Below, in pieces: positions 1 to 64,000 of a stretch of 64,000 bases of DNA. The stretch spans positions 8,527 through 72,526 of the forward strand of contig JACPAD010000001.1 in assembly GCA_016180955.1 (NCBI GenBank), given 5' to 3'. The DNA is from Candidatus Zambryskiibacteriota bacterium. Its GTDB lineage: Bacteria; Patescibacteriota; Minisyncoccia; Phycocordibacterales; Zambryskibacteraceae. Made by a program: the position numbers and the translations under genes. The notes under the pieces were generated by a model. The model was not told where the DNA came from, made no database searches, and saw only the letters and a list, made by a program, of their open reading frames with translations. How positions within the stretch are numbered: the stretch's first letter is position 1; the number at the start of each line of letters is the position of its first letter.

Positions 1-771
1 AATACCTCGAAACCCAAGGAAGCAGTTGACAGCGATACGAAGGCCAGCTTCAACAGCGGTGACCGCATGTACCTTCGTACTGTCTGCCATCACCAACTCT
101 CCGACCTGTGGCATGATGTCAACCGATGGTGGAGGGATCTTCTTGTAGTTGAGCCCGTAGATATCGGTATTCTTACGAGCCATAAACTCTTCGTGGTTGT
201 AGTGATCCGGCCAGAGTTGGAGATGGCCGCCAGCATCGGCTGGTTGAATGTACACCAACGCAGTGACTTGCGTGATGAGCATCTGTGCCCGATGGTTGTC
301 AGGCTCGTCCATCCGGAGAAAATCCTGGTGCGGCCAAGCGCAGGCCCCTTCCTTGAAAAGCTGGGCAAGGCCAAAGGCCATAGGTCTTCCATGGATGTTT
401 TCTCGATTCGCGCCTGCTGGCCACATATCCTCAAGGATCAGCCTAAGATGATCCATGGGATTGAGATATGGCCAGCTAAGCTGTCGGAATTCGACAGCAG
501 ACTGCACCACCTCATCGTAGTATTTCTTCCGCTTTTCAGTATTGGAATGGCCCTCGTAGAAGGCATCCATCACTTTGCCGATTGCTGGAGCGTGGGGATA
601 GTAGGCCAGCTTGGGATGTCTGACCAGACGTCCGCTCATAACCTGACACACTTCAGCTGGGCAGAATTCCGGGACTCGAATTGCGAGTACCTGACCGCGA
701 AACAACGCGATCATGTCCTCCGAGGTAATGGAGCTTGCTTGTCGATGCAACTCCAGACTTTTCGGTTCCAT
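1..771 (-). CDS. Fe(II)/2-oxoglutarate dioxygenase-like protein (C-terminus runs off the window)
   Basis: Own minus-strand translation from ATG at 771: MEPKSLELHRQASSITSEDMIALFRGQVLAIRVPEF..., open to position 1. H-x-D (WPHQDF) plus a distal His (TKVHAV) resemble the 2OG-oxygenase triad. Absent from the ORF track because there is no stop in the window. The 67..861 plus ORF is its antisense shadow. Confidence 0.4.
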   Translation of the reverse strand, partial: MEPKSLELHRQASSITSEDMIALFRGQVLAIRVPEFCPAEVCQVMSGRLVRHPKLAYYPHAPAIGKVMDAFYEGHSNTEKRKKYYDEVVQSAVEFRQLSWPYLNPMDHLRLILEDMWPAGANRENIHGRPMAFGLAQLFKEGACAWPHQDFLRMDEPDNHRAQMLITQVTALVYIQPADAGGHLQLWPDHYNHEEFMARKNTDIYGLNYKKIPPPSVDIMPQVGELVMADSTKVHAVTAVEAGLRIAVNCFLGFRGI

Positions 772-906
772 GAGGTAACCCCTTTCGGTTGGTTGTTGAT
801 GTGGAATGCAAAGTACACTCTAGGAAGAATTTTTAGCATGAATTTGACTGAATGTAAATGACATGTTGCTACAACTCGTTTTTTGTGCTATTTTGTCCAT
901 CGGGTA

Positions 907-930
907 ACTGTTCGTTAACAGTGGTAAAAT
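907..930 (+). promoter_or_regulatory. Inverted repeat ACTGTT-N4-AACAGT abutting a TAAAAT -10 box upstream of the ABC-F gene
   Basis: ACTGTT 907-912, AACAGT 917-922, TAAAAT 925-930, GGAG SD 941-944, ATG 951. Confidence 0.3.
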
Positions 931-950
931 AACCAAGAAAGGAGACGATT

Positions 951-2627
951 ATGCTACAAGCAAAACACATTCAAAAAAGCTACGGCAGTCTGACTGTGCT
1001 TGCTGATGTCTCCTTCTCCTTGGCGAAAGGGCAGAAGGTGGCATTAGTCGGCGACAATGGGACCGGCAAGACAACTGTTCTCAAGATTGTTGCCGGATTA
1101 GTGGAACCTGATGCGGGCGAGATCGAACTCGCCAAGAATACGTGCATCGGATATCTCCCGCAGGACACCAGTCTATCGGGCGATGGAACGATTAGCGCGT
1201 ATCTGAGGCGGATCGCAGGCATTGATGCTCTTGAGCAAAAACTCGAGACCCTCGCTTCTCACCTTGAGGACAAAGCGAAGTCTCGCGAGTATGGGGACGT
1301 ACACGAGCAATACGAACGTCTTGATGGTTACGCCTTTGAGCATCGCATCAAAGTGATGCTTGCGGGTTTTGGTCTTGAAAACGTTGGCATTGACCATCGT
1401 CTGTCCGATTTAAGTAGCGGACAGAAGAGCAAAGTGGCGCTCGCGGGGATTCTCCTCAAAGGTGTCGACCTATTGCTTCTCGATGAGCCGACGAACAATC
1501 TCGACATACCGGCACTCATCTGGCTTGAGGATTTCCTTCGGAAGTCCGATGCCGCTTGCATTGTCATTTCTCACGATCGCCGGTTTCTTGACCGGGTTGT
1601 GAGGAAAATCCTCGAGATTGACCGGCATACACGCGTACTCAACATTTCAGGTGGCACGTACAGTGACTACCTAGCGGTGGTGACGAAACGCATTGCCCGG
1701 CAGAAGGAAAAATATCGACTCCAACAGGAGGAGATTGAACGTCTTTCTGATCAAGCTCGGCAGCAAAGAGCCGCTTCCGCTAGAGGGTCAAGCTGGCGAG
1801 GAAGTGACAACGACAAGTTCTTGAGAGGTTTCAAACGAGATCGTGCGGCAGGGTCTGGAAGAAAGGCGAAGACGATCGAAAAGCGGATAGACCAGATGGA
1901 GAAAGTCGAAAAACCCATCGAGCGCGATCCATTCGAGATTCCGCTCAACGCCGAAGTCGGTCCTGGAACGCTTGATATCCGTCTCGTTGACGTGGTAGCA
2001 GGATATCCGGACGGCTTCACTGTCGGCCCCGTGTCATTTGAGGTGCGGTATGGGAGCAGAGTTGGCATCATGGGACTAAATGGTAGCGGAAAGTCAACTC
2101 TTCTCAAGACTATTACCGGCCAACTGGTGGCGCATGGCGGCACGATCGAGATCGGTTCCGGTGTCAAAATCGGAAACATGATGCAGGAGCATGAAAGCCT
2201 GCCTCGCGATCGCACGCTTCTCAAATTCCTCAAGGAGCGAGCAGGGTTCAGAGAGCAAGATTCGTATGCCAAGCTTGCAAAGTTTGGCTTCGAGGAGAGT
2301 CAGGTGAAACAGCCGATCGGTACTCTAAGTCCCGGCGGTCGTGCTCGACTGCTTCTTGCCTTGTTTTCCGCCCAATCGGTCAACGTGCTAATCCTTGACG
2401 AGCCTACCAACCACCTCGATCTTGAAGCGCTCGAGGCTCTAGAGGAAACAATTCGTACCTATCGAGGAACAATATTGCTCGTGTCTCACGATCGATACTT
2501 CCTTGAGAAAGCACGACTTGATTCCACCTACATCTTGTCGGAAGGGGTTCTCACCAGAATTCCGGATTACAAGACGTATGTGACTCAAGCGGAGGAGCGG
2601 GCATCGCAGCTCTTGAAGTCACTGTAG
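951..2627 (+). CDS. ABC-F family ATPase (two ABC domains, no TM domain; translation factor or ribosome-protection type)
   Basis: Walker A GDNGTGKTT and GLNGSGKST. Signatures LSSGQKSKVALA and LSPGGRARLLLA. Walker B LLLLDEPTNNLD and VLILDEPTNHLD. About 80-aa charged inter-domain linker. GGAG SD. Confidence 0.9.
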   Translation: MLQAKHIQKSYGSLTVLADVSFSLAKGQKVALVGDNGTGKTTVLKIVAGLVEPDAGEIELAKNTCIGYLPQDTSLSGDGTISAYLRRIAGIDALEQKLETLASHLEDKAKSREYGDVHEQYERLDGYAFEHRIKVMLAGFGLENVGIDHRLSDLSSGQKSKVALAGILLKGVDLLLLDEPTNNLDIPALIWLEDFLRKSDAACIVISHDRRFLDRVVRKILEIDRHTRVLNISGGTYSDYLAVVTKRIARQKEKYRLQQEEIERLSDQARQQRAASARGSSWRGSDNDKFLRGFKRDRAAGSGRKAKTIEKRIDQMEKVEKPIERDPFEIPLNAEVGPGTLDIRLVDVVAGYPDGFTVGPVSFEVRYGSRVGIMGLNGSGKSTLLKTITGQLVAHGGTIEIGSGVKIGNMMQEHESLPRDRTLLKFLKERAGFREQDSYAKLAKFGFEESQVKQPIGTLSPGGRARLLLALFSAQSVNVLILDEPTNHLDLEALEALEETIRTYRGTILLVSHDRYFLEKARLDSTYILSEGVLTRIPDYKTYVTQAEERASQLLKSL

Positions 2628-2633
2628 TTCACG

Positions 2634-2671
2634 AACCCGGGAGAGCGCAAGCTTTTTCCGGGTTCTTTTTT
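2634..2671 (+). terminator. Rho-independent terminator after the ABC-F gene
   Basis: AACCCGG (2634-2640) pairs with CCGGGTT (2658-2664), followed by T6. Confidence 0.7.
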
Positions 2672-2675
2672 CACC

Positions 2676-3314
2676 ATGATCAAATCAGAACGTATCGCCA
2701 AAAAAATATGCCAAGAAGTTAAGGTATGGAAAAAAGACCATGCCAAATTGATCGTGGCTGTTGATGGCTATGCGGGCTCTGGTAAAACCACAGTCGGTAA
2801 TTTTATTGCAAAACACGACAAAGACGTGCTCTCAGTACATCTCGATGACTTCATCAACCACTGGAAAATTCGCAAGCAAAAGATAGAAAAGGCTAAAGAC
2901 AAGCCAAAGATATTTGAATATCATTGGTACCGCTATGACGATCTGGAACGACTCGTTAAAGCATTTTTAAGTGGAAAGAAATCAATTAAGCTAAAGACCT
3001 ATAACTATGATAAAAATGACTTTAATCCTAAACAAACCTTCGACTTATCAAAAAAAGTTCTGGTAATAGATGGAATATTTCTTTTTCATCCAAAACACAC
3101 TCTTACAAAATATATTCATAAGAACATCTATCTCGACGCCGACTTTGCGAAGGCAGATAAAAAACGTATAGCCAAAGAAAAGAAGAAGTTTGGTAAAAAA
3201 TATCTTCCGGATAACCATCCAAATAATTGGGTACGTCATTTCAAGCGGGCGTATAAGAGGTACATAGATCAATATACTCCTAAAAAAGTATCTGACTTGG
3301 TATTTAAGATCTAA
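2676..3314 (+). CDS. P-loop kinase, uridine kinase/phosphoribulokinase-family-like
   Basis: VAVDGYAGSGKTT P-loop near the N-terminus, HLDDF motif, 212 aa. Markedly AT-rich compared with the upstream ABC-F gene. Confidence 0.55.
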   Translation: MIKSERIAKKICQEVKVWKKDHAKLIVAVDGYAGSGKTTVGNFIAKHDKDVLSVHLDDFINHWKIRKQKIEKAKDKPKIFEYHWYRYDDLERLVKAFLSGKKSIKLKTYNYDKNDFNPKQTFDLSKKVLVIDGIFLFHPKHTLTKYIHKNIYLDADFAKADKKRIAKEKKKFGKKYLPDNHPNNWVRHFKRAYKRYIDQYTPKKVSDLVFKI

Positions 3315-3468
3315 ATTAATATTCCGCAAAAAGTGCCACTTTTGTCACTTTTTGGTAGACTCATCAATATGGCTTATGGAAACTCAACCTATCACAAATA
3401 AATATATAGGTCACTCTGGTGTGGAGTATATCTTCGAGTACTTTGACACTAAATTCGCATCTCCTATC

Positions 3469-3496
3469 ATTCTCTAATTCTCACGAATTAGAGAAT
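3469..3496. promoter_or_regulatory. Perfect 12-bp inverted repeat (ATTCTCTAATTC-TCAC-GAATTAGAGAAT), candidate ArsR operator over the arsR promoter
   Basis: Read directly. It ends 2 nt before the TGaTAGAAT extended -10 of the arsR-family gene. Confidence 0.5.
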
Positions 3497-3497
3497 G

Positions 3498-3506
3498 TGA
3501 TAGAAT
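3498..3506 (+). promoter_or_regulatory. Extended -10 (TGaTAGAAT) 6 nt before the arsR-family ATG; leaderless candidate
   Basis: TAGAAT 3501-3506, ATG 3513, no SD. Confidence 0.45.
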
Positions 3507-3512
3507 AATTTT

Positions 3513-3779
3513 ATGAAAGAAAAGGAACTGGAGCGGATACTGAAAGCATTAGCAAATAAAAGAAGATTGGCGATAATTTCCTTCCTGCGAAAAAAGAAGG
3601 AAGCAAATGTAGGCGACATTGCTGAAGTTATTCGCTTGTCAATTAAGTCCACGTCGCGTCATTTGACCATTTTGTTCGGCGCAGATCTTCTTGACAGAGA
3701 ACAGAGAAATACGGAAGTATTCTATAGTTTAACGTCCTCTTTACCAGAATTGTTTTTACCATTGATAAAAAGTCTATAA
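3513..3779 (+). CDS. ArsR/SmtB-family winged-HTH transcriptional regulator (no metal-binding Cys motif seen)
   Basis: 88 aa. ALANKRRLAIISFL...ANVGDIAEVIRLSIKSTSRHLTILFGADLLDREQRNTEVFYSL fits the ArsR HTH core. Confidence 0.8.
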   Translation: MKEKELERILKALANKRRLAIISFLRKKKEANVGDIAEVIRLSIKSTSRHLTILFGADLLDREQRNTEVFYSLTSSLPELFLPLIKSL

Positions 3780-3793
3780 TAAATAACAATCTT

Positions 3794-3821
3794 ACTCTCT
3801 AATTCTCACGAATAAGAGAAT
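3794..3821. promoter_or_regulatory. Second copy of the ArsR-type palindrome (ACTCTCTAATTC-TCAC-GAATAAGAGAAT)
   Basis: Differs at 2 positions from the 3469-3496 copy. Lies between the arsR stop (3779) and the trpS promoter. Confidence 0.45.
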
Positions 3822-3871
3822 ATATGATGGGTGTAGAACGGGGTGTTTAAATTTAGCGGTTTTATTGATAT

Positions 3872-3877
3872 TATAAT
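3872..3877 (+). promoter_or_regulatory. TATAAT -10 box 6 nt before the trpS ATG; leaderless candidate
   Basis: TATAAT 3872-3877, ATG 3884, no SD. Confidence 0.4.
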
Positions 3878-3883
3878 TGTCAT

Positions 3884-4840
3884 ATGTCAGCGAAGAAGGT
3901 ACTTCTTTCAGGAGTTAAGCCCACTGGTCGGCCGCATGTCGGCAACTATTTTGGCGCCATGAAGCAGTTCGTCGAGCTGCAAGACTCTTATGAGTCAAGG
4001 ATTTTTGTCGCTAATCTGCACGCTCTGACCACATGCCAAGATAAGGTCGAATTGGAAAGGAATACCCAAGACGTCGTGCTTGATTATCTAGGTATCGGTC
4101 TAGACCCTATGAAAACCACTATTTACTATCAGTCCGATGTGCCGCATGTGACCGAACTGGCTTGGATCTTCGAGTGTATTACTACCATGCCGTATCTTAT
4201 GCGGGCCCACGCTTTCAAAGATGCGGAGGCGAAAAATAAAGAAATAAACATAGGAGTTTTTAATTATCCTCTGCTTATGGCTGCAGACATTTTGGTACAA
4301 GATGCAGATGTTGTACCGGTGGGTAGAGACCAGCAGCAACATATAGAAATTACCCGTGATATCGCTCTAAAGTTCAACAGAATGTACGGTGAGACTTTCA
4401 AAATTCCCGAACCCCTCATCTTGGAAAATGTGGCTACCGTGCTCGGTACGGATGGCCAGAAAATGAGCAAAAGTTATAACAACACCATTCCGCTTTTTGC
4501 CAGTGATGATGAGATTGAAAGTGCTGTCATGGGTATTGTGACCGATTCAGGCCAAGACATACCCAAGAATGTTTACGAGATACATAAATTATTGAAACCA
4601 GAAAGAGAATTGCAAAAATTATATGCGGAGAAAAAGGGTCAATACGCAGAGTTGAAAAAAGAGTTAATCAAAGATCTAAAAAATTTCATCGGTCCTATGC
4701 GAGCGAGACGTGTTGAATGGGAAAGTAAACCAGAAGAAGTGGAAAAAATTATGAGTGAGGGTGGTAAGAAGATGAGAAAGGTAGTGCACGAGAAAATGAT
4801 TGAAGTCAGAGCCAAAGTCGGCTTAATTCACAATGAGTAG
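3884..4840 (+). CDS. trpS: Tryptophanyl-tRNA synthetase
   Basis: Class I motifs GRPHVGNYFG (HIGH-type) and KMSKS. 318 aa. Confidence 0.9.
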   Translation: MSAKKVLLSGVKPTGRPHVGNYFGAMKQFVELQDSYESRIFVANLHALTTCQDKVELERNTQDVVLDYLGIGLDPMKTTIYYQSDVPHVTELAWIFECITTMPYLMRAHAFKDAEAKNKEINIGVFNYPLLMAADILVQDADVVPVGRDQQQHIEITRDIALKFNRMYGETFKIPEPLILENVATVLGTDGQKMSKSYNNTIPLFASDDEIESAVMGIVTDSGQDIPKNVYEIHKLLKPERELQKLYAEKKGQYAELKKELIKDLKNFIGPMRARRVEWESKPEEVEKIMSEGGKKMRKVVHEKMIEVRAKVGLIHNE

Positions 4841-4864
4841 TTCGATAAACTCACTATAAATAAT

Positions 4865-6106
4865 ATGCTCCAAGGATTTGTCCATGCTTTGAGAATTCAG
4901 TCGAAAATCATTTTTATCGTGGTGCGCAATTTGAAAGGTTTGACGCAGGTTGTGGTGGCAGCTGATAACTTGGAGTTTGAGACAGCAAAAAATCTATCCC
5001 TCGAATCGGTTGTCAGAGTAACGGGAGAAATGAAAGAAGAGAAAGCCGCTCCCGGAGGCATTGAGATGCATCCGACTAAAATAGAAGTGCTCTCGAGAGC
5101 CGAACCGGAACTACCGATACCAGTAGTTATCAAGGGTGGGGAAGAGACCGAAGCACCTATACGCTTCGATTACCGCTGGCTGGACCTGCGTAAACCGGAG
5201 AAAACAAAAATCTTTAAAGTTTGGACCGAGTTTGAGAAGGGTTGGAGAAAGTATTGGGATGAGAATAATTATATCCAACTTTATCCACCCGCATTAATGT
5301 CCACGCCATCAGAGAGCGGCGCGGAAGTCTTCGAGGTTAAGTATTTCGATAGGAAGGCATATCTGGCACAATCCCCTCAATTTTACAAGCAAATGGCCAT
5401 GGCGGCAGGTTTCGAAAAAGTTTTCATGGTGTCTCCCGTGTTTCGCGCCGAAGAGTCCTTTACCACTCGCCATGTGACGGAGTTTACCGGCTGGGACTTT
5501 GAAATTTCTTATATTAATGACCACAACGACGTGATGGATGCCGAAGAGGGAATGATTATCGAGGGGTTTAAGGCGCTCAAAGAAGCTCAAATTCCCAACT
5601 TGGAAGCTCAGCTTCCAAGTAGGCCATTTCCAAGAGTTACTATGATTGAAGCAAAAAAAATTCTCGCAGGTCTGGGTATTGCATCTCTCGATGCCGACGA
5701 TCTTTCTCCTGAAGAAGAAAAGGCAATTTCTGATTGGGTGCTCAAAGAAAAAAACCATGAATTTGTATTTATCACCGAATATCATAAATCTAAGAGCGCT
5801 TTCTACCATATGCGAAGTGTCGAAGACCCCGAGCGTAGTCGAAGGGCGGATCTACTCTACCGCGGACTTGAGGTTACAACGCTTGCCCAGCGCGAGCACA
5901 GAGTAGAAATTCTCGAGAAGCAAGCGCAAGAAAAAGGGATGGCTCTTGAGCCGCTCAAAGATTACCTAAACTTCTTCCGCTACGGCTGTCCGCCGCACGG
6001 CGGCGCCGGCATCGGCCCAGCTCGATTTATCATGAAAATCCTCGGCCTCGGGAACGTCCGCGAAGCAACTTATCTCCCAAGAGACGTAAAACGTCTGAAT
6101 CCGTAA
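4865..6106 (+). CDS. aspS: Aspartyl-tRNA synthetase, archaeal/eukaryal-type (short form)
   Basis: Class II motifs SPVFRAEES and GGAGIGPARFIM. OB-fold N-terminus (IFIVVRNLKGLTQVV). 413 aa; N-terminus shorter than usual. Confidence 0.85.
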   Translation: MLQGFVHALRIQSKIIFIVVRNLKGLTQVVVAADNLEFETAKNLSLESVVRVTGEMKEEKAAPGGIEMHPTKIEVLSRAEPELPIPVVIKGGEETEAPIRFDYRWLDLRKPEKTKIFKVWTEFEKGWRKYWDENNYIQLYPPALMSTPSESGAEVFEVKYFDRKAYLAQSPQFYKQMAMAAGFEKVFMVSPVFRAEESFTTRHVTEFTGWDFEISYINDHNDVMDAEEGMIIEGFKALKEAQIPNLEAQLPSRPFPRVTMIEAKKILAGLGIASLDADDLSPEEEKAISDWVLKEKNHEFVFITEYHKSKSAFYHMRSVEDPERSRRADLLYRGLEVTTLAQREHRVEILEKQAQEKGMALEPLKDYLNFFRYGCPPHGGAGIGPARFIMKILGLGNVREATYLPRDVKRLNP

Positions 6107-6846
6107 TGATGAACCACAGTACTTATACTGTAAAGACACAAGTATTTGAAGGTCCGTTGGACCTTCTTCTAGAACTGGTTACGAAAAGGAAGCTCTTCGT
6201 CAATGACGTCTCGCTCGCGCAGGTAACGGATGACTTCATCCGCTATGTTGCTGAAAGAGAGGAGTACTCTCTTTCAGTCCCTCTAGGAGAGAGTGCCGAA
6301 TTCATCTTGGTAGCATCGACTCTGATGCTTATTAAGAGTCGCTCGCTTCTGCCGACTCTTGTACTTACGGAAGAAGAAGAACAGAGTATCCACGAGCTCG
6401 AGGGCCGGCTTGCCATCTACGCTCGGGTAAAAGAGCTTGCCGCTAATCTGCGAGCTCTTTTCGGTAAGAACATTATTTTCGAGAAAGAGCCGAGTAAAAA
6501 TCTGTTTATTGTTTTCTCTCCGGATTCAAAGACTGATAAAGATAATCTTCTCGCCGCGCTAGAGAGAGTAATAGAGTCTCTGCCTAAGAAAGAAGTTTTG
6601 CCGAAAGTGGTGGTAAAAAAAGTAATTAGTCTCGAGGAGATGATAGAGAAGTTAGCAGAAAGAGTTTCGAGAGCGGGTAAAGTCCGCTTCCAGGACTTGA
6701 AACATAAAGACAAAATCTCTGTCATCGTGGGCTTCTTGGCAATGCTTGAGCTGGTTAAGCGCGGAGCAATACGCGTCACGCAGAAGAGTCACTCGGGAGA
6801 AATCGAGATCGAATCGGAATCTATAGGCATTCCTCATTATGCTTGA
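6106..6846 (+). CDS. scpA: Segregation and condensation protein A
   Basis: FEGPLDLLLELVTKRKL N-terminal signature. Immediately upstream of and overlapping scpB. TGA stop. Confidence 0.85.
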   Translation: MMNHSTYTVKTQVFEGPLDLLLELVTKRKLFVNDVSLAQVTDDFIRYVAEREEYSLSVPLGESAEFILVASTLMLIKSRSLLPTLVLTEEEEQSIHELEGRLAIYARVKELAANLRALFGKNIIFEKEPSKNLFIVFSPDSKTDKDNLLAALERVIESLPKKEVLPKVVVKKVISLEEMIEKLAERVSRAGKVRFQDLKHKDKISVIVGFLAMLELVKRGAIRVTQKSHSGEIEIESESIGIPHYA

Positions 6847-7399
6847 GTCAAAGATAGAATCCATATTGTTTTTCCGAAACGAACCAATCTCAATTTCTGA
6901 ATTGGCAAAGATTCTTGGTGGAGATAAGGAAAAAGTAACAGTAGCAATTGAAAATCTCCAGGAATTTTACAAAAATCGCGGTATTGTTATTGTTTCTGAC
7001 GGGGAGTCACTATCTTTTGGCACCCGTCCTTCAAATTCGGAACTGATTGAGAAAATCCAGAAAGAAGAACTTTCCCGCGAACTGGGACGGGCTGGGCTTG
7101 AGACTTTGGCTATCGTTCTTTATCGCGGGCCGGTATCGAGAAGGGAGATAGACCGGATTCGCGGTGTCAATTCTAGTTTTATCCTGCGCACGCTTATGAT
7201 TAGAGGACTTATTGAACGGACCGAAGGTGACCCCTCGACTGCGCTCAGGGCAGGAAGAAGCTATACTTATAAACCAACGTTGAAGCTTCTTCAATATCTG
7301 GGTATTACCCGTCGCGAAGAGTTGCCAGAATACCAAAACGCTTTCAAGAAAATGGAAGAGTTTGTAAAGACCGAGTCGCGGCAAGAAGAAAATGTTTAA
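6839..7399 (+). CDS. scpB: Segregation and condensation protein B
   Basis: ESILFFRNEPISISELAKIL and a second wHTH (LETLAIVLYRGPVSRREIDRIRG). Carries an in-frame PSTALRAG insert. Confidence 0.85.
   Translation: MLESKIESILFFRNEPISISELAKILGGDKEKVTVAIENLQEFYKNRGIVIVSDGESLSFGTRPSNSELIEKIQKEELSRELGRAGLETLAIVLYRGPVSRREIDRIRGVNSSFILRTLMIRGLIERTEGDPSTALRAGRSYTYKPTLKLLQYLGITRREELPEYQNAFKKMEEFVKTESRQEENV
7232..7255 (+). repeat. In-frame 24-nt element copy (CCCTCGACTGCGCTCAGGGCAGGA = PSTALRAG) inside scpB
   Basis: Near-identical nucleotide strings at 32857-32880, 32425-32448 and 24490-24513. Confidence 0.6.
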
Positions 7400-8336
7400 T
7401 AAATTTTTCATTACCAAAGACTCCGAAATAAAATTCTTCTTTGTCCTCGCGACTGCTTTAGCACTTCTCTTTATCATCTCTTTTACTATTGGCTCGAGAG
7501 TCGAACGCAAAGATAACTCCGTGCCCACTAAGACGGCCTCTGGAGAATTTCCGGTTCTGGATGTCAAAGCCAAAAGCGCTTACATCTACGATGTTCGCAC
7601 TAAGACCGTTCTTTTTGCCTTGAATGAAAACATCCGTCTGCCTTTAGCGTCACTCTCTAAGCTTATGGCGGCGCTCGTGGCTTACGAGCTCTCGCCCGAC
7701 TACGGCACAGTTATGGTGACGCGCGAAGCCATCGCTACCGAGGGCGATAGCGGTTTAAAGGCGGGGGAGAGATGGTCGCTTAAAAATCTTTTAGATTTCT
7801 CTTTGCTAAGTTCATCCAACGACGGCATCAAGGCGGTGGCACTCTCACTCGGAGCACTCTCCCGAGCGGAAGCAGGTCCGGAGGAGATTGTGGATGACTT
7901 CGTCCGTAAGATGAATTACAAAGCAGCAGAGCTTGACCTCAAGAATACTTACTTCTGGAACGAAACCGGCTTGGATGAATCGGAGGTAAAGGGCGGCGCT
8001 TACGGCACCGCTAAAGACCTCACCGCGCTTATGGAATATATCATCTCTTACTATCCGGAGATGCTTGAGGCTACCCGGCAACCGAGTGCCACCTTCAAAT
8101 CCGATAAGTATAATCACGCTATCAAGAATACCAATGCTTTAGCAGACGAAATTCCGAATCTTCTCGGCTCTAAGACCGGATTTACCTCGACAGCCGGAGG
8201 CAATCTGACCTTCGCCTTCGACCCCGAACTCGGCCGGCCGATTATCGTGACCATTCTCGGTTCAACAGAAAAAGGCCGCTTCGAAGATGCTAAAGCGCTC
8301 ATTAATGCTACTATGCAGTACATTAATGAGAATTAA
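7392..8336 (+). CDS. D-alanyl-D-alanine carboxypeptidase (serine peptidase S11, low-MW PBP)
   Basis: SxxK (SLSKLM), SxN (SSSND) and KTG (KTGFT) motifs. N-terminal TM anchor. Confidence 0.8.
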   Translation: MFNKFFITKDSEIKFFFVLATALALLFIISFTIGSRVERKDNSVPTKTASGEFPVLDVKAKSAYIYDVRTKTVLFALNENIRLPLASLSKLMAALVAYELSPDYGTVMVTREAIATEGDSGLKAGERWSLKNLLDFSLLSSSNDGIKAVALSLGALSRAEAGPEEIVDDFVRKMNYKAAELDLKNTYFWNETGLDESEVKGGAYGTAKDLTALMEYIISYYPEMLEATRQPSATFKSDKYNHAIKNTNALADEIPNLLGSKTGFTSTAGGNLTFAFDPELGRPIIVTILGSTEKGRFEDAKALINATMQYINEN

Positions 8337-8339
8337 CCT

Positions 8340-10142
8340 ATGTGCGGAATAGCTGGAATAACCAATAAAGAGCTAGTTTCTCAAAAGCTGATTGAGAAGA
8401 TGACACGCACCCTCTCTCATCGCGGGCCGGATGATGACGGCTTTTTTGTGGACGACTCTGTTGCCCTCGGGATGCGCCGGTTAGCCATTATTGACCTAGT
8501 AAAGGGGGACCAGCCCATAAGCTCCACAGATGGCCGTTATCTCATATTTTTCAACGGGGAGATATACAATTACAAAGAGATTAAGAAAGAATTAGCTGGA
8601 TATGATTTCAAAACTGACAGCGATACAGAAGTAATTCTCGCAGGGTATCTTAAATGGGGTGGAGAAGTACTTACGCGTCTGCGGGGAATGTTTGCCTTTG
8701 CTATTTATGATACTCAAGAGAAAAAAGTTTTTATTGCCCGCGACCCCTTTGGCATCAAACCTCTTTATTACTGGAAGAGGGGAGAAAAGATTATGGCGTT
8801 TTCTTCAGAGATAAAGAGTTTTATCGAACTTCCGGAATTTGAAACGGAGGTGAATGATGCCGCGGTCTACAACTATCTCTCGTATCAATACAATCCGCTG
8901 AAAGAAACATTTTTCAAAAATGTTTTTAAACTGCCGCCGGCTCATTACTTAACGATTGACCTTAAGACAGGGGAGTGGGAAGAGAAAAGATATTGGCAAT
9001 TCAAATTTACTCAAAACAATTCACTCCTTGAGGAAGAAACTAAGAAGGAAATTCTAAAGACCATGGAAGATTCTGTGGCGCATCATATGATCGCTGATGT
9101 GCCTGTGGGCTCGTTTCTCTCTGGTGGTATAGACTCTTCAATCATTGCTACTCTTATGCAAAAGATTCGCGGGGAAAAGAAAATAAAAACTTTTACTGTA
9201 GGATTTGAATCTCTGTCAGAAGGAGTAGAGGCAAGAGAAACTTCCGAACCGCTCGGCACTGACCATACCGAAATTACCGTGGGCAGAGATGAATACTTCG
9301 AAGCTCTAAAGAAAGCCATCTGGCACTTTGATGAGCCAGTAGCAGACCCTTCGGCCATAGGTTTGTATTTCTTGGCCAGAGAAGCCAGAAAGTCTGTAAC
9401 TGTAGTGCTATCTGGTGAAGGCTCTGATGAGCTTTTTGGGGGCTATAACATTTACCTTGAGCCATTTGCTAGGCGCTATCTGGCCTGGGCACCGCATATG
9501 GTCTTGAAATTCTTAGCATCTCTGCCTTTGCGTGGCAGTAACTATGCCGAACGTGCTCTTTCAAAGCTAGAAGATTGGTATATTGGCAATGCTTCGATCT
9601 TCAAGCCCTCAGAAATAAAAAATCTCTGGCTTGGGCAGTCTATGTCAAGGGCCGTCCTTGACACGTTGTATCAAGAAGCAAGCAGTCTTAGTGATTCGGC
9701 TAAGATGCAATATATAGATATAAATACTTGGCTGGTAGGGGATATTCTGGCTAAAGCGGATAAGATGACCATGGCGCATTCACTCGAGTTACGCGTGCCC
9801 TTTCTTGATCCCGCTGTGGCGGGACTTGCAGAAATTCTGCCGGATAGATTCAAGTGGCACTCTGGGACGACCAAGTATCTCCTGCGCGAAGCCTTCAAAT
9901 CGGTTCTACCCGAGTCAACCCGCAAGAGGAAGAAGCTCGGCTTCCCGACACCTATTCACAACTGGATTGAAACGGAAGATGTAAAAAATACAATTTTCCA
10001 AAACAAATATATTAAATCCCATTTCAATCTTAATGTAGTTGAAAAGCTTTTCGAAAATTCAAGAGAAAATTCACGGAAAATTTATCTCCTCTTAATGCTT
10101 GCGCTTTGGTATAATGTCTTTATCACGAATAACCGCGAATGA
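8340..10142 (+). CDS. asnB: Asparagine synthase (glutamine-hydrolysing)
   Basis: MCGIAG N-terminal nucleophile, SGGIDSS PP-loop, 600 aa. Confidence 0.9.
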   Translation: MCGIAGITNKELVSQKLIEKMTRTLSHRGPDDDGFFVDDSVALGMRRLAIIDLVKGDQPISSTDGRYLIFFNGEIYNYKEIKKELAGYDFKTDSDTEVILAGYLKWGGEVLTRLRGMFAFAIYDTQEKKVFIARDPFGIKPLYYWKRGEKIMAFSSEIKSFIELPEFETEVNDAAVYNYLSYQYNPLKETFFKNVFKLPPAHYLTIDLKTGEWEEKRYWQFKFTQNNSLLEEETKKEILKTMEDSVAHHMIADVPVGSFLSGGIDSSIIATLMQKIRGEKKIKTFTVGFESLSEGVEARETSEPLGTDHTEITVGRDEYFEALKKAIWHFDEPVADPSAIGLYFLAREARKSVTVVLSGEGSDELFGGYNIYLEPFARRYLAWAPHMVLKFLASLPLRGSNYAERALSKLEDWYIGNASIFKPSEIKNLWLGQSMSRAVLDTLYQEASSLSDSAKMQYIDINTWLVGDILAKADKMTMAHSLELRVPFLDPAVAGLAEILPDRFKWHSGTTKYLLREAFKSVLPESTRKRKKLGFPTPIHNWIETEDVKNTIFQNKYIKSHFNLNVVEKLFENSRENSRKIYLLLMLALWYNVFITNNRE

Positions 10143-10198
10143 GATCGAATGTTGCGAATAAGCCCATTCGTATCATTCGATTAAATTCGTAAAATTCG
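10136..10198. promoter_or_regulatory. Phased pentamer array: CGAAT x3 then ATTCG x4 at 9-10 bp spacing, containing the TCGTATCATTCGAT box and the mraY -10
   Basis: CGAAT at 10136, 10146, 10155. ATTCG at 10166, 10175, 10185, 10194. TAAAAT 10190-10195. ATG 10203. Confidence 0.5.
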
Positions 10199-10202
10199 TA
10201 TC

Positions 10203-11249
10203 ATGGATATTCTAAAGATTATCGTCCCGACGGTGCTAACCTTCTCCTTTGGTATATTCATCACCCCTTTTTTTACTCGCTATTTCTACAAATACAAGAT
10301 GTGGAAGAAGTCTCCTCGCATCGAGGCGGACACTTCAGAAGCTTTCAATAAAATCCATAATACGGAAGAGGAGGTCTCAACACCACGCGTCGGCGGGGTC
10401 ATTATCTGGATAGCAGTGCTTCTCACCGTGGCTGTCATTTATTTTCTTTCTAAACTTTTTCCGGTCTATCAGATGGAACAGCTCAACTTCTTCAGCAGAA
10501 GCCAGACAGTTGTACCCTTGGGAGCCTTCTTCTTCGCCGCCGCGGTGGGGTTTGTCGACGACCTTTTCCACATCTTCGGTACGGGAAGTTATGCTAAGGA
10601 TGCTCTGGTCTATCGTAAAGTCAAAATCATATTTGTTACCCTCATTGGGCTTGCCATCGGCTTCTGGTTTTACTACAAGCTGGATTTTGTCGGCGTCCAT
10701 ATTCCTTTCAACGGTATGTGGCAGATGGGGCTGTGGTTTATCCCGTTCTTCGTTATAGTGATGCTTGCCACTTTCTCGACCTCGGTCATTGATGGACTCG
10801 ACGGCTTGGCTGGGGGAGTATTGGCCTCATGCTTTACTGCCTTTGCCGTTATTGCCTATCTTGGCAGTCAGTTTGATATCTCGGCTCTCTCCGGCGCGAT
10901 TGCCGGAGGAATCCTCGCCTTCCTCTGGTTTAATGTGCCACCAGCCCGCTTCTATATGGGGGAAACCGGCATGTTGTCCTTGTGCGTGGTGCTTGCGGTG
11001 ATTGCGTTTCTCACCGACTCCGTGCTTCTTCTGCCGGTAATCGCCTTTCCGCTTGTGGCTACTACCGCTTCGGATATTATTCAAATAACTTCTTATAAGT
11101 TTTTTAACAAACGTAGAGTATTTTTGGTAGCGCCGCTCCATCTCCACTTCCGCGCGCTCGGCTGGCCGCGCGAGAAGGTGGTCATGCGCTACTGGATTGT
11201 CTCCGTCATTTCTGCCATTACCGGCGTCATCCTTTATCTGGTAAGTTAA
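10203..11249 (+). CDS. mraY: Phospho-N-acetylmuramoyl-pentapeptide transferase
   Basis: Polytopic membrane protein with VIDGLDGLAGG and APLHLHF motifs. Confidence 0.85.
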   Translation: MDILKIIVPTVLTFSFGIFITPFFTRYFYKYKMWKKSPRIEADTSEAFNKIHNTEEEVSTPRVGGVIIWIAVLLTVAVIYFLSKLFPVYQMEQLNFFSRSQTVVPLGAFFFAAAVGFVDDLFHIFGTGSYAKDALVYRKVKIIFVTLIGLAIGFWFYYKLDFVGVHIPFNGMWQMGLWFIPFFVIVMLATFSTSVIDGLDGLAGGVLASCFTAFAVIAYLGSQFDISALSGAIAGGILAFLWFNVPPARFYMGETGMLSLCVVLAVIAFLTDSVLLLPVIAFPLVATTASDIIQITSYKFFNKRRVFLVAPLHLHFRALGWPREKVVMRYWIVSVISAITGVILYLVS

Positions 11250-11255
11250 TCAAAA

Positions 11256-12326
11256 GTGATAATTAAAAAGTTTACTTATCTTAAAGAATACTACGAGCGC
11301 TACGAGAAGTCGGTCTCTATCGGCTCGCTTCTCTTCGGCTTCATCTTGGACTCCTTGACACTTCAGCGGATAGATGCCTTGCGCGAAAATGTCTGGATTG
11401 CAGGCAACATTTTCCTGGTTGGTCTCTCTATAATTCTGCTCAACCGCGGGAAGGGAGATGCGCAGGGCTTCTGGCTGCCCAATATTTTGCAATTCGGTTT
11501 CGGGGCTTTGCTTGGAGCATTCTTCATTTTCTACTTCCGCTCCGCGGCGCTTGTTACCGCTTGGCCATTCTTGCTCATTATTCTCGCGGCCATGGTGGCC
11601 AACGAACTTTTCCAAAAGCGCTACGCGCGGCTTGCGTTCCAGCTCTCCTTCTTCTACCTTTCCGTCTTTTCATTCTTAATCTTTCTTCTGCCGCTTCTTT
11701 TGCACAGCATCGGCGCAATGGCATTTCTATTTAGCGGGGCAGTAAGCATTGTCGCTATCTGGGTTTTCGTCAACATCATGAAGCGGTTTGCGCGAGAAAA
11801 GTTTCTCGAGAACCGGACGCACATCTGGAGACTCATCGCAATCATATTCATTTCCGTCAACGTCCTTTACTTTACTAATCTCATTCCGCCCATCCCGCTC
11901 TCGCTCAAGGATATTGGCATCTATCATTCTATTGCCCGTAATTCGGCGGGGGATTACCTTGTATCAGGGGAAGAAAAGGGGCTTATCGAATTTTTCCATC
12001 TGCGGGAGAAAGTGCATTGGAGCGAGGGTCAACCGCTCTATGCTTATTCAGCCATTTTCTCTCCCGGTTCTCTTAATACCAACATTGTTCACGAGTGGCA
12101 GTTCAGAAATAAAGCGGGGGAATGGACAACATCAACGCGCATCCCGATCTCTATCTCCGGCGGGCGAACCGAGGGCTTCCGAACCTACTCCACCAAATAT
12201 AATCTTTCTCCCGGTCTCTGGCGCGTTAATGTTGCAACCCAGCGCGGTCAGCTCTTGGGCCGTAAAACTTTTGAAATCATCGTCTCCGACGCCGAGCCTG
12301 CTCTCGAAATCGAAGTGAAGAAATAA
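11256..12326 (+). CDS. Membrane protein with C-terminal DUF2914-like domain
   Basis: GTG start. Multi-TM N-terminal half. C-terminus WQFRNKAGEWTTSTRIPISISGGRTEGFRTYSTKYNLSPGLWRVNV resembles DUF2914 (recalled from memory). Confidence 0.45.
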   Translation: MIIKKFTYLKEYYERYEKSVSIGSLLFGFILDSLTLQRIDALRENVWIAGNIFLVGLSIILLNRGKGDAQGFWLPNILQFGFGALLGAFFIFYFRSAALVTAWPFLLIILAAMVANELFQKRYARLAFQLSFFYLSVFSFLIFLLPLLLHSIGAMAFLFSGAVSIVAIWVFVNIMKRFAREKFLENRTHIWRLIAIIFISVNVLYFTNLIPPIPLSLKDIGIYHSIARNSAGDYLVSGEEKGLIEFFHLREKVHWSEGQPLYAYSAIFSPGSLNTNIVHEWQFRNKAGEWTTSTRIPISISGGRTEGFRTYSTKYNLSPGLWRVNVATQRGQLLGRKTFEIIVSDAEPALEIEVKK

Positions 12327-12350
12327 GTTTAACCAAAGTACATAACACAT

Positions 12351-12356
12351 TATAAT
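12351..12356 (+). promoter_or_regulatory. TATAAT -10 box 7 nt before the ftsW ATG; leaderless candidate
   Basis: TATAAT 12351-12356, ATG 12364. Confidence 0.4.
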
Positions 12357-12363
12357 AATCCTA

Positions 12364-13461
12364 ATGGCAACGAGGATCAAAGTTGATAAGCCGTTTCTTA
12401 TCATCACGGTAATACTTATCGTGGCGGGTTTTTTTATCTTCTCCTCCGCTTCGCTCGGGCTTCTTGCCAGAGAGAGCTCGAATTATTCGAACGTGGCTTT
12501 CTCGCAGACAGTACTTGGCCTATTTTTGGGAACGGTTGCCATGCTGGTCGCCACGCGGCTTGACTTTAAAATTTGGAAGAGCTCGGCTTTCTACATTTTG
12601 TTTGCGGCTATCATTCTTAACATCTTGGTCCTCCACCCTTTTGTCGGCATCGAGCACGGAGGCGCCCGCCGCTGGATAGAGCTTGGGCAGTTTAGCTTCC
12701 AACCCTCGGAGGTGCTTAAATTCGCTTTCATCATCTATTTCGCGGCATGGGCGGCGGGCGCCAAAGAAAAAATGCGGACATTCCGTTGGGGATTCCTGCC
12801 CCTGTTGGCACTCATTGGTATTTGCGGCTGGCTTCTTTTGAAGCAGCCCGACACGGATACCTTTTTATTGATCGTCCTCACAGGCATGGCGATGTTTATC
12901 GCCGCCGCCGGCAGATGGCGCTATATTCTTTTTTGTCTTTTAGCGGGACTTATCGGCCTCTCATTTCTTGCCTATAGCCGGCCTTATGTGAAGGAGCGTT
13001 TGGAGACGTTCGTCAATCCTACAGCCGACTCGCTCGGGGCAAGCTATCAAATCCAGCAGTCGCTCATCGCCATCGGCTCGGGGGGACTTTTTGGCAAGGG
13101 TTTCGGCCAGAGCGTGCAGAAATTTACCTATTTGCCCGAGCCGGTAGGGGATTCTGTCTTTGCTGTTGCGGCGGAAGAATTCGGCTTCGTTGGCTCGGTG
13201 CTTCTCTTGGCAATCTTTGCCCTTTTTGCCACCCGCGGGCTGAAAATTGCTTCGAGAACCCCGTCAGCGTTCGGTAGACTGACGGTTGTCGGGATTGTTA
13301 TAATGATAATCTCCCAAGCATTCGTCAATATTGGCGCCATGCTGGGAGTCTTGCCGCTCTCGGGCATTACGCTTCCATTCGTGAGCCACGGCGGCACTTC
13401 GCTCTTCATCACCCTTTTCGAAGTCGGCGTCGTTCTCTCTATCTCTAAAACTCAAAAATGA
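12364..13461 (+). CDS. ftsW: SEDS-family peptidoglycan polymerase FtsW/RodA
   Basis: 10-TM pattern. YQIQQSLIAIGSGGLFGKGFGQS and LPFVSHGGTS motifs. Next to murG. Confidence 0.85.
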   Translation: MATRIKVDKPFLIITVILIVAGFFIFSSASLGLLARESSNYSNVAFSQTVLGLFLGTVAMLVATRLDFKIWKSSAFYILFAAIILNILVLHPFVGIEHGGARRWIELGQFSFQPSEVLKFAFIIYFAAWAAGAKEKMRTFRWGFLPLLALIGICGWLLLKQPDTDTFLLIVLTGMAMFIAAAGRWRYILFCLLAGLIGLSFLAYSRPYVKERLETFVNPTADSLGASYQIQQSLIAIGSGGLFGKGFGQSVQKFTYLPEPVGDSVFAVAAEEFGFVGSVLLLAIFALFATRGLKIASRTPSAFGRLTVVGIVIMIISQAFVNIGAMLGVLPLSGITLPFVSHGGTSLFITLFEVGVVLSISKTQK

Positions 13462-14603
13462 GAATCCTATTTACTGGTGGCGGCACGGGCGGACACTTCT
13501 ACCCGGTAATTTCTATTGCCGAAGAACTAAACACGCTTGCTAAAGAAAAGAAACTTCTTGAACTCGAACTTTTCTATATGTCGCCTTCTTCCTATAACGA
13601 AGGGATACTCTACGAGCACGGCATTACTTATAAGAAAAACAGCGCTGGTAAGCTCCGTCATTCCGCCAGCTGGCGGATTCTCCTGCCTAACTTCTTCGAC
13701 CTCTTCAAAACATTTTTTGGGGCGATAGTTTCCATTGTTGAGATTTACCGGCTTTACCCGGATGTTATTTTTGGCAAGGGGGGCTATGCCTCTTTCCCGG
13801 CGCTTCTGGCCGCAAGAGTTTTGCATATCCCAGTCGTAATACACGAATCAGACACGGTACCCGGACGGGTTAATCTCTGGGCTGGTAAATTTGCGCAAAG
13901 AATTGCGCTCTCTTATCGAGAAGCGGCGCAATATTTTCCGGCGGAGAAAACTGCTTATACCGGCCAGCCGGTGCGCAAGGAAATCGCTACGCCAACTAGA
14001 GCCGGCGCGCGAGAGTTCTTGAAGATCGAAGAAAATATTCCGGTAGTGCTAATCCTTGGCGGTTCGCAGGGAGCGCAACGCATAAACGAAACCATCTTCG
14101 AAGGACTTAAGCGGCTGACAGAGAAGTATGTCATCATTCATCAGACTGGTTCGAATAATATCATCGAGGCCAAAGCCACGGCGGAAGCTATCCTCAATGA
14201 CTCTCCGCACAAAGCTCGATACAAGCCGTATGATTATTTGAATGCTCTAGCCCTGCGCATGGCATCTGGAATAACTTCTGTAGTAGTCTCGCGCGCCGGC
14301 TCAACCATATTTGAGATAGCGGCGTGGAGAGTGCCTTCCATTATTATTCCCATAGATGAACGGATCAGTCACGACCAGCGAAGTAACGCCTTCGCTTATG
14401 CCAGAGCCGGCGGCTGCGTAGTGGTAGAGGAGAAAAATCTTATGCCCAATATTTTGATTTCCGAGATTGATAGACTGGTTACTGATCAATCGGTTGCTGG
14501 AAAAATGCGGGAAGCGGCCAAAGTGTTTTACAAACCGGATGCCGCTCGGCTCATCGCCGAAGAGATATTGAAGATAGCGTTGGGGCATGAAATAGAAAAA
14601 TAG
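13458..14603 (+). CDS. murG: UDP-N-acetylglucosamine--N-acetylmuramyl-(pentapeptide) pyrophosphoryl-undecaprenol GlcNAc transferase
   Basis: GGGTGGHFYP N-terminus. 4-nt overlap with ftsW. Confidence 0.9.
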   Translation: MRILFTGGGTGGHFYPVISIAEELNTLAKEKKLLELELFYMSPSSYNEGILYEHGITYKKNSAGKLRHSASWRILLPNFFDLFKTFFGAIVSIVEIYRLYPDVIFGKGGYASFPALLAARVLHIPVVIHESDTVPGRVNLWAGKFAQRIALSYREAAQYFPAEKTAYTGQPVRKEIATPTRAGAREFLKIEENIPVVLILGGSQGAQRINETIFEGLKRLTEKYVIIHQTGSNNIIEAKATAEAILNDSPHKARYKPYDYLNALALRMASGITSVVVSRAGSTIFEIAAWRVPSIIIPIDERISHDQRSNAFAYARAGGCVVVEEKNLMPNILISEIDRLVTDQSVAGKMREAAKVFYKPDAARLIAEEILKIALGHEIEK

Positions 14604-14621
14604 ATTCAAGATTTAAGATTT

Positions 14622-15791
14622 ATGAATAATTTAGAAAAAGTCGTAGTCCGCATACCGCCGTCGCCGACAGGATACTTCCATATCGGCCGCGCACGCACTG
14701 CGCTCTTTAATTATTTGTTCGCCAGAAAGAACAAAGGAAAAATCGTTTTTCGCATCGAGGATACAGACAAAGAACGTTCTAAAAAAGAATACGAAGAGGA
14801 TATCATCGAGAGTCTGGAATGGCTCGGTATTGATTACGATGACTTTTACCGTCAATCCGAAAGGGGAGAGATATATAAAAAGTATATAGAAAAAATGCTG
14901 GATAATAACTCCGCCTATGTTGCCGAAGACGAAGTCATCCGCTTCAAAAATCCGAACCGGAAAATAAAGTTCGACGATCTGGTGCGCGGAGAAATTGAAT
15001 TTGATACCAGCGATCTGGAAGATTTCATCGTTGCCAAAAGTATCAACGAACCGCTCTACCATTTGGCTGTTGTAGTGGATGATCACGAATCAGGCGTTAC
15101 TCATGTCATTCGCGGTGATGACGGTATTTCCAATACTCCGAGACAGATTCTGCTTCAAGAAGCCGTCGGTGCGGTCCGTCCCCGATACGCCCATGTGCCC
15201 ATGATTCTTGCGCCGGATCGCTCAAAACTTTCTGCCAGACAAGGCGCTACATCTATACGGGATTTCAGAGACAAAGGTTACTTACCACAGGCGATGATAA
15301 ATTATCTGGCCCTTCTCGGCTGGAATCCGGGCACGGAGCAGGAAATTTTTACTAAGGAAGAATTGATAGAACAGTTCTCGCTCGAGAAGATTCAGAAGAG
15401 CGGAGCAATCTTTGATGAGAAGAAACTGCAGTGGGTCAACAGAGAGCATTTGAAACGTCTGCCGGCCGAAGTTCAGAAAGAGAGGCAAATAAGCGCTCTG
15501 CGGGAAGAGCTGTATATAAAAAAGAGGCCGACGCTTGATGTATCAAGTATTTGTTGGAATGACATTTCCAAAGAAAATACAAAAAAGTATCTGGAGAAAG
15601 TCAAAGAATTGGTAGGTGACGATGATGCTATAATGAAATATGCCGAAAAGGTGGGGAAGGGGAATGTTCTCTGGCCTCTCCGTTATGCTCTCTCCGGATT
15701 AGAAAAATCTCCTGACCCGTTTACCCTCATGGCAGCGCTTGGTAAAGATGAATCTATTTCTCGAATCGAAAAAGCTATCCAGCTTCTTTAA
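14622..15791 (+). CDS. gltX: Glutamyl-tRNA synthetase (short, 389 aa)
   Basis: PSPTGYFHIGRARTAL (HIGH) and KLSARQG (KMSKS-like) motifs. Confidence 0.85.
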   Translation: MNNLEKVVVRIPPSPTGYFHIGRARTALFNYLFARKNKGKIVFRIEDTDKERSKKEYEEDIIESLEWLGIDYDDFYRQSERGEIYKKYIEKMLDNNSAYVAEDEVIRFKNPNRKIKFDDLVRGEIEFDTSDLEDFIVAKSINEPLYHLAVVVDDHESGVTHVIRGDDGISNTPRQILLQEAVGAVRPRYAHVPMILAPDRSKLSARQGATSIRDFRDKGYLPQAMINYLALLGWNPGTEQEIFTKEELIEQFSLEKIQKSGAIFDEKKLQWVNREHLKRLPAEVQKERQISALREELYIKKRPTLDVSSICWNDISKENTKKYLEKVKELVGDDDAIMKYAEKVGKGNVLWPLRYALSGLEKSPDPFTLMAALGKDESISRIEKAIQLL

Positions 15792-17058
15792 ATATGTTAC
15801 TCTAGTTTCTATTGTGGTTCTGCCACAGCTTGTTTTAGCCGCTGATTCTAATATGCTTTCCCTTCAGATAGAGGAGGTCAAGCGCGAGCGCGAGACGCTT
15901 CTGGAAGAACAGCGCCGATTGCAAGCCGAACTGGAGAAGGTCAATGCCGAGAGTCGGACGCTCGGTACTGCTGTCAAAAGCTTGGATACGGCAAGAAAGA
16001 AGCTCGCCGCCGATATCAAAGTCACTCAATCGAAAATTGCCGTCACCGACCTTAATATCAAGCAGCTTACGAATTCGGTAACAACGGCCGAGCGTCGCAT
16101 CGGCGCTCACCAGAAAGCGATTGGCTCCGCAATTGTTGTCTTGTTTCAATACGATTTACGCCCGCTTCTCCTCGACCTTCTTGCTTCAGCTTCCTTCTCG
16201 GATGTCTGGAGAGATCGCACCCAAATTGAAGGATTAAGCGCCAAGCTTGACAATGAAGTTAAAAATCTTCAAGAAACCAAAATCGCCTTAAATGTGGAGA
16301 AAGAGAGAAAAGAGAGAACCAAACAAGAAATCCTCTCGCTCCAAAATCAGCTCTCCGGCCAGAAAAAAGTGGTAGAAGAAAACAAATTGGCCAAAGAGCG
16401 TTTGCTAGCCGAAACCGAGAGTAAGGAAGCGCTCTATCAAGAAATGTTGCGCGAAAATTTGGAACGCCAACGGCAATCTGAAGAGGACCTCTTCAAGCTT
16501 GAATCAGAACTTGGCATAACACTTGATCCAACGCTCATCCCCAATACAAGACCGGGCATCTTGTCGTGGCCCCTTGATAAGGTCTATATTACGCAGAGAT
16601 TTGGTAGAACCGCCGGCTCGGCGCGGCTCTATGCATCGGGAAGCCATAACGGCGCCGACTTCCGGGCCGCGCAAGGCACTCGAATATTTGCCATGCTTGA
16701 TGGGGTAGTGGAGGGGACGGGCAATACGGATGAACAAAAGGGTTGCTATTCTTACGGCAGGTGGATATTGTTAAGACACCCTAACGGCCTCTCGAGTATC
16801 TACGCGCATCTTTCCGGCTCTTTGGTGCAAAAAGGTCAGAGCGTCAAGACAGGCGAAGTAATCGGTTATTCCGGCGGCACGCCAAGAGTGTTCGGTTCCG
16901 GCTACTCGACAGGGCCGCATCTCCATATAGGACTTTTTGCGAGTCAAGGAGTTGCTATTCGACAATTCATCACAAGCAAAAACTGCAAACAAGTTTACAT
17001 TCCTATCGCCGACATCAAAGCATACCTTGATCCTCTTGCGTATCTGCCGTCTATTTAA
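15739..17058 (+). CDS. Secreted coiled-coil M23 metallopeptidase (EnvC-like murein hydrolase/activator)
   Basis: Signal peptide KKLSSFFKYVTLVSIVVLPQLVLA-AD, long coiled coil, C-terminal M23 motifs (HNGADF, GPHLH). The start overlaps the gltX 3' end by about 50 nt. Confidence 0.8.
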   Translation: MVKMNLFLESKKLSSFFKYVTLVSIVVLPQLVLAADSNMLSLQIEEVKRERETLLEEQRRLQAELEKVNAESRTLGTAVKSLDTARKKLAADIKVTQSKIAVTDLNIKQLTNSVTTAERRIGAHQKAIGSAIVVLFQYDLRPLLLDLLASASFSDVWRDRTQIEGLSAKLDNEVKNLQETKIALNVEKERKERTKQEILSLQNQLSGQKKVVEENKLAKERLLAETESKEALYQEMLRENLERQRQSEEDLFKLESELGITLDPTLIPNTRPGILSWPLDKVYITQRFGRTAGSARLYASGSHNGADFRAAQGTRIFAMLDGVVEGTGNTDEQKGCYSYGRWILLRHPNGLSSIYAHLSGSLVQKGQSVKTGEVIGYSGGTPRVFGSGYSTGPHLHIGLFASQGVAIRQFITSKNCKQVYIPIADIKAYLDPLAYLPSI

Positions 17059-17070
17059 TAGACTTAAAGC

Positions 17071-17268
17071 ATGAATAGGGGATTTATCGGAACGATTTTT
17101 CTCATCATTATCGGCTTGGCCGCGCTGAAATATTTTCTCAATTGGTCTATTTTCGACGCTCTTGATTCAGAACAGGGGAGAGCCACTCTAGAGTACTTAA
17201 AAAAGTTGTTTAATTATCTTAAAGAGCTTACTCTGTCCCTTTGGTCTTATCTTCGTCAAAGAATATGA
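17071..17268 (+). CDS. Small membrane protein (65 aa)
   Basis: One N-terminal TM helix (FIGTIFLIIIGLAAL). No recognisable domain. Confidence 0.35.
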   Translation: MNRGFIGTIFLIIIGLAALKYFLNWSIFDALDSEQGRATLEYLKKLFNYLKELTLSLWSYLRQRI

Positions 17269-17381
17269 TAAAAGTTCTCAAGGTAATTCTCTTTTTAATC
17301 CTCGCGCCAATCTATGTCCCGGCTTATATTCTTATGCAGTTCAGCTTCAAATGGTGGGCTGGCCTTTTGGGCGGGGATTGA
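17265..17381 (+). CDS. Possible 38-aa membrane micro-protein, ATGA-coupled to the preceding ORF
   Basis: Own translation MIKVLKVILFLILAPIYVPAYILMQFSFKWWAGLLGGD. Below the ORF-track size cut-off. Confidence 0.25.
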   Translation: MIKVLKVILFLILAPIYVPAYILMQFSFKWWAGLLGGD

Positions 17382-17447
17382 TCCTGTTAGAAATTTAATT
17401 CTGCTTATCCACAGCTACTTCGTTTTACATATATTGTGCGAAGATGT

Positions 17448-17453
17448 TAATAT
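17448..17453 (+). promoter_or_regulatory. Extended -10 (TGtTAATAT) 7 nt before the xerC-like ATG; leaderless candidate
   Basis: TAATAT 17448-17453, ATG 17461. Confidence 0.4.
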
Positions 17454-17460
17454 AGTGAAT

Positions 17461-18426
17461 ATGCCCAATTCCCTACCCATAACTCAACACCTTTTGCCCT
17501 TTCTTGATTATTGCGAAATAGAAAAAGGATTATCAAATAATACACAGAAGAATTATCGGCAATATCTCCTGCTTTTTACGGGCTGGCTCAAAAAATCCGG
17601 CAATGAAAAGCTCAAGCCACAGGAGTTGACCGCCAAGCACATTTGGGACTACCGACTCTACCTTGCCCGTCAATATAAGACCCCAGGAGGCTCGTACTTG
17701 AGCAAGAAGTCGCAGAATTACTATTTGATAGCTTTGAGGGCGCTTTTGAATTATTTTGCCGAAAAAGATATAGAGTCTCTTCCCTCTTCGAAAATAAAAT
17801 TGGCGAAGCAGAAGTCGGAGAAAATAATTTCTTTCTTGGAAGTTTCTGATATGGAGAAAATACTCAAGGTGCCGGATGTCTCGACTATAAACGGCTTGCG
17901 CGATAGGGCTATTATGGAACTCTTTTTCTCATCCGGCATGCGCATTTCGGAGCTTGTAGCCCTTAATGCCGACCAGCTCTTATTTCTTGATAACAAGAAC
18001 GCTAAAAGAACTTACGAACTCTCCATCGTCGGCAAGGGCAAACACATTCGCACTATTTTCATCTCCCCTCGTGCCGCCGAGTGGCTGAGGAAGTATCTGA
18101 CAAAAAGGCGTGACGTGCATAAGCCGTTATTTATAAATACTAGGTCGAAAGACCTGGACAACAATCGTCTCACTCCGCGCTCGATACAGTCGATGATATC
18201 GAGGGCGGCGATGTTGGCCGGATTATCAAAAAAAGTGACGCCTCACACCCTGCGTCACAGCTATGCTACCGACCTCTTATCTCATGGAGCCGACCTGCGT
18301 AGCGTCCAAGAGCTTCTGGGACACAAAAATGTTTCTACAACCCAAGTCTACACCCACGTTACCAACAAGCGCCTGCGTGACATCCATGAGAAATTCCACG
18401 GCGGCAGGGATTTAAAGGATAAATAA
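17461..18426 (+). CDS. Tyrosine recombinase XerC/XerD family
   Basis: RDRAIMELFFSSGMRISE, TPHTLRHSYATDLL and LLGHKNVSTTQVYTHV motifs (R..HxxR..Y). Start moved to the internal ATG 17461 (MPNSLPITQHLL...). Confidence 0.85.
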   Translation: MPNSLPITQHLLPFLDYCEIEKGLSNNTQKNYRQYLLLFTGWLKKSGNEKLKPQELTAKHIWDYRLYLARQYKTPGGSYLSKKSQNYYLIALRALLNYFAEKDIESLPSSKIKLAKQKSEKIISFLEVSDMEKILKVPDVSTINGLRDRAIMELFFSSGMRISELVALNADQLLFLDNKNAKRTYELSIVGKGKHIRTIFISPRAAEWLRKYLTKRRDVHKPLFINTRSKDLDNNRLTPRSIQSMISRAAMLAGLSKKVTPHTLRHSYATDLLSHGADLRSVQELLGHKNVSTTQVYTHVTNKRLRDIHEKFHGGRDLKDK

Positions 18427-18436
18427 AACACACAAA

Positions 18437-18466
18437 CCCCGCCGCGTCTGACGCGGCGGGGTTTTG
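18437..18466. terminator. Bidirectional GC-rich hairpin terminator between the convergent xerC-like and lysozyme-like genes
   Basis: CCCCGCCGCG-tctga-CGCGGCGGGG followed by TTTT. Confidence 0.75.
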
Positions 18467-18472
18467 TAGAGA

Positions 18473-18928
18473 TTATCTCTTAGCTATCTCGAAGTTAGAG
18501 AATTTGGACCAGCAAGCAGAGGAGGACATCCAGGGCTTGGCGCCATACTTTTCATAAAGGTAGCGTGCGTAAGCCACGTTGTCGTCCAGGTCGTGCAAGT
18601 CCAATCCCATCTCTTGTGCATCCTCTTGATGGTACAAGATGTTGATTTGCATCACGCCTCGATCGTAGCTGTTCTTCTCGCCGTGGAGCACATCTCCCTT
18701 GGAGTAGTGTCTGTAGCGGGATTCACACCTAGCGATTTTAGCCATGAGTGGAATGTCGGCGAAATAGTTCTTAACGAACCTCTCGACGTTCTCCGTCTCC
18801 GTTATCGGCAGATAGTCTTCTGACCTCACTTCTTTAGGAAGAGGCAGAGTCTCTACCTCAATCTCTGTGGCCGGAACTGGCGAGGTAATCGCTGGAAACA
18901 CAGCCATAGCGGAAGAAGAGAAACTCAA
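18473..18928 (-). CDS. Lysozyme-like / lytic transglycosylase-fold protein; start unclear, possibly frameshifted
   Basis: IARCESRYRHYSKGD...DRGVMQINILYH (catalytic Glu plus MQIN). The frame stays open upstream of the TTG at 18928 and encodes signal-peptide-like LQLTTLSLLLSFSSSAMA. The only ATG (18992) is in another frame across an A4 run. Confidence 0.55.
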   Translation of the reverse strand: MSFSSSAMAVFPAITSPVPATEIEVETLPLPKEVRSEDYLPITETENVERFVKNYFADIPLMAKIARCESRYRHYSKGDVLHGEKNSYDRGVMQINILYHQEDAQEMGLDLHDLDDNVAYARYLYEKYGAKPWMSSSACWSKFSNFEIAKR

Positions 18929-19045
18929 GAGAAGACTAAGGGTTGTTAACTGTAAAATAACAGTGGGATAAACTTGTAATTTTGGGTGACATTGACCGTA
19001 AGAGCGCTCCCAATTGAAAAGCCAGGACTTTCCTGACTTACTTAT

Positions 19046-19074
19046 ATCTTATCACACCTGACTATTGATGTCAA
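19046..19074 (-). promoter_or_regulatory. Canonical promoter TTGACA-17-TAAGAT for the lysozyme-like gene
   Basis: Minus-strand TTGACA = 19074-19069; TAAGAT = 19051-19046. Confidence 0.5.
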
Positions 19075-19130
19075 GGACTTTTTGTGGTCTAGTTTAATAA
19101 AATGGCTTTGTTAAGCCGTATTTTGTGAAA

Positions 19131-19514
19131 CTATTGTGGCTTGCAATTAGCCGCCAGAGTATATCCGGAGGCCTCGGCTGCTTCCGGCGAGCTAAAAATG
19201 ATTTTATTCTCCTCTCTAATCTGCTTGGCTCCCGCGCAATGCGAGTAGTGGTATTTAGTGCCATTTTTAGAAGCCACTACAGAAGAGGAATTTTCAATGT
19301 TATTCAATGCGCTAGAAACAGAGGCTTGATTGGAAATTGATGAGTCGTATTCTATCTTTATTGCTTCCCTGTCCCCCGCCACCGTAAGTCTCCCAATACC
19401 GAAAGAAAGAGCAGCAACGAGAATGATAATAAGAGCTAAGAAAAGCTTCCTTAAAAGCGGAAATTTTTCGATATTACCAAACTTGTCAAAAGAAACTTCC
19501 TCTGCTATATTCAT
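19131..19514 (-). CDS. Membrane-anchored protein with C-terminal Ada-like Zn-binding-type domain
   Basis: Start moved to the internal ATG 19514 (MNIAEEV...). One TM helix. C-terminus GTKYHYSHCAGAKQIREENKIIFSSPEAAEASGYTLAANC. Confidence 0.45.
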   Translation of the reverse strand: MNIAEEVSFDKFGNIEKFPLLRKLFLALIIILVAALSFGIGRLTVAGDREAIKIEYDSSISNQASVSSALNNIENSSSVVASKNGTKYHYSHCAGAKQIREENKIIFSSPEAAEASGYTLAANCKPQ

Positions 19515-19552
19515 AGAGCTTAATATTATAGGTTCGACAAGCTCACTATACA

Positions 19553-19831
19553 ATGGCACATAAAAAGTCCGCGGGCACAACTAAAAACGGCCGAGATTCC
19601 AATCCAAAATATCTTGGCATTAAGATTACTCCGGGAGCAAGGGCTAAGTCCGGCTCTGTTCTTGTGCGTCAGCGCGGCTCTGATGTACTGGCTGGTAAAG
19701 GAGTCTCTATGGGCAAGGACCATACTCTCTTCGCTCTCGTTGACGGCAAGGTTTTTCTTACCTATAAGCGCAAGGTCCATTTTGATAATAGCGTAGTCAA
19801 AAAAAAGGTTATGAATGTTGTTCCCGTCTAA
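19553..19831 (+). CDS. rpmA: 50S ribosomal protein L27
   Basis: [24 protein letters not shown] signature. Confidence 0.95.
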
Positions 19832-20075
19832 ACTTTTCAAGTTCTAAATGTTTTTCTAGACGTCTTGCTTCCTTTTCATTAATCTCCTGCTCTCGAGCGG
19901 CTTTCTTTGTCTTGCTTTGCTCCTTGAGCTGTTTTACTCTAGCGACGCTTGCTTTATCCGCTACGAGCGCAAAATTCTTAGGGATTAAAAAATTTAAAGC
20001 GTAGCCGTCGGCCACATTCTTCTCTTCAAACTTACGTCCGACACCCTTCACATCCTGAAGTAAGATAATCTTCAT
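19809..20075 (-). CDS. rplI: 50S ribosomal protein L9 (N-terminal domain plus helix only, 88 aa)
   Basis: [32 protein letters not shown]. 3' end overlaps the rpmA 3' end by 23 nt (convergent). Confidence 0.8.
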
Positions 20076-20093
20076 TCCATTTATTACTAACTA

Positions 20094-21314
20094 CTATTTA
20101 CTTAAAATCTCTATCGCTTTCTCTAGCTGGGGGTCATGGTCGGCGGCGCGGTCGGCAGGAGTGTACTTGACTATATAATCCGGCTCAATCCCCTTCTCTG
20201 AAATGGAAATTCCGTTGGGAGTAAGCCACCTCGCGACCGTGAGTTTGAGGGAAGTTTCCGGCGTGATATCTACCAGCTCTTGCACGGAGCCCTTGCCGAA
20301 AGTAGTCTCCCCGACCAATACCGCGCGGCCATGTTCCCTCAATGCCCCGGCGAGAATCTCCGATGCTGAAGCTGAACCTTTATCTACAAGGATGACAAAT
20401 TCAAGCTCGTCAGTAAAAATGTCATAACCGCGGCTTCGATAAACCTTCTCTTCTCGTGAGTTACCGAAGTCCTCTCTTACCACTACACGACTTGCCGGGA
20501 GAAACCAACTGGCCATGTCTATAGCCGCCTCCAAGTAACCGCCCGGATTGCCTCTCATATCTAAAATGAGTTTGTCGTTGCCAGAGAGGATGAATTCGCG
20601 TAAAGCGATGCGGAAAAGGTTCGGCGAATTGGCCGAGAAGCTGTATAGTTCGATGTCGAAGATGTCTCCCGGCAAACTCGAGGTTGCGATAATGGGGATG
20701 TCAATGACAGCGCGCTCTATCGCGATTTCGAACGGCTCACTTTTCCCTTCTCTAAAGACCGTGAGAGTCACTTGTGTGCCTCTTGGTCCGCGAATAAGTT
20801 GTACCGCTTCCTCGGTTGAGAGAGAGCTTGTCGGCTCGCCATTGATGCGGATAACCTTATCTCCCGCGAGTATGCCAGCTTTTTCGGCGGGAGAATTTTT
20901 AAGCGGGGCGATGACGATGATAACCCCTTCCTGCGCGAGAATTTCCATGCCAACACCTTCGAAATTGCCGCGGATGTCTGATTCAAAAAGTTCTGCTTCC
21001 ACCGGCGGGAAAAAGACGGTGTAAGGGTCGCCAAGCGAGCCGGCTAAGCCCTCAATCGCTCCCCAGACTTTCTTCTGGTCGCTTACTTTTTCTGCTGTGG
21101 TGGAGGCCGGCACGTACTTCTCGTTAATAAGATTCCAGGCCTTCCAAAACGGGCTGAAGTCGAGTGCTTCCGGTTGGCCAACCGCTTCGTTCTCGAGATT
21201 GGAGACGACCGTCGAGACCTCCTCTCCTCCCTTATTGAATCCAAGATTATAAGAGCCGACAGCGATAAGAAATATGAGGAGAAGCAATGCGGCGTGTTTT
21301 CGCAGAAAATCCAT
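20094..21314 (-). CDS. ctp: Carboxyl-terminal processing protease (S41)
   Basis: PDZ segment, GSASASEI catalytic Ser, downstream FGKGSVQ. Start moved to ATG 21314 (MDFLRKHAALLLLIF...). Confidence 0.85.
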   Translation of the reverse strand: MDFLRKHAALLLLIFLIAVGSYNLGFNKGGEEVSTVVSNLENEAVGQPEALDFSPFWKAWNLINEKYVPASTTAEKVSDQKKVWGAIEGLAGSLGDPYTVFFPPVEAELFESDIRGNFEGVGMEILAQEGVIIVIAPLKNSPAEKAGILAGDKVIRINGEPTSSLSTEEAVQLIRGPRGTQVTLTVFREGKSEPFEIAIERAVIDIPIIATSSLPGDIFDIELYSFSANSPNLFRIALREFILSGNDKLILDMRGNPGGYLEAAIDMASWFLPASRVVVREDFGNSREEKVYRSRGYDIFTDELEFVILVDKGSASASEILAGALREHGRAVLVGETTFGKGSVQELVDITPETSLKLTVARWLTPNGISISEKGIEPDYIVKYTPADRAADHDPQLEKAIEILSK

Positions 21315-21321
21315 TTTGGAA

Positions 21322-21327
21322 ATTATA
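21322..21327 (-). promoter_or_regulatory. TATAAT -10 box 7 nt before the ctp ATG; leaderless candidate
   Basis: Plus-strand ATTATA 21322-21327. Back to back with the cysS -10 inside a 28-bp divergent spacer. Confidence 0.4.
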
Positions 21328-21330
21328 GCA

Positions 21331-21336
21331 TATAAT
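21331..21336 (+). promoter_or_regulatory. TATAAT -10 box 6 nt before the cysS ATG; leaderless candidate
   Basis: TATAAT 21331-21336, ATG 21343. Confidence 0.4.
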
Positions 21337-21342
21337 AGCCTT

Positions 21343-22719
21343 ATGACGATCAGGTTACATAATACTTTAAGTGGAAAACTTGAGGAATTTTCCCCTATTG
21401 AACCCAACAGAGTGAAAATGTATCACTGCGGCCCGACGGTCTACGGTACCCAGCATATTGGTAATCTTTCGATGTTTGTTTTTACTGACATCTTGCGTCG
21501 CACTCTCGAATACAGTGGCTTTCAAACCAAACAAGTCATCAATATTACTGATTTCGGTCACCTGACTTCTGATGCTGACGAAGGAGAAGATAAGATGACC
21601 AAGGGCCTCAAGCGAGAAGGCTTGGAAATGACACTTGATAATATGCTTACTCTTGGACGGAAATATGCTGGAGTCTTTCTCGAAGACATTTCGAGATTGA
21701 ATGTGAAAACAGAGGGCACTTTCTTTCCTTACGCGAGCGAGTACGTGCCGCAGCAGATTGAGATGATTAAGATTCTCGAGTCAAAAGGCTTTACCTATAA
21801 AACGAGCGACGGAATTTACTTTGATATATCAAAGTGTAGAGAATATGGAAAATTGGGTGGTCTCTCGCAAGATTTGCAAGCTCGCATAGCTCCCAACCCC
21901 GAGAAGAAAAACCAGCGAGACTTCAATCTTTGGAAGTTTAATCCAAAACTTGGTTGGAAGTCTCCATGGGGTGAGGGGTTCCCCGGGTGGCATATCGAGT
22001 GTTCGACCATGATTATTAACCTTTTAGGAGAACAGATAGACATACATACGGGCGGTATTGAGCACATACCAGTGCATCATAATAATGAAATTGCCCAATC
22101 CGAGGCGGCTACGGGCAAGGAACCATTTGCTAGGTACTGGCTACACAGAGCTCATCTACAATTAGGCGGCGAAAAGATTGCCAAATCAGAAGGCAACGTG
22201 GTATATCTTTCTGAAATTATCGAGAAAGGATTCAGTCCCCTAGCCTTCCGATACTTCCTTTTGAATTCTACCTATCGAACTTCTACCAACTTCACTTGGG
22301 AAGCGCTGGAAGCGGCTCAAAATGCGTATAAGAAACTCAAAGAAGCTATGACGGGCAAGCAAGATTTAGGAATAATAGATCAAAAATACAAAAAACAATT
22401 CATAGAGAAGATTGAAGATGACCTTAATACTCCCGAAGCACTGGCGGTTGTTTGGAAACTGGTTAAAGATGAATCCGTCTCTTCTGCCGATAAGCACTCT
22501 ACGCTTCTTGATTTCGATAAAGTGTTAGGACTTAATCTTGAACAAAATGAATTTGAAACGGGAGAGATTCCGGAAGAAGTCTCCAAGCTTCTCTCCGAAC
22601 GCGAAGAAGCTCGCGCTTCCGGAGACTACCAAAAATCTGACAAACTTCGCGAAGAAATTAAAAAACTTGACTTTATAGTCGAAGATACTCCATCGGGCCA
22701 GAAAGTTTTGAAGTTATAA
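21343..22719 (+). CDS. cysS: Cysteinyl-tRNA synthetase
   Basis: CGPTVYGTQHIGN (HIGH) and KIAKSEG (KMSKS-like) motifs. Start moved to ATG 21343 (MTIRLHNTLSGK). Confidence 0.9.
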   Translation: MTIRLHNTLSGKLEEFSPIEPNRVKMYHCGPTVYGTQHIGNLSMFVFTDILRRTLEYSGFQTKQVINITDFGHLTSDADEGEDKMTKGLKREGLEMTLDNMLTLGRKYAGVFLEDISRLNVKTEGTFFPYASEYVPQQIEMIKILESKGFTYKTSDGIYFDISKCREYGKLGGLSQDLQARIAPNPEKKNQRDFNLWKFNPKLGWKSPWGEGFPGWHIECSTMIINLLGEQIDIHTGGIEHIPVHHNNEIAQSEAATGKEPFARYWLHRAHLQLGGEKIAKSEGNVVYLSEIIEKGFSPLAFRYFLLNSTYRTSTNFTWEALEAAQNAYKKLKEAMTGKQDLGIIDQKYKKQFIEKIEDDLNTPEALAVVWKLVKDESVSSADKHSTLLDFDKVLGLNLEQNEFETGEIPEEVSKLLSEREEARASGDYQKSDKLREEIKKLDFIVEDTPSGQKVLKL

Positions 22720-22844
22720 ATTATACTTTTTACTAGCGGTCGCAAGTATTTTCTACTTTTTTTGAAATTAGAAATTAAAACAAAAACATTTGAGTGTCAA
22801 ACAAGTTCTCCCCAACTTAAACACTACTTTCTACCCATTTCTAG

Positions 22845-22878
22845 ACTCGTATCATTCGATCAAATTCGCTATAATTCG
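22845..22878 (+). promoter_or_regulatory. TCGTATCATTCGAT box plus phased ATTCG repeats and TATAAT upstream of dnaB
   Basis: Box 22847-22860. (A)CTCG/ATTCG at 22845, 22854, 22864, 22874. TATAAT 22870-22875. ATG 22883. Confidence 0.45.
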
Positions 22879-22882
22879 TGGC

Positions 22883-24307
22883 ATGGAAATTACCGGTCAG
22901 AACCCCATCACTAACGCGGGGCTGCGCATCCCGCCCCACTCGCTCGAGGCGGAGATGGCGCTCCTTGGCTCTATCATGCTTCGTCCGGATGCGATTTATG
23001 AAATTATTGATATCGTAACTCCCTTATCTTTTTATTTCGAAAAGCATCGCACTGTATATGAAGCAATGCTCGAGCTCTTCGGTAAGCATCAGCCGATAGA
23101 TATTCTATCGCTCTCCACACGGTTGAAAGAAAAAGATTTTCTCGAACATATAGGCGGTACCACTTTCCTCACTGAACTTTCCTCTGTTGTACCCTCTTCC
23201 GCCAATGTCAAGCACTATGCCGAGATTGTAATGAAAAAATATATGATGCGCCAGCTTATCGAGGCTTCCGAGTATCTATCGCACTTAGGCTTCAACGAAG
23301 CGGGCGAACTCGAAGAGATTCTCGACCAAGCGGAGAAGAAAGTCTTCGACATCACCGAACACTTCGCTGGTTCTGCACGTTTCCGAGAACTTATGCCGCT
23401 TCTCCACGACGCCTTCGAGCGCTTCGAGAGGCTCTCCAGTGCTGAACACGAATTGCGCGGTGTACGGACAGGATTCAAGTCACTTGATGATATCCTCGGC
23501 GGTTTCCAGAATTCCGACCTCATCATCATCGCCGCGCGTCCTTCGGTCGGTAAGACGGCTCTGGCTCTCGACATCGCCCGTCGCACAGCAAGCGAGCATC
23601 AGACTCCCGTCGGCATCTTCTCTCTTGAGATGAGCGCGGACCAGCTGGTGGACAGGATTGTTGCCGCCCAGAGCCGCACTGACGCCTCGATCATCAGGAA
23701 AGGCGTGCGCACCCAGAGCGGCACTTGGCGTGAGGATATCTTCAAGAATATCCGCGACGCTCTTGATGATCTCTCGCGTACGCCCATCTACATTGACGAC
23801 CAGCCCGGTAATTCCATCATGAAGATGCGTTCTGCCGCGCGTAAGCTCAAGATCGAGAAAAGTCTCAAGCTTCTTATCGTTGATTATCTCCAGCTTATGG
23901 CGCCCTCGACTGCTCGTACCAACGACTCGATGGTCCAGCAAGTGACCGAAATTTCACGCGGGTTGAAGCACTTGGCCCGTGAGCTCAACATCCCCGTCAT
24001 TGCTCTCTCCCAGCTCTCGCGTGCCATCGAGACCCGCGGTGGCAAGCCTAAACTCTCCGACCTTCGCGACTCGGGCTCCATCGAGCAGGATGCAGACCTG
24101 GTGATGTTCATCCACTCCAATGAGGACGATATCCGAGACGAGTCCGGCAAGGTCAAGGACGTCCAGCGCAAAGAGCTCATCATCGCCAAGCATAGGAACG
24201 GCCCGTTGGGTCAGGCGGTGCTCGACTATCACACCCGCTTCAATACCTTCGTTGAAATAGACTACTCCAACTACGGCAAGATTGAGGAAGATTTCAAGAA
24301 TTTCTGA
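22883..24307 (+). CDS. dnaB: Replicative DNA helicase DnaB
   Basis: PHSLEAEMALLGSIM N-terminal motif, Walker A ARPSVGKTALAL, RecA-like C-terminal half. Start moved from the TTG at 22790 to ATG 22883. Confidence 0.9.
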   Translation: MEITGQNPITNAGLRIPPHSLEAEMALLGSIMLRPDAIYEIIDIVTPLSFYFEKHRTVYEAMLELFGKHQPIDILSLSTRLKEKDFLEHIGGTTFLTELSSVVPSSANVKHYAEIVMKKYMMRQLIEASEYLSHLGFNEAGELEEILDQAEKKVFDITEHFAGSARFRELMPLLHDAFERFERLSSAEHELRGVRTGFKSLDDILGGFQNSDLIIIAARPSVGKTALALDIARRTASEHQTPVGIFSLEMSADQLVDRIVAAQSRTDASIIRKGVRTQSGTWREDIFKNIRDALDDLSRTPIYIDDQPGNSIMKMRSAARKLKIEKSLKLLIVDYLQLMAPSTARTNDSMVQQVTEISRGLKHLARELNIPVIALSQLSRAIETRGGKPKLSDLRDSGSIEQDADLVMFIHSNEDDIRDESGKVKDVQRKELIIAKHRNGPLGQAVLDYHTRFNTFVEIDYSNYGKIEEDFKNF

Positions 24308-24909
24308 TGAACGCTATCGATCGGTTAGCTGAACTTTTTAAAAACTTCCCCGGCATAGGCCCGCGGCAAGCCAAGCGCTTTGTTTATTATCTTTTATCTA
24401 GAGATGGAAATTATTCTGATGAACTGATTAAAGCAATACAAAATCTCAAGCAAGAAATCGCACAGTGCAATGAATGCCAGAGACACTTTCCCTCGACAAA
24501 CTCGGGACAAGCGCTCTGTTCCATTTGCTCTGACGATACCAGAGATAGCTCAATGCTCATGGTTGTGCCGAGAGATATTGACTTGGAAGCGGTTGAGAAA
24601 TCTGGTAGTTACAAGGGTTACTATTTCGTGTTAGGCGGTGTGGTGCCGATTCTAGAGAAAGAACCAGAAAAAAGAATCAGAATCAAGGAACTAGAATCAC
24701 GAATCAAGAAAAATAAAAATATCAAAGAAATAATTCTTGCTATGAACGCCAACCAGGACGGCGAGCATACCGCCGAATTCATCAAACAAAAATATCAAGG
24801 GCTACCCTTGATATTTTCCGCGCTTGGCAGAGGTCTCTCCACTGGCATCGAGTTAGAATACGCCGACCCAGAAACCCTCAAAAACGCCTTTTTGCATCGG
24901 ACTAAATAA
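24307..24909 (+). CDS. recR: Recombination protein RecR
   Basis: FPGIGPRQAKRF HhH, CxxC...CxxC zinc finger, Toprim. The finger loop is lengthened by a PSTNSGQA insert. Confidence 0.9.
   Translation: MNAIDRLAELFKNFPGIGPRQAKRFVYYLLSRDGNYSDELIKAIQNLKQEIAQCNECQRHFPSTNSGQALCSICSDDTRDSSMLMVVPRDIDLEAVEKSGSYKGYYFVLGGVVPILEKEPEKRIRIKELESRIKKNKNIKEIILAMNANQDGEHTAEFIKQKYQGLPLIFSALGRGLSTGIELEYADPETLKNAFLHRTK
24490..24513 (+). repeat. In-frame element copy (CCCTCGACAAACTCGGGACAAGCG = PSTNSGQA) inside the recR zinc finger
   Basis: Shares the CCCTCGAC and CTCGGG.CAAGC blocks with the copB copy at 32425-32448. One nt shorter between the blocks, so the 3' half is read in another frame. Confidence 0.5.
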
Positions 24910-25058
24910 GCTACGTTCTAAATTATTTACCCATAAAATACAAATTAAGTCAAATTTTTAGAGCTTGACACACACACTTCTTTGGTAAGGTTCAAACAGA
25001 GCTTACCCCCTAGACAGATTCACTGTTTAGTGGTCTGCCCTTTGAAAGGAAACTACAT

Positions 25059-25784
25059 GTGAATGATAACTTTCGTGGACACTTGGAAGAGTGCATCAAG
25101 CACTTTGCCGCCCGCTTTTCTGAATCGTTTCCGAAAGGAAGCAAAGAAGCGGCAGAGGCTAAGCGGCCGATAGCCAAGTTCTGTGGCGTGAGTGTAGCTA
25201 CCGTGACCCGGTGGCTATATCACGCAAACAGCTTGCCGAAGGGCGAGGAGAACATCAAGCTGATGCATTTCCTCGACCTCAACGGCTACAAGGTAATCGA
25301 ACTCGAGCGCGTTCCGCAGAAGTGCCGCAACTTCGCCAAGCTCATCGGTTTTTCGCTGATCACAAGTCAGCAGGCGACCGACATGCTTGGATATACCCAA
25401 ACCTCTTCTCTTTTCCAGTTGCTTCGTGGCAACCGGGAAGCAAGTGATGACCGGGATCAGAAGTTGTGGGATATGTGGAAAGTGCGAAAGGACAAACTTG
25501 ACGAGGCGGTTGAAAAAGCTGTACAGCGATTTCGACTAAATTTCTCACCAGCGTCAGAGCACTCGACGGTACCAACGGAAACGCTGGTGACGCCGAACTT
25601 CAACAACTACCCCAAAGACGGGGTGATTGATATCATGCAAGGCCTTCTACGGTTTCTCGATGGTGGGGTCTTGCAAGATCTCTCAGACGCTGACTGGGTT
25701 GCATTGCGCAACTCAAGCAGTGTGGTTCTTCGGCTCTCTTCCCATCTGTCAACACTCAGCGCTCGGCTAGTAAAGCCAAGCTAA
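25059..25784 (+). CDS. Hypothetical protein with two HTH-like segments (cassette gene 1)
   Basis: GTG start with AAAGGA SD. IAKFCGVSVATVTRWL and ITSQQATDMLGYTQTSSLFQLLRG. C-terminal half unassigned. GC-richer than flanks by eye. Confidence 0.6.
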   Translation: MNDNFRGHLEECIKHFAARFSESFPKGSKEAAEAKRPIAKFCGVSVATVTRWLYHANSLPKGEENIKLMHFLDLNGYKVIELERVPQKCRNFAKLIGFSLITSQQATDMLGYTQTSSLFQLLRGNREASDDRDQKLWDMWKVRKDKLDEAVEKAVQRFRLNFSPASEHSTVPTETLVTPNFNNYPKDGVIDIMQGLLRFLDGGVLQDLSDADWVALRNSSSVVLRLSSHLSTLSARLVKPS

Positions 25785-25794
25785 AGGAGGTTCC

Positions 25795-26076
25795 ATGACC
25801 GAACCGCATCGCTGGGTGGTGCAGAAGGTCGTTCCTAACGGCCAGCACGGGCCGTACGCGATAGCTCAAGATGAAGACCAAAAACTCGGTTCAGTTACCT
25901 TTTCTCTCACGCCAGATGTTTGGCCGGAGAAGAGATTCCCCGAACCGGGTTCCGAGGTGGTTCTGGAAGATTTTCAGAAGAAGCGCGCAGGGTGGCGCGC
26001 AATGTCTGCCCGGTTTTTCAGACCGGAAGACATCGGCAACAGCAATCAGCAAGCGCGTTCAGCGCGGAGCAAATAG
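25795..26076 (+). CDS. Hypothetical 93-aa protein (cassette gene 2)
   Basis: Strong AGGAGG SD 5 nt upstream. No motif recognised. Confidence 0.5.
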   Translation: MTEPHRWVVQKVVPNGQHGPYAIAQDEDQKLGSVTFSLTPDVWPEKRFPEPGSEVVLEDFQKKRAGWRAMSARFFRPEDIGNSNQQARSARSK

Positions 26077-26078
26077 CC

Positions 26079-26891
26079 ATGAGCATTCAGATCAGTGACC
26101 GTTCGGTGACCCGCACTATCAAGGATCTCGTCGAGGATTTCTACGTCCGTCAAGAACTCAATCATGACTGGGCACTCCAGCTTGGTCTGCTCGTCGATTC
26201 GGGCGTTGAACTGGAACCCATCTACATTACGCGTGACGGTAAGGTGATCGATGGACGCCATCGCATTGAGGCGCACGAACTTGCCAAGAAGACGGAGATC
26301 CGGTGCAAGATCGTCGAGGCCGACGACGACGTCGAATTTGTTGTCTTCGCACTCAAGTGCAACTTGGGAGGTTCTTTGCCGCCAAACAAGGGCGACATCG
26401 AGCACACCATCCAGGAACTCTTGAACCGCGGCGTTCCGAAGAAGCAGCTTGCCGAAATCCTCGCGCCACTACCGACACGCATGGTGCGCGCGTATCTCAA
26501 TGACGTCGAGAGCCGGATGCAGCGCACCAAGTTGCAAAAAGCGGCGCTTGCTATCTCGAACGGCGGACTGTCGGTGCCGAAGGCGGCAGTGCAATATGAC
26601 GTACCCGAGGATCAGCTCAAGGCGCTTTTGAACAATCGGGTCAATGCGCGAACCAAGCGTGGGGTCGAAGAGGCCCAGCGCCAACTCTCAGTGGCATACA
26701 GGTCGCTGGGTAACCGCAATTCCGCGGTCGTTCGTCGGCTCATGGAGGCCTATCAAGACGGTGACGTGAGCCACAAGCAAGTGATGAAGATCTTCACTCA
26801 CTTGGACCACCTGGTGAAGGTGTCAAGCCGCAAAGTCGCTGAATGGCGCAAGCGCTTCGATGCCATGGAGGCGCCAAAGAAGATCGCGTAG
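26079..26891 (+). CDS. ParB/sulfiredoxin-fold (ParB-like nuclease domain) protein with C-terminal HTH-like repeats (cassette gene 3)
   Basis: IYITRDGKVIDGRHRIEAH core. The ATG at 26079 lies 3 nt after the previous stop. The ORF-track start 25920 would overlap gene 2 by 157 nt. Confidence 0.7.
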   Translation: MSIQISDRSVTRTIKDLVEDFYVRQELNHDWALQLGLLVDSGVELEPIYITRDGKVIDGRHRIEAHELAKKTEIRCKIVEADDDVEFVVFALKCNLGGSLPPNKGDIEHTIQELLNRGVPKKQLAEILAPLPTRMVRAYLNDVESRMQRTKLQKAALAISNGGLSVPKAAVQYDVPEDQLKALLNNRVNARTKRGVEEAQRQLSVAYRSLGNRNSAVVRRLMEAYQDGDVSHKQVMKIFTHLDHLVKVSSRKVAEWRKRFDAMEAPKKIA

Positions 26892-26914
26892 TAGTACCCT
26901 TTCGTAATATCAAA

Positions 26915-26962
26915 GGAGAGACGGTTGAAACCTTGAATGGTCAATCCTGTCTCTCTTTTTTT
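26915..26962 (+). terminator. Hairpin plus T7 terminator closing the three-gene cassette
   Basis: GAGAGACGG pairs with CTGTCTCTC, then TTTTTTT (26956-26962). Confidence 0.6.
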
Positions 26963-27025
26963 GTTTTGATTAAAAGTATTAAATACCTGCGGTCGCAAGT
27001 AACTAACACTTCTACTATCTATTGT

Positions 27026-27463
27026 TTACTTAATACTATCTATCTGGACTTCAAAGTAGGGTTGGCGGTGGCCGTATTTTTTGAAATAGCGGGACTTCTG
27101 TTTGTATTTGATAACGTCGATAGTTTTGTATCGAGCGATTTTATTTAAAGTGGCATTAACTACTGCGCCAGTGATAAAAGGAGTGCCTATGGTGGCCTCG
27201 CTTGCTCCGTCGTCTACCAGAAGCACTTTGTCGAAAACAAGTTTGTCTCCCTCCTTGTGTTCGCCAGTGATTTTTTCGATTTTAACCTTATCCCCCACTC
27301 TCACTCGGTACTGCTTGCCTCCGGTGGCAAAAACGGCGTAAAGACTTCTGTCCAAAACTCGGCTTTGGACAGATTTGGAGGCTAACTTAGGAACCGCGGC
27401 TTTACGGACTACAGGCGCCTTTCCGGTGGGCTTTTTAACAGACGTTGCTTCTGCCATAGGCAC
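27026..27463 (-). CDS. rplU: 50S ribosomal protein L21 (with about 40-aa basic N-terminal extension)
   Basis: YAVFATGGKQYRVRVGDKVKIEKI core. Confidence 0.9.
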   Translation of the reverse strand: MPMAEATSVKKPTGKAPVVRKAAVPKLASKSVQSRVLDRSLYAVFATGGKQYRVRVGDKVKIEKITGEHKEGDKLVFDKVLLVDDGASEATIGTPFITGAVVNATLNKIARYKTIDVIKYKQKSRYFKKYGHRQPYFEVQIDSIK

Positions 27464-27464
27464 A

Positions 27465-28511
27465 CTATTCTACCGAAGGTCGCTCCAATGTCAATGGTTC
27501 AAGTCCCGCTCCGGTGCCGGTGATGCGTAGGACGTCCTTGTCCACCTTGCCTAGCTCCTTGTAGCCTGTATTGTAGTGATTGACCGTTGTCGAGAGAGCG
27601 TTGCCGAGCTTGCCGTAGTATTCCTCATAGCTCTTGAGATGTCGGCCGAGCTCTTCCACTCTCTTGATAATCTCTACCGCCTTCTCTTCGATATGGAGCG
27701 CGTTAAGACCTTGTAGTACGGTCTGGAGATAAGCGAGGAAGGAAGTTGGTGAGACTATCAAAACATGATGTTTGGAAGCGGCGCGCTGGATGAGCGTTTC
27801 CGAATCTTCTTTGAGCGCGCCGATTTTATTGACGATGAGGTCATAGTAAATCGCTTCGTGGGGTATGAACATGAAGGCGAAATCCATGGTGCCCTGCGAC
27901 GGCTGGATATATTTAGAAGTCTCGGTAATGCGGTTCTTGAGGTCAGTGACGAATGCTTTCTCAAGTTTCTCTCGCTCTACCTCGTTTTTCTCTTCGACAA
28001 TGCGGTTATAATTTTCCAAAGAAAACTTGGAGTCGATGGGAATGATTTTATCTTTGACAAAGACAGCCGCGTCAACGATGGTGCCGTCCGAGAAAGCGTA
28101 CTGCATTTGGTAACTGCCCGGGGGCAAAACATTTTTTAAGAGAGTCTCAAGATAATATTCGCCGAGCACTCCACGCTGTTTGGGATTTTTGAGTATATCT
28201 TGGAGTGACTGCAGTTGGTCAGCGAAGGAGACCACTTGTTTATTGGTCTCGTCGAGTTTGGTAAGGCCTTGCGTAACTTCGCGAATAAGTTTGGCCGACT
28301 CGCCGAATTGTGCTCGCACCGATTCGTTCATCATTTTATTGGTCTCGGCCATCTTCTGATCCACGGTGCGGGAGAATTCGTGGAGCTGGGTGAGAAGTAG
28401 TTTCATTCCTTCTCCCCCGTCTTGCTTCTGACTGCCGAACTTCTTGGCGAAGAAAAAGAGGGCTACTAAATTAACTGCAATGATAAGTATCAGTAAGGTA
28501 GTTAAAGTCAT
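27465..28511 (-). CDS. rmuC: DNA recombination protein RmuC
   Basis: N-terminal TM helix, coiled coil, C-terminal FAFMFIPHEAIYYDL / VSPTSFLAYLQ typical of RmuC. Confidence 0.85.
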   Translation of the reverse strand: MTLTTLLILIIAVNLVALFFFAKKFGSQKQDGGEGMKLLLTQLHEFSRTVDQKMAETNKMMNESVRAQFGESAKLIREVTQGLTKLDETNKQVVSFADQLQSLQDILKNPKQRGVLGEYYLETLLKNVLPPGSYQMQYAFSDGTIVDAAVFVKDKIIPIDSKFSLENYNRIVEEKNEVEREKLEKAFVTDLKNRITETSKYIQPSQGTMDFAFMFIPHEAIYYDLIVNKIGALKEDSETLIQRAASKHHVLIVSPTSFLAYLQTVLQGLNALHIEEKAVEIIKRVEELGRHLKSYEEYYGKLGNALSTTVNHYNTGYKELGKVDKDVLRITGTGAGLEPLTLERPSVE

Positions 28512-28585
28512 TTATAGTTCTTTATTTCTCTAATAAATACAATTCCAAGACCCAAGGCTATAATTAGCCCTACAATATTATCCAT
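28508..28585 (-). CDS. Possible 25-aa hydrophobic micro-ORF, ATGA-coupled to rmuC
   Basis: Own translation MDNIVGLIIALGLGIVFIREIKNYK. Speculative. Confidence 0.2.
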   Translation of the reverse strand: MDNIVGLIIALGLGIVFIREIKNYK

Positions 28586-28762
28586 TTGTTATTTTTATAA
28601 TGATTAAGTCCCCACCCTATCTCAAGGAAGGTTGGCTTAAAACTCAGATTGAAGGATTACCACTCTCATGAATGCCCTCGTTCTTCTAGTTGTGTCGGCC
28701 AAGCATTTTTAACAATGAGACTTAGGTAAATATAGCACCATAGCTTTCCTTTTGCAAGAAGT

Positions 28763-28792
28763 TTGACAGAATTAAACAGCTTTTGCTATACT
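28763..28792 (+). promoter_or_regulatory. Strong orphan promoter TTGACA-18-TGcTATACT
   Basis: TTGACA 28763-28768, extended -10 TGCTATACT 28784-28792. No ORF follows. Confidence 0.55.
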
Positions 28793-28807
28793 GACAAGGT
28801 CAAACCT

Positions 28808-28840
28808 CTCCCCGCTTCGGCGGGGGGATTTATTTTATTT
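28808..28840 (+). terminator. UUCG-tetraloop hairpin terminator about 10 nt downstream of the orphan promoter
   Basis: CTCCCCGC-TTCG-GCGGGGGG then ATTTATTTTATTT. The T-tract overlaps the stop codon of the convergent NYN gene. Confidence 0.65.
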
Positions 28841-29347
28841 AAGATAGACAATTTGGTCCCTAAGTTTCTTGAGATTTATATATTTTGCCCGGTCTAGAAG
28901 TTCTTTGGCAATATGCCCTTTAGTAGACATGACGATAACTCTTTTATGGTTTTCTTTTACTTTTTCTAAGAGTGGTGCGAAGTCACTATCTCCAGACATT
29001 AGTACAAAGGTGTCGAAATTATTTAGATTGGCGAGAACATCAATAGTCAGTTCAACATCAAGATTTCCTTTCCATTCGTATGCGTTTTGAGATATTTGAA
29101 TGCGCTTTACTTCTTTCGCTTTGACTACATATCCAAGCTCCTTCAGTTTTTCAATGAAGGCATTTTGTTTATAGTTGCTACCAACTCGTCCCGTATAAAA
29201 ATAAATACCTTTTAAGTCACACTCGTTTTCAAAGTACCCTTTGAGTTTTTTGTAATCCACGCGCCATTGCAATTTTTGCTGTGAATAAAGAATATTTGCG
29301 GCATCCACAAATACATACACCCTACCATTTACAAATTGACCAATCAT
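28835..29347 (-). CDS. NYN-domain (LabA/DUF88-like) putative RNase
   Basis: VYVFVDAANILYS N-terminus and LMSGDSDFAPLLEK motif. Confidence 0.7.
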   Translation of the reverse strand: MIGQFVNGRVYVFVDAANILYSQQKLQWRVDYKKLKGYFENECDLKGIYFYTGRVGSNYKQNAFIEKLKELGYVVKAKEVKRIQISQNAYEWKGNLDVELTIDVLANLNNFDTFVLMSGDSDFAPLLEKVKENHKRVIVMSTKGHIAKELLDRAKYINLKKLRDQIVYLK

Positions 29348-29370
29348 TCGATAATAGTTATTTACTGTAT

Positions 29371-29376
29371 TATAAT
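29371..29376 (+). promoter_or_regulatory. TATAAT -10 box 6 nt before the yqeY-like ATG; leaderless candidate
   Basis: TATAAT 29371-29376, ATG 29383. Confidence 0.4.
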
Positions 29377-29382
29377 CGAGAT

Positions 29383-29838
29383 ATGTCCATACACCAAGAT
29401 ATAAAGAGCCGGCTTACGGAAGCGATGAGGGCGCGCGATACGGTACGACTCAATGTCATCCGCGGGCTTCTGTCGGCCTTTACTAACGAAGCGGTAGCGA
29501 AGAGGCGTAAACCAGACGAACAGTTATCCGATGACGAGGCAATGGTAGTCATCACTCGCGCGGCCAAACAGAGAAAGGATAGTATCGAGCAGTTTGAGAA
29601 GGGCGGAAGACAGGAACTTGCCGATGTCGAGAAGCAAGAACTCGCCATCCTCGAGACTTATCTCCCCGCGCAAATGTCTCGCGATGAAATATTTGAATAT
29701 GTGAAGGTCAAGCAGGCGCAACTTAGCATGTTCGATCCTACTAAAAAGAATCAGTTTATGGGGATGGTTATGAAGGAGTTGAATGGCAAAGCAGATGGTA
29801 CAATAGTGAAAGAAGCAGTCGATTCTCTCTTCGCTTGA
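29383..29838 (+). CDS. GatB/YqeY domain protein
   Basis: MSIHQDIKSRLTEAMRARDTVRLNVIRGLLSAF is typical of YqeY. Start moved from 29281 to ATG 29383. Confidence 0.8.
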   Translation: MSIHQDIKSRLTEAMRARDTVRLNVIRGLLSAFTNEAVAKRRKPDEQLSDDEAMVVITRAAKQRKDSIEQFEKGGRQELADVEKQELAILETYLPAQMSRDEIFEYVKVKQAQLSMFDPTKKNQFMGMVMKELNGKADGTIVKEAVDSLFA

Positions 29839-29863
29839 CACATACTGGACTGCGTGTTAGGAT
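29835..29863 (+). promoter_or_regulatory. Canonical promoter TTGACA-17-TAGGAT
   Basis: TTGACA 29835-29840 overlaps the yqeY-like stop codon. TAGGAT 29858-29863. Confidence 0.5.
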
Positions 29864-29905
29864 GTAATTAGGACCCAACAGGCAACTCGTTTCGTAGGAG
29901 CGTGT

Positions 29906-30130
29906 ATGAAAACACTTGGACGAAGAGCGCGCCGCCACGACAACGGAATGAATGGTCGTGGGAAGAAGCCGACTTGTCGGCGTCGGAGTCGGCAGAGTGG
30001 CAGGAAGCCGCTTGGGCCGCCGATTGGTGGCGTAGTGAACGGAGGGGCCATTCCCTTCCACCAGCTTCCGGCGCATCTTCAGGCCGCACAGATAGCGGTG
30101 CGTCGTCGCTACAATCCCAGCGACGACTAG
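29906..30130 (+). CDS. Hypothetical 74-aa Arg-rich protein in a GC-rich micro-island
   Basis: AGGAG SD (29896-29900) 5 nt before the ATG, own promoter and terminator. MKTLGRRARRHDNGMNGRGKKPTCRRRSRQSGRK... No family recognised. Other frames are also open because of the high GC. Confidence 0.45.
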   Translation: MKTLGRRARRHDNGMNGRGKKPTCRRRSRQSGRKPLGPPIGGVVNGGAIPFHQLPAHLQAAQIAVRRRYNPSDD

Positions 30131-30136
30131 CTTTTC

Positions 30137-30162
30137 GAGGGCGGACCTGTAGGTCCGCCCTT
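30137..30162. terminator. GC-rich hairpin (GGGCGGACC-tgta-GGTCCGCCC) shared by the convergent 74-aa ORF and ogt
   Basis: Read directly. A related stem sequence recurs at 53062-53084. Confidence 0.7.
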
Positions 30163-30164
30163 CC

Positions 30165-30419
30165 TTAATTTAAATACCCTTCTTTCTTTAAAATTTTTAT
30201 TTTCGCTCTACTACCGCCGCGATTATAATCTCCCACTCTGCCGTCCGACCTAATCACTCTGTGGCATGGTACTTTCGGATCTGTATTTTTACTCAAAATA
30301 TTTCCTACTGCCCTGTAAGCCTTCGGCTTCCCTACTCTCTCCGCTACTTGCTTGTAAGTAAGCACTTTTCCTTTCGGAATCTTTCTCACCACTTCGCAGA
30401 CTCGCTCTTGGAAATCCAT
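30165..30419 (-). CDS. ogt: Methylated-DNA--protein-cysteine methyltransferase, C-terminal domain only (84 aa)
   Basis: PCHRVI active-site motif and HTH (TYKQVAERVG). Confidence 0.85.
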   Translation of the reverse strand: MDFQERVCEVVRKIPKGKVLTYKQVAERVGKPKAYRAVGNILSKNTDPKVPCHRVIRSDGRVGDYNRGGSRAKIKILKKEGYLN

Positions 30420-30841
30420 CAGTTCGAGTAGCGCAGGACTATTTTGTCTCCGTCTCGCATTATGTAGTTTCCAAACTCGGTATTCTCTGCTCCATTTACG
30501 ATCATGGTAACATTCGAGCCGAGCTCGTAGAAATCTTTGCCCCAGACTTCAAACCATTTACTAAGCTTTATATCGTCTTCCCGCACCAGCCCGCCAAATT
30601 CCAGATGAAGAAGCGGTAGATCTTCGTGGGTATGAATTGGACTGTGCGGAGTCCTTTCTATGCCCTTATTTTTGGACAACTCAATCTTTTCCTCGTTTAC
30701 GTAAATTTCAAGCTCCGGATGCCAGTGGATGCCGCTTCTAGAAATAATAGTGCTATCGTCTTTCTGCAATGATCTTGAGAGCAAAACGCTTCCGATAAGA
30801 AGCGCAACAACTACTCCAACTATGGCCAAGAAGGTCTTCAT
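30419..30841 (-). CDS. Membrane-anchored secreted protein with His clusters (HWHP, HSPIHTHED); possible metal-binding partner of CopB
   Basis: N-terminal TM helix. No family recognised. Same strand as and adjacent to copB. Confidence 0.3.
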   Translation of the reverse strand: MKTFLAIVGVVVALLIGSVLLSRSLQKDDSTIISRSGIHWHPELEIYVNEEKIELSKNKGIERTPHSPIHTHEDLPLLHLEFGGLVREDDIKLSKWFEVWGKDFYELGSNVTMIVNGAENTEFGNYIMRDGDKIVLRYSN

Positions 30842-30861
30842 GAAATTTGGATGATGGCGGC

Positions 30862-30993
30862 TTAGTTTTTCTTAATCTGCTTCCAGAGCCAGACACCGAC
30901 AAGAATCAGGTCGATGAATAGCACGAGCCATGTAAGAAATCCAAAGCCAAGTGCCCCACCCATCATTCCCCAATTATATCCATATCCCATCAT
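30862..30993 (-). CDS. 43-aa Gly/Met-rich membrane micro-protein
   Basis: Own translation MMGYGYNWGMMGGALGFGFLTWLVLFIDLILVGVWLWKQIKKN. TATACT (31005-31000) lies 6 nt before the ATG. Confidence 0.4.
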   Translation of the reverse strand: MMGYGYNWGMMGGALGFGFLTWLVLFIDLILVGVWLWKQIKKN

Positions 30994-31008
30994 GACTAAA
31001 GTATAACA

Positions 31009-32898
31009 TTATAAGTTTATTCGGCGCAAAAGCAGGGCGTTAATAGCAACAATGATCGTACTTGCTGACATAAACCCCGCCGCCAAGGCCGGTTCAAGAA
31101 TAATTCCTTTGGAGACAAGTACTCCGGCCGCCAGAGGCAGGGCGGCCACGTTGTAGCCGGTAGCCCAGAAAAGGTTCTGAATCATCTTTGAGTATGTCAT
31201 CTGGGAAAGCCTGATAATCTTTACGATATCCCGAGGATCGTTCCTAACAAGGATAATACCTGCTGATTCAATAGCAACGTTCGTGCCGGCACCAATAGCG
31301 ATACCGAGATCGGCTTGAGTGATGGCCGGTGCGTCATTAATACCGTCACCAACCATCGCGACCCTTAGATTACGCTTCTGAAGCTCCTTAACTTTTTCAG
31401 ACTTTCGATGAGGCAGTACCCGAGCAAAGTATTCGTCAATGCCAAGCTCGCGGGCAACCGATTCTGCTACCTCTTCCGAATCGCCGGTAATCATAGCCGA
31501 TTTAATGCCCATCTTCTTGATTTGCTTCAAGGCCTCTTTTGCTTCTGGTCTTATCTTGTCAGCGGCTTGAATGACGCCGATTTGTTTATCATCGACTTCA
31601 ACAACGATATCAGACGCACCACGCTGGCCGACAAAAACTTTTTTGCCTTCCACTTCCGCTTGGGCACCGATACCGGCAATGCGCTTGAAGTTTTTTGACT
31701 CTTTTAGTTCCAGATTTCTTTTCTTCGCTTCGTCGACAATGCCTTTGGCGATGGGATGTTCAGAATGAATGTCAACAGAGGCGGCTAGAATCAAGGCTTC
31801 ATCAGACGAGTAAGAAGTAACCCCAAAGACGCCTTCCGTGAGTGTTCCTGTTTTATCGAAGAGCACAGTATCGATAGTTCGCGCCACTTCCAAGGCAAGC
31901 CTTTGTTTTACGAGGAACCCATTCTGTGCCGCTTTGGTCGTGGAGATTGAAGCCACAAGTGGCACGGCAAGACCAAGTGCGTGCGGACAGGCGATGACCA
32001 GTACCGCCACCAGCCGAGCAACCGCGAAGCCGACATCGGCGCCGACCGCAAGCCATAGGACAAGGGTAGTAATGCCCCCGCCGACAGCCACGACGGTCAA
32101 ATAGAGAGCCGCTCTGTCAGAAAGAATTTGGAGTCGAGATTTGCTGGCTGCGGCCTCGGCCACCAGACGCATGACGCCGGCCAGGAATGTTTTCTCGCCA
32201 ATATTCGATACCCTAATCTTTAGCGCTCCATCTCCGTTGATTGTTCCGGCGATAACAGAGTCGTCTTCTTTTTTAGAAACCGGCTTTGATTCTCCGGTTA
32301 CCATAGATTCGTTTACATCGGATTCTCCATCAATAACCGTGCCATCCGCTGGAATCTTTGTCCCCGGCTTAACTAATACTATGTCATTCTTCCGAAGTTC
32401 AGAAAGAGGAATGATTTCTGTTTTGCTTGCCCCGAGCGCGGTCGAGGGGTTGCCGCGAATTACTTCAGCAGTGTCCGGAAGCAGTTTAGACAACTCTTTG
32501 AGTGCACCCTGGGCGCCGCTAACCGCTCGCATTTCAAGCCAGTGGCCGAGAAGCATTATAGTAATGAGCGTTGTAAGTTCCCAGAAAAGCGGTTCCTCTC
32601 CTGCAAATACCGCATATACGCTCCATAGATATGCGGAGCAAATAGCGAGGCCAATGAGAGTCATCATGCCGGGCAAACCGGCCTTAAGTTCGCGCCATGC
32701 TCCTAGAAGGAAGATCCAGCCACCGTAGAAAAATACGAACGAGCTAAGTATTAAAGGCAAATAATCTGAATCTTTGTAAAGTATCACTGGAATCGTAAGA
32801 ATCAGACTTACTAAAAATTTTCTCAAAAAATCTTCAGTATGGTGTCCCGCGTGCTTGTTTGCACTGAGCGCAGTCGAAGTGTTGTGATTATGCTCCAT
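31009..32898 (-). CDS. copB: Heavy-metal (copper) P1B-type ATPase, CPH / His-rich N-terminus (CopB-like)
   Basis: TGES, CPH, DKTGTLT and GDGINDAP motifs. N-terminus MEHNHN...HAGHH. Start moved to ATG 32898 because the ORF-track extension to 32961 is the tRNA-Glu sequence. Confidence 0.9.
32425..32448 (-). repeat. In-frame element copy (CCCTCGACCGCGCTCGGGGCAAGC = PSTALGAS) in copB
   Basis: Lies in EVIRG[[10 protein letters not shown]]TEIIPL, where the protein looks longer than I recall for typical CopA/CopB. Confidence 0.5.
32857..32880 (-). repeat. In-frame element copy (ACTTCGACTGCGCTCAGTGCAAAC = TSTALSAN) in the copB N-terminus
   Basis: Core TCGACTGCGCTCAG.GCA is identical to the scpB copy. 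Confidence 0.5.
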
Positions 32899-32903
32899 AT
32901 TTA

Positions 32904-32975
32904 TGACCTCACGGAGAATCGGACTCCGGTTCCGAGCTTGAGAAGCTCGTGTCCTAACCACTAGACGATGAGGCC
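32904..32975 (-). tRNA. tRNA-Glu (anticodon CUC), no encoded CCA
   Basis: Hand-folded: GGCCTCA/TGAGGTC acceptor, GTCT/GGAC D-stem, CGAGC-TTCTCAA-GCTCG anticodon arm, CGGAG-TCCGATT-CTCCG T-arm, 72 nt. Confidence 0.9.
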
Positions 32976-33206
32976 AACTAATTTTTCAATCGACTGTCTA
33001 CTTTTCCAGTTCTTAATCTGTTTTTCTCTTATTCTGGATTCTGAAAGTGTAGAGTATCTCTCTGTATGAATCAACTGCCACGGTCTTTCTGATTTTGTAC
33101 TTTTTACTCTGCCACTGTTGTGCTGATTCAGTCTTCTGGTCACGTTATCTGAAGCACCTATGTAATATCGGTTATTAACAGATTTTATAATATATACCCA
33201 ATGCAT
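32961..33206 (-). CDS. GIY-YIG nuclease superfamily protein (81 aa, stand-alone catalytic domain)
   Basis: VYIIKS...YYIGAS...RRLNQHN...E..IKNWK motifs. The last five codons and the stop lie inside the 5' end of tRNA-Glu. Confidence 0.8.
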   Translation of the reverse strand: MHWVYIIKSVNNRYYIGASDNVTRRLNQHNSGRVKSTKSERPWQLIHTERYSTLSESRIREKQIKNWKSRQSIEKLVGLIV

Positions 33207-33230
33207 GTTTTATATTGAAAAGTTTGTGTC

Positions 33231-33287
33231 TCCCGATTTTGATTCATCAAAATCGAGGATCCTCGATTTCTTAAAGAGAAATCGGGA
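33231..33287. repeat. Nested inverted repeats (four ATCG(A)GGA/TCC(T)CGAT arms) in the GIY-YIG leader
   Basis: TCCCGATTTT ... AAAATCGAGGA|TCCTCGATTTC ... GAAATCGGGA. Allows two hairpins, or an outer plus central palindrome. Confidence 0.5.
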
Positions 33288-33330
33288 CTAACCACTAGAC
33301 GATGAGGCCAATAACGTACAAAACGATAAC

Positions 33331-35100
33331 CTAAAAATTATCTTTTTTCAACGTTAATGGCGCCGGAGGTGCTGATTGCCTATCCGGTGGGATGTCATAG
33401 TAATTAATTAAGAATTTAGTGATGTTGAAAAAGGAATCGGTCAAAGTTTCGGAGGCGAATTGCACTCCTTTCGGATTGTAAGTGAATAGGAAAATCAAGA
33501 ATTCCGGGTCATAGCTCGGGAAGTAGCCGAAGAAGGAGTGCAGGAAGAGGTCTTCGTAATACCCTCCCCCGCCAACACGGGCAATCTGGGCCGTGCCGGT
33601 CTTAGCCGCCACACTGTAATTCTCAAGCCTCATCTGCCCGAAACGCAGAGAGCGGTCCACCACCTCCGTAAGCATCCGGGAAAGCTCGGCCGATGACTCC
33701 TGGCTAATCACCCGTTTACGCCCCTCTTCCGCGGGGTATTGAATAGTTTTTCTACCTCCTATTTTGTACCTGACTTCTTTGGCCAGATGCGGAGTAATAA
33801 GCGTGCCTCCGTTTGCCAGAGCCGATAGGGCGCGAACGGTGGCCATAGGCGTTAATGCAATACCTTGGCCGAAAGAGGCCTGAGCCAGTTCAAGACTGCG
33901 ATTACTTTTGAGATTCGAGACTAAAGAGAGACCTTCGTTGGGAAGGTCTATGTCGGTCTTGTCGCCTAAACCGAAGGACATCATGTATTTACTGAATTTT
34001 TCGTTCCCCACTCTTACCGCCACGTAGGCCGCGCCGGTGTTTAAGGACTGGTTTAGCACCTCCTGCATGGTAACGGATACGCCATGACTTTTGCCATCGT
34101 AGTTACAGAAAGTTTTGGTATTGAGCGTCATACAACCGGGGTCATTGTAAGTAGTTTTAGCAGTAATGGCACCGGTATCAAGGCCGATGGCGAAGGTTAA
34201 GGCCTTGATAATCGAGCCCATCTCGTAACGGTCTTCTACTAAAATGTTTCTGAAGATATCCGAACTCTCCGCTTTCTGCGGAGAGTTCGGGTCGAAAGTC
34301 GGCTCCAGAGCCAAGGCAGCAATTTCGCCGGTTTTAGGATTGATAACGATGCCGCCGGAGAAATCGGAAGAATATTTTTCCGTTATTTTCTTCAGCACGC
34401 TTTCAAGGAAGGCCTCGACAGATGGCTCGATGGTGGTAACGATATCTCCCTCAATCGCCTCCCTGTCCTTGACTACCGATTTGACGTTGGAAAAAATCTC
34501 GGCAAAAAAGTTGACGAAGACGTCATCACTCTCTCTTTTGAGTGTTTCCTCGTAGTAGCGCTCCAGACCATAGCGACCGGCAAGCTCATCACCGGAATAG
34601 CCAATGAGTCCGACAGCATGTGCAGCCATACTCTCGCCGGGATAAATACGCCAGCGCTCACGCGTGACAGCTAGTCCAGGAATTTTCTGCGCCTGTATCT
34701 TATCAGCCAAATCTTTTTCAAGCCTGGTGGCGAGCTCCTCATAAGGGTCGTTGAGTTTACCCGCCTTAAGCATGAAAAGCTCTTTTTCCAACGGAACAAT
34801 GGCATTGATTTGCTTATAGATACTTTCGAGGTCGCCACGGTCTCGAAGAAGATTCGGATTAGCGCTTAAGAGAAAGCCAGTTTTAATGTTTGCCGCCGGC
34901 ACGAGAGCCCCGTCTTTGGTGGAAAAAAAGATCGAACCACGGTCGAAGTAGCTGACACCCGCAACGTACTGGTGTTCCGCGCGCGCTCGAAATTGTTCGC
35001 CGGAGATGATCTGGACAAAGTAGAGTTTGCTTATGAGCACAAAAGTAAAAAGAAGCAGAAGAAGTGTCAGCAAGCGCAATCTGTTCCCGGAAGCGGACAT
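33331..35100 (-). CDS. ftsI: Penicillin-binding protein 2/3 transpeptidase (FtsI-like)
   Basis: SxxK (SIIK), SxN (SLN) and KTG (KTGTA) motifs. N-terminal TM helix. Downstream of ftsL-like in the mraZ operon. Confidence 0.9.
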   Translation of the reverse strand: MSASGNRLRLLTLLLLLFTFVLISKLYFVQIISGEQFRARAEHQYVAGVSYFDRGSIFFSTKDGALVPAANIKTGFLLSANPNLLRDRGDLESIYKQINAIVPLEKELFMLKAGKLNDPYEELATRLEKDLADKIQAQKIPGLAVTRERWRIYPGESMAAHAVGLIGYSGDELAGRYGLERYYEETLKRESDDVFVNFFAEIFSNVKSVVKDREAIEGDIVTTIEPSVEAFLESVLKKITEKYSSDFSGGIVINPKTGEIAALALEPTFDPNSPQKAESSDIFRNILVEDRYEMGSIIKALTFAIGLDTGAITAKTTYNDPGCMTLNTKTFCNYDGKSHGVSVTMQEVLNQSLNTGAAYVAVRVGNEKFSKYMMSFGLGDKTDIDLPNEGLSLVSNLKSNRSLELAQASFGQGIALTPMATVRALSALANGGTLITPHLAKEVRYKIGGRKTIQYPAEEGRKRVISQESSAELSRMLTEVVDRSLRFGQMRLENYSVAAKTGTAQIARVGGGGYYEDLFLHSFFGYFPSYDPEFLIFLFTYNPKGVQFASETLTDSFFNITKFLINYYDIPPDRQSAPPAPLTLKKDNF

Positions 35101-35117
35101 TTACGCTATTTTAGCGC

Positions 35118-35483
35118 TTACCTCACGGTATTTAAAGTAAGAGAAATATTGGGTGTACGAGAAACGAAGAGTGGCTCCCCCACTTCATGGAAGCCGAGTT
35201 CAATGGCTCGCTCCATGGTCACCGCGTTCCTTAAGGAAATAGAGGCGAATTCAAGCGTGCCAAGCTCAGCAGCAAGTCCGGCTACTTCCCTTTCCAAATT
35301 CTCTCGCACGGCAATGTGGTGGGCAGTAGCGTTTATAGCATAAGTGTAGAGTGCGAGTGAAAGAAGAGAAACTGAAATCAAAAACCAAAAAGCTCTCTCG
35401 CGGCTCTCGTATCCTGCCGATGCTAAAACTTCTCCGAAAGGTAGAGTCAGTTGATTATGATTTATCTTTATTCTCCTAGTCAT
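35118..35483 (-). CDS. FtsL-like small bitopic membrane protein
   Basis: Position between rsmH and ftsI. Single TM helix (FWFLISVSLLSLALYTYAI). 4-nt overlap with rsmH. Confidence 0.45.
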   Translation of the reverse strand: MTRRIKINHNQLTLPFGEVLASAGYESRERAFWFLISVSLLSLALYTYAINATAHHIAVRENLEREVAGLAAELGTLEFASISLRNAVTMERAIELGFHEVGEPLFVSRTPNISLTLNTVR

Positions 35484-36280
35484 ATTTTCTTAATAATTCT
35501 TAGTTTGGCATTGCGTGAGCGGGGGTTTCTCTTAACCTCTTCGGCGCTTGGGACAATAGGTTTTCTTTTCTCCCCTTTTTCTCTAAAGAAGTTCTTCACT
35601 ATCCGGTCTTCAAGGCTATGGAATGAAATTACCACCAGTCGTCCGCCAGGATTCAATATTTCCCATGCTTTCGATAATCCGACCTCTAATGCTGTCAGTT
35701 CGTCATTGACGGCAATGCGCAAAGCTTGGAAAACTTTTGTTGCCGGATGAATGCGGCCCTTTCTGTCTCCAACCACTTCAACCAGATCAAAGGTGGTCTC
35801 AAAAGGCTTAATTTCCCTTCGCCTTACAATCTCTCTGGCAATCTTTTTCGAGAACTTCTCTTCTCCGAAGCCGCGCAAGATGAGCTCAATGGCATGCTCA
35901 TCGAAGGAGTTTAAAATATCGGCTGCGGTAATGCCCTTGCCAGACATTCTCATGTCGAGCGGCTCGTCTTTCTGGAAGGAAAATCCTCTTCCCGCCCCGT
36001 CAGACGGGGCAAGTTGATCGCTCGAGATGCCGAGGTCGAAGAGAATGGCGTCTGGCCTCACATCTGCCAGAAGTTTGTCCAAGTCTTGGAAGTTGCCGGT
36101 AATATCGGCACCAGTTAGAGGATCTTGATCAATAGTGACGACTTTTACCTTCGGAAATTGTCTCAAGATTTCCTTACTGTGCCCGCCAGAGCCATATGTA
36201 GCATCTACGAACACTTCACCGTTCTTCAGATCCAAGCTCTCCACTACCTCGTGTAAAAGAACAGATTTATGTTTAGGCAT
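35480..36280 (-). CDS. rsmH: 16S rRNA (cytosine1402-N4)-methyltransferase
   Basis: HKSVLLHEVV and DATYGSGGHS motifs. Start moved to ATG 36280 (MPKHKSVLL). Confidence 0.9.
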   Translation of the reverse strand: MPKHKSVLLHEVVESLDLKNGEVFVDATYGSGGHSKEILRQFPKVKVVTIDQDPLTGADITGNFQDLDKLLADVRPDAILFDLGISSDQLAPSDGAGRGFSFQKDEPLDMRMSGKGITAADILNSFDEHAIELILRGFGEEKFSKKIAREIVRRREIKPFETTFDLVEVVGDRKGRIHPATKVFQALRIAVNDELTALEVGLSKAWEILNPGGRLVVISFHSLEDRIVKNFFREKGEKRKPIVPSAEEVKRNPRSRNAKLRIIKKI

Positions 36281-36668
36281 ATTCCGATTCGAGTTTTCTC
36301 CTGTAGCTAGCCCATTTCTTGTCATTCCAGATTTCCACTCGGTCATGGACGCCGGTGATGACAATGGGATTCTTCAAGTCTGCGAATTCCCGCAAGAATT
36401 CCGGAATGAGAATCCTGCCTATGGAGTCAATCTCGATTTCAGATGCACCCGCGAAAGTGAACCGCGCGAAGCGATGGTCAGTTTCTACGTGCCCGAGCTT
36501 CTTAACCTCTTCCGAGATCTGAAGCCAGGTCCTGTGGGGGTAGAGAAAAAGACAATGATCTTTGCCTCGAGTAACAACAACTTTTCTGCCGAGAGCTTTT
36601 CGGAATTTGGCAGGCAAAGAGAAACGATTCTTCTCGTCAACGATATGTGTGTACTCGCCGATAAACAT
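36273..36668 (-). CDS. mraZ: Transcriptional regulator MraZ
   Basis: MFIGEYTHIVDEKNRFSLPAKFR and a second SpoVT-AbrB repeat. Confidence 0.9.
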   Translation of the reverse strand: MFIGEYTHIVDEKNRFSLPAKFRKALGRKVVVTRGKDHCLFLYPHRTWLQISEEVKKLGHVETDHRFARFTFAGASEIEIDSIGRILIPEFLREFADLKNPIVITGVHDRVEIWNDKKWASYRRKLESEYA

Positions 36669-36682
36669 TGTGTTTTCATGAT

Positions 36683-36718
36683 ACCACTATTTCCCACTCA
36701 CATACTATTCTATCCCAC
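36683..36718 (-). promoter_or_regulatory. Candidate MraZ boxes: GTGGG / GTGGG / GTGGT repeats upstream of mraZ
   Basis: Minus-strand GTGGG at 36718-36714 and 36697-36693; GTGGT at 36687-36683 (spacing 21 and 10 nt). TATCAT -10 follows. Confidence 0.45.
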
Positions 36719-36815
36719 CTAGCTCCATCTTACTAGGCGAAAAAGCCACTTTTCCCTTCTTCTGTGGATAACTAAATATTAGATTCCCTCTATTATTAGA
36801 GCAAATTAAAAACTA

Positions 36816-38777
36816 TTAAATGTCAAGTACCGCTTTTTTGGCGTTGCTCTGGATGAAAGATTTACGGGACGGGACGTCGGTGCCCATGAGAACATCGAAG
36901 ATGCGGTCGGCCTCGCGAGCGTCATCGACGGTAACTTGTTTCAATATGCGTTTGGTTGGGTCCATGGTAGTTTCCCAAAGCTCGTCGGAATTCATTTCTC
37001 CTAAACCTTTGTAGCGCTGGATATCGGTGGTCTCTTTTATTTTATTTTTCTCGTCATCAGAGTAAGCATAGAAAAATTCTTTACCCTTCTTAATTTTATA
37101 GAGCGGCGGCTGGGCTATGTAGACATAACCTGCGTCGATAAGCGGGCGGAAGAATCTGTAGAGCAAAGTGAGAAGAAGGGTGCGTATGTGCGCGCCGTCG
37201 ACGTCGGCGTCTGTAGCGATAATAATTTTATGATAGCGAAGCTTTGTAATATCAAACGTGTCTCCGATAGCCGTGCCGAGAGCGACCACTAAATTTTTGA
37301 TTTGCTCTGATGCAAGCATGCGGTCGAGACGAGCTCGCTCGATATTTAAAATTTTGCCGCGTAAAGGCAGGATGGCCTGAATGCGCCTGTCGCGGCCCAT
37401 CTTAGCCGTACCGCCGGCCGAATCTCCCTCCACAATAAAGAGCTCCGACTCCTCTGCCGAGCGGCTCTGGCAGTCCGCGAGCTTGCCGGGGAGAGTCATA
37501 CCCTCGAGAGCCCCCTTACGCAGCACCGAGTCTTTAGCCGCCTTGGCGGCCTTACGGGCCTTCAAAGCCAATACTACTTTCTGAATCATGGCTCTAGCAT
37601 CGTCAGGATTTTCCTCAAGGAAGGCAGAGAAAGCGTCACCAAAGACGGTCGTCACCATGCCTTGCGCCTCTACCGAGCCAAGCTTAGCTTTAGTCTGACC
37701 TTCGAATTGAATCTCCTTTAATTTGATTGAGATCACGGCAGTCAGTCCTTCCAGCACGTCATCACCGGTGAAGTTGTCTTCTTTTTCACTGACCAAGTTA
37801 TTTTTGCGAGCATAATTGTTCAAGCTTCTGGTCAGGGCAGTTTTAAAGCCGGTTAAGTGGGTGCCGCCTTCGGCGGTGTAGATGTTGTTGGCGAATGGCA
37901 GAATACGAGAAGAAATATCGTCGACGTATTGAAGCGCTACCTCTACCATCTCAAAGTCGTTGCCATTAGCAGTCTTCTCGACATAGAAAATATTTTTGTG
38001 AATTGCTTTTTGATGCTCGTTCTCAAAGCGCACCAACGATATCAGACCGCCTTCGAAGTAGAAGGACATCGAAGGGGCATTAAGCCCCAGTTCGCGGATG
38101 TAAAAAACCTCTTTACTTGGAAATTGAGCTTCCAAGTTGCGTGCGTCGATGACAGAAATGCGCAAACCCTTTATCAGATAGGCTTGCTGGCGCATATGGG
38201 TAACGATGCGGTCAAAGTTGAAGTTAGTGTCTGGGAAGATAGCCGGGTCGGGTTGAAAAGTAATGATGGTGCCGTGGATTTTAGATGCACCGATTTTCTT
38301 GACTGCGCTTTTCCTCTTGCCTTGAGAATATTCTTGGACATAGACTCCGCCGTCGCGATGCACTTCGGCCCGACACCAAATCGAAAGGGCGTTCACTACC
38401 GAACCGCCGACACCGTGAAGACCGCCGGAGATTTTGTAACCCTCGCCGCCGAATTTCCCGCCAGCGTGCAAGGTGGTCATGATGGTTTCGAGAGCCGAGA
38501 CTTTGGTTTGCTTATGAATATCGACGGGTATGCCGCGGCCGTTGTCTGCCACACGGACGCGACTGTTGGGGAGAAGTGTGATTTCGATGTCGTTGGCGAA
38601 GCCGCCCATCGCCTCATCCCGGGAATTATCAAATATCTCGGTGACCAGATGATGTAAGCCATCTGGACCGGTAGTTCCTATATACATCCCCGGACGCTTC
38701 CTGACCGGCTCCAGACCCTCCAAAACGGTAATGGATTCCGCGCTGTAGCTGCCTGTCTTTGACTTCTTTTCTGCCAT
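36816..38777 (-). CDS. gyrB: DNA gyrase subunit B (type IIA topoisomerase B subunit)
   Basis: GHKL ATPase motif (HHLVTEIFDNSRDEAMGG), Toprim EGDSAGG. Start moved to ATG 38777 (MAEKKSKTGSYSAESI). Confidence 0.85.
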   Translation of the reverse strand: MAEKKSKTGSYSAESITVLEGLEPVRKRPGMYIGTTGPDGLHHLVTEIFDNSRDEAMGGFANDIEITLLPNSRVRVADNGRGIPVDIHKQTKVSALETIMTTLHAGGKFGGEGYKISGGLHGVGGSVVNALSIWCRAEVHRDGGVYVQEYSQGKRKSAVKKIGASKIHGTIITFQPDPAIFPDTNFNFDRIVTHMRQQAYLIKGLRISVIDARNLEAQFPSKEVFYIRELGLNAPSMSFYFEGGLISLVRFENEHQKAIHKNIFYVEKTANGNDFEMVEVALQYVDDISSRILPFANNIYTAEGGTHLTGFKTALTRSLNNYARKNNLVSEKEDNFTGDDVLEGLTAVISIKLKEIQFEGQTKAKLGSVEAQGMVTTVFGDAFSAFLEENPDDARAMIQKVVLALKARKAAKAAKDSVLRKGALEGMTLPGKLADCQSRSAEESELFIVEGDSAGGTAKMGRDRRIQAILPLRGKILNIERARLDRMLASEQIKNLVVALGTAIGDTFDITKLRYHKIIIATDADVDGAHIRTLLLTLLYRFFRPLIDAGYVYIAQPPLYKIKKGKEFFYAYSDDEKNKIKETTDIQRYKGLGEMNSDELWETTMDPTKRILKQVTVDDAREADRIFDVLMGTDVPSRKSFIQSNAKKAVLDI

Positions 38778-38873
38778 TTGGGTAACCTCTATTTTAGCAT
38801 ATTTAGAGCCCAAAAGAAAGACGTTTTCCCCAATTTTTACACTATCTAATTACATCTATAGCTCACGGTCGTG

Positions 38874-38879
38874 TAAGAT
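38874..38879 (+). promoter_or_regulatory. TAAGAT -10 box 6 nt before the ATG at 38886; leaderless candidate
   Basis: TAAGAT 38874-38879. Confidence 0.35.
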
Positions 38880-38885
38880 AGATGT

Positions 38886-39455
38886 ATGGGTAAATTGGAA
38901 GAAAAAAGTAAGAGGAAGGCCAAACGTGGAGAAATCCAAAAGTTGATTTTGGAGGCCGTTAAATTTGCGGGAGTTTTAGGTGTCGGTCTGGTGGCGCCGA
39001 ATGTGATAAGCGCCATGCACAAGGCAGGCATTCTTACAATCAAGCGCCAAAGTGAGGTGGTAAGCTCCTCAGCTTCCAAACTGGCTAAAAAGGGCTGGCT
39101 CAAATTTAATGGCAAATTCTACGAATTGACGGAGGAGGGAGAAAGAAGACTAAGGCAATTTGAGTTTCAAGGATACAAACTTATCAAGCCGAAAAGATGG
39201 GATGGAAAGTGGCGAGTAATAATTTTTGATATTGCGGAAAAGAAGAGGACTGTGCGCGACCGCATCCGCCTCTTGCTCGTGTCAATCGGTTTCTATCGTC
39301 TTCAAGACAGTGTTTGGGTCTACCCTTACGACTGCGAAGATGTCATAGGCCTTTTAAAAACTGATTTCGGAGTCGGAAAAGACGTTCTGTATATGATTGT
39401 TGATGAAATTGAGAATGATAAGCGGCTTCGGGAAGAATTTGGTCTCCCTTATTAA
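38886..39455 (+). CDS. PaaX-like regulator (N-terminal wHTH plus Cas2/VapD-like ferredoxin-fold C-domain)
   Basis: WDGKWRVIIFDIAEKKRTVRDRIRLLLVSIGFYRLQDSVWVYP resembles the PaaX C-terminal / Cas2-like pattern. Confidence 0.55.
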   Translation: MGKLEEKSKRKAKRGEIQKLILEAVKFAGVLGVGLVAPNVISAMHKAGILTIKRQSEVVSSSASKLAKKGWLKFNGKFYELTEEGERRLRQFEFQGYKLIKPKRWDGKWRVIIFDIAEKKRTVRDRIRLLLVSIGFYRLQDSVWVYPYDCEDVIGLLKTDFGVGKDVLYMIVDEIENDKRLREEFGLPY

Positions 39456-39548
39456 TTTTTTATTCTTATATAACTCATTTACATTTATGAATAACGGTCG
39501 TTATAATTAGATGTAGGTAGTTTAAATGATTGTTTATTAAATTTAATT

Positions 39549-39580
39549 AAAAAAACGACCGCCCGGTGGTGGCCGGGCGG
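39549..39580 (-). terminator. GC-rich hairpin plus U-tract terminator after the 76-aa ORF
   Basis: CCGCCCGG (39559-39566) pairs with CCGGGCGG (39573-39580). A-run on the plus strand at 39549-39555. Confidence 0.7.
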
Positions 39581-39596
39581 CGGGGTGCGGGGTGGG

Positions 39597-39827
39597 TTAT
39601 TGAGAGAAGTCGGTGCCTTCATCCTTGATAACCTGGCCGGCGGATGCGACCGCTTTCTTCTCGAGCTCGGAGAGTCCTTGCTTGAGAACTGCCTGCACGG
39701 CCTCTCGCATGTCGAGTTGACAGTGGCCGCAGTTACAACCATGATCGCCCTGCCAGTGTCGTCTCTGCTGGTCTCGAAATGCCAGAAACATCACATCGCT
39801 CAATTGAGCCACATCTCTTACATCCAT
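39597..39827 (-). CDS. Hypothetical 76-aa protein with H-x-C-x-C-x-H-C cluster (GC-rich micro-island)
   Basis: GGAGGA SD (39836-39831). TAGACA-17-TAGGAT promoter (39871-39843) inside the pheS 3' end. DHGCNCGHC motif. Confidence 0.5.
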   Translation of the reverse strand: MDVRDVAQLSDVMFLAFRDQQRRHWQGDHGCNCGHCQLDMREAVQAVLKQGLSELEKKAVASAGQVIKDEGTDFSQ

Positions 39828-39868
39828 ATTTCCTCCACTATCATCCTACATTCAAATACTGTGTATGT

Positions 39869-41011
39869 CTATACCCGTCGAATTACGGCATTGAAATCGG
39901 ATTCGGTTCGATTTTCCAGTTCCGCATGGACTTTATTTACTTCCTCGTTGGTAAGTGTTCTCTCGAGATGGCGATATGTGATGCGGAAGGTGTAACTCAA
40001 CTTCCCCGCCCCAAACTTCTCCGCGTTCTCATATTTATCTAAGAGCTCGACTTGTTCTATCAAATCTCCGCCAATGTCGCGAATCAGGTCGAAATAGTCG
40101 TTTGGTATGAAAGTGTTGGGGACGATGAAAGAGATGTCGCGCGTGACCGGCGGGAATTTGGAAACTTCTTTATACTTATGACCGAGCTTGAGTTGCTTTC
40201 TAACTCGCTCGTCATTAGACCAAAGGAGGCGAATGTCGGGCAGGTCCATCGAGGCCATAGCCAAGCGCTCAAGGCCGAAGCCGAACGCCCAGCCGTTATA
40301 ACCTTCCAAGCCGAAGTTCTTCAAAACACTTTTTCTTGGCAGGCCAGAACCAAGCATCTCCATCCATACCCCATTGATATATGCCTCCATCTCATAGGAA
40401 GGGTCGGTGTACGGGAACTGGTGGTCGTAGAAACGGAACTCTACATCGGCGCCGAAAATGGCTCGGGCAATCTCTGACAAAACATTTTTTAAATTTTCCG
40501 GTGTAACCGTCTGTTTATTGTCCGGCGCAAGATAGAGTCCGCCAATCTGGTGGAAGACGTTCATGTGCCGGTTATCAATCTCGTCCTTTCTGTAGACCTT
40601 GCCGTGGCAAATAGCGCCGAAAGCTTGGCCTTTGGCGACTCTTCCTTTAATTAACGGATGATTGAGATAGTAGTACCAGAAAACGGTGTCATGCGTACGC
40701 AAGACATTTTCCTCATTAACATAATAAGTATCTGACTTGCTCCTAGCGGGATGGCCTTCCGGCATGTTGAAAAGGTCAAAAAGAATAGGAACCGGAATGA
40801 TTTCCGGCACCTTGATGACATCAAACCCTTCCAAACTTTTGACTTTAAGCGTCCTGTCCACAATTTCTTTAAGTGGGCTACCCTCGGTGCGGGAAAGATC
40901 GGGTAGATTCAAAAAACGCTTGAGCCGTTCGGCTTCAGTATCGTGCCTCTGGTCAAGTTCAGCCAAGAGCTCCTTTTCTTCCCTGCTCTGTATGACTATA
41001 TTTTCTGACAT
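39869..41011 (-). CDS. pheS: Phenylalanyl-tRNA synthetase alpha subunit
   Basis: Class II core (FRFYDHQFPYTDPSYEME, GWAFGFGLERLAM). Start moved to ATG 41011 (MSENIVIQ). Confidence 0.9.
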   Translation of the reverse strand: MSENIVIQSREEKELLAELDQRHDTEAERLKRFLNLPDLSRTEGSPLKEIVDRTLKVKSLEGFDVIKVPEIIPVPILFDLFNMPEGHPARSKSDTYYVNEENVLRTHDTVFWYYYLNHPLIKGRVAKGQAFGAICHGKVYRKDEIDNRHMNVFHQIGGLYLAPDNKQTVTPENLKNVLSEIARAIFGADVEFRFYDHQFPYTDPSYEMEAYINGVWMEMLGSGLPRKSVLKNFGLEGYNGWAFGFGLERLAMASMDLPDIRLLWSNDERVRKQLKLGHKYKEVSKFPPVTRDISFIVPNTFIPNDYFDLIRDIGGDLIEQVELLDKYENAEKFGAGKLSYTFRITYRHLERTLTNEEVNKVHAELENRTESDFNAVIRRV

Positions 41012-41032
41012 CGTCTTATATGCTATGGTATA

Positions 41033-42295
41033 GTGGATTTTACTGCAATGCCGGACTTCCATTTACTTATTCTTTATTGCTCGCTTTTCATCTCGCTTTT
41101 CTTCGAAGTGTTTCTTCTCATCACTTACCTAGAAGTGAAAGAAGAGATTAAAAGCGAGGACGAAAGGATGAAGAAAAGCTTCTCGAACTATCCGACCGTA
41201 ACCATTATTGTCCCCTGTTTCAATGAAGAAAAGACCGTAAGGGCGACGGTCGAGTCGCTTTTAAATCTCAACTATCCTAGAGCCTTGCTCTCTCTCGTTC
41301 TCGTCAATGACGGCTCAACTGATAATACCCTCCGAGTTCTCAATCAGTTTAATGACTATCCGCAAGTCAAAGTTTTAGACAAAGAAAACGGCGGCAAGCA
41401 TACAGCTGTGAATCTCGCATTAGAGTCTGTAACTACGGAACTAGTCGGTTGTCTTGATGCTGATTCCTTCGTTACCCCCGAGGCTCTTAAAAAAATTGTT
41501 CCCTATTTTGAAGAAAAAACCGTCATGGCGGTTACCCCGTCCATTAAAGTCCATGAACCGAAGAATATTCTCCAGTACATCCAGCGAACCGAGTATAGCT
41601 GGTCGATCTTCCTGCGCCGGATGCTCTCCTCTATGGGAGCGCTGTATGTCACGCCGGGACCGTTCTCTATCTTCCGCACCAGAGTGTTCTGCGAACTGGG
41701 TAGCTACCACCACGCTCATATGACAGAAGATATGGAAATAGCCCTGCGCATGCAGAAGCATCATTATAAAATCGTTAATTCCCACAGCGCGCATGTCTAC
41801 ACCATCACGCCGAATACGTTAAAGGGCCTCATCAAGCAGAGAGCGCGCTGGGCTTACGGCTTTATCAACAACGGCATAGATTACAAAGAGCTCTTCTTCA
41901 ACAAAAAGTACGGGCATATCGGCATGTTCATCCTTCCTATCGCCACTTTTTCCATCTTCTCGGCTATCTTTATGGTCAGCCATGTACTGTGGGGTTGGAT
42001 AGAGGAAGCGTCTCAAATGCTGAACCGATTCCAAGCAGTCGGCTTCAATTGGAAACTCTCTTGGCCGTCATTTGACTGGTACTTTATCAACACCGGTGTT
42101 CTTCCCCTCATCGTCATTACCGCTGTCGGCTTAACACTCTTTATCCTCTATCTCTCGCTCAAACTAGCTGACGGTAAATTCAAGCTTCATAAAGGTATCT
42201 TCTACTACCTTTTCCTTTATACCTTTATGGTGCCCCTCTGGTTAATAAAAGCGCTTTTTGACACAGTCTTTAAAAGAAAAGTAAGTTGGCGATAA
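41033..42295 (+). CDS. Processive family-2 glycosyltransferase with C-terminal TM bundle (PgaC/cellulose-synthase-like)
   Basis: VIVPCFNEE, DADS and QRARW (QxxRW) motifs. GTG at 41033; alternative ATG at 41048. Confidence 0.85.
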   Translation: MDFTAMPDFHLLILYCSLFISLFFEVFLLITYLEVKEEIKSEDERMKKSFSNYPTVTIIVPCFNEEKTVRATVESLLNLNYPRALLSLVLVNDGSTDNTLRVLNQFNDYPQVKVLDKENGGKHTAVNLALESVTTELVGCLDADSFVTPEALKKIVPYFEEKTVMAVTPSIKVHEPKNILQYIQRTEYSWSIFLRRMLSSMGALYVTPGPFSIFRTRVFCELGSYHHAHMTEDMEIALRMQKHHYKIVNSHSAHVYTITPNTLKGLIKQRARWAYGFINNGIDYKELFFNKKYGHIGMFILPIATFSIFSAIFMVSHVLWGWIEEASQMLNRFQAVGFNWKLSWPSFDWYFINTGVLPLIVITAVGLTLFILYLSLKLADGKFKLHKGIFYYLFLYTFMVPLWLIKALFDTVFKRKVSWR

Positions 42296-42420
42296 AAGCT
42301 CCGCAAATATAGCCCAGAAAACCGCGCTATCATTTCTTGCTAGAAATGCACGCTCCACTCGCACCGTCGCGCTCCATGACGCTTTTCTGCCCTACATTTG
42401 CTCCGCTACGTTTTAATACA

Positions 42421-42455
42421 AAAAGAAACGCCGGCGCAGGATAGGTCCGCGCCGG
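42421..42455 (-). terminator. GC-rich hairpin plus U-tract after the 57-aa ORF
   Basis: CCGGCGC (42431-42437) pairs with GCGCCGG (42449-42455). Plus-strand AAAAGAAA at 42421-42428. Confidence 0.65.
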
Positions 42456-42467
42456 ACGTTGTGAGAG

Positions 42468-42641
42468 TTAGTTGTGAGATGTGATGAGTTTTCGGCACAT
42501 CCGCTTCAGCCACCACCAGGTCGGAATGCCGAAGACAATCATCATATAGACTGCCAACGGCCAGTAGCCCAAGTTGTCTGCGGAATGGGCAAGTTGTTCT
42601 GGAGAAAGGGGTGGTGGCAAACTGCCAATTGCAGAGATCAT
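42468..42641 (-). CDS. Hypothetical 57-aa membrane protein (GC-rich micro-island)
   Basis: Own translation MISAIGSLPPPLSPEQLAHSADNLGYWPLAVYMMIVFGIPTWWWLKRMCRKLITSHN. GGAGG SD (42650-42646). TTGACA-17-TATCGT promoter (42686-42658). Confidence 0.5.
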   Translation of the reverse strand: MISAIGSLPPPLSPEQLAHSADNLGYWPLAVYMMIVFGIPTWWWLKRMCRKLITSHN

Positions 42642-42694
42642 ATAGCCTCCTGTATTTACGATAAACTAGATTTATGATATTGTCAACACGCTTT

Positions 42695-42727
42695 ATTCGT
42701 ATCATTCGATATAATTCGTAAGATTCT
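42695..42727 (+). promoter_or_regulatory. TCGTATCATTCGAT box plus phased ATTCG repeats upstream of the thioredoxin-like gene
   Basis: Box 42697-42710. ATTCG at 42695, 42704, 42714 and ATTCT at 42723. TATAAT 42710-42715 or TAAGAT 42719-42724. ATG 42729. Confidence 0.45.
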
Positions 42728-42728
42728 T

Positions 42729-43397
42729 ATGGTTGATTCGAAGAAATATCTAGTGGCTTTTATTATTACCGCACTCATCTTTGGCACGGCTGTTTTGGCA
42801 AGCTCACTCTTGACCAATAAAAAGGTCAAAGACGTACGTGCTATTGAAAATAGAGTGGCTCTTGACATCCTTTCCTCCGAAACCCAATTTGCTCTCTTGG
42901 CCGAGACTTCCTGCCGCGACATCGGGCCCGGATTTTTATCTAAAGAATTAGGACCTCTAGGCGAAAAGCTCTCTTATGCCGAGAACTCGACTGGCTTTAA
43001 TACCGAAGATGTTGAATCCCTTAAGCGCTCATACTTTCTCCTTGAAATCAAAGATTATCTTCTGATGAAGCGCCTGACAGAGAAATGTAATATCAAACCG
43101 ACCTTTATCCTCTACTTCTATTCGACTGAAGATAAATGCGAGGATTGTGAACGCATGGGTTACGTCCTTACTGCGCTCCGCGACAAATATCCGGACCTGC
43201 GCGTTTACTCTTTCGATTATCACTATGACCTCGGCGCCATCCAGACTCTTACTTCTATCTATAAGGTCAAGTTCGAGTTGCCCGCACTCATCATAAATGG
43301 TGCACCGTATTATGGTTTCAAATCAGTCGAGGAGTTGGAAACCTCAATCCCAGCTCTAAGCTCACGACAAGCTGCTACCTCGACCCCAAACAGATAA
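42729..43397 (+). CDS. Membrane-anchored thioredoxin-fold-like protein (CEDC motif)
   Basis: N-terminal TM helix. FILYFYSTEDKCEDCERMGYVL resembles a thioredoxin CxxC context. Confidence 0.5.
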   Translation: MVDSKKYLVAFIITALIFGTAVLASSLLTNKKVKDVRAIENRVALDILSSETQFALLAETSCRDIGPGFLSKELGPLGEKLSYAENSTGFNTEDVESLKRSYFLLEIKDYLLMKRLTEKCNIKPTFILYFYSTEDKCEDCERMGYVLTALRDKYPDLRVYSFDYHYDLGAIQTLTSIYKVKFELPALIINGAPYYGFKSVEELETSIPALSSRQAATSTPNR

Positions 43398-43399
43398 TG

Positions 43400-43470
43400 A
43401 GCCGACGAGGTGAATCGGACACCTGTATGCGGTTTACAAAACCGCTGCTCTACCACTGAGCTACGTCGGC
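43400..43470 (-). tRNA. tRNA-Thr (anticodon UGU), no encoded CCA
   Basis: Hand-folded: GCCGACG/CGTCGGC acceptor, GCTC/GAGC D-stem, GCGGT-TTTGTAA-ACCGC anticodon arm, AGGTG-TCCGATT-CACCT T-arm, 71 nt. Confidence 0.9.
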
Positions 43471-43490
43471 GACGCGATTAATATAACACA

Positions 43491-43976
43491 TTACTCTTGC
43501 TCTATCACAACAATCCTTTTCTTTCTTGGAGTGGATCTTTTTCCGACAATTTCCTCGGCTGGAATTGTTATTTCCTCTGCCCTCTCTTCATAAACGTCGT
43601 GGAGCTCGCCATTGCCCTTCTCTATATCGGAAATGTTTTTGAAAAATTCAGAAATGCCTTCAGACTTTTTTAAAAGCCGCGCATTCCTCATGTTTCCCGC
43701 GTATTTTTCCGAAATCTCTTTGATATAGGCTATAAATTTATTCCAGAAGTTTTTGGCTCGCATTGGCAGCTGCTTCTTGATCCAAAAGGCAGTCAGCTCC
43801 TTACCTTCCGAATATAAGCGCAATACCTTGTGGTGATAATTTCTTATGCGCTCGTCTCCGCGCGAAATCAGTTTAAGAAAAAAGACACTCGTCTTTTTTC
43901 TCTCCTCAAGTCTCTTGCTGACGAAGAGTGTTGCCAAAACCAGTCCCGAAAAAGTAAAGAGAGTGAACGAAAACAT
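43491..43976 (-). CDS. Hypothetical membrane-anchored protein
   Basis: Start moved to ATG 43976 (MFSFTLFTFSGLVLATLF) directly after the tsf stop. No domain recognised. Confidence 0.4.
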   Translation of the reverse strand: MFSFTLFTFSGLVLATLFVSKRLEERKKTSVFFLKLISRGDERIRNYHHKVLRLYSEGKELTAFWIKKQLPMRAKNFWNKFIAYIKEISEKYAGNMRNARLLKKSEGISEFFKNISDIEKGNGELHDVYEERAEEITIPAEEIVGKRSTPRKKRIVVIEQE

Positions 43977-43977
43977 C

Positions 43978-44430
43978 CTAATTGATAGAGTAACGTACAA
44001 AACGGCCCACCTCGGTGCGTTCGCCGAATTTCTGTATGGTGCCGTTGACGAGGTCGCCCACAGTCTCGCCACTGCCTTTGATAAACGGTTGGCCTAAGAG
44101 TTCGCCGACGTCAACCGGAGACATGGCGGCGATATGCATGGCGATATTCTTCGCCACTGATTTGAATTCCAGAGACTTCGCTACGAAGTCTGTCTCACAG
44201 AGAAGTTCTACCATGGCCCCCACACAGTCTCCCGTGTGAATATAAGAGGAGACTACTCCCGCGCCTAAAATACGGTCCGCTTTCTTCGCCGCTATAGCTG
44301 CACCTTTTTCTCTAAGAATATTGATGGCCTTGGCCTTGTCGCCTAGGGCCTCTTCAAGCGCCTTCTGGCACTGCATGATGGAAAGGCCCGTCTCTTCCCT
44401 AAGCTGTTTAATCTGTTCTGTTGATATCAT
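43978..44430 (-). CDS. tsf: Elongation factor Ts (short, 150 aa)
   Basis: UBA-like N-terminus IKQLREETGLSIMQCQKALEEA. Downstream of rpsB. Confidence 0.9.
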   Translation of the reverse strand: MISTEQIKQLREETGLSIMQCQKALEEALGDKAKAINILREKGAAIAAKKADRILGAGVVSSYIHTGDCVGAMVELLCETDFVAKSLEFKSVAKNIAMHIAAMSPVDVGELLGQPFIKGSGETVGDLVNGTIQKFGERTEVGRFVRYSIN

Positions 44431-45160
44431 TTTGTTCTTTGTCTGCTTTTAGAGCCAAGCCCTTTTTATAAGCTTCGACCAGTTTTTCTACAATGAAAGA
44501 GATGCTTTGGCGCGAAGCATCATTGCCCGGAATAGGGTAGTCAACTTCGTAAAGGTTGGAGTCAGAGCCAGCTAGCGCCACGACCGGAATATTCATTTTG
44601 CGGGCTTCGGATACAGCAATATTTTCTTTCTTCGGGTCGATGATGATAAGAAGTTTCGGCAAAGATTTCAAATTAGTGACACCACCGAAATGGAGCTGGA
44701 GCTTCTCTATCTCGCGGTCGATAAGCAGACGCTCCTTCTTGGTGTACTTGGCGAGCTCGCCTCTCTCGCGCTGGCTGGTCAGTTCCTCAAGACGTATGAT
44801 GCGCTTTTTAATCTCTGTAAAATTCGTAAGAGTACCTCCTATCCAGCGGCCGGCAACGTATGGCATCTGGAGTTCCTTGCCGGCCTTGATTGTGGCCTCA
44901 CGCGCCTCGCTCTTGCCGCCGACAAATAGGACCGGAGCCCCCTCCTTGCCCTTGCTTTCTACGAATTCAAAAGCTTTTGCCAGTTCTTGCGAGGTCTTCT
45001 CTAAGTCGAAGATCTCAATCTTGTTTTTAGTACCGAAAATAAACGGCTTGGCCGAAGGGTGCCGGCGGCTTTTGATGAAGCCGAAATGGGCCCCGACAGA
45101 AAAAAGTGCGTCAACGACGCTATCTTTGTCGTTTTTTAAAATGTTATTTACTTTCTCCAC
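44408..45160 (-). CDS. rpsB: 30S ribosomal protein S2
   Basis: GAHFGFIKSRRHPSAKPFIFG and VDYPIPGNDAS motifs. GTG start. Overlaps tsf by 23 nt. Confidence 0.95.
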   Translation of the reverse strand: MEKVNNILKNDKDSVVDALFSVGAHFGFIKSRRHPSAKPFIFGTKNKIEIFDLEKTSQELAKAFEFVESKGKEGAPVLFVGGKSEAREATIKAGKELQMPYVAGRWIGGTLTNFTEIKKRIIRLEELTSQRERGELAKYTKKERLLIDREIEKLQLHFGGVTNLKSLPKLLIIIDPKKENIAVSEARKMNIPVVALAGSDSNLYEVDYPIPGNDASRQSISFIVEKLVEAYKKGLALKADKEQNDINRTD

Positions 45161-45201
45161 AAGTGTCCAGTCTAGCAGAAAGTATGCCTATAGACAACCC
45201 T

Positions 45202-45867
45202 TCACTGCTGAAAGTTTCCATTGCTCTTATAAAATTGTGAAAAACGGATTATTCCAAACTGGTCTTTATGAGAGCTTAAGTACATAGGATGTTGTGAGAA
45301 ATTTTTTACCTGCTCTGGTTCATGTTCTATAAAAAGGATGCCTTTGTCATTGAGATACGCTCCCGCTTTGGAAATAATTTCTTTGATTATCTCCATCCCC
45401 TCTTTGCCGCCATATAATGCTTTTCTTGGCTCATACAGCATTACGCTTTTTTGTACTCTATGTTGAAGTTCCGGATCTATATAAGGCGGATTCGATAAAA
45501 TAAAATCGTATGAATCATGAACCTGCTCAAATAAATCCCCGCCGAAAATTCTGGTGCGGGAAGAGTCGAGTTTATTCTCCCGGATATTTTTCCCGATTGT
45601 TTTATGATGACTTTCTTCTATCTCGACAAAGTCGACAAATGCTTCTGGAATTTCTTTCAATACGGCAACTCCAATACAGCCGGAGCCGGCACAAAGATCG
45701 AGGATTCTTGGTTCCTTTATTTCACTCTTCTTGACCTCTTGTATAGCTTGATTAACCCAGTATTCCGTTTCTGTTCTTGGAATAAGAGGCCTGGAATCAA
45801 GATAAATCTCGGTGTGTATAAAAGGTATCCATCCGAGGGTGTATGCCAAGGGCTCAGTTTCCGACAT
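45202..45867 (-). CDS. prmC: Release-factor glutamine N5-methyltransferase PrmC/HemK (short)
   Basis: [13 protein letters not shown] motif and NPPY. Follows prfA with a 14-nt overlap. Confidence 0.8.
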
Positions 45868-46699
45868 TTTGGAATGCCTCTAAAATAGGTTCTATCTCCC
45901 CTTTCATAATGCGCTCAATATTATGCCAAGATTCTTTGACGCGGTGGTCGGTGATACGGTCTTGAAGAACGTTGTATGTGCGAATCTTCTCTGAACGGTC
46001 GGCGGTACCGATTTGACTTCTGCGCTCGCCTGCATATTTTAACGCCTCTTCTTCTTCTTTAAGTTTTTCGAGCTTGGCGATAAGGATACTCATGGCCATC
46101 TCGCGATTTTTAAGCTGGCTTCTCTGGGCCGTTGAACGGACATCGATGCCGGTCGGCTTATGGATGATGCGTACGGCAGTCTCAAGCTTGTTAACGTTCT
46201 GCCCGCCGGCACCGCCGGAACGCGAGGTTTCTATTTCAAGGTCAGAAGGCTTAATTTCGATAGTAGTTTTCTTCCTCACTGGCAATATCGCTACTGAAGC
46301 AGTTGAGGTATGCACTCTACCCGTCTTCTCGGTTTCCGGCACTCGTTGGATGCGATGCACGCCGGTCTCAAAACGTAATTTTCTATAAGCATCTTTCCCG
46401 TGAATCTCAAAGGCTAACTTGTCTATTTCCGCTATCATCCACCCTTGCTTTCTGGCATAAGCTATATACATCTCTGCCAGTTCTTCGGCAAAAAGGGCCG
46501 CTTCTTCCCCTCCGGCTCCGGCCCGAACCTCAAGAATTATTTCATCCGGAAACTCGACGTCTTCACTTACTGTCTCGCCCTCGAGAACCTTATCCATCTC
46601 AGCGAGAATCATCCGTTTAGATTCTTCATCAGTAAGTTCTTCGTATGTTTTGGCAAGATATGCGGTTTTTGGATTTTTCTTGTATTTCTCTATGTCCAT
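45854..46699 (-). CDS. prfA: Peptide chain release factor 1 (N-terminally short, 281 aa)
   Basis: GGQ ([11 protein letters not shown]) and RF1-type P-x-T ([14 protein letters not shown]). Confidence 0.85.
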
Positions 46700-46986
46700 T
46701 ACTTCTTAGCTTTTGCCCTTTTTGCCTTGAAGCGTTCGACGCGCCCGGCGATATCGAGAACTTTTTCCTGACCGGTGTAGAATGGATGGGTAGCGGAAGA
46801 GATTTCCACGCGAAAGACAGGATACTCTTTCTTATCCCCGCCCGACCGACCGTCCGGTCGGGCGGGCTTTTTAGGTCTCGCGGTCTCGGTAGTTTTGACT
46901 GTCGAAGGAATAACAAATTCTGTCCCGTCAGAGTTGTCAATAAAAAGCACCGGTCTATAATTGTCTGGGTGAATACCTTTTTTCAT
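46699..46986 (-). CDS. rpmE: 50S ribosomal protein L31 (type B-like, with about 12-aa internal insert)
   Basis: [10 protein letters not shown]... and THPFYTG. No CxxC pair. Insert [15 protein letters not shown]. Confidence 0.85.
46837..46872. repeat. Perfect 12-bp GC palindrome (CCCGCCCGACCG-accgtc-CGGTCGGGCGGG) plus T5, embedded in frame in rpmE
   Basis: Read directly. On the plus (antisense) strand it looks like an intrinsic terminator. On the coding strand it encodes [13 protein letters not shown]. Confidence 0.6.
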
Positions 46987-47012
46987 GTTTGAGAGCCAAT
47001 AATATCAGTGAA

Positions 47013-48374
47013 TTAAACTCCCTGCAAGAAGTCAATATCGCGCTGGATAGTGCTGACTCGGCTCATCACTTGGTTGCCGTAGCTCAAGCCTCGGCCGGTT
47101 CTGCCGCCCACATAACAAGTCTGGCCGGAATAATAGCGGCAGGCGGCGGTGCGCTGGTCAATGTAGGAGTCGCCGGTGTTGCCTATGATATCCTTCAGAA
47201 AAAGTGCCATAGCCATGATAGCGTCTTGCGGGTTCCAGGGATTCGGGGTAGCTTTGCCCAAAGCCGCTCCCACCTTATCCTCCATAAGACTCCAGGTCGA
47301 AGGGATGAACTGCGCCGGCCCCATAGCTCCGCCATAACCGATGGAGAGCGGGCAGGAAACTTTTGTCTGGAATGGGTCCCCGCCGAGTTTATTGAGAATG
47401 GACTGGAGTATCGGCAGGTCGCGGGCCGGGTGAATGCCGTTTCTGAAAATAGTGCCGTTTCTGATACTTCTGGTCTCTCCGCTTGAAAGATTGGTAATGA
47501 CGCATGAACCGACGTTTGCTCCCAAGTTTGACTCTTGCTGGAGAATAGCGAGAATGAGGGCCGATGATACTCCGGTCTTGTTGCTTGCCGCTTCAGCGTA
47601 CTCTAAAGCAGTGCCGAAAGGAATCGCTCCCGCGTCACGCAGTGGGAAGAGTACGGAGCGTATTTGGGCCGCCTTAGCTTGTTTGTCGGCAAGCACTTGA
47701 GCGTAAGTCTTCTCGTTATTCTTGCTTACCGCAAGTAAAGTTTTTTTCTCCGCTTGGTCTCTTTCCACCTGTTTTTTAGATGCCTCCAAGAGTGCACGAG
47801 CGGCGGATTCCTCCTCTTTCTTTTTATTCAAAGCGGCTTTTTCTGCTTCCGTCAATGAACGGGTTTCCCGCAGTTCGGCAAAGAGGTTCTCCAGTGCATT
47901 TTCGGTCGAGGCGTAAGTATCGATATCTACGAAAAAGTCCGAGATGTTTTCTCCGGAGAGTGCTACCTCGACGAGCGAGTAGGAATTAATGTCATTAGTC
48001 TTCCGCAATATATCGGCGATGGCGCGTTTGCCGGTCTCGATGCGGTTATTGAGAACCGTTATCTTAGATTCTTTAACAGCGATATCTTTGGAAAGATTCG
48101 AGATGGCGATATTTTTTGCTTTGATGTTGGCTTGGGCGGCGTTAATCTTGGCTGTGAGAGCTGCCACGTCTCGGGCAAAGGAGGCGGACTGCTCCCTGGT
48201 CTGATTAAGGGTTTGAGTCCATTCTTCGATCTCACGGTTACATTGCTCAAGCTCGGCTTCTAATTGGGCTCGAGATTTACCGGAAGTTTCGGCCGTACAA
48301 GCAGACTGGGCTGTTGCTACGATAGGTAGCACTGCTACTAAAAGTGCTATAAGAAATGTTAAGAGCTTTTTCAT
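47013..48374 (-). CDS. Secreted coiled-coil protein with C-terminal lytic transglycosylase (SLT-like) domain
   Basis: Signal peptide, long coiled coil, LAILQQESNLG (catalytic Glu) and GAMGPAQFIPSTW. Confidence 0.7.
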   Translation of the reverse strand: MKKLLTFLIALLVAVLPIVATAQSACTAETSGKSRAQLEAELEQCNREIEEWTQTLNQTREQSASFARDVAALTAKINAAQANIKAKNIAISNLSKDIAVKESKITVLNNRIETGKRAIADILRKTNDINSYSLVEVALSGENISDFFVDIDTYASTENALENLFAELRETRSLTEAEKAALNKKKEEESAARALLEASKKQVERDQAEKKTLLAVSKNNEKTYAQVLADKQAKAAQIRSVLFPLRDAGAIPFGTALEYAEAASNKTGVSSALILAILQQESNLGANVGSCVITNLSSGETRSIRNGTIFRNGIHPARDLPILQSILNKLGGDPFQTKVSCPLSIGYGGAMGPAQFIPSTWSLMEDKVGAALGKATPNPWNPQDAIMAMALFLKDIIGNTGDSYIDQRTAACRYYSGQTCYVGGRTGRGLSYGNQVMSRVSTIQRDIDFLQGV

Positions 48375-48382
48375 CTAAATTT

Positions 48383-48474
48383 CTAATTAACCTAATTGCT
48401 CTAATTACTCTAATTACTCTAAACAAATCCCAATTTAGAATAATTAGGAATTAGAATAATTAGGTTAATTGCTC
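48383..48474. repeat. AT-rich tandem 9-mers (CTAATTnCT x4-5) forming the left arm of a roughly 40-bp imperfect inverted repeat
   Basis: Left arm 48383-48423, right arm 48433-48474 (extends into the rplY 3' end), spacer aaatccc. Confidence 0.5.
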
Positions 48475-49122
48475 CGGCTTTTGTTCCTCAATTTCCCCTG
48501 CCGGAGCCTCCTCTTTACCCTTCTTCTCTACCTCGATAGCTGATAGGTCTATCGGTGCTGCTTCCTCCTCCTTCTCCTCTCGCGGAGCGGCGACGGTGGC
48601 CACAACTTCTTCTGATTTTTCTTTTAGTTCCACACCGGCAGGAAGTTTAAGATCCTTTGCCAATATCTGGTCGCCGAAATTGATGAGCGGACTGATGTCA
48701 ATGGTGATGTTGTGAGGCAAATCTTTAGGCATTGCTTCCACTTTAATTTCATGGAGAACCTTCACCAGCGCGCCACCGAGATCTTTGATAGCCGATGAGA
48801 CGCCCTCGAATTCGATAGGCAGTGCCACTTCAACCTTGTGGCCCTTTTCGAAGACGTAAAAGTCCGCATGGCGCGGAGCTCCGGTAACAGGGTCTAGGTC
48901 AACGTCATGGATTAGGCTTTCTTTAGTACCGCCGGGAATATCAAGCGTTACCACGCTTGACTCCCCCGCCTCATGCCACACTTTCAGAAAATCAACCTGA
49001 CGGATTGAGATAGGCGTACTAGCTTGCCTTTTACCGTAAAAGACTGCGGGCACCTTTCCCGCTTTTCTGATTGCCGCCGGTTTTGTCTTAGTATTCCGTA
49101 TCTCTGCCTTTAAGGTAAGCAT
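48460..49122 (-). CDS. rplY: 50S ribosomal protein L25 / Ctc form
   Basis: GKVPAVFYGK and HDVDLDPVTG motifs. Acidic C-terminal tail. Confidence 0.9.
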   Translation of the reverse strand: MLTLKAEIRNTKTKPAAIRKAGKVPAVFYGKRQASTPISIRQVDFLKVWHEAGESSVVTLDIPGGTKESLIHDVDLDPVTGAPRHADFYVFEKGHKVEVALPIEFEGVSSAIKDLGGALVKVLHEIKVEAMPKDLPHNITIDISPLINFGDQILAKDLKLPAGVELKEKSEEVVATVAAPREEKEEEAAPIDLSAIEVEKKGKEEAPAGEIEEQKPEQLT

Positions 49123-49131
49123 AGACCCATT

Positions 49132-50706
49132 TTAGCTCGTTTCTATGTGATTTTCAAGGTACTCTAGAGTGCCATTAACTTTTTTGTTGGGATTAAAGAT
49201 ATTTTGCGGGTCAAAGATTTGCTTAACTTTTTTGAAAAGCTCGAGCACTTCCGGAGAGTACATTTTGTCCAAATATGGGGTGCGAATGATACCGTCGTTA
49301 TGCTCCCCCGTTATCGAACCATGATACTGCGATACCAGATCATAAAATTTATTCGCTACTGGTATAAGTTTCTTTCTCTCGCTCTCAAGTTTAAGGTTCA
49401 TCAATGGGATTATGTGGAAATTACCGTTGCCGGCGTGGCCGGCAATGTTTACGTCAATATCGTAGTCTTCAAGAATTTTCTTAGCTTTAGGCAAAAACTC
49501 CGGCACCTTCTCTACCGGAATACAGAAGTCATCAATAAACGGCGCTGTGCGCTTGTTCTTCACATGCTCGCGCAAAAGATTGAATGACTCACGCCTAACT
49601 ATCCAGAATTTTTCTTCTTCAGAATCCTTCTCTACTACTCTATGCCAGACTTTAAATAGTCTTAAACTCTCGAGTATCCCCTTTACCTTCCTCTTTACTT
49701 CACTCTCGCTTTCTTCGGCAATCTCGACCAGCACTACAAGCTCTGGCAACCCGCCCATCTTGATTCCGATAAACGCTTCGGGCAAAAACTTGGCGGCAAA
49801 TGAAAATAGGTTTGATCCGGTTTTCTTGGCGATCTCCGGCATGAAGCGGATACCGAGCTTGATAGTGTCTTTGTCAAAAGTTTCTAAACTCTCCGGCTCA
49901 TAAGGCAGGAGTGTATTAACCACCCCCGGCATATCGTCCCAAGAGCTAAAGAAAATCGCGATAAGGTCGTGATGTGCTTTAACGGGTACCAAACTAACCT
50001 TAGCTTCAGTCATGATGCCTAGTGTGCCCTGCGAACCGACCAGAAGCTTATTGAGATCAAAAACTTCTCCCCCCGTGTTCAAAGCTCGACTTAGAACATT
50101 CCAAAGGTAATAGCCGGCAGAGTTTTTAGAAACTTTTGGTTTGGCATTCTTTATAATTTCTCTATTCTGCTTAATAAGTTCGAATATTCTTTTACTGTAC
50201 TCGTTATCAATGGCACCCCTTTTTATTACATACTCGTTACCATCGGCAAAGACCCACTTGGATTCGACGACGAAGTTCTCCATCTTGCCATAACGAAGCG
50301 ACATCTGCCCTCCACAGTTATTGGCGATCATGCCGCCTAAAGCGCAGAGATTTTTCGAAGCGGTATAGCATGGCAGAATAAGCTTTTTTGCCAGAGTTCT
50401 CTTCTCAAAATCTCTATAGAAGGCGCCAGGTTCGACGCTCGTGCCTTCCGCATCTATCTCCCCTATCTTATTTATATATTTTGTAACGTCGACAATAATT
50501 GATTCATTAAGCGGTCCTCCTGTCATGTCCGTTCCTCCGGCGCGGACCGTTAAACTCTCCTTATGTTCGGTGGCAAATTTTACTAATTTTTTTATATCCT
50601 CAACATTTTTGGGAAAGGCGACAAATTTCGGCAAAACTCGGAACAAACTAGCATCCCGGCTATAACCCTCGAGAACCTTCGGATCGTTATTGAGTAAGTT
50701 CTCCAT
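49132..50706 (-). CDS. FAD-linked oxidase (GlcD / D-lactate dehydrogenase family)
   Basis: FAD_binding_4-type VRAGGTDMTGG. C-terminal GSITGEHNDG. Confidence 0.8.
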   Translation of the reverse strand: MENLLNNDPKVLEGYSRDASLFRVLPKFVAFPKNVEDIKKLVKFATEHKESLTVRAGGTDMTGGPLNESIIVDVTKYINKIGEIDAEGTSVEPGAFYRDFEKRTLAKKLILPCYTASKNLCALGGMIANNCGGQMSLRYGKMENFVVESKWVFADGNEYVIKRGAIDNEYSKRIFELIKQNREIIKNAKPKVSKNSAGYYLWNVLSRALNTGGEVFDLNKLLVGSQGTLGIMTEAKVSLVPVKAHHDLIAIFFSSWDDMPGVVNTLLPYEPESLETFDKDTIKLGIRFMPEIAKKTGSNLFSFAAKFLPEAFIGIKMGGLPELVVLVEIAEESESEVKRKVKGILESLRLFKVWHRVVEKDSEEEKFWIVRRESFNLLREHVKNKRTAPFIDDFCIPVEKVPEFLPKAKKILEDYDIDVNIAGHAGNGNFHIIPLMNLKLESERKKLIPVANKFYDLVSQYHGSITGEHNDGIIRTPYLDKMYSPEVLELFKKVKQIFDPQNIFNPNKKVNGTLEYLENHIETS

Positions 50707-51544
50707 TGAACACGCGTAATTTACTGATAACTACCTTCTTCATATCCTCTACCGCCTCCTGCATAAATTTATAAGGCGCCACTTCGCCACTCTTAACCGC
50801 CTCCGCCAGACCTTCTTTGTAAGCCAATCGCAGCTCGGTATTGATATGAATAATTCTCACTCCGGCATCAATAGCGTTGATAAACTCATCGTCCTTATTG
50901 CCGGAACCGCCATGGAGCACCAAAGGAATGCCAACAGCTTGGCGAATGGCTCTGATACGTTCAATATTTAATTTAGGCTCGCCTGTTTTTACAATGCCAT
51001 GCACATTGCCAACAGACGGAGCCAGAAGGTCGATGCCAGTTTGTTCCACGAATTTCTTTGCGTCCTCCGGTTTGGTTTGAGTTTCTTCCGAGACTCCATC
51101 AGGAATAGTGTCCAAAACTTTCGAAGACTTGCCAATAAAGCCGAGCTCGCCTTCAACTAAAATTTCCGGATTTTTTAATCGGGCGTAGGCGACAATTTCT
51201 TTTGTCATCCTGACATTCTCCTCAAAAGATTTTTCTGCCGCATCGATAATGACACTATCGACCCCGGCATCGATAGCCGCCTTAGCCTTCTCGACCGAAT
51301 AGGTGTGGTCAGCGTTGATGAATACCGGCAAACCGTTGCCTCTGGCAATCTTGACTAGAGCCACTATTTCTTCGAGTCCGATAAATTCTCTCTCTCCCTC
51401 CGAGACGCCAATGATGACAGGAACTTGAAGCCCTTTAGCCGCTTCGACTACCGCCTTGAATCCCTCCGAGTCCGATATGTTGAAATGCCCGATGGCAACT
51501 CGCTTTTCCTCTGTCCAAGAGAGCCATTCACGCAGTGATTTCAT
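50687..51544 (-). CDS. fba: Class II fructose-bisphosphate aldolase
   Basis: AIGHFNISD and LVLHGGSG motifs. TAAAAT (51556-51551) 6 nt before the ATG. Confidence 0.9.
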   Translation of the reverse strand: MKSLREWLSWTEEKRVAIGHFNISDSEGFKAVVEAAKGLQVPVIIGVSEGEREFIGLEEIVALVKIARGNGLPVFINADHTYSVEKAKAAIDAGVDSVIIDAAEKSFEENVRMTKEIVAYARLKNPEILVEGELGFIGKSSKVLDTIPDGVSEETQTKPEDAKKFVEQTGIDLLAPSVGNVHGIVKTGEPKLNIERIRAIRQAVGIPLVLHGGSGNKDDEFINAIDAGVRIIHINTELRLAYKEGLAEAVKSGEVAPYKFMQEAVEDMKKVVISKLRVFNGELTQ

Positions 51545-51561
51545 GTTATAATTTTAACACA

Positions 51562-52548
51562 ATGCATGACTTCATAGCGATTGGAGATATTGTTACCGAC
51601 GCCTTTATCAAGCTCAAGGATGCTTCTGTCCACTGTGATATCAACCGCGAGCATTGCACTATCAGTATGGCCTTCGGTGATAAGATTCCATATGAATCGG
51701 TGGAAGTAGTAAGGGCCGTCGGCAACAGCTCAAATGCCGCCGTTGCGGCTTCCCGCCTCGGTCTCAAGAGCGCTCTTATCACTAATATGGGGGACGATCA
51801 GAATGGCCGTGAGTGTTTAGAGAGTCTGAAAAAGGATGGCGTGGCTACAGAATTTGTCTCTGTCCATCAAGACAAAGAGACCAATTACCATTATGTACTC
51901 TGGTTCGAGAGTGACCGCACTATCTTGGTCAAACATCAAGAATATGAACGAGCCTTCTCCGATGTCGGAAATCCGAAGTGGCTCTACCTCTCATCTCTCG
52001 GCGGCGACACTGTCGAATATCATAAGCGAGTCATCGAATATTTAAAGATTCATCCCGATATCTCTCTCGCGTTTCAGCCCGGCACTTTCCAAATTGAGCT
52101 TGGCAAAGATGAGCTTAAAGACATTTATGCCAGAGCAAAAATATTTTTTTGTAATGTCGGAGAGGCGGAAAAAATACTTGGTCTAAACACCTTAGGAATA
52201 GAGGGGCTTTTGAAGCGCATGCGCTCGCTCGGTCCGGAGATTGTGGTCATCACCGATGGGCCGAAAGGCGCATACGCCTTCGACGGCAAGAATATGTGGC
52301 ATCAGAGCGCCTATCCGGACCCGAAGCCGCCCTATGAGCGCACCGGCGCCGGAGACGCGCTTGCCTCCACCACGGTAGCGGCTCTCGCTTTAGGTAAAGA
52401 TATAGAGACGGCTTTAAAGTGGGGCATGGTCAACGCCATGTCGGTAGTCCAACAAGTCGGCGCCCAGAAAGGATTGCTTAACAGCCCGCAGATCGAAGAA
52501 TATCTAAAAAATGCTCCCGAGAGCTTTCAAACCAAGAAATTAAATTAA
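51562..52548 (+). CDS. PfkB-family carbohydrate kinase
   Basis: GAGDA motif near the C-terminus, ribokinase-like N-terminus. Start moved to ATG 51562 (MHDFIAIGD). TATAAT 51547-51552. Confidence 0.8.
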   Translation: MHDFIAIGDIVTDAFIKLKDASVHCDINREHCTISMAFGDKIPYESVEVVRAVGNSSNAAVAASRLGLKSALITNMGDDQNGRECLESLKKDGVATEFVSVHQDKETNYHYVLWFESDRTILVKHQEYERAFSDVGNPKWLYLSSLGGDTVEYHKRVIEYLKIHPDISLAFQPGTFQIELGKDELKDIYARAKIFFCNVGEAEKILGLNTLGIEGLLKRMRSLGPEIVVITDGPKGAYAFDGKNMWHQSAYPDPKPPYERTGAGDALASTTVAALALGKDIETALKWGMVNAMSVVQQVGAQKGLLNSPQIEEYLKNAPESFQTKKLN

Positions 52549-52601
52549 GTTCCTTAAAAATGCTTAAAAGTAATGGTTTTTAGTAAATTAAGACTAAAAA
52601 T

Positions 52602-52631
52602 TTGACTTTTATATATTAAATGTAGTATAAT
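52602..52631 (+). promoter_or_regulatory. Canonical promoter TTGACT-18-TATAAT for the lipoprotein gene
   Basis: TTGACT 52602-52607, TATAAT 52626-52631. A 7-bp hairpin (52657-52675) abuts the GGAGGAG SD (52675-52681). Confidence 0.5.
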
Positions 52632-52689
52632 GTAAAGAGACAAATAGACAAATTCGCGCTGAGTAATGCTCAGCGGAGGAGATGAGCAG

Positions 52690-53040
52690 ATGAGATTACT
52701 TTTTGTTTTCGTTCTCACGTTCGTGTTCGTCGCTGCTGGCTGTATCGGGATTCCCGAGGGCTACGAGCCTCTTGGGCCGTCGGTCGTGTCAGGGCCATTG
52801 AGAATTTTGCCGCCATACGCTCGAATCATTGTCGGCCAGCGACAGGACTTCGAGGCTTCAGGCGGCGACGGCAAATACGAGTGGAGTTTGATAAGGGGTT
52901 TAGGGACGCTCCGTATCCAGGGTGTCTCTGGCCGTTGGTATTCATACCAGTCGTCAGTGCCCGAGGAGGAGTTCCGTATTATTGTCAAGTCTGGCGACGG
53001 TCAGGCGGTCGAAACCTTCGGCATCGTTGTGTTCAGATAA
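52690..53040 (+). CDS. Small lipoprotein (lipobox VAAGC) with Ig-like beta-rich body
   Basis: MRLLFVFVLTFVFVAAGC signal/lipobox. Start moved to ATG 52690, 8 nt after GGAGGAG. Confidence 0.6.
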   Translation: MRLLFVFVLTFVFVAAGCIGIPEGYEPLGPSVVSGPLRILPPYARIIVGQRQDFEASGGDGKYEWSLIRGLGTLRIQGVSGRWYSYQSSVPEEEFRIIVKSGDGQAVETFGIVVFR

Positions 53041-53061
53041 GAGATGATGGCCGATGGCAGA

Positions 53062-53090
53062 GGGCGGACCCAACAAGTCCGCCCTTTCTT
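53062..53090 (+). terminator. GC-rich hairpin (GGGCGGAC-ccaacaa-GTCCGCCC) plus TTTCTT
   Basis: Read directly. Stem nearly identical to the hairpin at 30139-30160. Confidence 0.7.
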
Positions 53091-53115
53091 AATACCTAAA
53101 AGCAAACGGGAAGCA

Positions 53116-53144
53116 TTGACAAGTATAAAAATAAATCATATTCT
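53116..53144 (+). promoter_or_regulatory. Canonical promoter TTGACA-17-TATTCT
   Basis: TTGACA 53116-53121, TATTCT 53139-53144, AGGAGAAGGA SD before ATG 53171. Confidence 0.5.
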
Positions 53145-53170
53145 ATTTATAGACCATAGGAGAAGGACCT

Positions 53171-53422
53171 ATGCCGAAAAAGACATTCGGTTCATCTGTT
53201 GCGTGGCCGCCACGCACTACCTATCACGGCAAATTGAATCTCGAGCGACTTCCGGAAGTTGTCGCCACGATTCAGCGTGACCATGGGCGGGTTATGGACA
53301 AGGCAGTGGCTTGGCACTTCAATCTCAACAGAAGTTCATTCTGCCGGATATTGAAGATGCATCCGGAGATCAAAACAGCATATGCCGCTCTCGTAGCAAG
53401 AGCGGCTCACTCACACGGGTAG
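53171..53422 (+). CDS. Hypothetical 83-aa protein with HTH-like segment
   Basis: MDKAVAWHFNLNRSSFCRILKMHPEI. Own promoter, SD and terminator. Confidence 0.5.
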   Translation: MPKKTFGSSVAWPPRTTYHGKLNLERLPEVVATIQRDHGRVMDKAVAWHFNLNRSSFCRILKMHPEIKTAYAALVARAAHSHG

Positions 53423-53438
53423 ACCTTACGGTCTACCC
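53417..53438. terminator. Hairpin GGGTAGACC-ttac-GGTCTACCC between convergent genes
   Basis: Overlaps the stop codon of the 83-aa ORF. 12 nt from the tkt C-half stop. Confidence 0.6.
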
Positions 53439-53449
53439 GCTCGTCTTTA

Positions 53450-54436
53450 TCAGCGTCTCAAAACTTTTTTGACGGCTTTGATAATGGCGTCTTTACCCAT
53501 GCCGTAATGCTCGATTAACTCTTCCGGCGTACCTGATTGGCCGAATTGGTCATCAACGCCGATAAATTCGATAGCTACCGGATAATTTCTCGCTAGACAT
53601 TCCGCCACCGCCGAACCCATGCCCCCTCTTATCTGATGCTCCTCCACAGTAACGATTCTTTTAGCTCTCTTGGCCAAAGCGGTAATTGCTTCCTCATCAA
53701 GTGGTTTTATGGTCGAGAGATTTATCACTTCCACCTGAATCTTTTCTTCCTCAAGCTCTTTTGCAGCCAACAATGCTTTATATAAAAGCGCGCCGGTAGC
53801 AATTATTCCTACTTTTGGCGACTCGGACTCCCAGAAAATTTCGGCCTCACCGATTTTAAACGGCGTTTTATCCGTGGTCATGATTGGTGTATTCTCGCGC
53901 GCAAGGCGAATATAGACAGGAGTGTCGGTATTAGCAGCGGCTTCAGTCGCCTTTCTTGCCTCTATTGCATCACAGGGAGAAATGACCACCATGCGCGGTA
54001 GGACGCGGGTAATAGCAATATCCTCTATTGCCTGATGTGTACCGCCATCAGGCCCAACGGATACACCAGTATGGGAACCGGCGATCACAACCCTTCTGTT
54101 GTTGAAGCAGATAGTGGTGCGAATCTGCTCCCAGTTCCTGCCCGGAGAAAACATGGCATAGGAACTGATAAAGGGAATTTTTCCCATGGCGGCAAGGCCT
54201 GATGCGACTGAAGCTAAGTTCTGTTCCGCCACACCGAGTTCGATGAAGCGGTTCGGAAACTTCTCCGCGAATAAATTCATCTTGGTCGATTCCGTCAAGT
54301 CAGCACAAAGCCCGACCACACTCTGATTTTTCTGTCCAGCCGCGAGCAATCCTTCTCCAAATCCCTGCCGAATAGGAACTTGCTCAACTTTCTCATCAAA
54401 CATCTTCTCATTAAGTTTTAAATCCGGGTTGAGCAT
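53450..54436 (-). CDS. tkt: Transketolase, C-terminal half (pyrimidine-binding plus C-terminal domains)
   Basis: 328 aa. GVAEQNLASVASGLA and HTGVSVGPDGGTHQ motifs. Confidence 0.9.
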   Translation of the reverse strand: MLNPDLKLNEKMFDEKVEQVPIRQGFGEGLLAAGQKNQSVVGLCADLTESTKMNLFAEKFPNRFIELGVAEQNLASVASGLAAMGKIPFISSYAMFSPGRNWEQIRTTICFNNRRVVIAGSHTGVSVGPDGGTHQAIEDIAITRVLPRMVVISPCDAIEARKATEAAANTDTPVYIRLARENTPIMTTDKTPFKIGEAEIFWESESPKVGIIATGALLYKALLAAKELEEEKIQVEVINLSTIKPLDEEAITALAKRAKRIVTVEEHQIRGGMGSAVAECLARNYPVAIEFIGVDDQFGQSGTPEELIEHYGMGKDAIIKAVKKVLRR

Positions 54437-54439
54437 TTT

Positions 54440-54730
54440 TTATCTCACTGTCAATTTTAAACCTAGCCCTTGAGTAACTTTCTTAAGAAACGAGAGAGTG
54501 GGATTAACTCTGCCTGATTCAAAACGTGCCAAGGCAGACTGGGTAACCCCGATCTTTCTAGCCAGTTCTTTTTGAGTTAGTTTGCCGTTAATGCGGGCCC
54601 TGACAATAGCATGAAATATTTCCCTCTCAAAAACTCTCTCATCCCAAATTTTTTTAAACTTAGGACTCCTAAGGAGCTTTTTCATGAGTTCTGTATGGGT
54701 AATCAATGTTTTGGGGTCTATCTTCTTCAT
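54440..54730 (-). CDS. XRE-family HTH antitoxin (HigA-like)
   Basis: 96 aa. LTQKELARKIGVTQSALARFESGRVNPTLSFL. Directly downstream of the toxin gene. Stop is 3 nt before the tkt C-half ATG. Confidence 0.8.
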   Translation of the reverse strand: MKKIDPKTLITHTELMKKLLRSPKFKKIWDERVFEREIFHAIVRARINGKLTQKELARKIGVTQSALARFESGRVNPTLSFLKKVTQGLGLKLTVR

Positions 54731-54751
54731 GGGTTTAATATAGCATATATG

Positions 54752-55069
54752 CTATAGACGTTCAACAAGTCTTTTTAGTTCTCTGGCTCGAGCTATATCT
54801 GCTTTAGCTAATGTCCGCCTCTTTTTAATGATCGCGTAGAGCAAATATACTTTATCTTCATAAAAGCAGTAGAAAATTCTAATTTGAATTTGTCCTAGAA
54901 TTCGCAATTCGAATAAACCTCTGCCGAGAGCTTTAGAGTATGGCATTCTTAAAAGATGACCGTGGTCGGCAAGGGCGTATATAAGACTGACCACTTGTTC
55001 TTCCAGATTAAAATCTAACTTATTTATAAATTTTCTGACTTCGGGAAGATAGATTACTTCTATTGTCAT
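54752..55069 (-). CDS. RelE/HigB-fold toxin, phage Gp49-like type
   Basis: 105 aa. KALGRGLFELRILGQIQIRIFYCFYEDKVYLLYAIIKK pattern. Toxin-first order typical of higBA. Confidence 0.75.
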   Translation of the reverse strand: MTIEVIYLPEVRKFINKLDFNLEEQVVSLIYALADHGHLLRMPYSKALGRGLFELRILGQIQIRIFYCFYEDKVYLLYAIIKKRRTLAKADIARARELKRLVERL

Positions 55070-55174
55070 TTTTTAGCGGTTTTTGTTGGTCCACAAGTTA
55101 TTCCACCAGCTTGAAGAGTCTTCTGTCATAGCTACATCATAGAGAGACCTAGCACTATTTTCTGTTCCGTTGAG

Positions 55175-56041
55175 TCATTCATGTTCGCTTCTTATCTTAC
55201 CTCCTAATGTTCGAAGTTCTTTGAGAGCCATTTGGGCTTCTTCTTTATTTGGTGGTTTGCCGTGCCAGCGATAGTCACGCTCAAATTCCTTCACACCTTT
55301 GCCGGGAATTGTGTGGGCAATAATAACGGTCGGTGTACCGAAAATGCCCGATGAGGCGTCGAAGGCGTCAACAATCTCTTCGATATTGTGCCCGTCGATT
55401 TCAATCACATGCCAGTTCCAGGCGCGCCATTTATCAGACAAGGACTCCAATGGCATCACGCTCTCGGTATAGCCGTCGATTTGAATATTATTCCTGTCTA
55501 CTACTGCCACCAGATTATGAAGCTTCTCCTTAGCCCCCAGCATGGCCGCTTCCCAGGTCTGGCCGCACTCCATTTCGCCGTCAGAGAGCAGAGCGTAAAT
55601 GCGCCGCGAGCTCGTGAGCCCGTGGTCAATTTTATCCGCGAGAGCCATGCCAACCGCCTGTGAGAGGCCGGAGCCAAGAGGGCCGGAACTAGTCTCAAGT
55701 ATGGGCAAGAAATCGCGATGCGGGTGGCCCTGCAGACGGCTACCGAACTTTCTCAAAGTTTTTAGCTCGCTTTTCGGGAAATAACCTGCATGAGCCATGG
55801 TGGCGTAGAGAAGCGGGCAGATGTGACCGTTCGAGAGTACCAGTCGGTCGCGCTCCGGCCAGTCTGGTTTTTCGGGCTTGTGTTTAAGGGTATGGAAAAA
55901 GAGGACGGTGAAGATATCCGCCATATCAAGCGGTCCCGCGGTGTGGCCAGAGCCGGCCACGAGCAACGATTCGATAATTGAGATGCGAATCTCATTCGCG
56001 ATGACTTCGAGCGCGACTATTTTGTCTTGAGCAAGTTCCAT
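55175..56041 (-). CDS. tkt: Transketolase, N-terminal half (TPP-binding)
   Basis: 288 aa. GSGHTAGPLDMADIF and LLSDGEMECGQTWEA motifs. Confidence 0.9.
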   Translation of the reverse strand: MELAQDKIVALEVIANEIRISIIESLLVAGSGHTAGPLDMADIFTVLFFHTLKHKPEKPDWPERDRLVLSNGHICPLLYATMAHAGYFPKSELKTLRKFGSRLQGHPHRDFLPILETSSGPLGSGLSQAVGMALADKIDHGLTSSRRIYALLSDGEMECGQTWEAAMLGAKEKLHNLVAVVDRNNIQIDGYTESVMPLESLSDKWRAWNWHVIEIDGHNIEEIVDAFDASSGIFGTPTVIIAHTIPGKGVKEFERDYRWHGKPPNKEEAQMALKELRTLGGKIRSEHE

Positions 56042-56574
56042 AATTCTCTAAAATGAGCCCCTACAATCAACCTGTCCGCCCCGAGCTCGAGAAGTTTTTG
56101 ATAATTTCTTACATTAACTCCACCATCAACACTTATCGGCAGCTCAGGAAATTTTTCTTGAAGTGTTTTAATTCTACCAAATACTTTCTCATTCAGCGCA
56201 TGGCCCTGTTCCCCAATTTCGTCTATGGACATAAGGTGGACAAAATCTACGAAATTCAAAAAGGGTATGACTTCCTCAAGAGATTTGTCGAGCTCCACAG
56301 CAAGGCCTATTTCTGCTTGGCTCCGAAACTGCGCTAAGGAATTGCCGGCAGTGTGTACGCTCAACCTCTTCGCGCCCCTCTCAATCCATTTTGCCATGAG
56401 CTGTTCAGGCTCGCGGACCATCAAATGCACTTCAAAGTCTCTGTTATTCTCCATCCAAATATCTTCCTCCAAAACATCTATGTGAAAAAAAGTGATTTCG
56501 GCCGGCAGAAGAGAGAGCTTCTCCTTCAGGTCCTCCTCGCTCTTTGGCAAAATGGCGGGAATAATTTCATGCAT
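56017..56574 (-). CDS. rpe: Ribulose-phosphate 3-epimerase-like TIM-barrel protein (divergent)
   Basis: FHIDV, VHLMV and SVDGGV motifs. Start moved to ATG 56574 (MHEIIPAILP). Overlaps the tkt N-half start by 25 nt. Confidence 0.7.
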   Translation of the reverse strand: MHEIIPAILPKSEEDLKEKLSLLPAEITFFHIDVLEEDIWMENNRDFEVHLMVREPEQLMAKWIERGAKRLSVHTAGNSLAQFRSQAEIGLAVELDKSLEEVIPFLNFVDFVHLMSIDEIGEQGHALNEKVFGRIKTLQEKFPELPISVDGGVNVRNYQKLLELGADRLIVGAHFRELWNLLKTK

Positions 56575-57043
56575 GGATGCGCTCCATTTTTTGAATTCTT
56601 CTTTGGTATTTCTCAATATTTTTAAAAGGAGTATCAAGCCACTCTTTAACAGCATTCCTCATTTCTTCTTCGGTAACAAACCTTGCACCGATAGAAAGGA
56701 GATTAGCGTTATTATCCGCTCGTGAAATTTTTATAATTGATTCGTGTTCTTCCATCACAATACAATTTCGCTCGCCGTAAAATACGGTGGCACGAACGTC
56801 GCGAAATTTATTAGCCGCCATTCCTTCACCTTGCCCGGACCCTCCAAGAACAATACCACGTACTTCGTTTGGTCTTTGCGACACCTCTCTCGCCACCGGG
56901 ATGATATAATCAGGATAATCATCATCCTCCTTAAATTCAAATGCGCCTTTATCATCGACTTCGTAGCCGAGTTCTTGTAAATATGGGACGAGCTTTTCTT
57001 TAAGCCCAAAGCCGGCGTGGTCTGCCCCTACATAGATTTTCAT
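56567..57043 (-). CDS. rpiB: Ribose-5-phosphate isomerase B
   Basis: MKIYVGADHAGFGLKEKL and GGSGQGEGMAANK motifs. Start moved to ATG 57043. Confidence 0.85.
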   Translation of the reverse strand: MKIYVGADHAGFGLKEKLVPYLQELGYEVDDKGAFEFKEDDDYPDYIIPVAREVSQRPNEVRGIVLGGSGQGEGMAANKFRDVRATVFYGERNCIVMEEHESIIKISRADNNANLLSIGARFVTEEEMRNAVKEWLDTPFKNIEKYQRRIQKMERIHA

Positions 57044-57047
57044 ATCG

Positions 57048-58028
57048 TTAAATGTACAAACCCAGTTTAATAACGTGGTCCACCAGTGTATGAGTATATC
57101 CCATTTCATTATCGTACCATGAGTAGACGGCGCAAAGGTCCTTACCAGTAACGTGGGTTAAGGAAAGGTCAGCAACGGCGGCGTAAGGATTACCTATTAT
57201 GTCGGTAGATACTATTTGGTCGCGCGTGGTAGTGAGTATCCCATGCCAGCGCGGCTCCTTTGCCGCATTCTCAAGGATGGAGTTGATTTCATCAGGCGTA
57301 GTTTCTCTCTCCGAAACGAAGCAGATTGCCGAGAGCGAGCCAGTCGAGACGGGCACTCTCATGGCCACGCCGTCGAATTTGCCTAAAAGCTCGTGGACGG
57401 CGCGCCCGACAGCGATAGCTGCGCCCGTAGTCGAGGGCACGATATTGATGGCCGCGGCGCGACCGCGGCGATAATCCTCTCCTTTCGCTGGAGAATCTAC
57501 TAGAGATTGGGTGGCGGTATAGCCGTGAACAGTATTAAGAAAAGCTTTTTTGATGCCAAGCTTTTCGGAAAGTATTTGCATTATCGGAGAGGCAGAGTTG
57601 GTGGTGCAGGAGCCATTCGAGGTAATGACGCAAGCCTTTAAATCTTCTTCATTTACCCCCATCAGTACGGTCTTGCTGTCGGCCGTGTCATCATCTTTAG
57701 CTGGAGCGGTTATCACCACTCGCTTGGCGCCTGCTTGTATATGAGCTCGAGCTTTATTAAAACTTTCGAATGCGCCGGAAGATTCAACAACGATATCTAC
57801 TCCCAATTCTTTCCACGGAAGTTTGCTCGGGTCTTTTTCAGAGAGGAATTTGGCATCGAATTTGCCGCCCCAATTCCCGTAGATACTGTCGTATTTCAAA
57901 AGATATTCCAAATTTTCCAAATTGCCCAAATCGTTGACGGCAACGATTTGGAGCTCTGGCTTCTCTTTTGCTAACTTATAGAATGCCCTGCCTATCCGGC
58001 CGAATCCATTTATCGCAACGCGAGTCAT
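57048..58028 (-). CDS. gap: Glyceraldehyde-3-phosphate dehydrogenase
   Basis: INGFGRIGR and the active site SNGSCTTNS. Confidence 0.95.
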   Translation of the reverse strand: MTRVAINGFGRIGRAFYKLAKEKPELQIVAVNDLGNLENLEYLLKYDSIYGNWGGKFDAKFLSEKDPSKLPWKELGVDIVVESSGAFESFNKARAHIQAGAKRVVITAPAKDDDTADSKTVLMGVNEEDLKACVITSNGSCTTNSASPIMQILSEKLGIKKAFLNTVHGYTATQSLVDSPAKGEDYRRGRAAAINIVPSTTGAAIAVGRAVHELLGKFDGVAMRVPVSTGSLSAICFVSERETTPDEINSILENAAKEPRWHGILTTTRDQIVSTDIIGNPYAAVADLSLTHVTGKDLCAVYSWYDNEMGYTHTLVDHVIKLGLYI

Positions 58029-59053
58029 CCTTTGAATTGTAGCATGTCCTGCGTGATTTTCTTCTCTTCGTCGGTGTGGGCGCGGACGTCTACTTCATAA
58101 CTAGTGTTCTGACTCTCGAAAAAATTGACTAACTCGTAAACGTCGGTGGCGGTGCCCATCCACTTGGCCGGGTTGGTGGCGCCGTAATGCTTCGGAAGAC
58201 CGAGTTCCTCGAGGCGTCTGTCAGTGACGTATTGCACGTATTGATTGACGTACTCGGCGTTGAGACCCAAAATACCGTTCGGGAAAAGGTCTTTGTTGTA
58301 AGCGGTCTCAAGATTGACGCCCTCAATAATTAGATCCTTAATTTCCTTGGCAAATTCTTCCGTCAGAAGTTCGCTGTTCTCTTCGAGAATGGTGTGGACA
58401 AGATTAATGCCGAACTTAAGGTGGAGAGATTCGTCGCGGATGACCCAGTTAATCATCGAGCCGAAGTTCCGCAAGATATTTCTCTGGCGGAAAGAGAGCG
58501 CCACCATGAAGCCGGAGTAGAACCAGATGCCTTCCATCACAATATTAGTGGCGATTAAATTTCTGATGAAGTCCTTCTGGCCCTCTGAAGTGGAGATGTC
58601 AAGAGTGTCTTCTGTCATGCGCTTCATATACTTGTTGATGTAGCGCTCCTTGGCCTGCATCGATGGGATCTCGATATGAATGTTGAAAATTTTATCGCGC
58701 TCGAAGAACGGGAAAGTTTCGAGCACGTACTCGAAAGCCACACAATGATTAGCCTCCTCCCACATTTGCTTGGCGAGATAAAGATGGCACTCGGGACTTT
58801 TAAGATAAGGGTAAATGCCGAGGGCGATGGAGCGGTTAACGATAAGCTCCGCCGGATTAAAGAAAGCCATGAGGAATTTAACCGCATGTTGCTCGTCGTC
58901 CGTCATCTTCTCCCAATCCTGAATGTCTTCCTTGAGCGCTATTTCGTGCGGGAACCAAGTGTTCCTTACAGCCTGATTATAGAGGTCATACGCCCATTGG
59001 TAGCGCAAAGGGTGAAGATTGGTATCGTCAGGTGATGGTTTACCTATAAGCAT
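58025..59053 (-). CDS. nrdB: Ribonucleotide reductase class I beta subunit
   Basis: Di-iron ligand motifs EEANHCVAFEY and RDESLHLKFG. Confidence 0.9.
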   Translation of the reverse strand: MLIGKPSPDDTNLHPLRYQWAYDLYNQAVRNTWFPHEIALKEDIQDWEKMTDDEQHAVKFLMAFFNPAELIVNRSIALGIYPYLKSPECHLYLAKQMWEEANHCVAFEYVLETFPFFERDKIFNIHIEIPSMQAKERYINKYMKRMTEDTLDISTSEGQKDFIRNLIATNIVMEGIWFYSGFMVALSFRQRNILRNFGSMINWVIRDESLHLKFGINLVHTILEENSELLTEEFAKEIKDLIIEGVNLETAYNKDLFPNGILGLNAEYVNQYVQYVTDRRLEELGLPKHYGATNPAKWMGTATDVYELVNFFESQNTSYEVDVRAHTDEEKKITQDMLQFKG

Positions 59054-59144
59054 TGGTTTAAATTTTCAATTTAGAATTTATAATTTTTATTAAATTTTCA
59101 ATTCATTAATTTTAAATTTTAAATTGAAAATTCTAAATTCCATT
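59054..59144. repeat. AT-rich nrdA-nrdB spacer with permuted inverted repeats
   Basis: AATTTTCAATT x2 and its complement AATTGAAAATT. AATTTAGAATT and its complement AATTCTAAATT. Confidence 0.4.
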
Positions 59145-61733
59145 TTACTGGCAGCTATCGCAGATTAAAGCATCACCCGGATCAGAAACGATGATATTCA
59201 ATTTAGGCTTTTCTTCAATATCGGTTTTCTTTTCCTCAACTACTGGCATTACTTCGGGCACCGTTACCATAACCGCTTCTCCTGACGCTATTGGCTCATT
59301 AAAGACCTTCTTGAACCCGGGAGTATCTTTAAGTCCCGAGAGCACAGCAAAGCCGCGTTTACCGATAACTTCTGCTTTGTTAACCCGCGTGGTGGACTGC
59401 TCGGCATTGTGGCGCGGCTTCATATGGAGATAGTAAGTGGATTTGAGCCCTTTCTCCCAGGCGGTTTTGTAGAGCTCCATAGTCTTGTCTATATCTCTGG
59501 TCTCAAGGTAAATATTTCTCGAGATGGCCTGATCGAACCATTTCTGCGCCCGGGCGGCTACCTCGACGTAAGCATAAGGAGAATTTGTAAAGGAGGTTTT
59601 GTAAACTTCGCGGATATGTTCTGGAATTTCTTCTATTTCGGAGATGTCGCCGCGATTCTCGATGATGCGCTCCTTAACGTAGTCCCAGAGGTCCATATTC
59701 TTGAGGTCTTTGACCAGATTATGGTTGATGTCGAGGTACTTGCCGGAGATTTTATTTCTAGAGAATACCTGCGAGAAGCGCGCATCCATGCCCGGCACGG
59801 TGCCGGCAAGGAGGCCGATATTGGCATTCGGAGCCACCGCCATAAGAGTAGCATTTCGGATGCCGTTTTTAACCTTATTACGCAAAATATCCCAATCAAG
59901 ACCGCGATGATGACTTGTTTTGTCAAGCTTTAGTTTAGTGCCGCGGTCTTCTTCCAAGACTCTGACGGAATCGATAGGAACCATGCCTTTACTCCAGCCA
60001 GAACCCGCAAAATTTTTATAAGCTCCGCGAATTTGAGCGAGGTTAGCGCTCTCGTCAATGGCCATATAGGAGACGAATTCAAAAATACGGTCGGCGAAGT
60101 TGTAGGCATGGATGCTGTCGTAAGCAAGGCCGAGCTTCTCGAAAATGTCTGCCACGCCCATAACGCCAAGACCGACGGCGCGGTTCTCGGAGTCGGATTT
60201 CCTTGCTTCCGGAAGAAGGAGAGTGTTGATGTCGACCAGATTATCAAGTATGCGCACGGCAAGACGCACTGTCTCCTCAAGCTTCTGCCAATTAACCTCT
60301 TTGTTTGAGACATGGGTAGCAAGGTTTACGGAAGCGAGATTGCAGACCGCGATATTCTCCTTGTCTTGAGGCAGACAAATCTCGGTGCATAGATTGGACA
60401 TATGAATGGTGCCAGTATTATTGTTGAGTGCGCGGAGATTAATGGCGTCTTTCCAAACAAGCCATGGGTGCGAAGTAGTCTGAAGCGAGACGAGCATTTT
60501 TCTAAATAATTCCTTAGCGGGCATTTTTTTATGGACACGCATTCTGCCTTGCTTTGCCATTTCAATATATTCGGCGTAGCGCTTGGAGAAGGCGGAGCCG
60601 TATAGTTCTACAAGGTCGGCAGTTTCTTTCGGGTCGAAGAGATACCATTCCTCGTCCGCGGCGACACGTTTCATAAACTCATCGGAAATATAAGCCGCGG
60701 TATTGGCCGTGCGCATACGGGCGTAGTCGTCGCCGGCATTATGCTTCCACTCTAGAAATTCCGTGAAGTCGAGATGCCAATTCTCCATGTAGAAACAAAG
60801 CGCTCCCAGCTTCTTGCCCCCGCGCTGAATAGCGCGGATGGCCGTATCCATAATCTTGGCAAATGGCGTCGGTCCGGTAGAGAAGCCACCTCCAGCGGCA
60901 GTCAAAGGAGAGCCGGAAGCGCGCAGTTTGGTCACGGACACTCCGAGCCCGCCGGACATTTTAGAAAGCATCATGACGTCGGAAACTGACTTGGCGATGT
61001 GCTCCATATCATCTTCAACTTGGAGTAAGAAACAGTTGGAGAGCGCGGGACGTGTGGTGCCGGCACCGAGATTACAGGAACCGCCAGTGATGAAATCCAT
61101 TTTGCTCATCTTGTGGTAGAAGAGCTTGGCCCATTTAGTCGGATTTTCTTCATTATAAGAAAGACCCATGGCTACGCGCATGAAGAAGTACTGGGGAGTT
61201 TCGATCGGTTCTTGTCTGGCATTCTTGATAGCATAACGATTTAAGAGTCCCGACAGTCCAGCATAAAGAAAAAGTTCATCGCGCGAAAGATCGAATGCGT
61301 GCGCCAGCTCCTTCAGATTAAACTTTTCCTTCATTCTCTTGTCGAGTCTGCCATGCTCAATTCCTTTTTCTATATAAATTGGAAAATATTCCCGATGCTT
61401 TTTCTCTAAAATCCTTGAGCTGTCTTCGTAATCGCCTAAAATTTTTTTGTAAACGGTCTTAAGGAGAAGTCTGGTGGCGATTTTGTCGTATTCAGGGTCG
61501 TGTTGGACATTCTGAATGGCGGCGTTGATGGTTGCCTTGTCCATTTCCTCGGTAGTAATACCGTCGTAGAGAGTAAGACGGGTCTCGGTAGCGACTTGAA
61601 TCACTTTGGAGATAGGGTCCTCAAGTCCGATAGTGGCGCGTTCGATGGAACGATTGATTTTATCGGCATTAAAGGACTCTTTAGTGCCGTCGCGGTGAGT
61701 GATTTGGATTGACATGAGTGATGGCTGGAACAT
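59145..61733 (-). CDS. nrdA: Ribonucleotide reductase class I alpha subunit with ATP-cone
   Basis: ATP-cone (ITHRDGTKESFNADKINRSIE), NLCTEI, C-terminal CDSCQ. Alternative start ATG 61715. Confidence 0.9.
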   Translation of the reverse strand: MFQPSLMSIQITHRDGTKESFNADKINRSIERATIGLEDPISKVIQVATETRLTLYDGITTEEMDKATINAAIQNVQHDPEYDKIATRLLLKTVYKKILGDYEDSSRILEKKHREYFPIYIEKGIEHGRLDKRMKEKFNLKELAHAFDLSRDELFLYAGLSGLLNRYAIKNARQEPIETPQYFFMRVAMGLSYNEENPTKWAKLFYHKMSKMDFITGGSCNLGAGTTRPALSNCFLLQVEDDMEHIAKSVSDVMMLSKMSGGLGVSVTKLRASGSPLTAAGGGFSTGPTPFAKIMDTAIRAIQRGGKKLGALCFYMENWHLDFTEFLEWKHNAGDDYARMRTANTAAYISDEFMKRVAADEEWYLFDPKETADLVELYGSAFSKRYAEYIEMAKQGRMRVHKKMPAKELFRKMLVSLQTTSHPWLVWKDAINLRALNNNTGTIHMSNLCTEICLPQDKENIAVCNLASVNLATHVSNKEVNWQKLEETVRLAVRILDNLVDINTLLLPEARKSDSENRAVGLGVMGVADIFEKLGLAYDSIHAYNFADRIFEFVSYMAIDESANLAQIRGAYKNFAGSGWSKGMVPIDSVRVLEEDRGTKLKLDKTSHHRGLDWDILRNKVKNGIRNATLMAVAPNANIGLLAGTVPGMDARFSQVFSRNKISGKYLDINHNLVKDLKNMDLWDYVKERIIENRGDISEIEEIPEHIREVYKTSFTNSPYAYVEVAARAQKWFDQAISRNIYLETRDIDKTMELYKTAWEKGLKSTYYLHMKPRHNAEQSTTRVNKAEVIGKRGFAVLSGLKDTPGFKKVFNEPIASGEAVMVTVPEVMPVVEEKKTDIEEKPKLNIIVSDPGDALICDSCQ

Positions 61734-61770
61734 ATTTTGCAGTTAAGTATATTGTATATCAAATTAAATA

Positions 61771-62247
61771 CTATTTTTTCTGTAGATAAGATATAAATTG
61801 CCCTATGTCAATATCATACTTTTGCGCTTCTCCCGCTGGTATTTCCAAAACATATTTTATGTTGTCTGGTGGATAGAAAGCTTTCGGATAGGTATTAGGG
61901 TTTATTAATCTTTCAATTCCTACAACCTTCCAATTCTCATCAATCCAGACGATGTCTATCGGAAAGTGCATGTTCTTCATCCAGAAGCCATACTTAGCCG
62001 GCTCATCGAAGATAAAAAGCACTCCGTGTCCGGTCTCTAAAGTCCCTTTGTCCGAAAGTCCTTGCGCTCTCTCTTCTTCAGTATCAGCAATCTCGACTTC
62101 AATATTATTTTTACCTACAACTACATAGGTCCGACCTATGTAGTTTTGATAATGTACCGGTGCTGACTTTTGTAAAAATGCATAGAAAGACCAGAGGATA
62201 ATAGAGAGACCAATAATTAAAAAGAAAGCGTTTTTCAGAGAATTCAT
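61771..62247 (-). CDS. DUF192-family secreted protein
   Basis: N-terminal TM/signal. GFWMKNMHFPIDIVWID motif. Confidence 0.7.
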   Translation of the reverse strand: MNSLKNAFFLIIGLSIILWSFYAFLQKSAPVHYQNYIGRTYVVVGKNNIEVEIADTEEERAQGLSDKGTLETGHGVLFIFDEPAKYGFWMKNMHFPIDIVWIDENWKVVGIERLINPNTYPKAFYPPDNIKYVLEIPAGEAQKYDIDIGQFISYLQKK

Positions 62248-62262
62248 TACTTGAATTATAAC

Positions 62263-62288
62263 AAAAAAGCCCCTCTCGGGGCTTTTTT
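62263..62288. terminator. Bidirectional terminator A6-GCCCC-tctc-GGGGC-T6
   Basis: Read directly. Lies downstream of the RRM gene. Confidence 0.75.
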
Positions 62289-62290
62289 GT

Positions 62291-62578
62291 TTACATCGGG
62301 CGGCGGTTCATGCCGTTGCCGTTGCGAGGCTCGAGCGGACGAGCGACATTGACAGTCAGCTTCCTTCCTTCGAAGTCCTGACCGTTGTACATCTCGATCG
62401 CCTTCTGGGCCTCTTCATCAGACGCCATTTCGACGAATCCAAAACCCTTGGACCTGCCGGTCATGCGGTCAATGATGATAGCCGTAGAAACGACGGAACC
62501 TGCTTTGGCAAATGTTTCGCCCAAAGCGGCTTCAGTCGTGGAATAAGGAATCCCTCCGACGTATAACTTGGTACTCAT
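62291..62578 (-). CDS. RRM-type RNA-binding protein
   Basis: RNP2 KLYVGG and RNP1 KGFGFVEM. Confidence 0.9.
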   Translation of the reverse strand: MSTKLYVGGIPYSTTEAALGETFAKAGSVVSTAIIIDRMTGRSKGFGFVEMASDEEAQKAIEMYNGQDFEGRKLTVNVARPLEPRNGNGMNRRPM

Positions 62579-62692
62579 TTAACTTAACTTATTGCCGGCC
62601 TTTCTAATAAAGCATGTAAGCGCCGGGCCTATCTCATCTCAAGAAACCTCTCAACGAGAACCTTACACAATCTAACTATATCATACCTCGAT

Positions 62693-62899
62693 TTAGAAGA
62701 AAAGCCTTTTAAGCCAATTCTTTAATTTGTTCCAAACCAAATATCTTATACCTAATATCTCCAAACCTACTACCAACAAAAAGCCCACCGGGGTAAAGGG
62801 GGTAATAACGGAGATCAAGCCGATGATAACAAGGAGTACCCCGATCGCTCTCCTCAACCTCGGATTCTCCCCTAAAAATTTTCTAATTTTTTCTCTCAA
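62693..62899 (-). CDS. Small two-TM membrane protein (PGPGW-like)
   Basis: 68 aa. AIGVLLVIIGLISVITPFTPVGFLLVVGLEILG. Confidence 0.35.
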   Translation of the reverse strand: MREKIRKFLGENPRLRRAIGVLLVIIGLISVITPFTPVGFLLVVGLEILGIRYLVWNKLKNWLKRLFF

Positions 62900-62905
62900 A
62901 ATATA

Positions 62906-63673
62906 CTATTCCTTTTTGGCGAGTAATGAGATACTCTTGACACCGAAATCCCTAGTTGCTCCCTGGGCTGATTTGGATAGGAAACTGTATTGGGAATTCT
63001 TTCTTACTTTTTTAATTTCTAATCCAGCGTTTTGAATATATTGTTTGTAGGTATCTTCCTGTGCGGCTCCACCTATACAGGATGCCCATATGTCTATATC
63101 GCAGACTATTTTTTCGGTCAACTGTTTTTCTGTAACAATATCTGATATAGCTAGCCGGCCGCCCTTTTTCAGCACACGGGCTATTTCCTGAAAAACTTTC
63201 TCTTTTTCAGCCGATAAATTAATAACCCCGTTCGAAATCACCACATCAAATATTTCTTTTTCCTCGGGGAGTGTTTCAATATATCCCTTTTTGAATATTA
63301 TATTAGAAAATCCGGCTTGATTCTTAAGTTCTTCGGCTTTGGAAAGTTGCTCATCGGTCATGTCCAACCCCACAACTTTTCCGTCGCTGCCCGTTTTTAA
63401 CCCAGCAATAAATGTATCCATTCCCGAACCTGAACCTAAATCAAGCACGGTTTCACCCGGTTTGATATCAGCCATATCAAAGTGATAACCAACTCCGGCA
63501 AAAGATTCAGTGGAAGCAGTAGGAATTCTATCCAAATCCGCTTTAGGATATCCTAATTTTTCTGCCAAAGCGCGTCCCATTTCAAAATGAAATTTGCCTT
63601 GCGGATTTTCGGCCACGGCTTTATACATTTCTTTAACCTTGTTTTGGAGTTTTTTAGTATCTATTTGTACCAT
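62906..63673 (-). CDS. Class I SAM-dependent methyltransferase, ArsM-like
   Basis: VLDLGSGSGMD SAM motif and WASCIGGA. The N-terminal Cys pair of canonical ArsM was not seen. TTGCAA-17-TATAAT promoter upstream. Confidence 0.7.
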   Translation of the reverse strand: MVQIDTKKLQNKVKEMYKAVAENPQGKFHFEMGRALAEKLGYPKADLDRIPTASTESFAGVGYHFDMADIKPGETVLDLGSGSGMDTFIAGLKTGSDGKVVGLDMTDEQLSKAEELKNQAGFSNIIFKKGYIETLPEEKEIFDVVISNGVINLSAEKEKVFQEIARVLKKGGRLAISDIVTEKQLTEKIVCDIDIWASCIGGAAQEDTYKQYIQNAGLEIKKVRKNSQYSFLSKSAQGATRDFGVKSISLLAKKE

Positions 63674-63738
63674 AATTTTGATAAGTATTATTTTCTTCCA
63701 TTATATCAATATAAAAAAATACTTGCAAAAAATTATTG

Positions 63739-63775
63739 AAAAAATCCACTAAAATTTGTGGTAGTGGATTTTTTT
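63739..63775. terminator. Bidirectional hairpin A5-ATCCACTA...TAGTGGAT-T6
   Basis: Read directly. Follows the stop of the partial upstream gene. Confidence 0.65.
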
Positions 63776-63798
63776 CAAATAGTAGTTCTTGCCTGGAG

Positions 63799-63999
63799 TT
63801 AAGGATTTTTCTTTTGTGAGGGCTGGTAAGTCTTTTGCCATTCTTCACAAGTGTAGCTGCCTGTGTAATTAGGCTCGCATGGAGAATGATTCTGCAGTTG
63901 TGGATGACTTCTGTCCCAAATTACATTTCTAAAAGGCGAGGCCGCAAGATTCAAAACAATCATAACTGCTAAAGAAATGCCGAGCCAAGAAAATGCGTA
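63799..63999 (-). CDS. Hypothetical protein, C-terminal part (N-terminus beyond the window)
   Basis: Own translation ...YAFSWLGISLAVMIVLNLAASPFRNVIWDRSHPQLQNHSPCEPNYTGSYTCEEWQKTYQPSQKKNP, stop at 63801-63799. Confidence 0.3.
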   Translation of the reverse strand, partial: YAFSWLGISLAVMIVLNLAASPFRNVIWDRSHPQLQNHSPCEPNYTGSYTCEEWQKTYQPSQKKNP

Positions 64000-64000
64000 T

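What the first reader, a model, noticed from the sequence alone, without database searches (positions are those of the whole stretch)
32904..33311. GIY-YIG mini-gene inserted at the 5' end of tRNA-Glu with a 24-bp duplication of the tRNA 5' part
On the minus strand the order has four parts. First, a fragment identical to tRNA-Glu positions 1-22 plus 2 upstream nt (33311-33288). Second, a 57-nt block of nested inverted repeats (33287-33231). Third, an 81-aa stand-alone GIY-YIG ORF (33206-32961). Fourth, a complete tRNA-Glu(CUC) (32975-32904). The ORF's last five codons and TAG stop are made of the tRNA's own 5' end (..LVGLIV* = TTG GCC TCA TCG TCT AG). The repeat unit is exactly 334 bp. This is what is expected if a small nuclease-encoding element inserted into the tRNA D-loop region and brought a replacement 5' segment, displacing the original one. 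GIY-YIG domains drive homing in phage and intron contexts. Such a minimal tRNA-targeting unit with 5'-end regeneration is unusual, because integrative elements usually duplicate tRNA 3' ends.
Basis: partly seen in the sequence, partly recalled or inferred. Interest (0 to 1): 0.65.

Follow-up and report, generated by a model that had tools for sequence, protein, structure and literature searches.

The report
GIY-YIG hairpin element splitting tRNA-Glu
A tiny nuclease gene and a 57-bp double-hairpin insertion lie in the remains of an old tRNA-Glu gene next to an intact copy, and the same design recurs across many CPR bacteria, which points to a family of selfish elements I could not find described that break essential genes yet leave a working copy.

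Summary
There is an exact 24-nt repeat 334 bp apart, an 81-aa GIY-YIG ORF whose last 4 codons and stop lie inside tRNA-Glu(CUC), and a 57-nt double hairpin.

- After the hairpin block the tRNA sequence resumes (nt 23-38, 13/16). The upstream piece is therefore an old tRNA-Glu 5' part interrupted by an insertion.
- The block (TCCCGAT-hairpin-ATCGAGGATCCTCGAT-hairpin-ATCGGGA) belongs to a multi-copy CPR family. It gave at least 120 exact-core hits in species-representative genomes. Flank consensus is TTG|CAA, with no target-site duplication. Some copies sit in frame inside genes.
- "Autonomous" copies carry this same Slx1-like GIY-YIG gene in the loop of hairpin 1, and often a whole replacement tRNA in hairpin 2.

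In 80 loci sampled by protein similarity, about two thirds have the ORF abutting a same-strand tRNA, usually with partial duplicates of that tRNA. About 15 tRNA-Glu loci share the window's layout. Four Zambryskibacteria relatives have tRNA-Glu without the cassette. One filled/empty pair (L001/L211) places the old fragment at the native position.

Best reading: a selfish, homing-type cassette in which the native 5' piece is displaced and an intact tRNA is kept. It mirrors fungal mitochondrial mORFs. The mechanism is inferred, not shown.

The parts
33323..33351 (-). Promoter-like site (TTGAAA-17-TATCGT) inside the PBP2 3' end, ending 13 nt upstream of the old tRNA +1. It is a candidate native tRNA promoter that could now drive old fragment, ORF and tRNA.
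   Evidence: It was the only hit in the region and is not above the shuffle expectation, so it rests on position alone.
33288..33311 (-). Old tRNA-Glu 5' piece: nt 1-22 (33309-33288) plus 2 flanking nt. It is an exact copy of the resident tRNA 5' end.
33231..33287 (.). 57-bp two-hairpin palindromic insertion element. Termini are TCCCGAT (33287-33281) and ATCGGGA (33237-33231). It lies between old tRNA nt 22 and 23 and carries no cargo.
   Evidence: family-wide covariation of both stems.
33252..33267 (.). Central perfect 16-bp palindrome ATCGAGGATCCTCGAT, the signature of the element family.
33215..33230 (-). Remnant of old tRNA-Glu nt 23-38 (D-stem 3' strand, anticodon stem 5' strand and loop). 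It matches the resident tRNA at 13/16, with 3 GC->AT changes, and now forms part of the ORF leader.
   Evidence: Homologous remnants in L001, L126, L169, L189 and L140.
32961..33206 (-). 81-aa stand-alone GIY-YIG nuclease gene of the Slx1-like/UPF0213 type. Its stop TAG (32963-32961) lies inside the tRNA D-loop.
32904..32975 (-). Intact tRNA-Glu(CUC). It is 71/72 identical to the tRNA-Glu of relative L203, which lacks the cassette.

Best explanation
The locus is a decayed member of a family of selfish elements in CPR/Patescibacteria. I found no description of this family in the searchable literature.

An Slx1-like mini GIY-YIG nuclease gene has become lodged in a tRNA-Glu gene. The native 5' part (nt 1 to about 38) was displaced upstream, where it keeps the native upstream flank. 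It has since been split by a 57-bp double-hairpin element of the same family. An intact tRNA-Glu directly follows the ORF, so the host keeps the function.

Proposed mechanism (inferred): the nuclease cuts intact target genes or hairpin/cruciform DNA. Repair from an element-bearing copy then copies the ORF together with the adjoining piece, or a whole copy, of the target gene. The cargo-less hairpin blocks would be non-autonomous relatives mobilised in trans.

Shown here: the anatomy, the family, the tRNA association, presence/absence polymorphism, and conserved hairpins.
Inferred: cleavage specificity, the repair pathway, and who moves the blocks.
For: 1. The same layout (old tRNA-Glu 5' piece, then block, remnant, ORF and intact tRNA-Glu) occurs in L001 and L002. 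It also occurs in about 15 further metagenome loci with different neighbours. In each, the fragment matches the local tRNA.
2. Filled/empty pairs. L001 and L211 share tRNA-Ser(cga) and a homologous spacer. L211 has an intact tRNA-Glu exactly where L001 has the old fragment. Relatives L203, L204, L205 and L209 have tRNA-Glu(CUC) with no cassette.
3. The block is a real element family.
   - At least 120 exact-core hits were found, almost all in CPR genomes.
   - 95 hits have both arms.
   - Termini are invariant, the flank consensus is TTG|CAA, and there is no TSD.
   - 15 copies are read through in frame inside long ORFs.
   - Stems covary: 99% of cells paired, and 73 double-sided changes against 20+/-4 in shuffles.
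4. Autonomous form: in 32/80 protein-sampled loci the ORF lies in the loop of hairpin 1. TCCCGAT is 14-35 nt upstream and the core 5-46 nt downstream. In 16 of these loci an intact tRNA follows the core, and where the right arm could be found (L155, L159, L161, L163, L201, L145, L151) it lies in the hairpin-2 loop. Where traced (e.g. L061, L106, L040, L155), the element sits precisely inside an old tRNA of the same kind. In silico excision restores tRNAs at L035, L053 and L106.
5. Nested re-invasion (Russian dolls) is seen at L030, L170 and L200.
6. The same 5'-duplication logic appears at protein genes: topA in L127, where old and new copies differ at synonymous sites, and leuS in L005.
7. 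Nuclease lineages track tRNA identity. The nearest neighbour shares the tRNA label in 33/54 cases against 6 expected.
8. Catalytic Tyr, Tyr, Arg, His and Glu are conserved.
9. The cassette is AT-richer than the window, 36.8% against 46.6% GC.
10. Known analogues exist: mORFs that carry replacement gene ends (PMC3630166), and the SegB GIY-YIG that cuts in tRNA clusters and drives tRNA+segB duplication (PMC2330249, PMC13096335).
Against: - The 81-aa protein has no DNA-binding domain, so long-target homing specificity is unexplained.
- The intact tRNA stays in the genome and should remain a target.
- The old-tRNA/ORF junction varies (about nt 22, 35, 38 or 43). The block sits at 22|23 or 11|12 in different Glu loci. 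This fits secondary decay but not one fixed homing site.
- Old and new tRNA segments are often 100% identical. That fits in situ duplication or gene conversion at least as well as import from a donor.
- The complete tRNA here is native-like, 71/72 identical to L203.
- Only one block is present in this 64-kb window.
- There is no exact empty site for this very locus, because tRNA-Glu is inverted relative to PBP2 in the relatives.
- Nothing here shows cleavage or movement.
Confidence: 0.5

Rival explanations
1. Hairpin transposon with in situ duplication. The double-hairpin block is the true mobile unit, moved at the DNA level by the GIY-YIG acting as a structure-specific nuclease on its hairpin ends (REPIN/RAYT- or IS200/IS605-like in logic). 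It inserts at TTG|CAA-like sites. The tRNA duplicates are not imported. They arise locally by nuclease-induced breaks and unequal recombination, as in SegB-driven amplification, after which one copy is hit by the block.
For: - No TSD, a defined flank consensus, invariant termini and covarying hairpins.
- Many cargo-less copies occur in non-tRNA sites, including in frame within genes.
- The ORF sits inside hairpin 1 in 32/80 loci.
- Old and new tRNA segments are commonly 100% identical.
- The resident tRNA is native-like.
- Slx1 relatives are structure-specific nucleases (PMC1564403).
- SegB is a precedent for duplication of tRNA plus nuclease gene (PMC13096335).
Against: - A GIY-YIG enzyme alone cannot join DNA, and no transposase or recombinase is seen.
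- Some old/new pairs are very different (L061, L040, L032). The topA copies differ at synonymous sites, which points to import from another lineage.
- The window holds only one block.
Confidence: 0.3
2. RNA-level element. The block, and the larger ORF-bearing versions, are introns or intervening sequences that are removed from the transcript. On this view the interrupted tRNA is still a gene.
For: - Insertion at tRNA position 35|36 in several loci coincides with the site favoured by group I introns in Patescibacteria tRNAs (PMC13011429).
- Joining the flanks restores perfect tRNAs at L061, L106, L035 and L053.
- The hairpins are conserved.
Against: - No Rfam intron or any other family match in the window or in 11 element-bearing loci.
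- 54-90 nt is too small for a group I core.
- Intragenic copies are mostly multiples of 3 and free of stops, so they are translated rather than spliced.
- Intact replacement tRNAs accompany the interrupted ones.
- In the window the old tRNA has no 3' half at all.
Confidence: 0.05
3. Host function. The mini GIY-YIG is a domesticated repair or RNA-processing nuclease co-transcribed with tRNA genes. The fragment plus hairpins is a leader or regulatory relic with no mobility today.
For: - Prokaryotic Slx1-like proteins were proposed to be vertically inherited repair enzymes, and a TrmH fusion hints at RNA metabolism (PMC1564403).
- There is tight, same-strand coupling to tRNAs.
- The old nt 1-22 is kept identical to the tRNA while the remnant decays: 131/133 against 70/83, p=1e-4.
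Against: - The cassette is absent beside the same tRNA in close relatives.
- There are frameshifted and truncated copies (L078, L030 at 1711), nested repeats, insertion inside protein genes, and multiple tRNA identities.
Confidence: 0.1
4. Assembly artefact or chance repeat.
For: The contig comes from a MAG. A 24-nt repeat could in principle mis-join reads.
Against: - Zero chance expectation.
- A homologous architecture with locus-specific sequences occurs in many independent assemblies.
Confidence: 0.02

Closest known systems
Fungal mitochondrial mobile ORF elements (mORFs; Allomyces atp6, Glomus atp6/atp9/cox2/nad3 gene hybrids)
   Same: - A free-standing endonuclease ORF (LAGLIDADG or GIY-YIG) inserts into an essential gene and brings a replacement copy of the disrupted gene end.
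- The native end is displaced as an unexpressed remnant.
- The ORF can lack its own stop and read in phase with the gene (PMC3630166).
   Different: - There the 3' (C-terminal) end of protein genes is replaced. Here it is the 5' part, or all, of a tRNA.
- The enzyme here is an 81-aa Slx1-like domain with no DNA-binding module.
- The elements here are bounded by, or associated with, a conserved double-hairpin element.
- The host is a bacterial chromosome.
Phage T4/T6 SegB (free-standing GIY-YIG homing endonuclease in the tRNA gene cluster)
   Same: - A GIY-YIG gene is embedded among tRNA genes and cleaves within tRNA gene DNA.
- It promotes inheritance and tandem duplication of a tRNA+nuclease unit through short homology between the tRNA 5' end and the nuclease gene 3' end (PMC2330249, PMC13096335).
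   Different: - SegB is a larger HEase/UvrC-lineage enzyme and is phage-borne.
- It has no hairpin element and no disrupted old tRNA copy.
- No relatives of the window protein, and no true element copies, were found in the viral collection.
REP/REPIN-RAYT systems, Rickettsia palindromic elements and IS200/IS605 PATEs
   Same: - Short, multi-copy palindromic hairpin elements, some inserted in frame in protein genes (RPE-like).
- No target-site duplication and a short sequence-defined target.
- The putative mobilising gene is flanked by the same hairpins.
   Different: - Those systems use HUH (Y1) transposases.
- Here the only associated protein is a GIY-YIG nuclease, which cannot by itself carry out strand transfer.
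- The two-hairpin unit with a central GGATCC palindrome, and the tRNA cargo, have no counterpart known to me (own knowledge).
Group I introns at position 35/36 of Patescibacteria tRNA genes
   Same: Same host group, and the same favoured site (anticodon 35|36) for several element copies (PMC13011429).
   Different: - No ribozyme: no Rfam hit, and the size is 54-90 nt.
- Evidence of translation through the element in coding genes.
- Replacement tRNAs are present.
GIY-YIG-bearing non-intron insertion sequences in CPR rRNA genes
   Same: The authors report GIY-YIG ORFs in rRNA-gene insertions that match neither group I nor group II introns, plus many short (<200 bp) uncharacterised insertions (PMC11270868). 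These may belong to the same element family.
   Different: [quoted passage not shown] A link to the present family was not tested here.
tRNA-targeting integrative elements (tyrosine-integrase islands and prophages)
   Same: They insert in a tRNA gene and carry a partial copy that restores it.
   Different: - They duplicate the 3' end through att recombination by an integrase.
- There is no integrase here, and in this locus it is the 5' part that is duplicated. A 3'-type arrangement also exists in the family.

Membership tests
GIY-YIG nuclease superfamily, prokaryotic Slx1-like / UPF0213 (YhbQ-type) cluster | GIY-YIG domain profile match | tested here: met
   PF01541 E=1.6e-17, 64 bits against a cut-off of 22.6, covering residues 1-70.
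GIY-YIG nuclease superfamily, prokaryotic Slx1-like / UPF0213 (YhbQ-type) cluster | Conserved catalytic Tyr (GIY), Tyr (YIG), Arg, His and Glu | tested here: met
   Y5, Y15, H29 and E61 are invariant, and R25 is at least 90% conserved, across 12 family members.
GIY-YIG nuclease superfamily, prokaryotic Slx1-like / UPF0213 (YhbQ-type) cluster | Minimal stand-alone domain, closest to 1zg2/1ywl and SLX1 rather than to UvrC or I-TevI | tested here: met
   PDB best hits are 1zg2 (9e-7), 1ywl (1e-6), then SLX1 (1e-3). The group I intron endonuclease and UvrC NCBIfam models score only 15-17 bits, far below their cut-offs. The 2006 classification places 1ywl and 1zg2 in the Slx1 cluster (PMC1564403).
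Homing endonuclease gene (free-standing, intronless-homing or mORF type) | Nuclease ORF inserted in or abutting a conserved target gene | tested here: met
   The ORF overlaps tRNA-Glu by 15 nt. In a protein-based sample, 38/80 relatives abut a downstream tRNA and about 19 an upstream tRNA.
Homing endonuclease gene (free-standing, intronless-homing or mORF type) | Presence/absence polymorphism at the same gene in related genomes | tested here: met
   L211 against L001. L203, L204, L205 and L209 lack it. For the window itself the tRNA orientation differs from the relatives, so the site is not strictly identical.
Homing endonuclease gene (free-standing, intronless-homing or mORF type) | Enzyme cleaves the element-free allele at or near the insertion site | not testable with these tools
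   Needs biochemistry.
Homing endonuclease gene (free-standing, intronless-homing or mORF type) | Extended DNA-recognition module giving a long (14-40 bp) target | tested here: not met
   The protein is 81 aa and is catalytic domain only.
Homing endonuclease gene (free-standing, intronless-homing or mORF type) | Co-converted, foreign flanking segment in the restored gene | tested here: inconclusive
   Foreign-looking copies occur at L061, L040, L032 and at topA in L127. Identical copies occur at many loci, and the tRNA here is native-like.
MITE / REP-like palindromic repeat element | Many dispersed copies with conserved termini | tested here: met
   At least 120 loci, with several copies per genome in other CPR MAGs (for example MFQY01) and invariant TCCCGAT/ATCGGGA termini. 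There is only 1 copy in this window.
MITE / REP-like palindromic repeat element | Target-site duplication (classical DDE-derived MITE) | tested here: not met
   TSD-like matches of 2 nt or longer occur in at most 3 of 90 flanks.
MITE / REP-like palindromic repeat element | Conserved hairpin structure with variable stem sequence | tested here: met
   99.2% of cells paired, covariation 0.30 against 0.083, and slid controls collapse. Caveat: copies were selected partly by stem pairing.
MITE / REP-like palindromic repeat element | Cognate HUH or DDE transposase | tested here: not met
   The only recurrent associated ORF is the GIY-YIG.
tRNA intron (group I, group II or BHB) | Ribozyme or known RNA family signature | tested here: not met
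   No intron hit in the window region or in 11 loci.
tRNA intron (group I, group II or BHB) | Both exons present so that splicing yields a tRNA | tested here: not met
   In the window the old copy ends at nt 38, and no 3' half exists. This feature is met in some other loci.
tRNA-targeting integrative element | Integrase and att duplication of the tRNA 3' end | tested here: not met
   No recombinase-sized ORF lies between PBP2 and the ATPase, and the duplication is of the 5' end.

The most novel reading that the evidence does not exclude
The TCCCGAT...ATCGGGA double-hairpin elements are a new class of bacterial DNA transposon or homing element. Their only enzyme is a minimal Slx1-like GIY-YIG structure-specific nuclease encoded in one hairpin loop. 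They insert without target duplication at TTG|CAA-like sites, including tRNA loops. They survive in essential genes by carrying a replacement copy in the other hairpin loop (a whole tRNA) or downstream (a gene 5' end). The window locus would be a decayed tRNA-Glu-specific lineage of this class.
Probability: 0.3. Interest if true: 0.9.

Novelty: new variant of a known kind. Interest (0 to 1): 0.75.

Why it matters
If this is right, three things follow.

1. The large and functionally obscure family of bacterial stand-alone Slx1-like GIY-YIG proteins (thousands of clusters) gains a concrete biological role as the engine of a selfish element.

2. It reveals a strategy for invading essential single-copy genes in tiny genomes: break the gene but deliver a spare. 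This is known from fungal mitochondria for the 3' ends of protein genes. I found no report of it for bacterial tRNAs or for 5' ends.

3. It has practical consequences.
   - These elements create tRNA pseudo-fragments and tRNA-like genes with a hairpin in place of the anticodon arm. Gene finders mis-call these.
   - They add in-frame peptide insertions to CPR proteins.
   - They may underlie the "non-intron" insertions reported in CPR rRNA genes.

The nuclease, paired with a defined hairpin and target, is small enough to be of interest as a tool. It is directly testable in vitro.

Tried and rejected
- **Known RNA families.** Rfam on the region (E up to 10) and on 11 element-bearing loci found only tRNAs. 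No intron or known RNA was found.
- **Phage origin.** The viral collection gave 3 exact-core hits, which are chance matches inside a coding sequence without the arms. No protein relatives were found there. A phage vector is not supported.
- **UUC-isoacceptor origin of the remnant.** I first thought the post-block remnant came from a UUC isoacceptor carried in by the element. Its 3 differences from the resident CUC tRNA are all GC->AT transitions. It is about as close to L001's remnant (my count 14/16) as to its own tRNA (13/16). Decay of a local copy explains it equally well.
- **Insertion just after start codons.** Cargo-less blocks do not do this more often than control frames: 5 of 38 against 13%.
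- **Truncation of the P-type ATPase by the cassette.** The ATPase N-terminus (MEHNH...) is intact. It only lacks an internal metal-binding segment that homologues have.
- **Exact empty site via flanking genes.** The PBP2 and ATPase neighbours gave relatives without the cassette, but their tRNA-Glu is in the opposite orientation or in another neighbourhood. L211/L001 was the only clean pair.
- **Literature.** Searches found no description of this element. The closest are PMC11270868 and PMC13011429.
- **Structure prediction.** Not run. Sequence hits to solved UPF0213 and SLX1 structures were sufficient.
Full report
**1. Observation**

On the minus strand the region reads as follows:
- PBP2 stop, then 19 nt.
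- GGCCTCATCGTCTAGTGGTTAG (33309-33288).
- TCCCGAT...ATCGGGA (33287-33231).
- GACACAAACTTTTCAA (33230-33215), then TATAAAAC.
- ATG...TAG (33206-32961).
- tRNA-Glu(CUC) (32975-32904), then 5 nt, then the ATG of a P-type ATPase at 32898.

The 24-nt repeat is exact and spaced 334 bp apart. Zero matches are expected by chance even with 3 mismatches allowed. Only the downstream copy is a tRNA for ARAGORN and Rfam. The ORF is a GIY-YIG domain, PF01541 E=1.6e-17. Its last four codons (GLIV) and TAG are tRNA nt 1-15. The 57-nt block folds into two adjacent hairpins, -30 kcal/mol with flanks, z=-2.8.

Positions 23-38 match at 13/16, and all three differences are GC->AT. So the upstream copy is the 5' half of a tRNA-Glu gene with a 57-bp insertion between nt 22 and 23. 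It is not a 22-nt fragment followed by a spacer.

**2. The block belongs to a large element family**

The two closest homologues of the protein with retrievable DNA are L001 (70% identity) and L002 (57% identity). Both show the same layout next to their own tRNA-Glu, with different neighbouring genes. The block carries the same termini and the same central palindrome ATCGAGGATCCTCGAT.

Almost all were from Patescibacteria (Saccharibacteria, Yanofsky-, Magasanik-, Sung-, Adler- and Azambacteria, among others). Several genomes had many copies. Ten hits in non-CPR genomes lack the arms and are chance matches.

Properties of the family:
- Of 131 cores, 95 have both arms detected. Cargo-less copies are typically 51-123 bp.
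- Across 90 non-redundant copies the termini TCCCGAT and ATCGGGA are essentially invariant.
- The flanks show a consensus TTG|CAA: T 51, T 43, G 58 | C 57, A 54, A 47, each out of 90. There is no target-site duplication.
- The hairpin interiors are almost all different in sequence, yet they pair. On 27 aligned copies, 99.2% of cells form pairs. There are 73 double-sided changes against 19.7+/-3.8 in shuffles. The signal collapses when partners are slid. Copies were selected partly by stem pairing, so the first pairs are somewhat circular.
- By context, 64 copies look intergenic. Fifteen lie inside long ORFs and are read through in frame. Six restore an ORF on excision, and three restore a tRNA.
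- Lengths that are multiples of three are enriched, 42 of 87. This argues that intragenic copies are translated, not spliced.
- The window itself has a single copy.

**3. The GIY-YIG gene is part of the same family**

In loci found through the block, and in 80 metagenome loci found through the protein alone, 32/80 ORFs sit inside hairpin 1. TCCCGAT lies 14-35 nt upstream, an inverted repeat brackets the ORF, and the core palindrome lies 5-46 nt downstream.

In 16 of those loci an intact tRNA follows the core. Where the right arm could be found, this tRNA lies in the loop of hairpin 2. Where traced, the whole element lies precisely inside an older tRNA gene of the same kind. Examples are tRNA-Ala split between anticodon nt 35|36 in L061, L106, L078, L138 and L163; tRNA-Ser in L155, L161 and L033; and tRNA-Thr in L040 and L159. 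Joining the outer halves gives a perfect tRNA.

L030, L170 and L200 show nested series, in which the cargo tRNA has itself been invaded.

About 19/80 loci show the mirror layout: intact tRNA, then ORF, then a second copy of that tRNA. In that second copy the anticodon arm is replaced by a solo TCCCGAT-n-ATCGGGA hairpin.

Overall, 38/80 ORFs have a same-strand tRNA immediately downstream, and roughly a dozen more have one only immediately upstream.

**4. The window type**

Eighteen of the 80 loci have the core 50-90 nt upstream of the ORF. Most of these (about 14) are followed by tRNA-Glu (L123, L124, L126, L130, L132, L133, L146, L169, L178, L187, L189, L190, L191, L202). L001, L002 and the window share this layout.

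In this lineage:
- The block sits at 22|23 or at 11|12 of the old copy.
- The old copy then runs to about nt 22, 35, 38 or 43 before the ORF leader begins.
- In L202, L133 and L146, old 3' parts are still found downstream of the intact tRNA.

The window has no such 3' part.

The nearest relatives of the window protein are the tRNA-Glu-associated ones. Across the family, a protein's nearest neighbour shares its tRNA label in 33 of 54 cases against 6 expected, with 0 of 2000 permutations reaching that value.

**5. Insertion polymorphism**

PBP2 homologues of 75-77% identity led to four Zambryskibacteria relatives (L203, L204, L205, L209). Each has an uninterrupted tRNA-Glu(CUC) near PBP2 and no ORF, block or fragment. 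L203's tRNA is 71/72 identical to the window's. In all four, however, the tRNA is on the opposite strand relative to PBP2.

A cleaner pair is L211 against L001. Both have tRNA-Ser(cga) on the opposite strand, followed by a homologous spacer. In L211 the spacer leads into an intact tRNA-Glu(UUC). In L001 it leads into the old fragment, block, remnant, ORF and tRNA-Glu. The old fragment is therefore the native 5' end at the native place. The ORF and the intact copy lie downstream of it.

**6. The same logic at protein genes**

- In L127 an ORF-bearing element separates an old topA start (MGKLVIVESPTK|) from a complete topA (MSKLVIVESPTKAK...) that begins 8 nt after the element. By my reading of the two sequences, five of the six shared VESPTK codons differ and every difference is synonymous. 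That suggests the two 5' ends evolved as functional genes in different lineages.
- In L005 a cargo-less block separates an old leuS start (MKYNPQKIEKKW|) from the complete gene.

**7. The protein**

It belongs to the stand-alone Slx1-like/UPF0213 cluster. Hits are 1zg2 at 9e-7, 1ywl at 1e-6 and SLX1 at about 1e-3. This is the cluster defined in PMC1564403, characterised by a minimal domain and no C-terminal Asn. The catalytic Tyr, Tyr, Arg, His and Glu are conserved. It has 6826 representative clusters at E<=1e-3. It has no DNA-binding extension. Eukaryotic SLX1 is a structure-specific nuclease (established knowledge; PMC1564403).

**8. How it most likely works**

Shown:
- The anatomy.
- The family relationship of block and ORF.
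- The tight and lineage-specific tRNA association.
- Precise interruption of older gene copies with an intact copy beside them.
- Presence/absence among relatives.
- Conserved hairpins.

Inferred: the nuclease makes breaks in target genes or in the hairpin DNA. Recombinational repair from an element-bearing template then copies the ORF together with the adjoining part, or a full copy, of the target gene. The recipient's own piece is left as a displaced remnant.

This is the mirror image of fungal mitochondrial mORF "gene hybrids" (PMC3630166). It also resembles SegB, a GIY-YIG enzyme that cuts in phage tRNA clusters and drives duplication of a tRNA+segB unit through short homology (PMC2330249, PMC13096335).

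The cargo-less blocks would be non-autonomous derivatives. The one in the window may have landed in the already dead old copy. Alternatively it may mark the actual recombination junction. In six window-type loci, old nt 1-22 are 131/133 identical to the intact tRNA, whereas the post-block remnant is 70/83 identical (p=1e-4). It also fits adaptation of the remnant as the ORF leader.

A further inference: if the old fragment's promoter-like site (not above chance) drives one transcript, RNase P cleavage at tRNA +1 would remove the ORF's stop codon. This would couple low nuclease expression to tRNA processing.

**9. Weak points**

- There is no recognition domain.
- The intact tRNA remains a potential target.
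- The junctions are variable.
- Old and new copies are frequently 100% identical, which favours in situ duplication or gene conversion. Other loci, in contrast, have clearly foreign copies (L061, L040, L032, topA).
- A GIY-YIG enzyme cannot join DNA, so any transposon-like behaviour must rely on host repair.

I therefore keep a strong rival: a hairpin transposon with nuclease-induced local duplication.

**10. Novelty**

Literature searches found no description of this element. The nearest reports are:
- PMC11270868, which records GIY-YIG ORFs in CPR rRNA-gene insertions that are not introns.
- PMC13011429, which describes group I introns at 35/36 in Patescibacteria tRNAs.

Neither mentions the hairpin element, disrupted or duplicated tRNAs, or the Slx1-like enzyme. 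My search covers only the held library.

I class the finding as a new variant of a known kind: a selfish nuclease element with gene-part replacement, combined with a palindromic repeat family. There is about a 0.3 chance that it represents a new class of mobile element.

Noticed in passing
L150 ~440-520, L175 ~1735-1810, L200, L193, L136, L165, L179, L198 (downstream of the GIY-YIG ORF): These are tRNA-like second copies in which the 17-nt anticodon arm is replaced by a solo hairpin TCCCGAT-n-ATCGGGA (variants TCCCGGC..GCCGGGA). The D-arm, T-arm and acceptor parts stay mostly 100% identical to the intact tRNA upstream. ARAGORN calls some of them tRNA-Val(aac), tRNA-Ile(tat) or tRNA-Stop(tta). 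In L175 the Rfam tRNA model hit only the upstream intact tRNA, not the copy ARAGORN calls tRNA-Val(aac).
   Followed up: partly
L008 2008-2061, L011 6841-6894, L047, L086, L088, L107, L116, L060, L029, L049, L081, L102: Cargo-less double-hairpin elements lie inside long ORFs, with lengths that are multiples of three and without stops. They would therefore add 18-37 residues to CPR proteins, like Rickettsia palindromic elements.
   Followed up: partly
L127 (element with GIY-YIG; new topA start at 378) and L005 (block at ~5680-5770; new leuS start at 5780): Protein genes show the same old-5'-fragment | element | complete-gene arrangement as the tRNAs. The topA copies differ at synonymous sites.
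   Followed up: partly
L144 ~1403-1800 and L153 ~1478-1800: In two different genomes an ORF-bearing element sits immediately after the ATG of the same small ORF (MEFS[HN]Y.EVP...EGKK*, 22-23 aa). In L144 this small ORF is duplicated on both sides of the element. The identity of the small ORF is unknown.
   Followed up: no
L034 ~1290-1800; L079 ~2230-2320: GIY-YIG/tRNA cassettes (tRNA-Pro, tRNA-Arg) are associated with double-hairpin blocks that have different arm sequences: TCCCTAGG...GGATCC...CCTAGGGA, and AGCCGAC...GTCGGCT CCCCGAC...GTCGGGG. This suggests a wider superfamily than the exact-core scan shows.
   Followed up: no
L018 ~1640-1760, L103 ~7590-7710, L118 ~440-560 and ~1380-1500: Here the element is nested in the loop of a larger repeated palindrome (cctgtggataaacgactt / aagtcgtttatccacagg). 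This looks like a second repeat family.
   Followed up: no
window 31009-32898 (-): The P-type ATPase that starts 5 nt after the tRNA keeps the family's N-terminus (MEHNH...). It lacks the internal Cys-rich metal-binding segment (PF19335) present in its closest homologues. The CsoR-type repressor gene that precedes the ATPase in L211 and L212 is not present upstream of it here.
   Followed up: partly
window 32904-33311 versus L203 5281-5352 and L209 4781-4852: tRNA-Glu(CUC) is co-oriented with PBP2 in the window but convergent with it in four relatives. Their downstream genes (MGMT-like, YqeY, RmuC) are also replaced here by the ATPase operon. A rearrangement breakpoint therefore coincides with the cassette.
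   Followed up: partly
L203 5400-5950 (same region in L209): A stretch of about 1.3 kb without called genes lies next to tRNA-Glu in the relatives. Its first ~550 nt (5400-5950) look GC-rich and possibly structured. This could be a structured RNA gene. It was not examined.
   Followed up: no
L130 ~1410-1470 and ~2040-2100: Two nearly identical copies of one block variant (differing at one core position) lie about 600 bp apart. Both are flanked by ..TCGT|CTA.., the D-arm sequence of tRNA-Glu. This suggests local re-insertion or a second old tRNA fragment.
   Followed up: no
window 32961-33311: The cassette is AT-richer (36.8% GC) than the window as a whole (46.6% GC).
   Followed up: yes

Follow-up and report, generated by a model that had tools for sequence, protein, structure and literature searches.

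A 30-bp palindromic repeat within the ribosomal protein L31 gene of a Zambryskibacteria genome as a probable member of a dispersed Parcubacteria family

The gene for ribosomal protein L31 (rpmE) of a Candidatus Zambryskiibacteriota bacterium contains a GC-rich palindrome in its reading frame, which raises the question of how such a sequence came to lie inside a core gene and whether it belongs to the protein, is a signal in the RNA or is a passenger in the DNA. The locus was analyzed within a 64,000-nucleotide stretch of contig JACPAD010000001.1 (hereafter, the window), and the features discussed below are collected in Table 1. An earlier note, made from the sequence alone, had described a GC palindrome with perfectly matched 12-bp arms around a loop of 6 nt, in frame in rpmE, and this description holds: the arms are 100% complementary, and the product of the ORF is L31 (Pfam PF01197, E = 8e-23), 100% identical to the L31 of a Candidatus Zambryskibacteria MAG. 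The end of the rpmE ORF overlaps the start of prfA. On the coding (minus) strand, the palindrome reads CCCGCCCGACCGGACGGTCGGTCGGGCGGG, i.e. the ten in-frame codons CCC GCC CGA CCG GAC GGT CGG TCG GGC GGG, and its GC content is 87% compared with 40-51% across the window.

Table 1 Features of the rpmE locus (positions are those of the window).
Feature	Position	Strand	Remarks
30-bp palindromic repeat copy	46837..46866	-	inside rpmE
Hairpin left arm, 12 nt	46837..46848		CCCGCCCGACCG on the + strand
Hairpin loop, ACCGTC	46849..46854		6 nt in the 12-bp register
Hairpin right arm, 12 nt	46855..46866		CGGTCGGGCGGG on the + strand
Host AAA AAG (Lys-Lys), outside the element; upstream insertion junction	46867..46872	-	CTTTTT on the + strand
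Host codons GAT AAG AAA (DKK), directly downstream of the insertion	46828..46836	-
rpmE, type B L31, 95 aa, intact ORF	46699..46986	-	host gene

The claim that a strong hairpin sits in a ribosomal protein mRNA was likewise borne out, with a folding energy of −29.3 kcal/mol for the sense RNA and −28.5 kcal/mol for the antisense RNA (z ~ −4.5); in the sense RNA, a form with 13 pairs and a 4-nt loop is also possible. This is the most stable GC-rich hairpin of the window. Chance is no explanation for it: 7 distinct perfect hairpins of at least 12 bp were observed in the window vs. a mean of 0.017 in simulated windows that matched its first-order composition.

An alignment of L31 homologues, which the earlier note had named as a check on its reading, located the palindrome relative to the protein. 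In the MAFFT alignment, which covered the 120 nearest L31 proteins, some 110 sequences are without the ten palindrome codons and run on from ..TET(A/G).. with no residues at the insert site, and alignment of the window L31 with solved type-B L31 chains places a gap exactly at the insert. The extra stretch, estimated in the earlier note at about 12-15 residues, is exactly 10 codons (30 nt) long, i.e. it is the palindrome itself. Several other L31 proteins carry comparable inserts: one (P0002) has PARLNSRSGG at the same site as the window insert, another (P0004) has a peptide identical to that of the window but three codons further downstream, and four more (P0003, P0051, P0110 and P0024) have inserts of 24-39 nt with the termini CCCGCCCG...CGGGCGGG or decayed forms of these. 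The lengths of the six L31 inserts that have family termini, namely 24, 30, 30, 33, 39 and 39 nt, are without exception divisible by three.

Two of these filled genes have a close relative with an empty site. The rpmE genes of P0002 (filled) and P0072 (empty) share 95% nucleotide identity and differ in length by exactly 30 bp, with the junction AAGTCG, 30-mer, GATAAG vs. the empty AAGTCGGATAAG; in the same way, P0004 (filled) and P0069 (empty) share 95% nucleotide identity and differ by exactly 30 bp (AAGAAA, 30-mer, GAGTAT vs. the empty AAGAAAGAGTAC). A distance of 9 nt separates the two insertion sites, and a target-site duplication is seen in neither rpmE pair. The DKK codons that lie 3′ of the insertion in the window also follow the insertion in P0002 and, in the empty P0072, adjoin the preceding codon. 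Given the empty alleles and the inserts at two sites, the L31 loop appears to have been invaded independently at least three times. The element would have entered rpmE cleanly between two codons, in the loop ..TETAxxKK, DKKEYPVF.., and, when read through, would add ten residues that lengthen the loop after ..TET... An AlphaFold2 model of L31, built from a 55-sequence alignment, had a pLDDT of 54, too low for placing the insert on the surface.

To what extent the same 30-mer occurs elsewhere was addressed by a scan of metagenome contigs with the degenerate pattern CCYGCCCGACYGNNNNNNCGKTCGGGCGGG, which matched at least 120 contigs. Because this pattern fixes 24 of the 30 positions, it accounts in part for how uniform the copies look, but conservation among the matches listed extends to the six central bases that it leaves free. 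Matched contigs span a GC content of 0.31-0.62, with one outlier at 0.68 set aside, and groundwater small-cell fractions are the source of many of those among the matches listed. Within the window itself, no further copy or variant was found, even with 8 mismatches or variable interiors allowed; the likeness to the other GC hairpins of the window that the earlier note had perceived is accordingly not upheld. Among the matches listed, the family consensus is CCCGCCCGACTGAACAGTCGTTCGGGCGGG, with the sub-variants ACCGAACGGT and ACCGGACGGT, and the information content of the flanks is approximately 0 bits directly outside the 30 nt. Thus, the repeat is a sharply bounded 30-bp unit in unrelated contexts.

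The rpmE copy is the ACCGGACGGT sub-variant with CGT changed to CGG at position 21; this single synonymous change, T to G, is all that sets it apart from the family variant CCCGCCCGACCGGACGGTCGTTCGGGCGGG. The family hairpin has a C10×T21 mismatch, with T in 111 of 113 copies among the matches listed, and the stem of the rpmE copy is perfect because this one change turns the mismatch into a pair. Positions 11 and 16 co-vary (T-A in 56 and C-G in 37 of the matches listed), which is consistent with either a slipped inner stem or linkage within sub-families. A relaxed search of the same loci yielded approximately 25 further, unseeded relatives with common termini and a total length of 26-47 nt; these relatives, whose interiors are variable, occur at roughly one per 30 kb of loci. 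The elements start with CCCG and end with CGGG, on either strand. Among the matches listed, copies are singlets, apart from one tandem pair and one nested pair; a CRISPR-like array was ruled out, the copies being solitary.

Other searches defined the reach of the family. A scan of GTDB species representatives with exact arms gave 13 matches, 12 of them in named lineages of high GC content such as Streptomyces and Dietzia; these are read as chance matches, and the pattern carried the rare G21 arm, so that the consensus form was outside its reach. There were no matches to the repeat in a scan of viral contigs and, hence, no evidence of phage carriage. An Rfam search of 20 loci, most of them with a noncoding copy, placed the 30-mer inside no known RNA family. 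A protein search with concatenated motif variants returned 175 candidates, none of which scored, and was useless as a census.

Most copies reside in genes. Of the 112 unique contexts among the matches listed, 70 (~62%) place the copy inside a long ORF (at least 150 aa). The distribution over reading frames is uneven among the matches listed: 33 copies are in forward frame 0, encoding the peptide PAR(L/P)(N/D)(S/G)RSGG, 12 in forward frame 1, and none in forward frame 2, where the majority ACTGAAC variant contains a TGA stop, and a further 12 copies are in reverse frame 0 (peptide PARTTVQSGG), 9 in reverse frame 1 and 4 in reverse frame 2. The copies in forward frame 0 are enriched for P-(N/D)-G sub-variants among the matches listed, which would form a turn. 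Pfam-confirmed hosts include UvrD, GyrA, SecA, LepA/EF4, LeuRS, PolA (DNA polymerase I), UvrB, RF1, CarB, a Mfd-like helicase and ribosomal protein S8; PurL, Mur ligase, PBP2, PheT, RNase R, transketolase and a GT2 glycosyltransferase were read by eye. In LeuRS, the copy separates the paired cysteines of a CxxC knuckle (HCEK, insert, CG) in four contigs; of 7 relatives aligned at this site, 6 lack any insert and the seventh has a short stretch of other sequence. A search with the LeuRS fragment retrieved mostly short fragments from mixed taxa, none with the insert. In the GyrA of one locus (L029), a copy, 27 nt long, is nested in the loop of another copy.

Presence of the element differs between close strains. 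The lepA gene of a Paceibacterota MAG (HEY4480375.1, 604 aa) is empty, whereas a metagenome allele (614 aa) is filled; the two proteins are identical at 603 of 604 positions, the DNA is 99.6-99.9% identical over 4.4 kb, and the sole length difference is gctcaa, CCTGCCCGACCGGACGGTCGTTCGGGCGGG, gatgat. The lepA pair is the strongest case for recent movement of the 30-mer. A 10-aa presence/absence difference was also found, at the protein level, in a Nomurabacteria glycosyltransferase. All organism-named hosts are of the Parcubacteria group, namely Zambryskibacteria, Taylorbacteria, Ryanbacteria, Nomurabacteria and Paceibacterota, and a taxonomy lookup placed both Zambryskibacteria and Nomurabacteria in the Parcubacteria group (Patescibacteria).

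None of the three filled/empty pairs at the DNA level (two rpmE, one lepA) shows a target duplication, flanking direct repeats are at chance level, and no extension of the stem into the flanks was found. A lysine codon (AAA/AAG) precedes the element in 20 of 32 cases and Asp or Glu follows it in 15 of 33, a bias that may stem from a weak target preference for insertion between AAR and G, from the survival of copies in charged loops at the protein surface, or from the two together. All classes avoid T at position −1 (5%, among the matches listed). Apart from the AAR preference and this avoidance of T, no strong target motif of the IS200/IS605 kind was detected. A GC-skew test of strand-specific insertion gave 46 of 72 loci (p = 0.024), too weak a result for use. 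In the 765 kb of element-bearing loci, there are seven Y1/RAYT-like genes, so that enzymes recognizing hairpins are common in these contigs; one of the genes is 650 bp from the rpsH copy. The one tested, in L031, reaches 62 bits against PF01797, and the NCBIfam model that it matches best, REP_Tyr_transpos (‘REP-associated tyrosine transposase’), gives 66.5 bits, below the 80-bit cutoff. Each of the seven genes has a palindrome of 20-25 nt on either side that is particular to it; none of these palindromes is the GC 30-mer, and none of the genes lies in the window. Y1/HUH is a plausible enzyme class for mobilization of the 30-mer.

Taken together, the rpmE palindrome is very probably one copy of a dispersed family of 30-bp, GC-rich, imperfect palindromes of Parcubacteria that inserted cleanly and is read through. 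The insert is identical with the repeat, its hosts are diverse, and it is present in some and absent from other near-identical strains; it is a discrete 30-bp hairpin unit that enters cleanly, without target duplication, is tolerated in coding sequence and is polymorphic between close strains. The earlier note had suggested a palindromic element domesticated in frame: the in-frame element is strongly supported, given that the insert is the palindrome, that L31 homologues close by lack it and that copies with the same arms occur in more than 100 unrelated places, whereas its domestication is conjectural. From the frame and length statistics, we infer that the insert is translated, because the lengths are divisible by three, no copy among the matches listed occupies the frame with the stop and P-(N/D)-G is enriched in frame 0. 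The element would survive inside genes because its length is a multiple of three, because it is open in 5 of 6 frames and because it encodes a Pro/Gly/Arg/Ser-rich peptide, plausibly tolerable in a loop.

With respect to the mechanism, the element may spread as a selfish hairpin, probably as single-stranded DNA, that would be handled in trans by a hairpin-recognizing Y1/HUH transposase (RAYT or IS200-like). Insertion appears to be seamless, and excision is possibly seamless too; the seamless insertion of a hairpin suggests that a Y1/HUH enzyme acts on the single strand, as it does in the REP-RAYT and IS200/IS605 systems (PMC3116915). We put forward more tentatively, as a possibility rather than the expected outcome, that the family is an active minimal mobile element, i.e. 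a bare 30-nt, ten-codon hairpin that inserts and excises seamlessly, is adapted to coding sequence and spreads within and between Parcubacteria lineages, trans-mobilized by a Y1/HUH enzyme. Because the window holds a single copy, activity of the 30-mer in this genome would be conjectural.

Several alternatives were weighed against the reading of the palindrome as a clean, translated insertion of a dispersed repeat. The copies could be a repeat beneficial to the host, for instance as a signal for recombination or as the binding site of a repair or nucleoid protein, with uniformity kept by selection and spread by recombination or gene conversion. Such a role would account for the C10×T21 mismatch, which is kept although T to G is synonymous in frame 0, for the occurrence of copies matching one degenerate pattern in many distinct lineages and for the failure to find a cognate transposase in the element-bearing loci. 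However, the majority of copies (the ~62% of the matches listed) are in unrelated genes with no positional logic, presence differs between strains that are 99.6-99.9% identical, nested and decayed copies exist, and there is no flanking homology to support gene conversion; this explanation is, therefore, unlikely.

The hairpin might also act at the RNA level, either as a regulatory or pausing structure in the mRNA or as an insertion that the ribosome bypasses, in which case the ten residues would be missing from the protein. The sense RNA hairpin is indeed very stable, and GC-cluster insertions in yeast mitochondrial genes are skipped in translation (PMC8811140). Bypass, however, would be indifferent to frame and length, whereas the six L31 inserts with family termini and the nested 27-nt GyrA copy are multiples of three, none of the 70 coding copies among the matches listed is in the stop-carrying frame, and the frame-0 sub-variants shift the peptide to P-(N/D)-G. 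This pattern fits read-through under selection at the protein level, and we consider a role in RNA very unlikely.

Even less support remains for the proposal of the earlier note that the palindrome is a deliberate block, i.e. a purpose-built intrinsic terminator that stops antisense transcription into the rpmE-prfA-prmC operon. In its favor, CTTTTT comes directly after the hairpin on the + strand, no other site scored higher in the scan for terminator-like sequences, and a weak promoter-like match is located at 46754-46783, also on the + strand. The T-run, however, is the complement of the host AAA AAG Lys codons; a T-run lies downstream of only 8 of 111 copies and an A-run upstream of 17 of 111 (among the matches listed), the family is found in genes with no relation to each other and in every orientation, and the hairpin is absent from this place in most L31 genes of close relatives. 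Furthermore, the site is in the middle of a gene, with no upstream gene on the + strand that would need termination. The resemblance to an antisense terminator would then be a by-product of the Lys codons that adjoin the insertion. The hairpin may have a fortuitous effect on antisense transcripts, but nothing suggests design, and a dedicated terminator is highly improbable. On the sense strand, the sequence after the stem reads GAUAAGAAAG, and the hairpin is therefore not a terminator for rpmE; as a class, an intrinsic terminator was ruled out, the hairpin being in mid-rpmE with the U-tract on the antisense strand only.

Least credible of all, to the point of being negligible, is an origin by chance or by extension of the L31 loop in place (e.g. 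through slippage or quasi-palindrome correction), unrelated to the other loci: the single copy in the window and the exclusively high-GC chance matches of the exact-arm pattern among GTDB species representatives are compatible with it, but the expectation of ~0.017 such hairpins per window, the at least 120 degenerate-arm matches with unrelated flanks, the 10-codon unit at a different site in another L31 and the blindness of the GTDB scan, with its rare G21 arm, to the consensus form all argue against it.

Assuming that the palindrome is a copy of a dispersed, inserting repeat, it can be set beside several known systems. In behavior, the closest of these are the Rickettsia palindromic elements (RPE; Ogata et al. 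2000, cited in PMC10969869 and PMC3184786), which are inserted in frame in many unrelated genes and have a length of ~105-150 bp, with a conserved peptide of 30-50 encoded residues (PMC3184786, PMC10969869). The 30-mer resembles them as a seemingly selfish palindrome in frame in unrelated, often essential genes of a reduced genome, where it would likewise be translated into an additional peptide segment, with the hosts intact. Unlike RPE, which are confined to Rickettsia, the repeat of Parcubacteria, a different phylum, is 30 bp or ten codons long and is a bare hairpin. Set beside RPE, the 30-mer shows presence/absence at the strain level, at 99.6-99.9% nucleotide identity.

A second point of comparison is provided by REPs, which typically carry a conserved GTAG-type head. 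The 30-mer has no such head, its copies occur singly and not as REPIN doublets, and none of the RAYT-like genes in the element-bearing loci has it on its flanks. Also unlike REPs, which are extragenic by definition, the 30-mer is mostly intragenic (70 of 112 in ORFs of at least 150 aa, among the matches listed). In form, the 30-mer nonetheless resembles REP/REPIN (PMC3116915, PMC3337134), in that it is a GC-rich imperfect palindrome within the 20-40-nt range, exists in many dispersed copies, inserts without target duplication and has a conserved stem mismatch, and palindrome-flanked Y1/RAYT-like genes are found in the same contigs.

The GC clusters of yeast mitochondria are similar in being short GC-rich palindromes in an AT-richer genome, with an in-frame gene insertion (var1), and in forming nested or merged copies, as the nested copies of the 30-mer family do (PMC8811140). 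Their terminal AG/TAG repeats are read as target duplications, and in Magnusiomyces such insertions (‘byp’) are bypassed (PMC8811140). In contrast to these organellar clusters, the 30-mer lacks such terminal repeats and a target duplication, and its frame statistics favor normal translation.

The IS200/IS605 elements offer a further comparison. They require a sub-terminal hairpin at each end and, as target, a fixed tetra- or pentanucleotide, on the 3′ side of which they insert; IS608, a ‘peel and paste’ member, inserts seamlessly, recognizes hairpins and has no classical terminal inverted repeats. The 30-mer is like IS200/IS605 in its seamless insertion, without target duplication, in its lack of classical terminal inverted repeats and in that its recognition would depend on a hairpin, and unlike them in that a single hairpin makes up the whole unit and that its preference for a target is weak. 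A MITE, defined by terminal inverted repeats together with a target-site duplication, was ruled out, given the lack of a target-site duplication in the three pairs and a length of 30 bp vs. 50-500 bp.

Selfish palindromic repeats inside protein-coding genes are a known kind of element; what appears to be new is the bare 30-bp form in Parcubacteria. A description of the family was not found in the searchable literature (by sequence, by peptide and under the subjects of CPR palindromic repeats, REP and RAYT), and the repeat is apparently undescribed so far. If confirmed, the 30-mer would be, to our knowledge, the smallest in-frame palindromic invader and, with Rickettsia as the first, the second case in bacteria in which selfish DNA shapes the loops of proteins.

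The genomes of CPR/Patescibacteria are regarded as streamlined, and yet a putatively selfish 30-bp hairpin has colonized their core genes, among them those for L31, S8, LeuRS (inside the zinc knuckle), GyrA, SecA, EF4 and RF1. Inserts of 10 residues inflate apparent protein divergence and introduce indels into the marker-gene alignments used for CPR phylogeny, and the 30-mer hairpins may break assemblies; the filled or empty state of an allele is a natural marker of the strain. In addition, the family provides a handle on the enzyme that moves REP-like hairpins in CPR and on the effect on translation of an mRNA hairpin of −29 kcal/mol. Should the 30-mer prove to be an active minimal element, loop insertions would keep arising from it in the essential proteins, L31 and S8 included, of these ultra-small bacteria.

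Besides L31, the 30-bp palindromic repeat (30-mer) is carried in frame by ribosomal protein S8 (L031:4274-4303, EVKEK|PARPNGRSGG|GKKV), a second ribosomal protein that hosts it. In gyrA of contig L029 (ORF L029:3715-6276, minus strand), the insertion is nested, whereby the loop of the 30-mer holds a diverged 27-nt copy, CCAGCCCGACAAAATCATTCTGGCGGG, and the resulting peptide is KPARPD-PARQNHSGG-GRSGGD at about residues 266-290 of the ORF. Two further variants of the family share a contig with an insert-bearing rpmE (see the table); the shorter of these forms the C-terminal extension ..NLPARTRQAGK of the L31 encoded there.

Seven genes for Y1/HUH RAYT-like transposases, the hairpin-recognising class considered as a possible mover of the 30-mer, were found in contigs bearing this repeat. 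Each of the seven is bracketed on both sides by a 20-25-nt palindrome of its own (for example, AAAAGGTGTCnGACACCTTTT and CACTTGGCGGTTAAACCGCCAAGTG). In L031, the transposase gene separates rplE from rpsN within the operon for ribosomal proteins, and on its far side there is a near-identical repeat of a stretch of the rplE 3' end.

Some noncoding 30-mers are enclosed in a composite unit of approximately 150 nt (L087:2100-2400; also L025, L054, L131, L135 and L050), which is bounded by inverted repeats (GGTAACyCyTCACACT ... AGTGTGAGGGGTTAC) and, in addition to the 30-mer, contains several hairpins (CCTCCTTTGTAAAGGAGG, CTCCCTTTAGAAAGGGAG). This unit had no match in Rfam; it looks MITE- or BIME-like.

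Within the window, an intergenic GC hairpin at 39558-39581, ACCGCCCGGTGGTGGCCGGGCGGC, which is not followed by a T-run, bears a faint likeness to the 30-mer family in its termini (CCGCCCG...CGGGCGG). A perfect 13-bp palindrome, CCGAACTCTCCGC-TTTCT-GCGGAGAGTTCGG, lies at 34260-34290 within a PBP/FtsI-like ORF on the minus strand (33331..35100), where it is translated as ..PNSPQKAESSD..; its length of 31 nt is not a multiple of three. Five further hairpins, each with a perfect stem of 12 bp or more, are unrelated in sequence; two of these look like ordinary terminators, one because of its position between convergent ORFs and the other because of its flanking A/T runs.

Features identified in the window and in the metagenome contigs (L-numbers)
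Feature	Location	Remark
30-mer variant, 27 nt	L007:285-311	contig with insert-bearing rpmE
30-mer variant, 36 nt	L007:1357-1392	contig with insert-bearing rpmE
RAYT-like gene	L031:2748-3710	minus strand
RAYT-like gene	L061:4302-5045	
RAYT-like gene	L043:5356-6066	
RAYT-like gene	L142:5915-6592	
RAYT-like gene	L067:11046-11726	
RAYT-like gene	L067:1534-2307	
RAYT-like gene	L033:8961-9620	
Hairpin, >=12 bp	window 18434-18464	between convergent ORFs
Hairpin, >=12 bp	window 62260-62291	flanking A/T runs
Hairpin, >=12 bp	window 24789-24817	within ORF of ~200 aa
Hairpin, >=12 bp	window 3468-3497	
Hairpin, >=12 bp	window 62119-62145	
L31 genes with 24-nt insert	L009:3001-3285; L010:1185-1472	P0078, P0036

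Other short inserts were detected in rpmE. Two of the L31 homologues (P0078 and P0036) contain a distinct, non-palindromic 24-nt insert, ACCCGTTCGACAAGCTCAGGGCAA (TRSTSSGQ), in the same loop as the 30-mer, a few codons upstream; this is possibly another dispersed repeat. Comparison of the rpmE 3' ends of L001:1178-1501 and L145:782-1039 revealed a 32-nt insert, CCCTACTTCGCACAAGGCTACGCAGGGCAAAG, immediately ahead of the stop codon, which causes a frameshift and creates a new L31 tail, ..NPTSHKATQGKGNK. Because similar tails recur in P0024, P0028, P0033, P0057 and P0109, this insert is suggestive of a second mobile short repeat.
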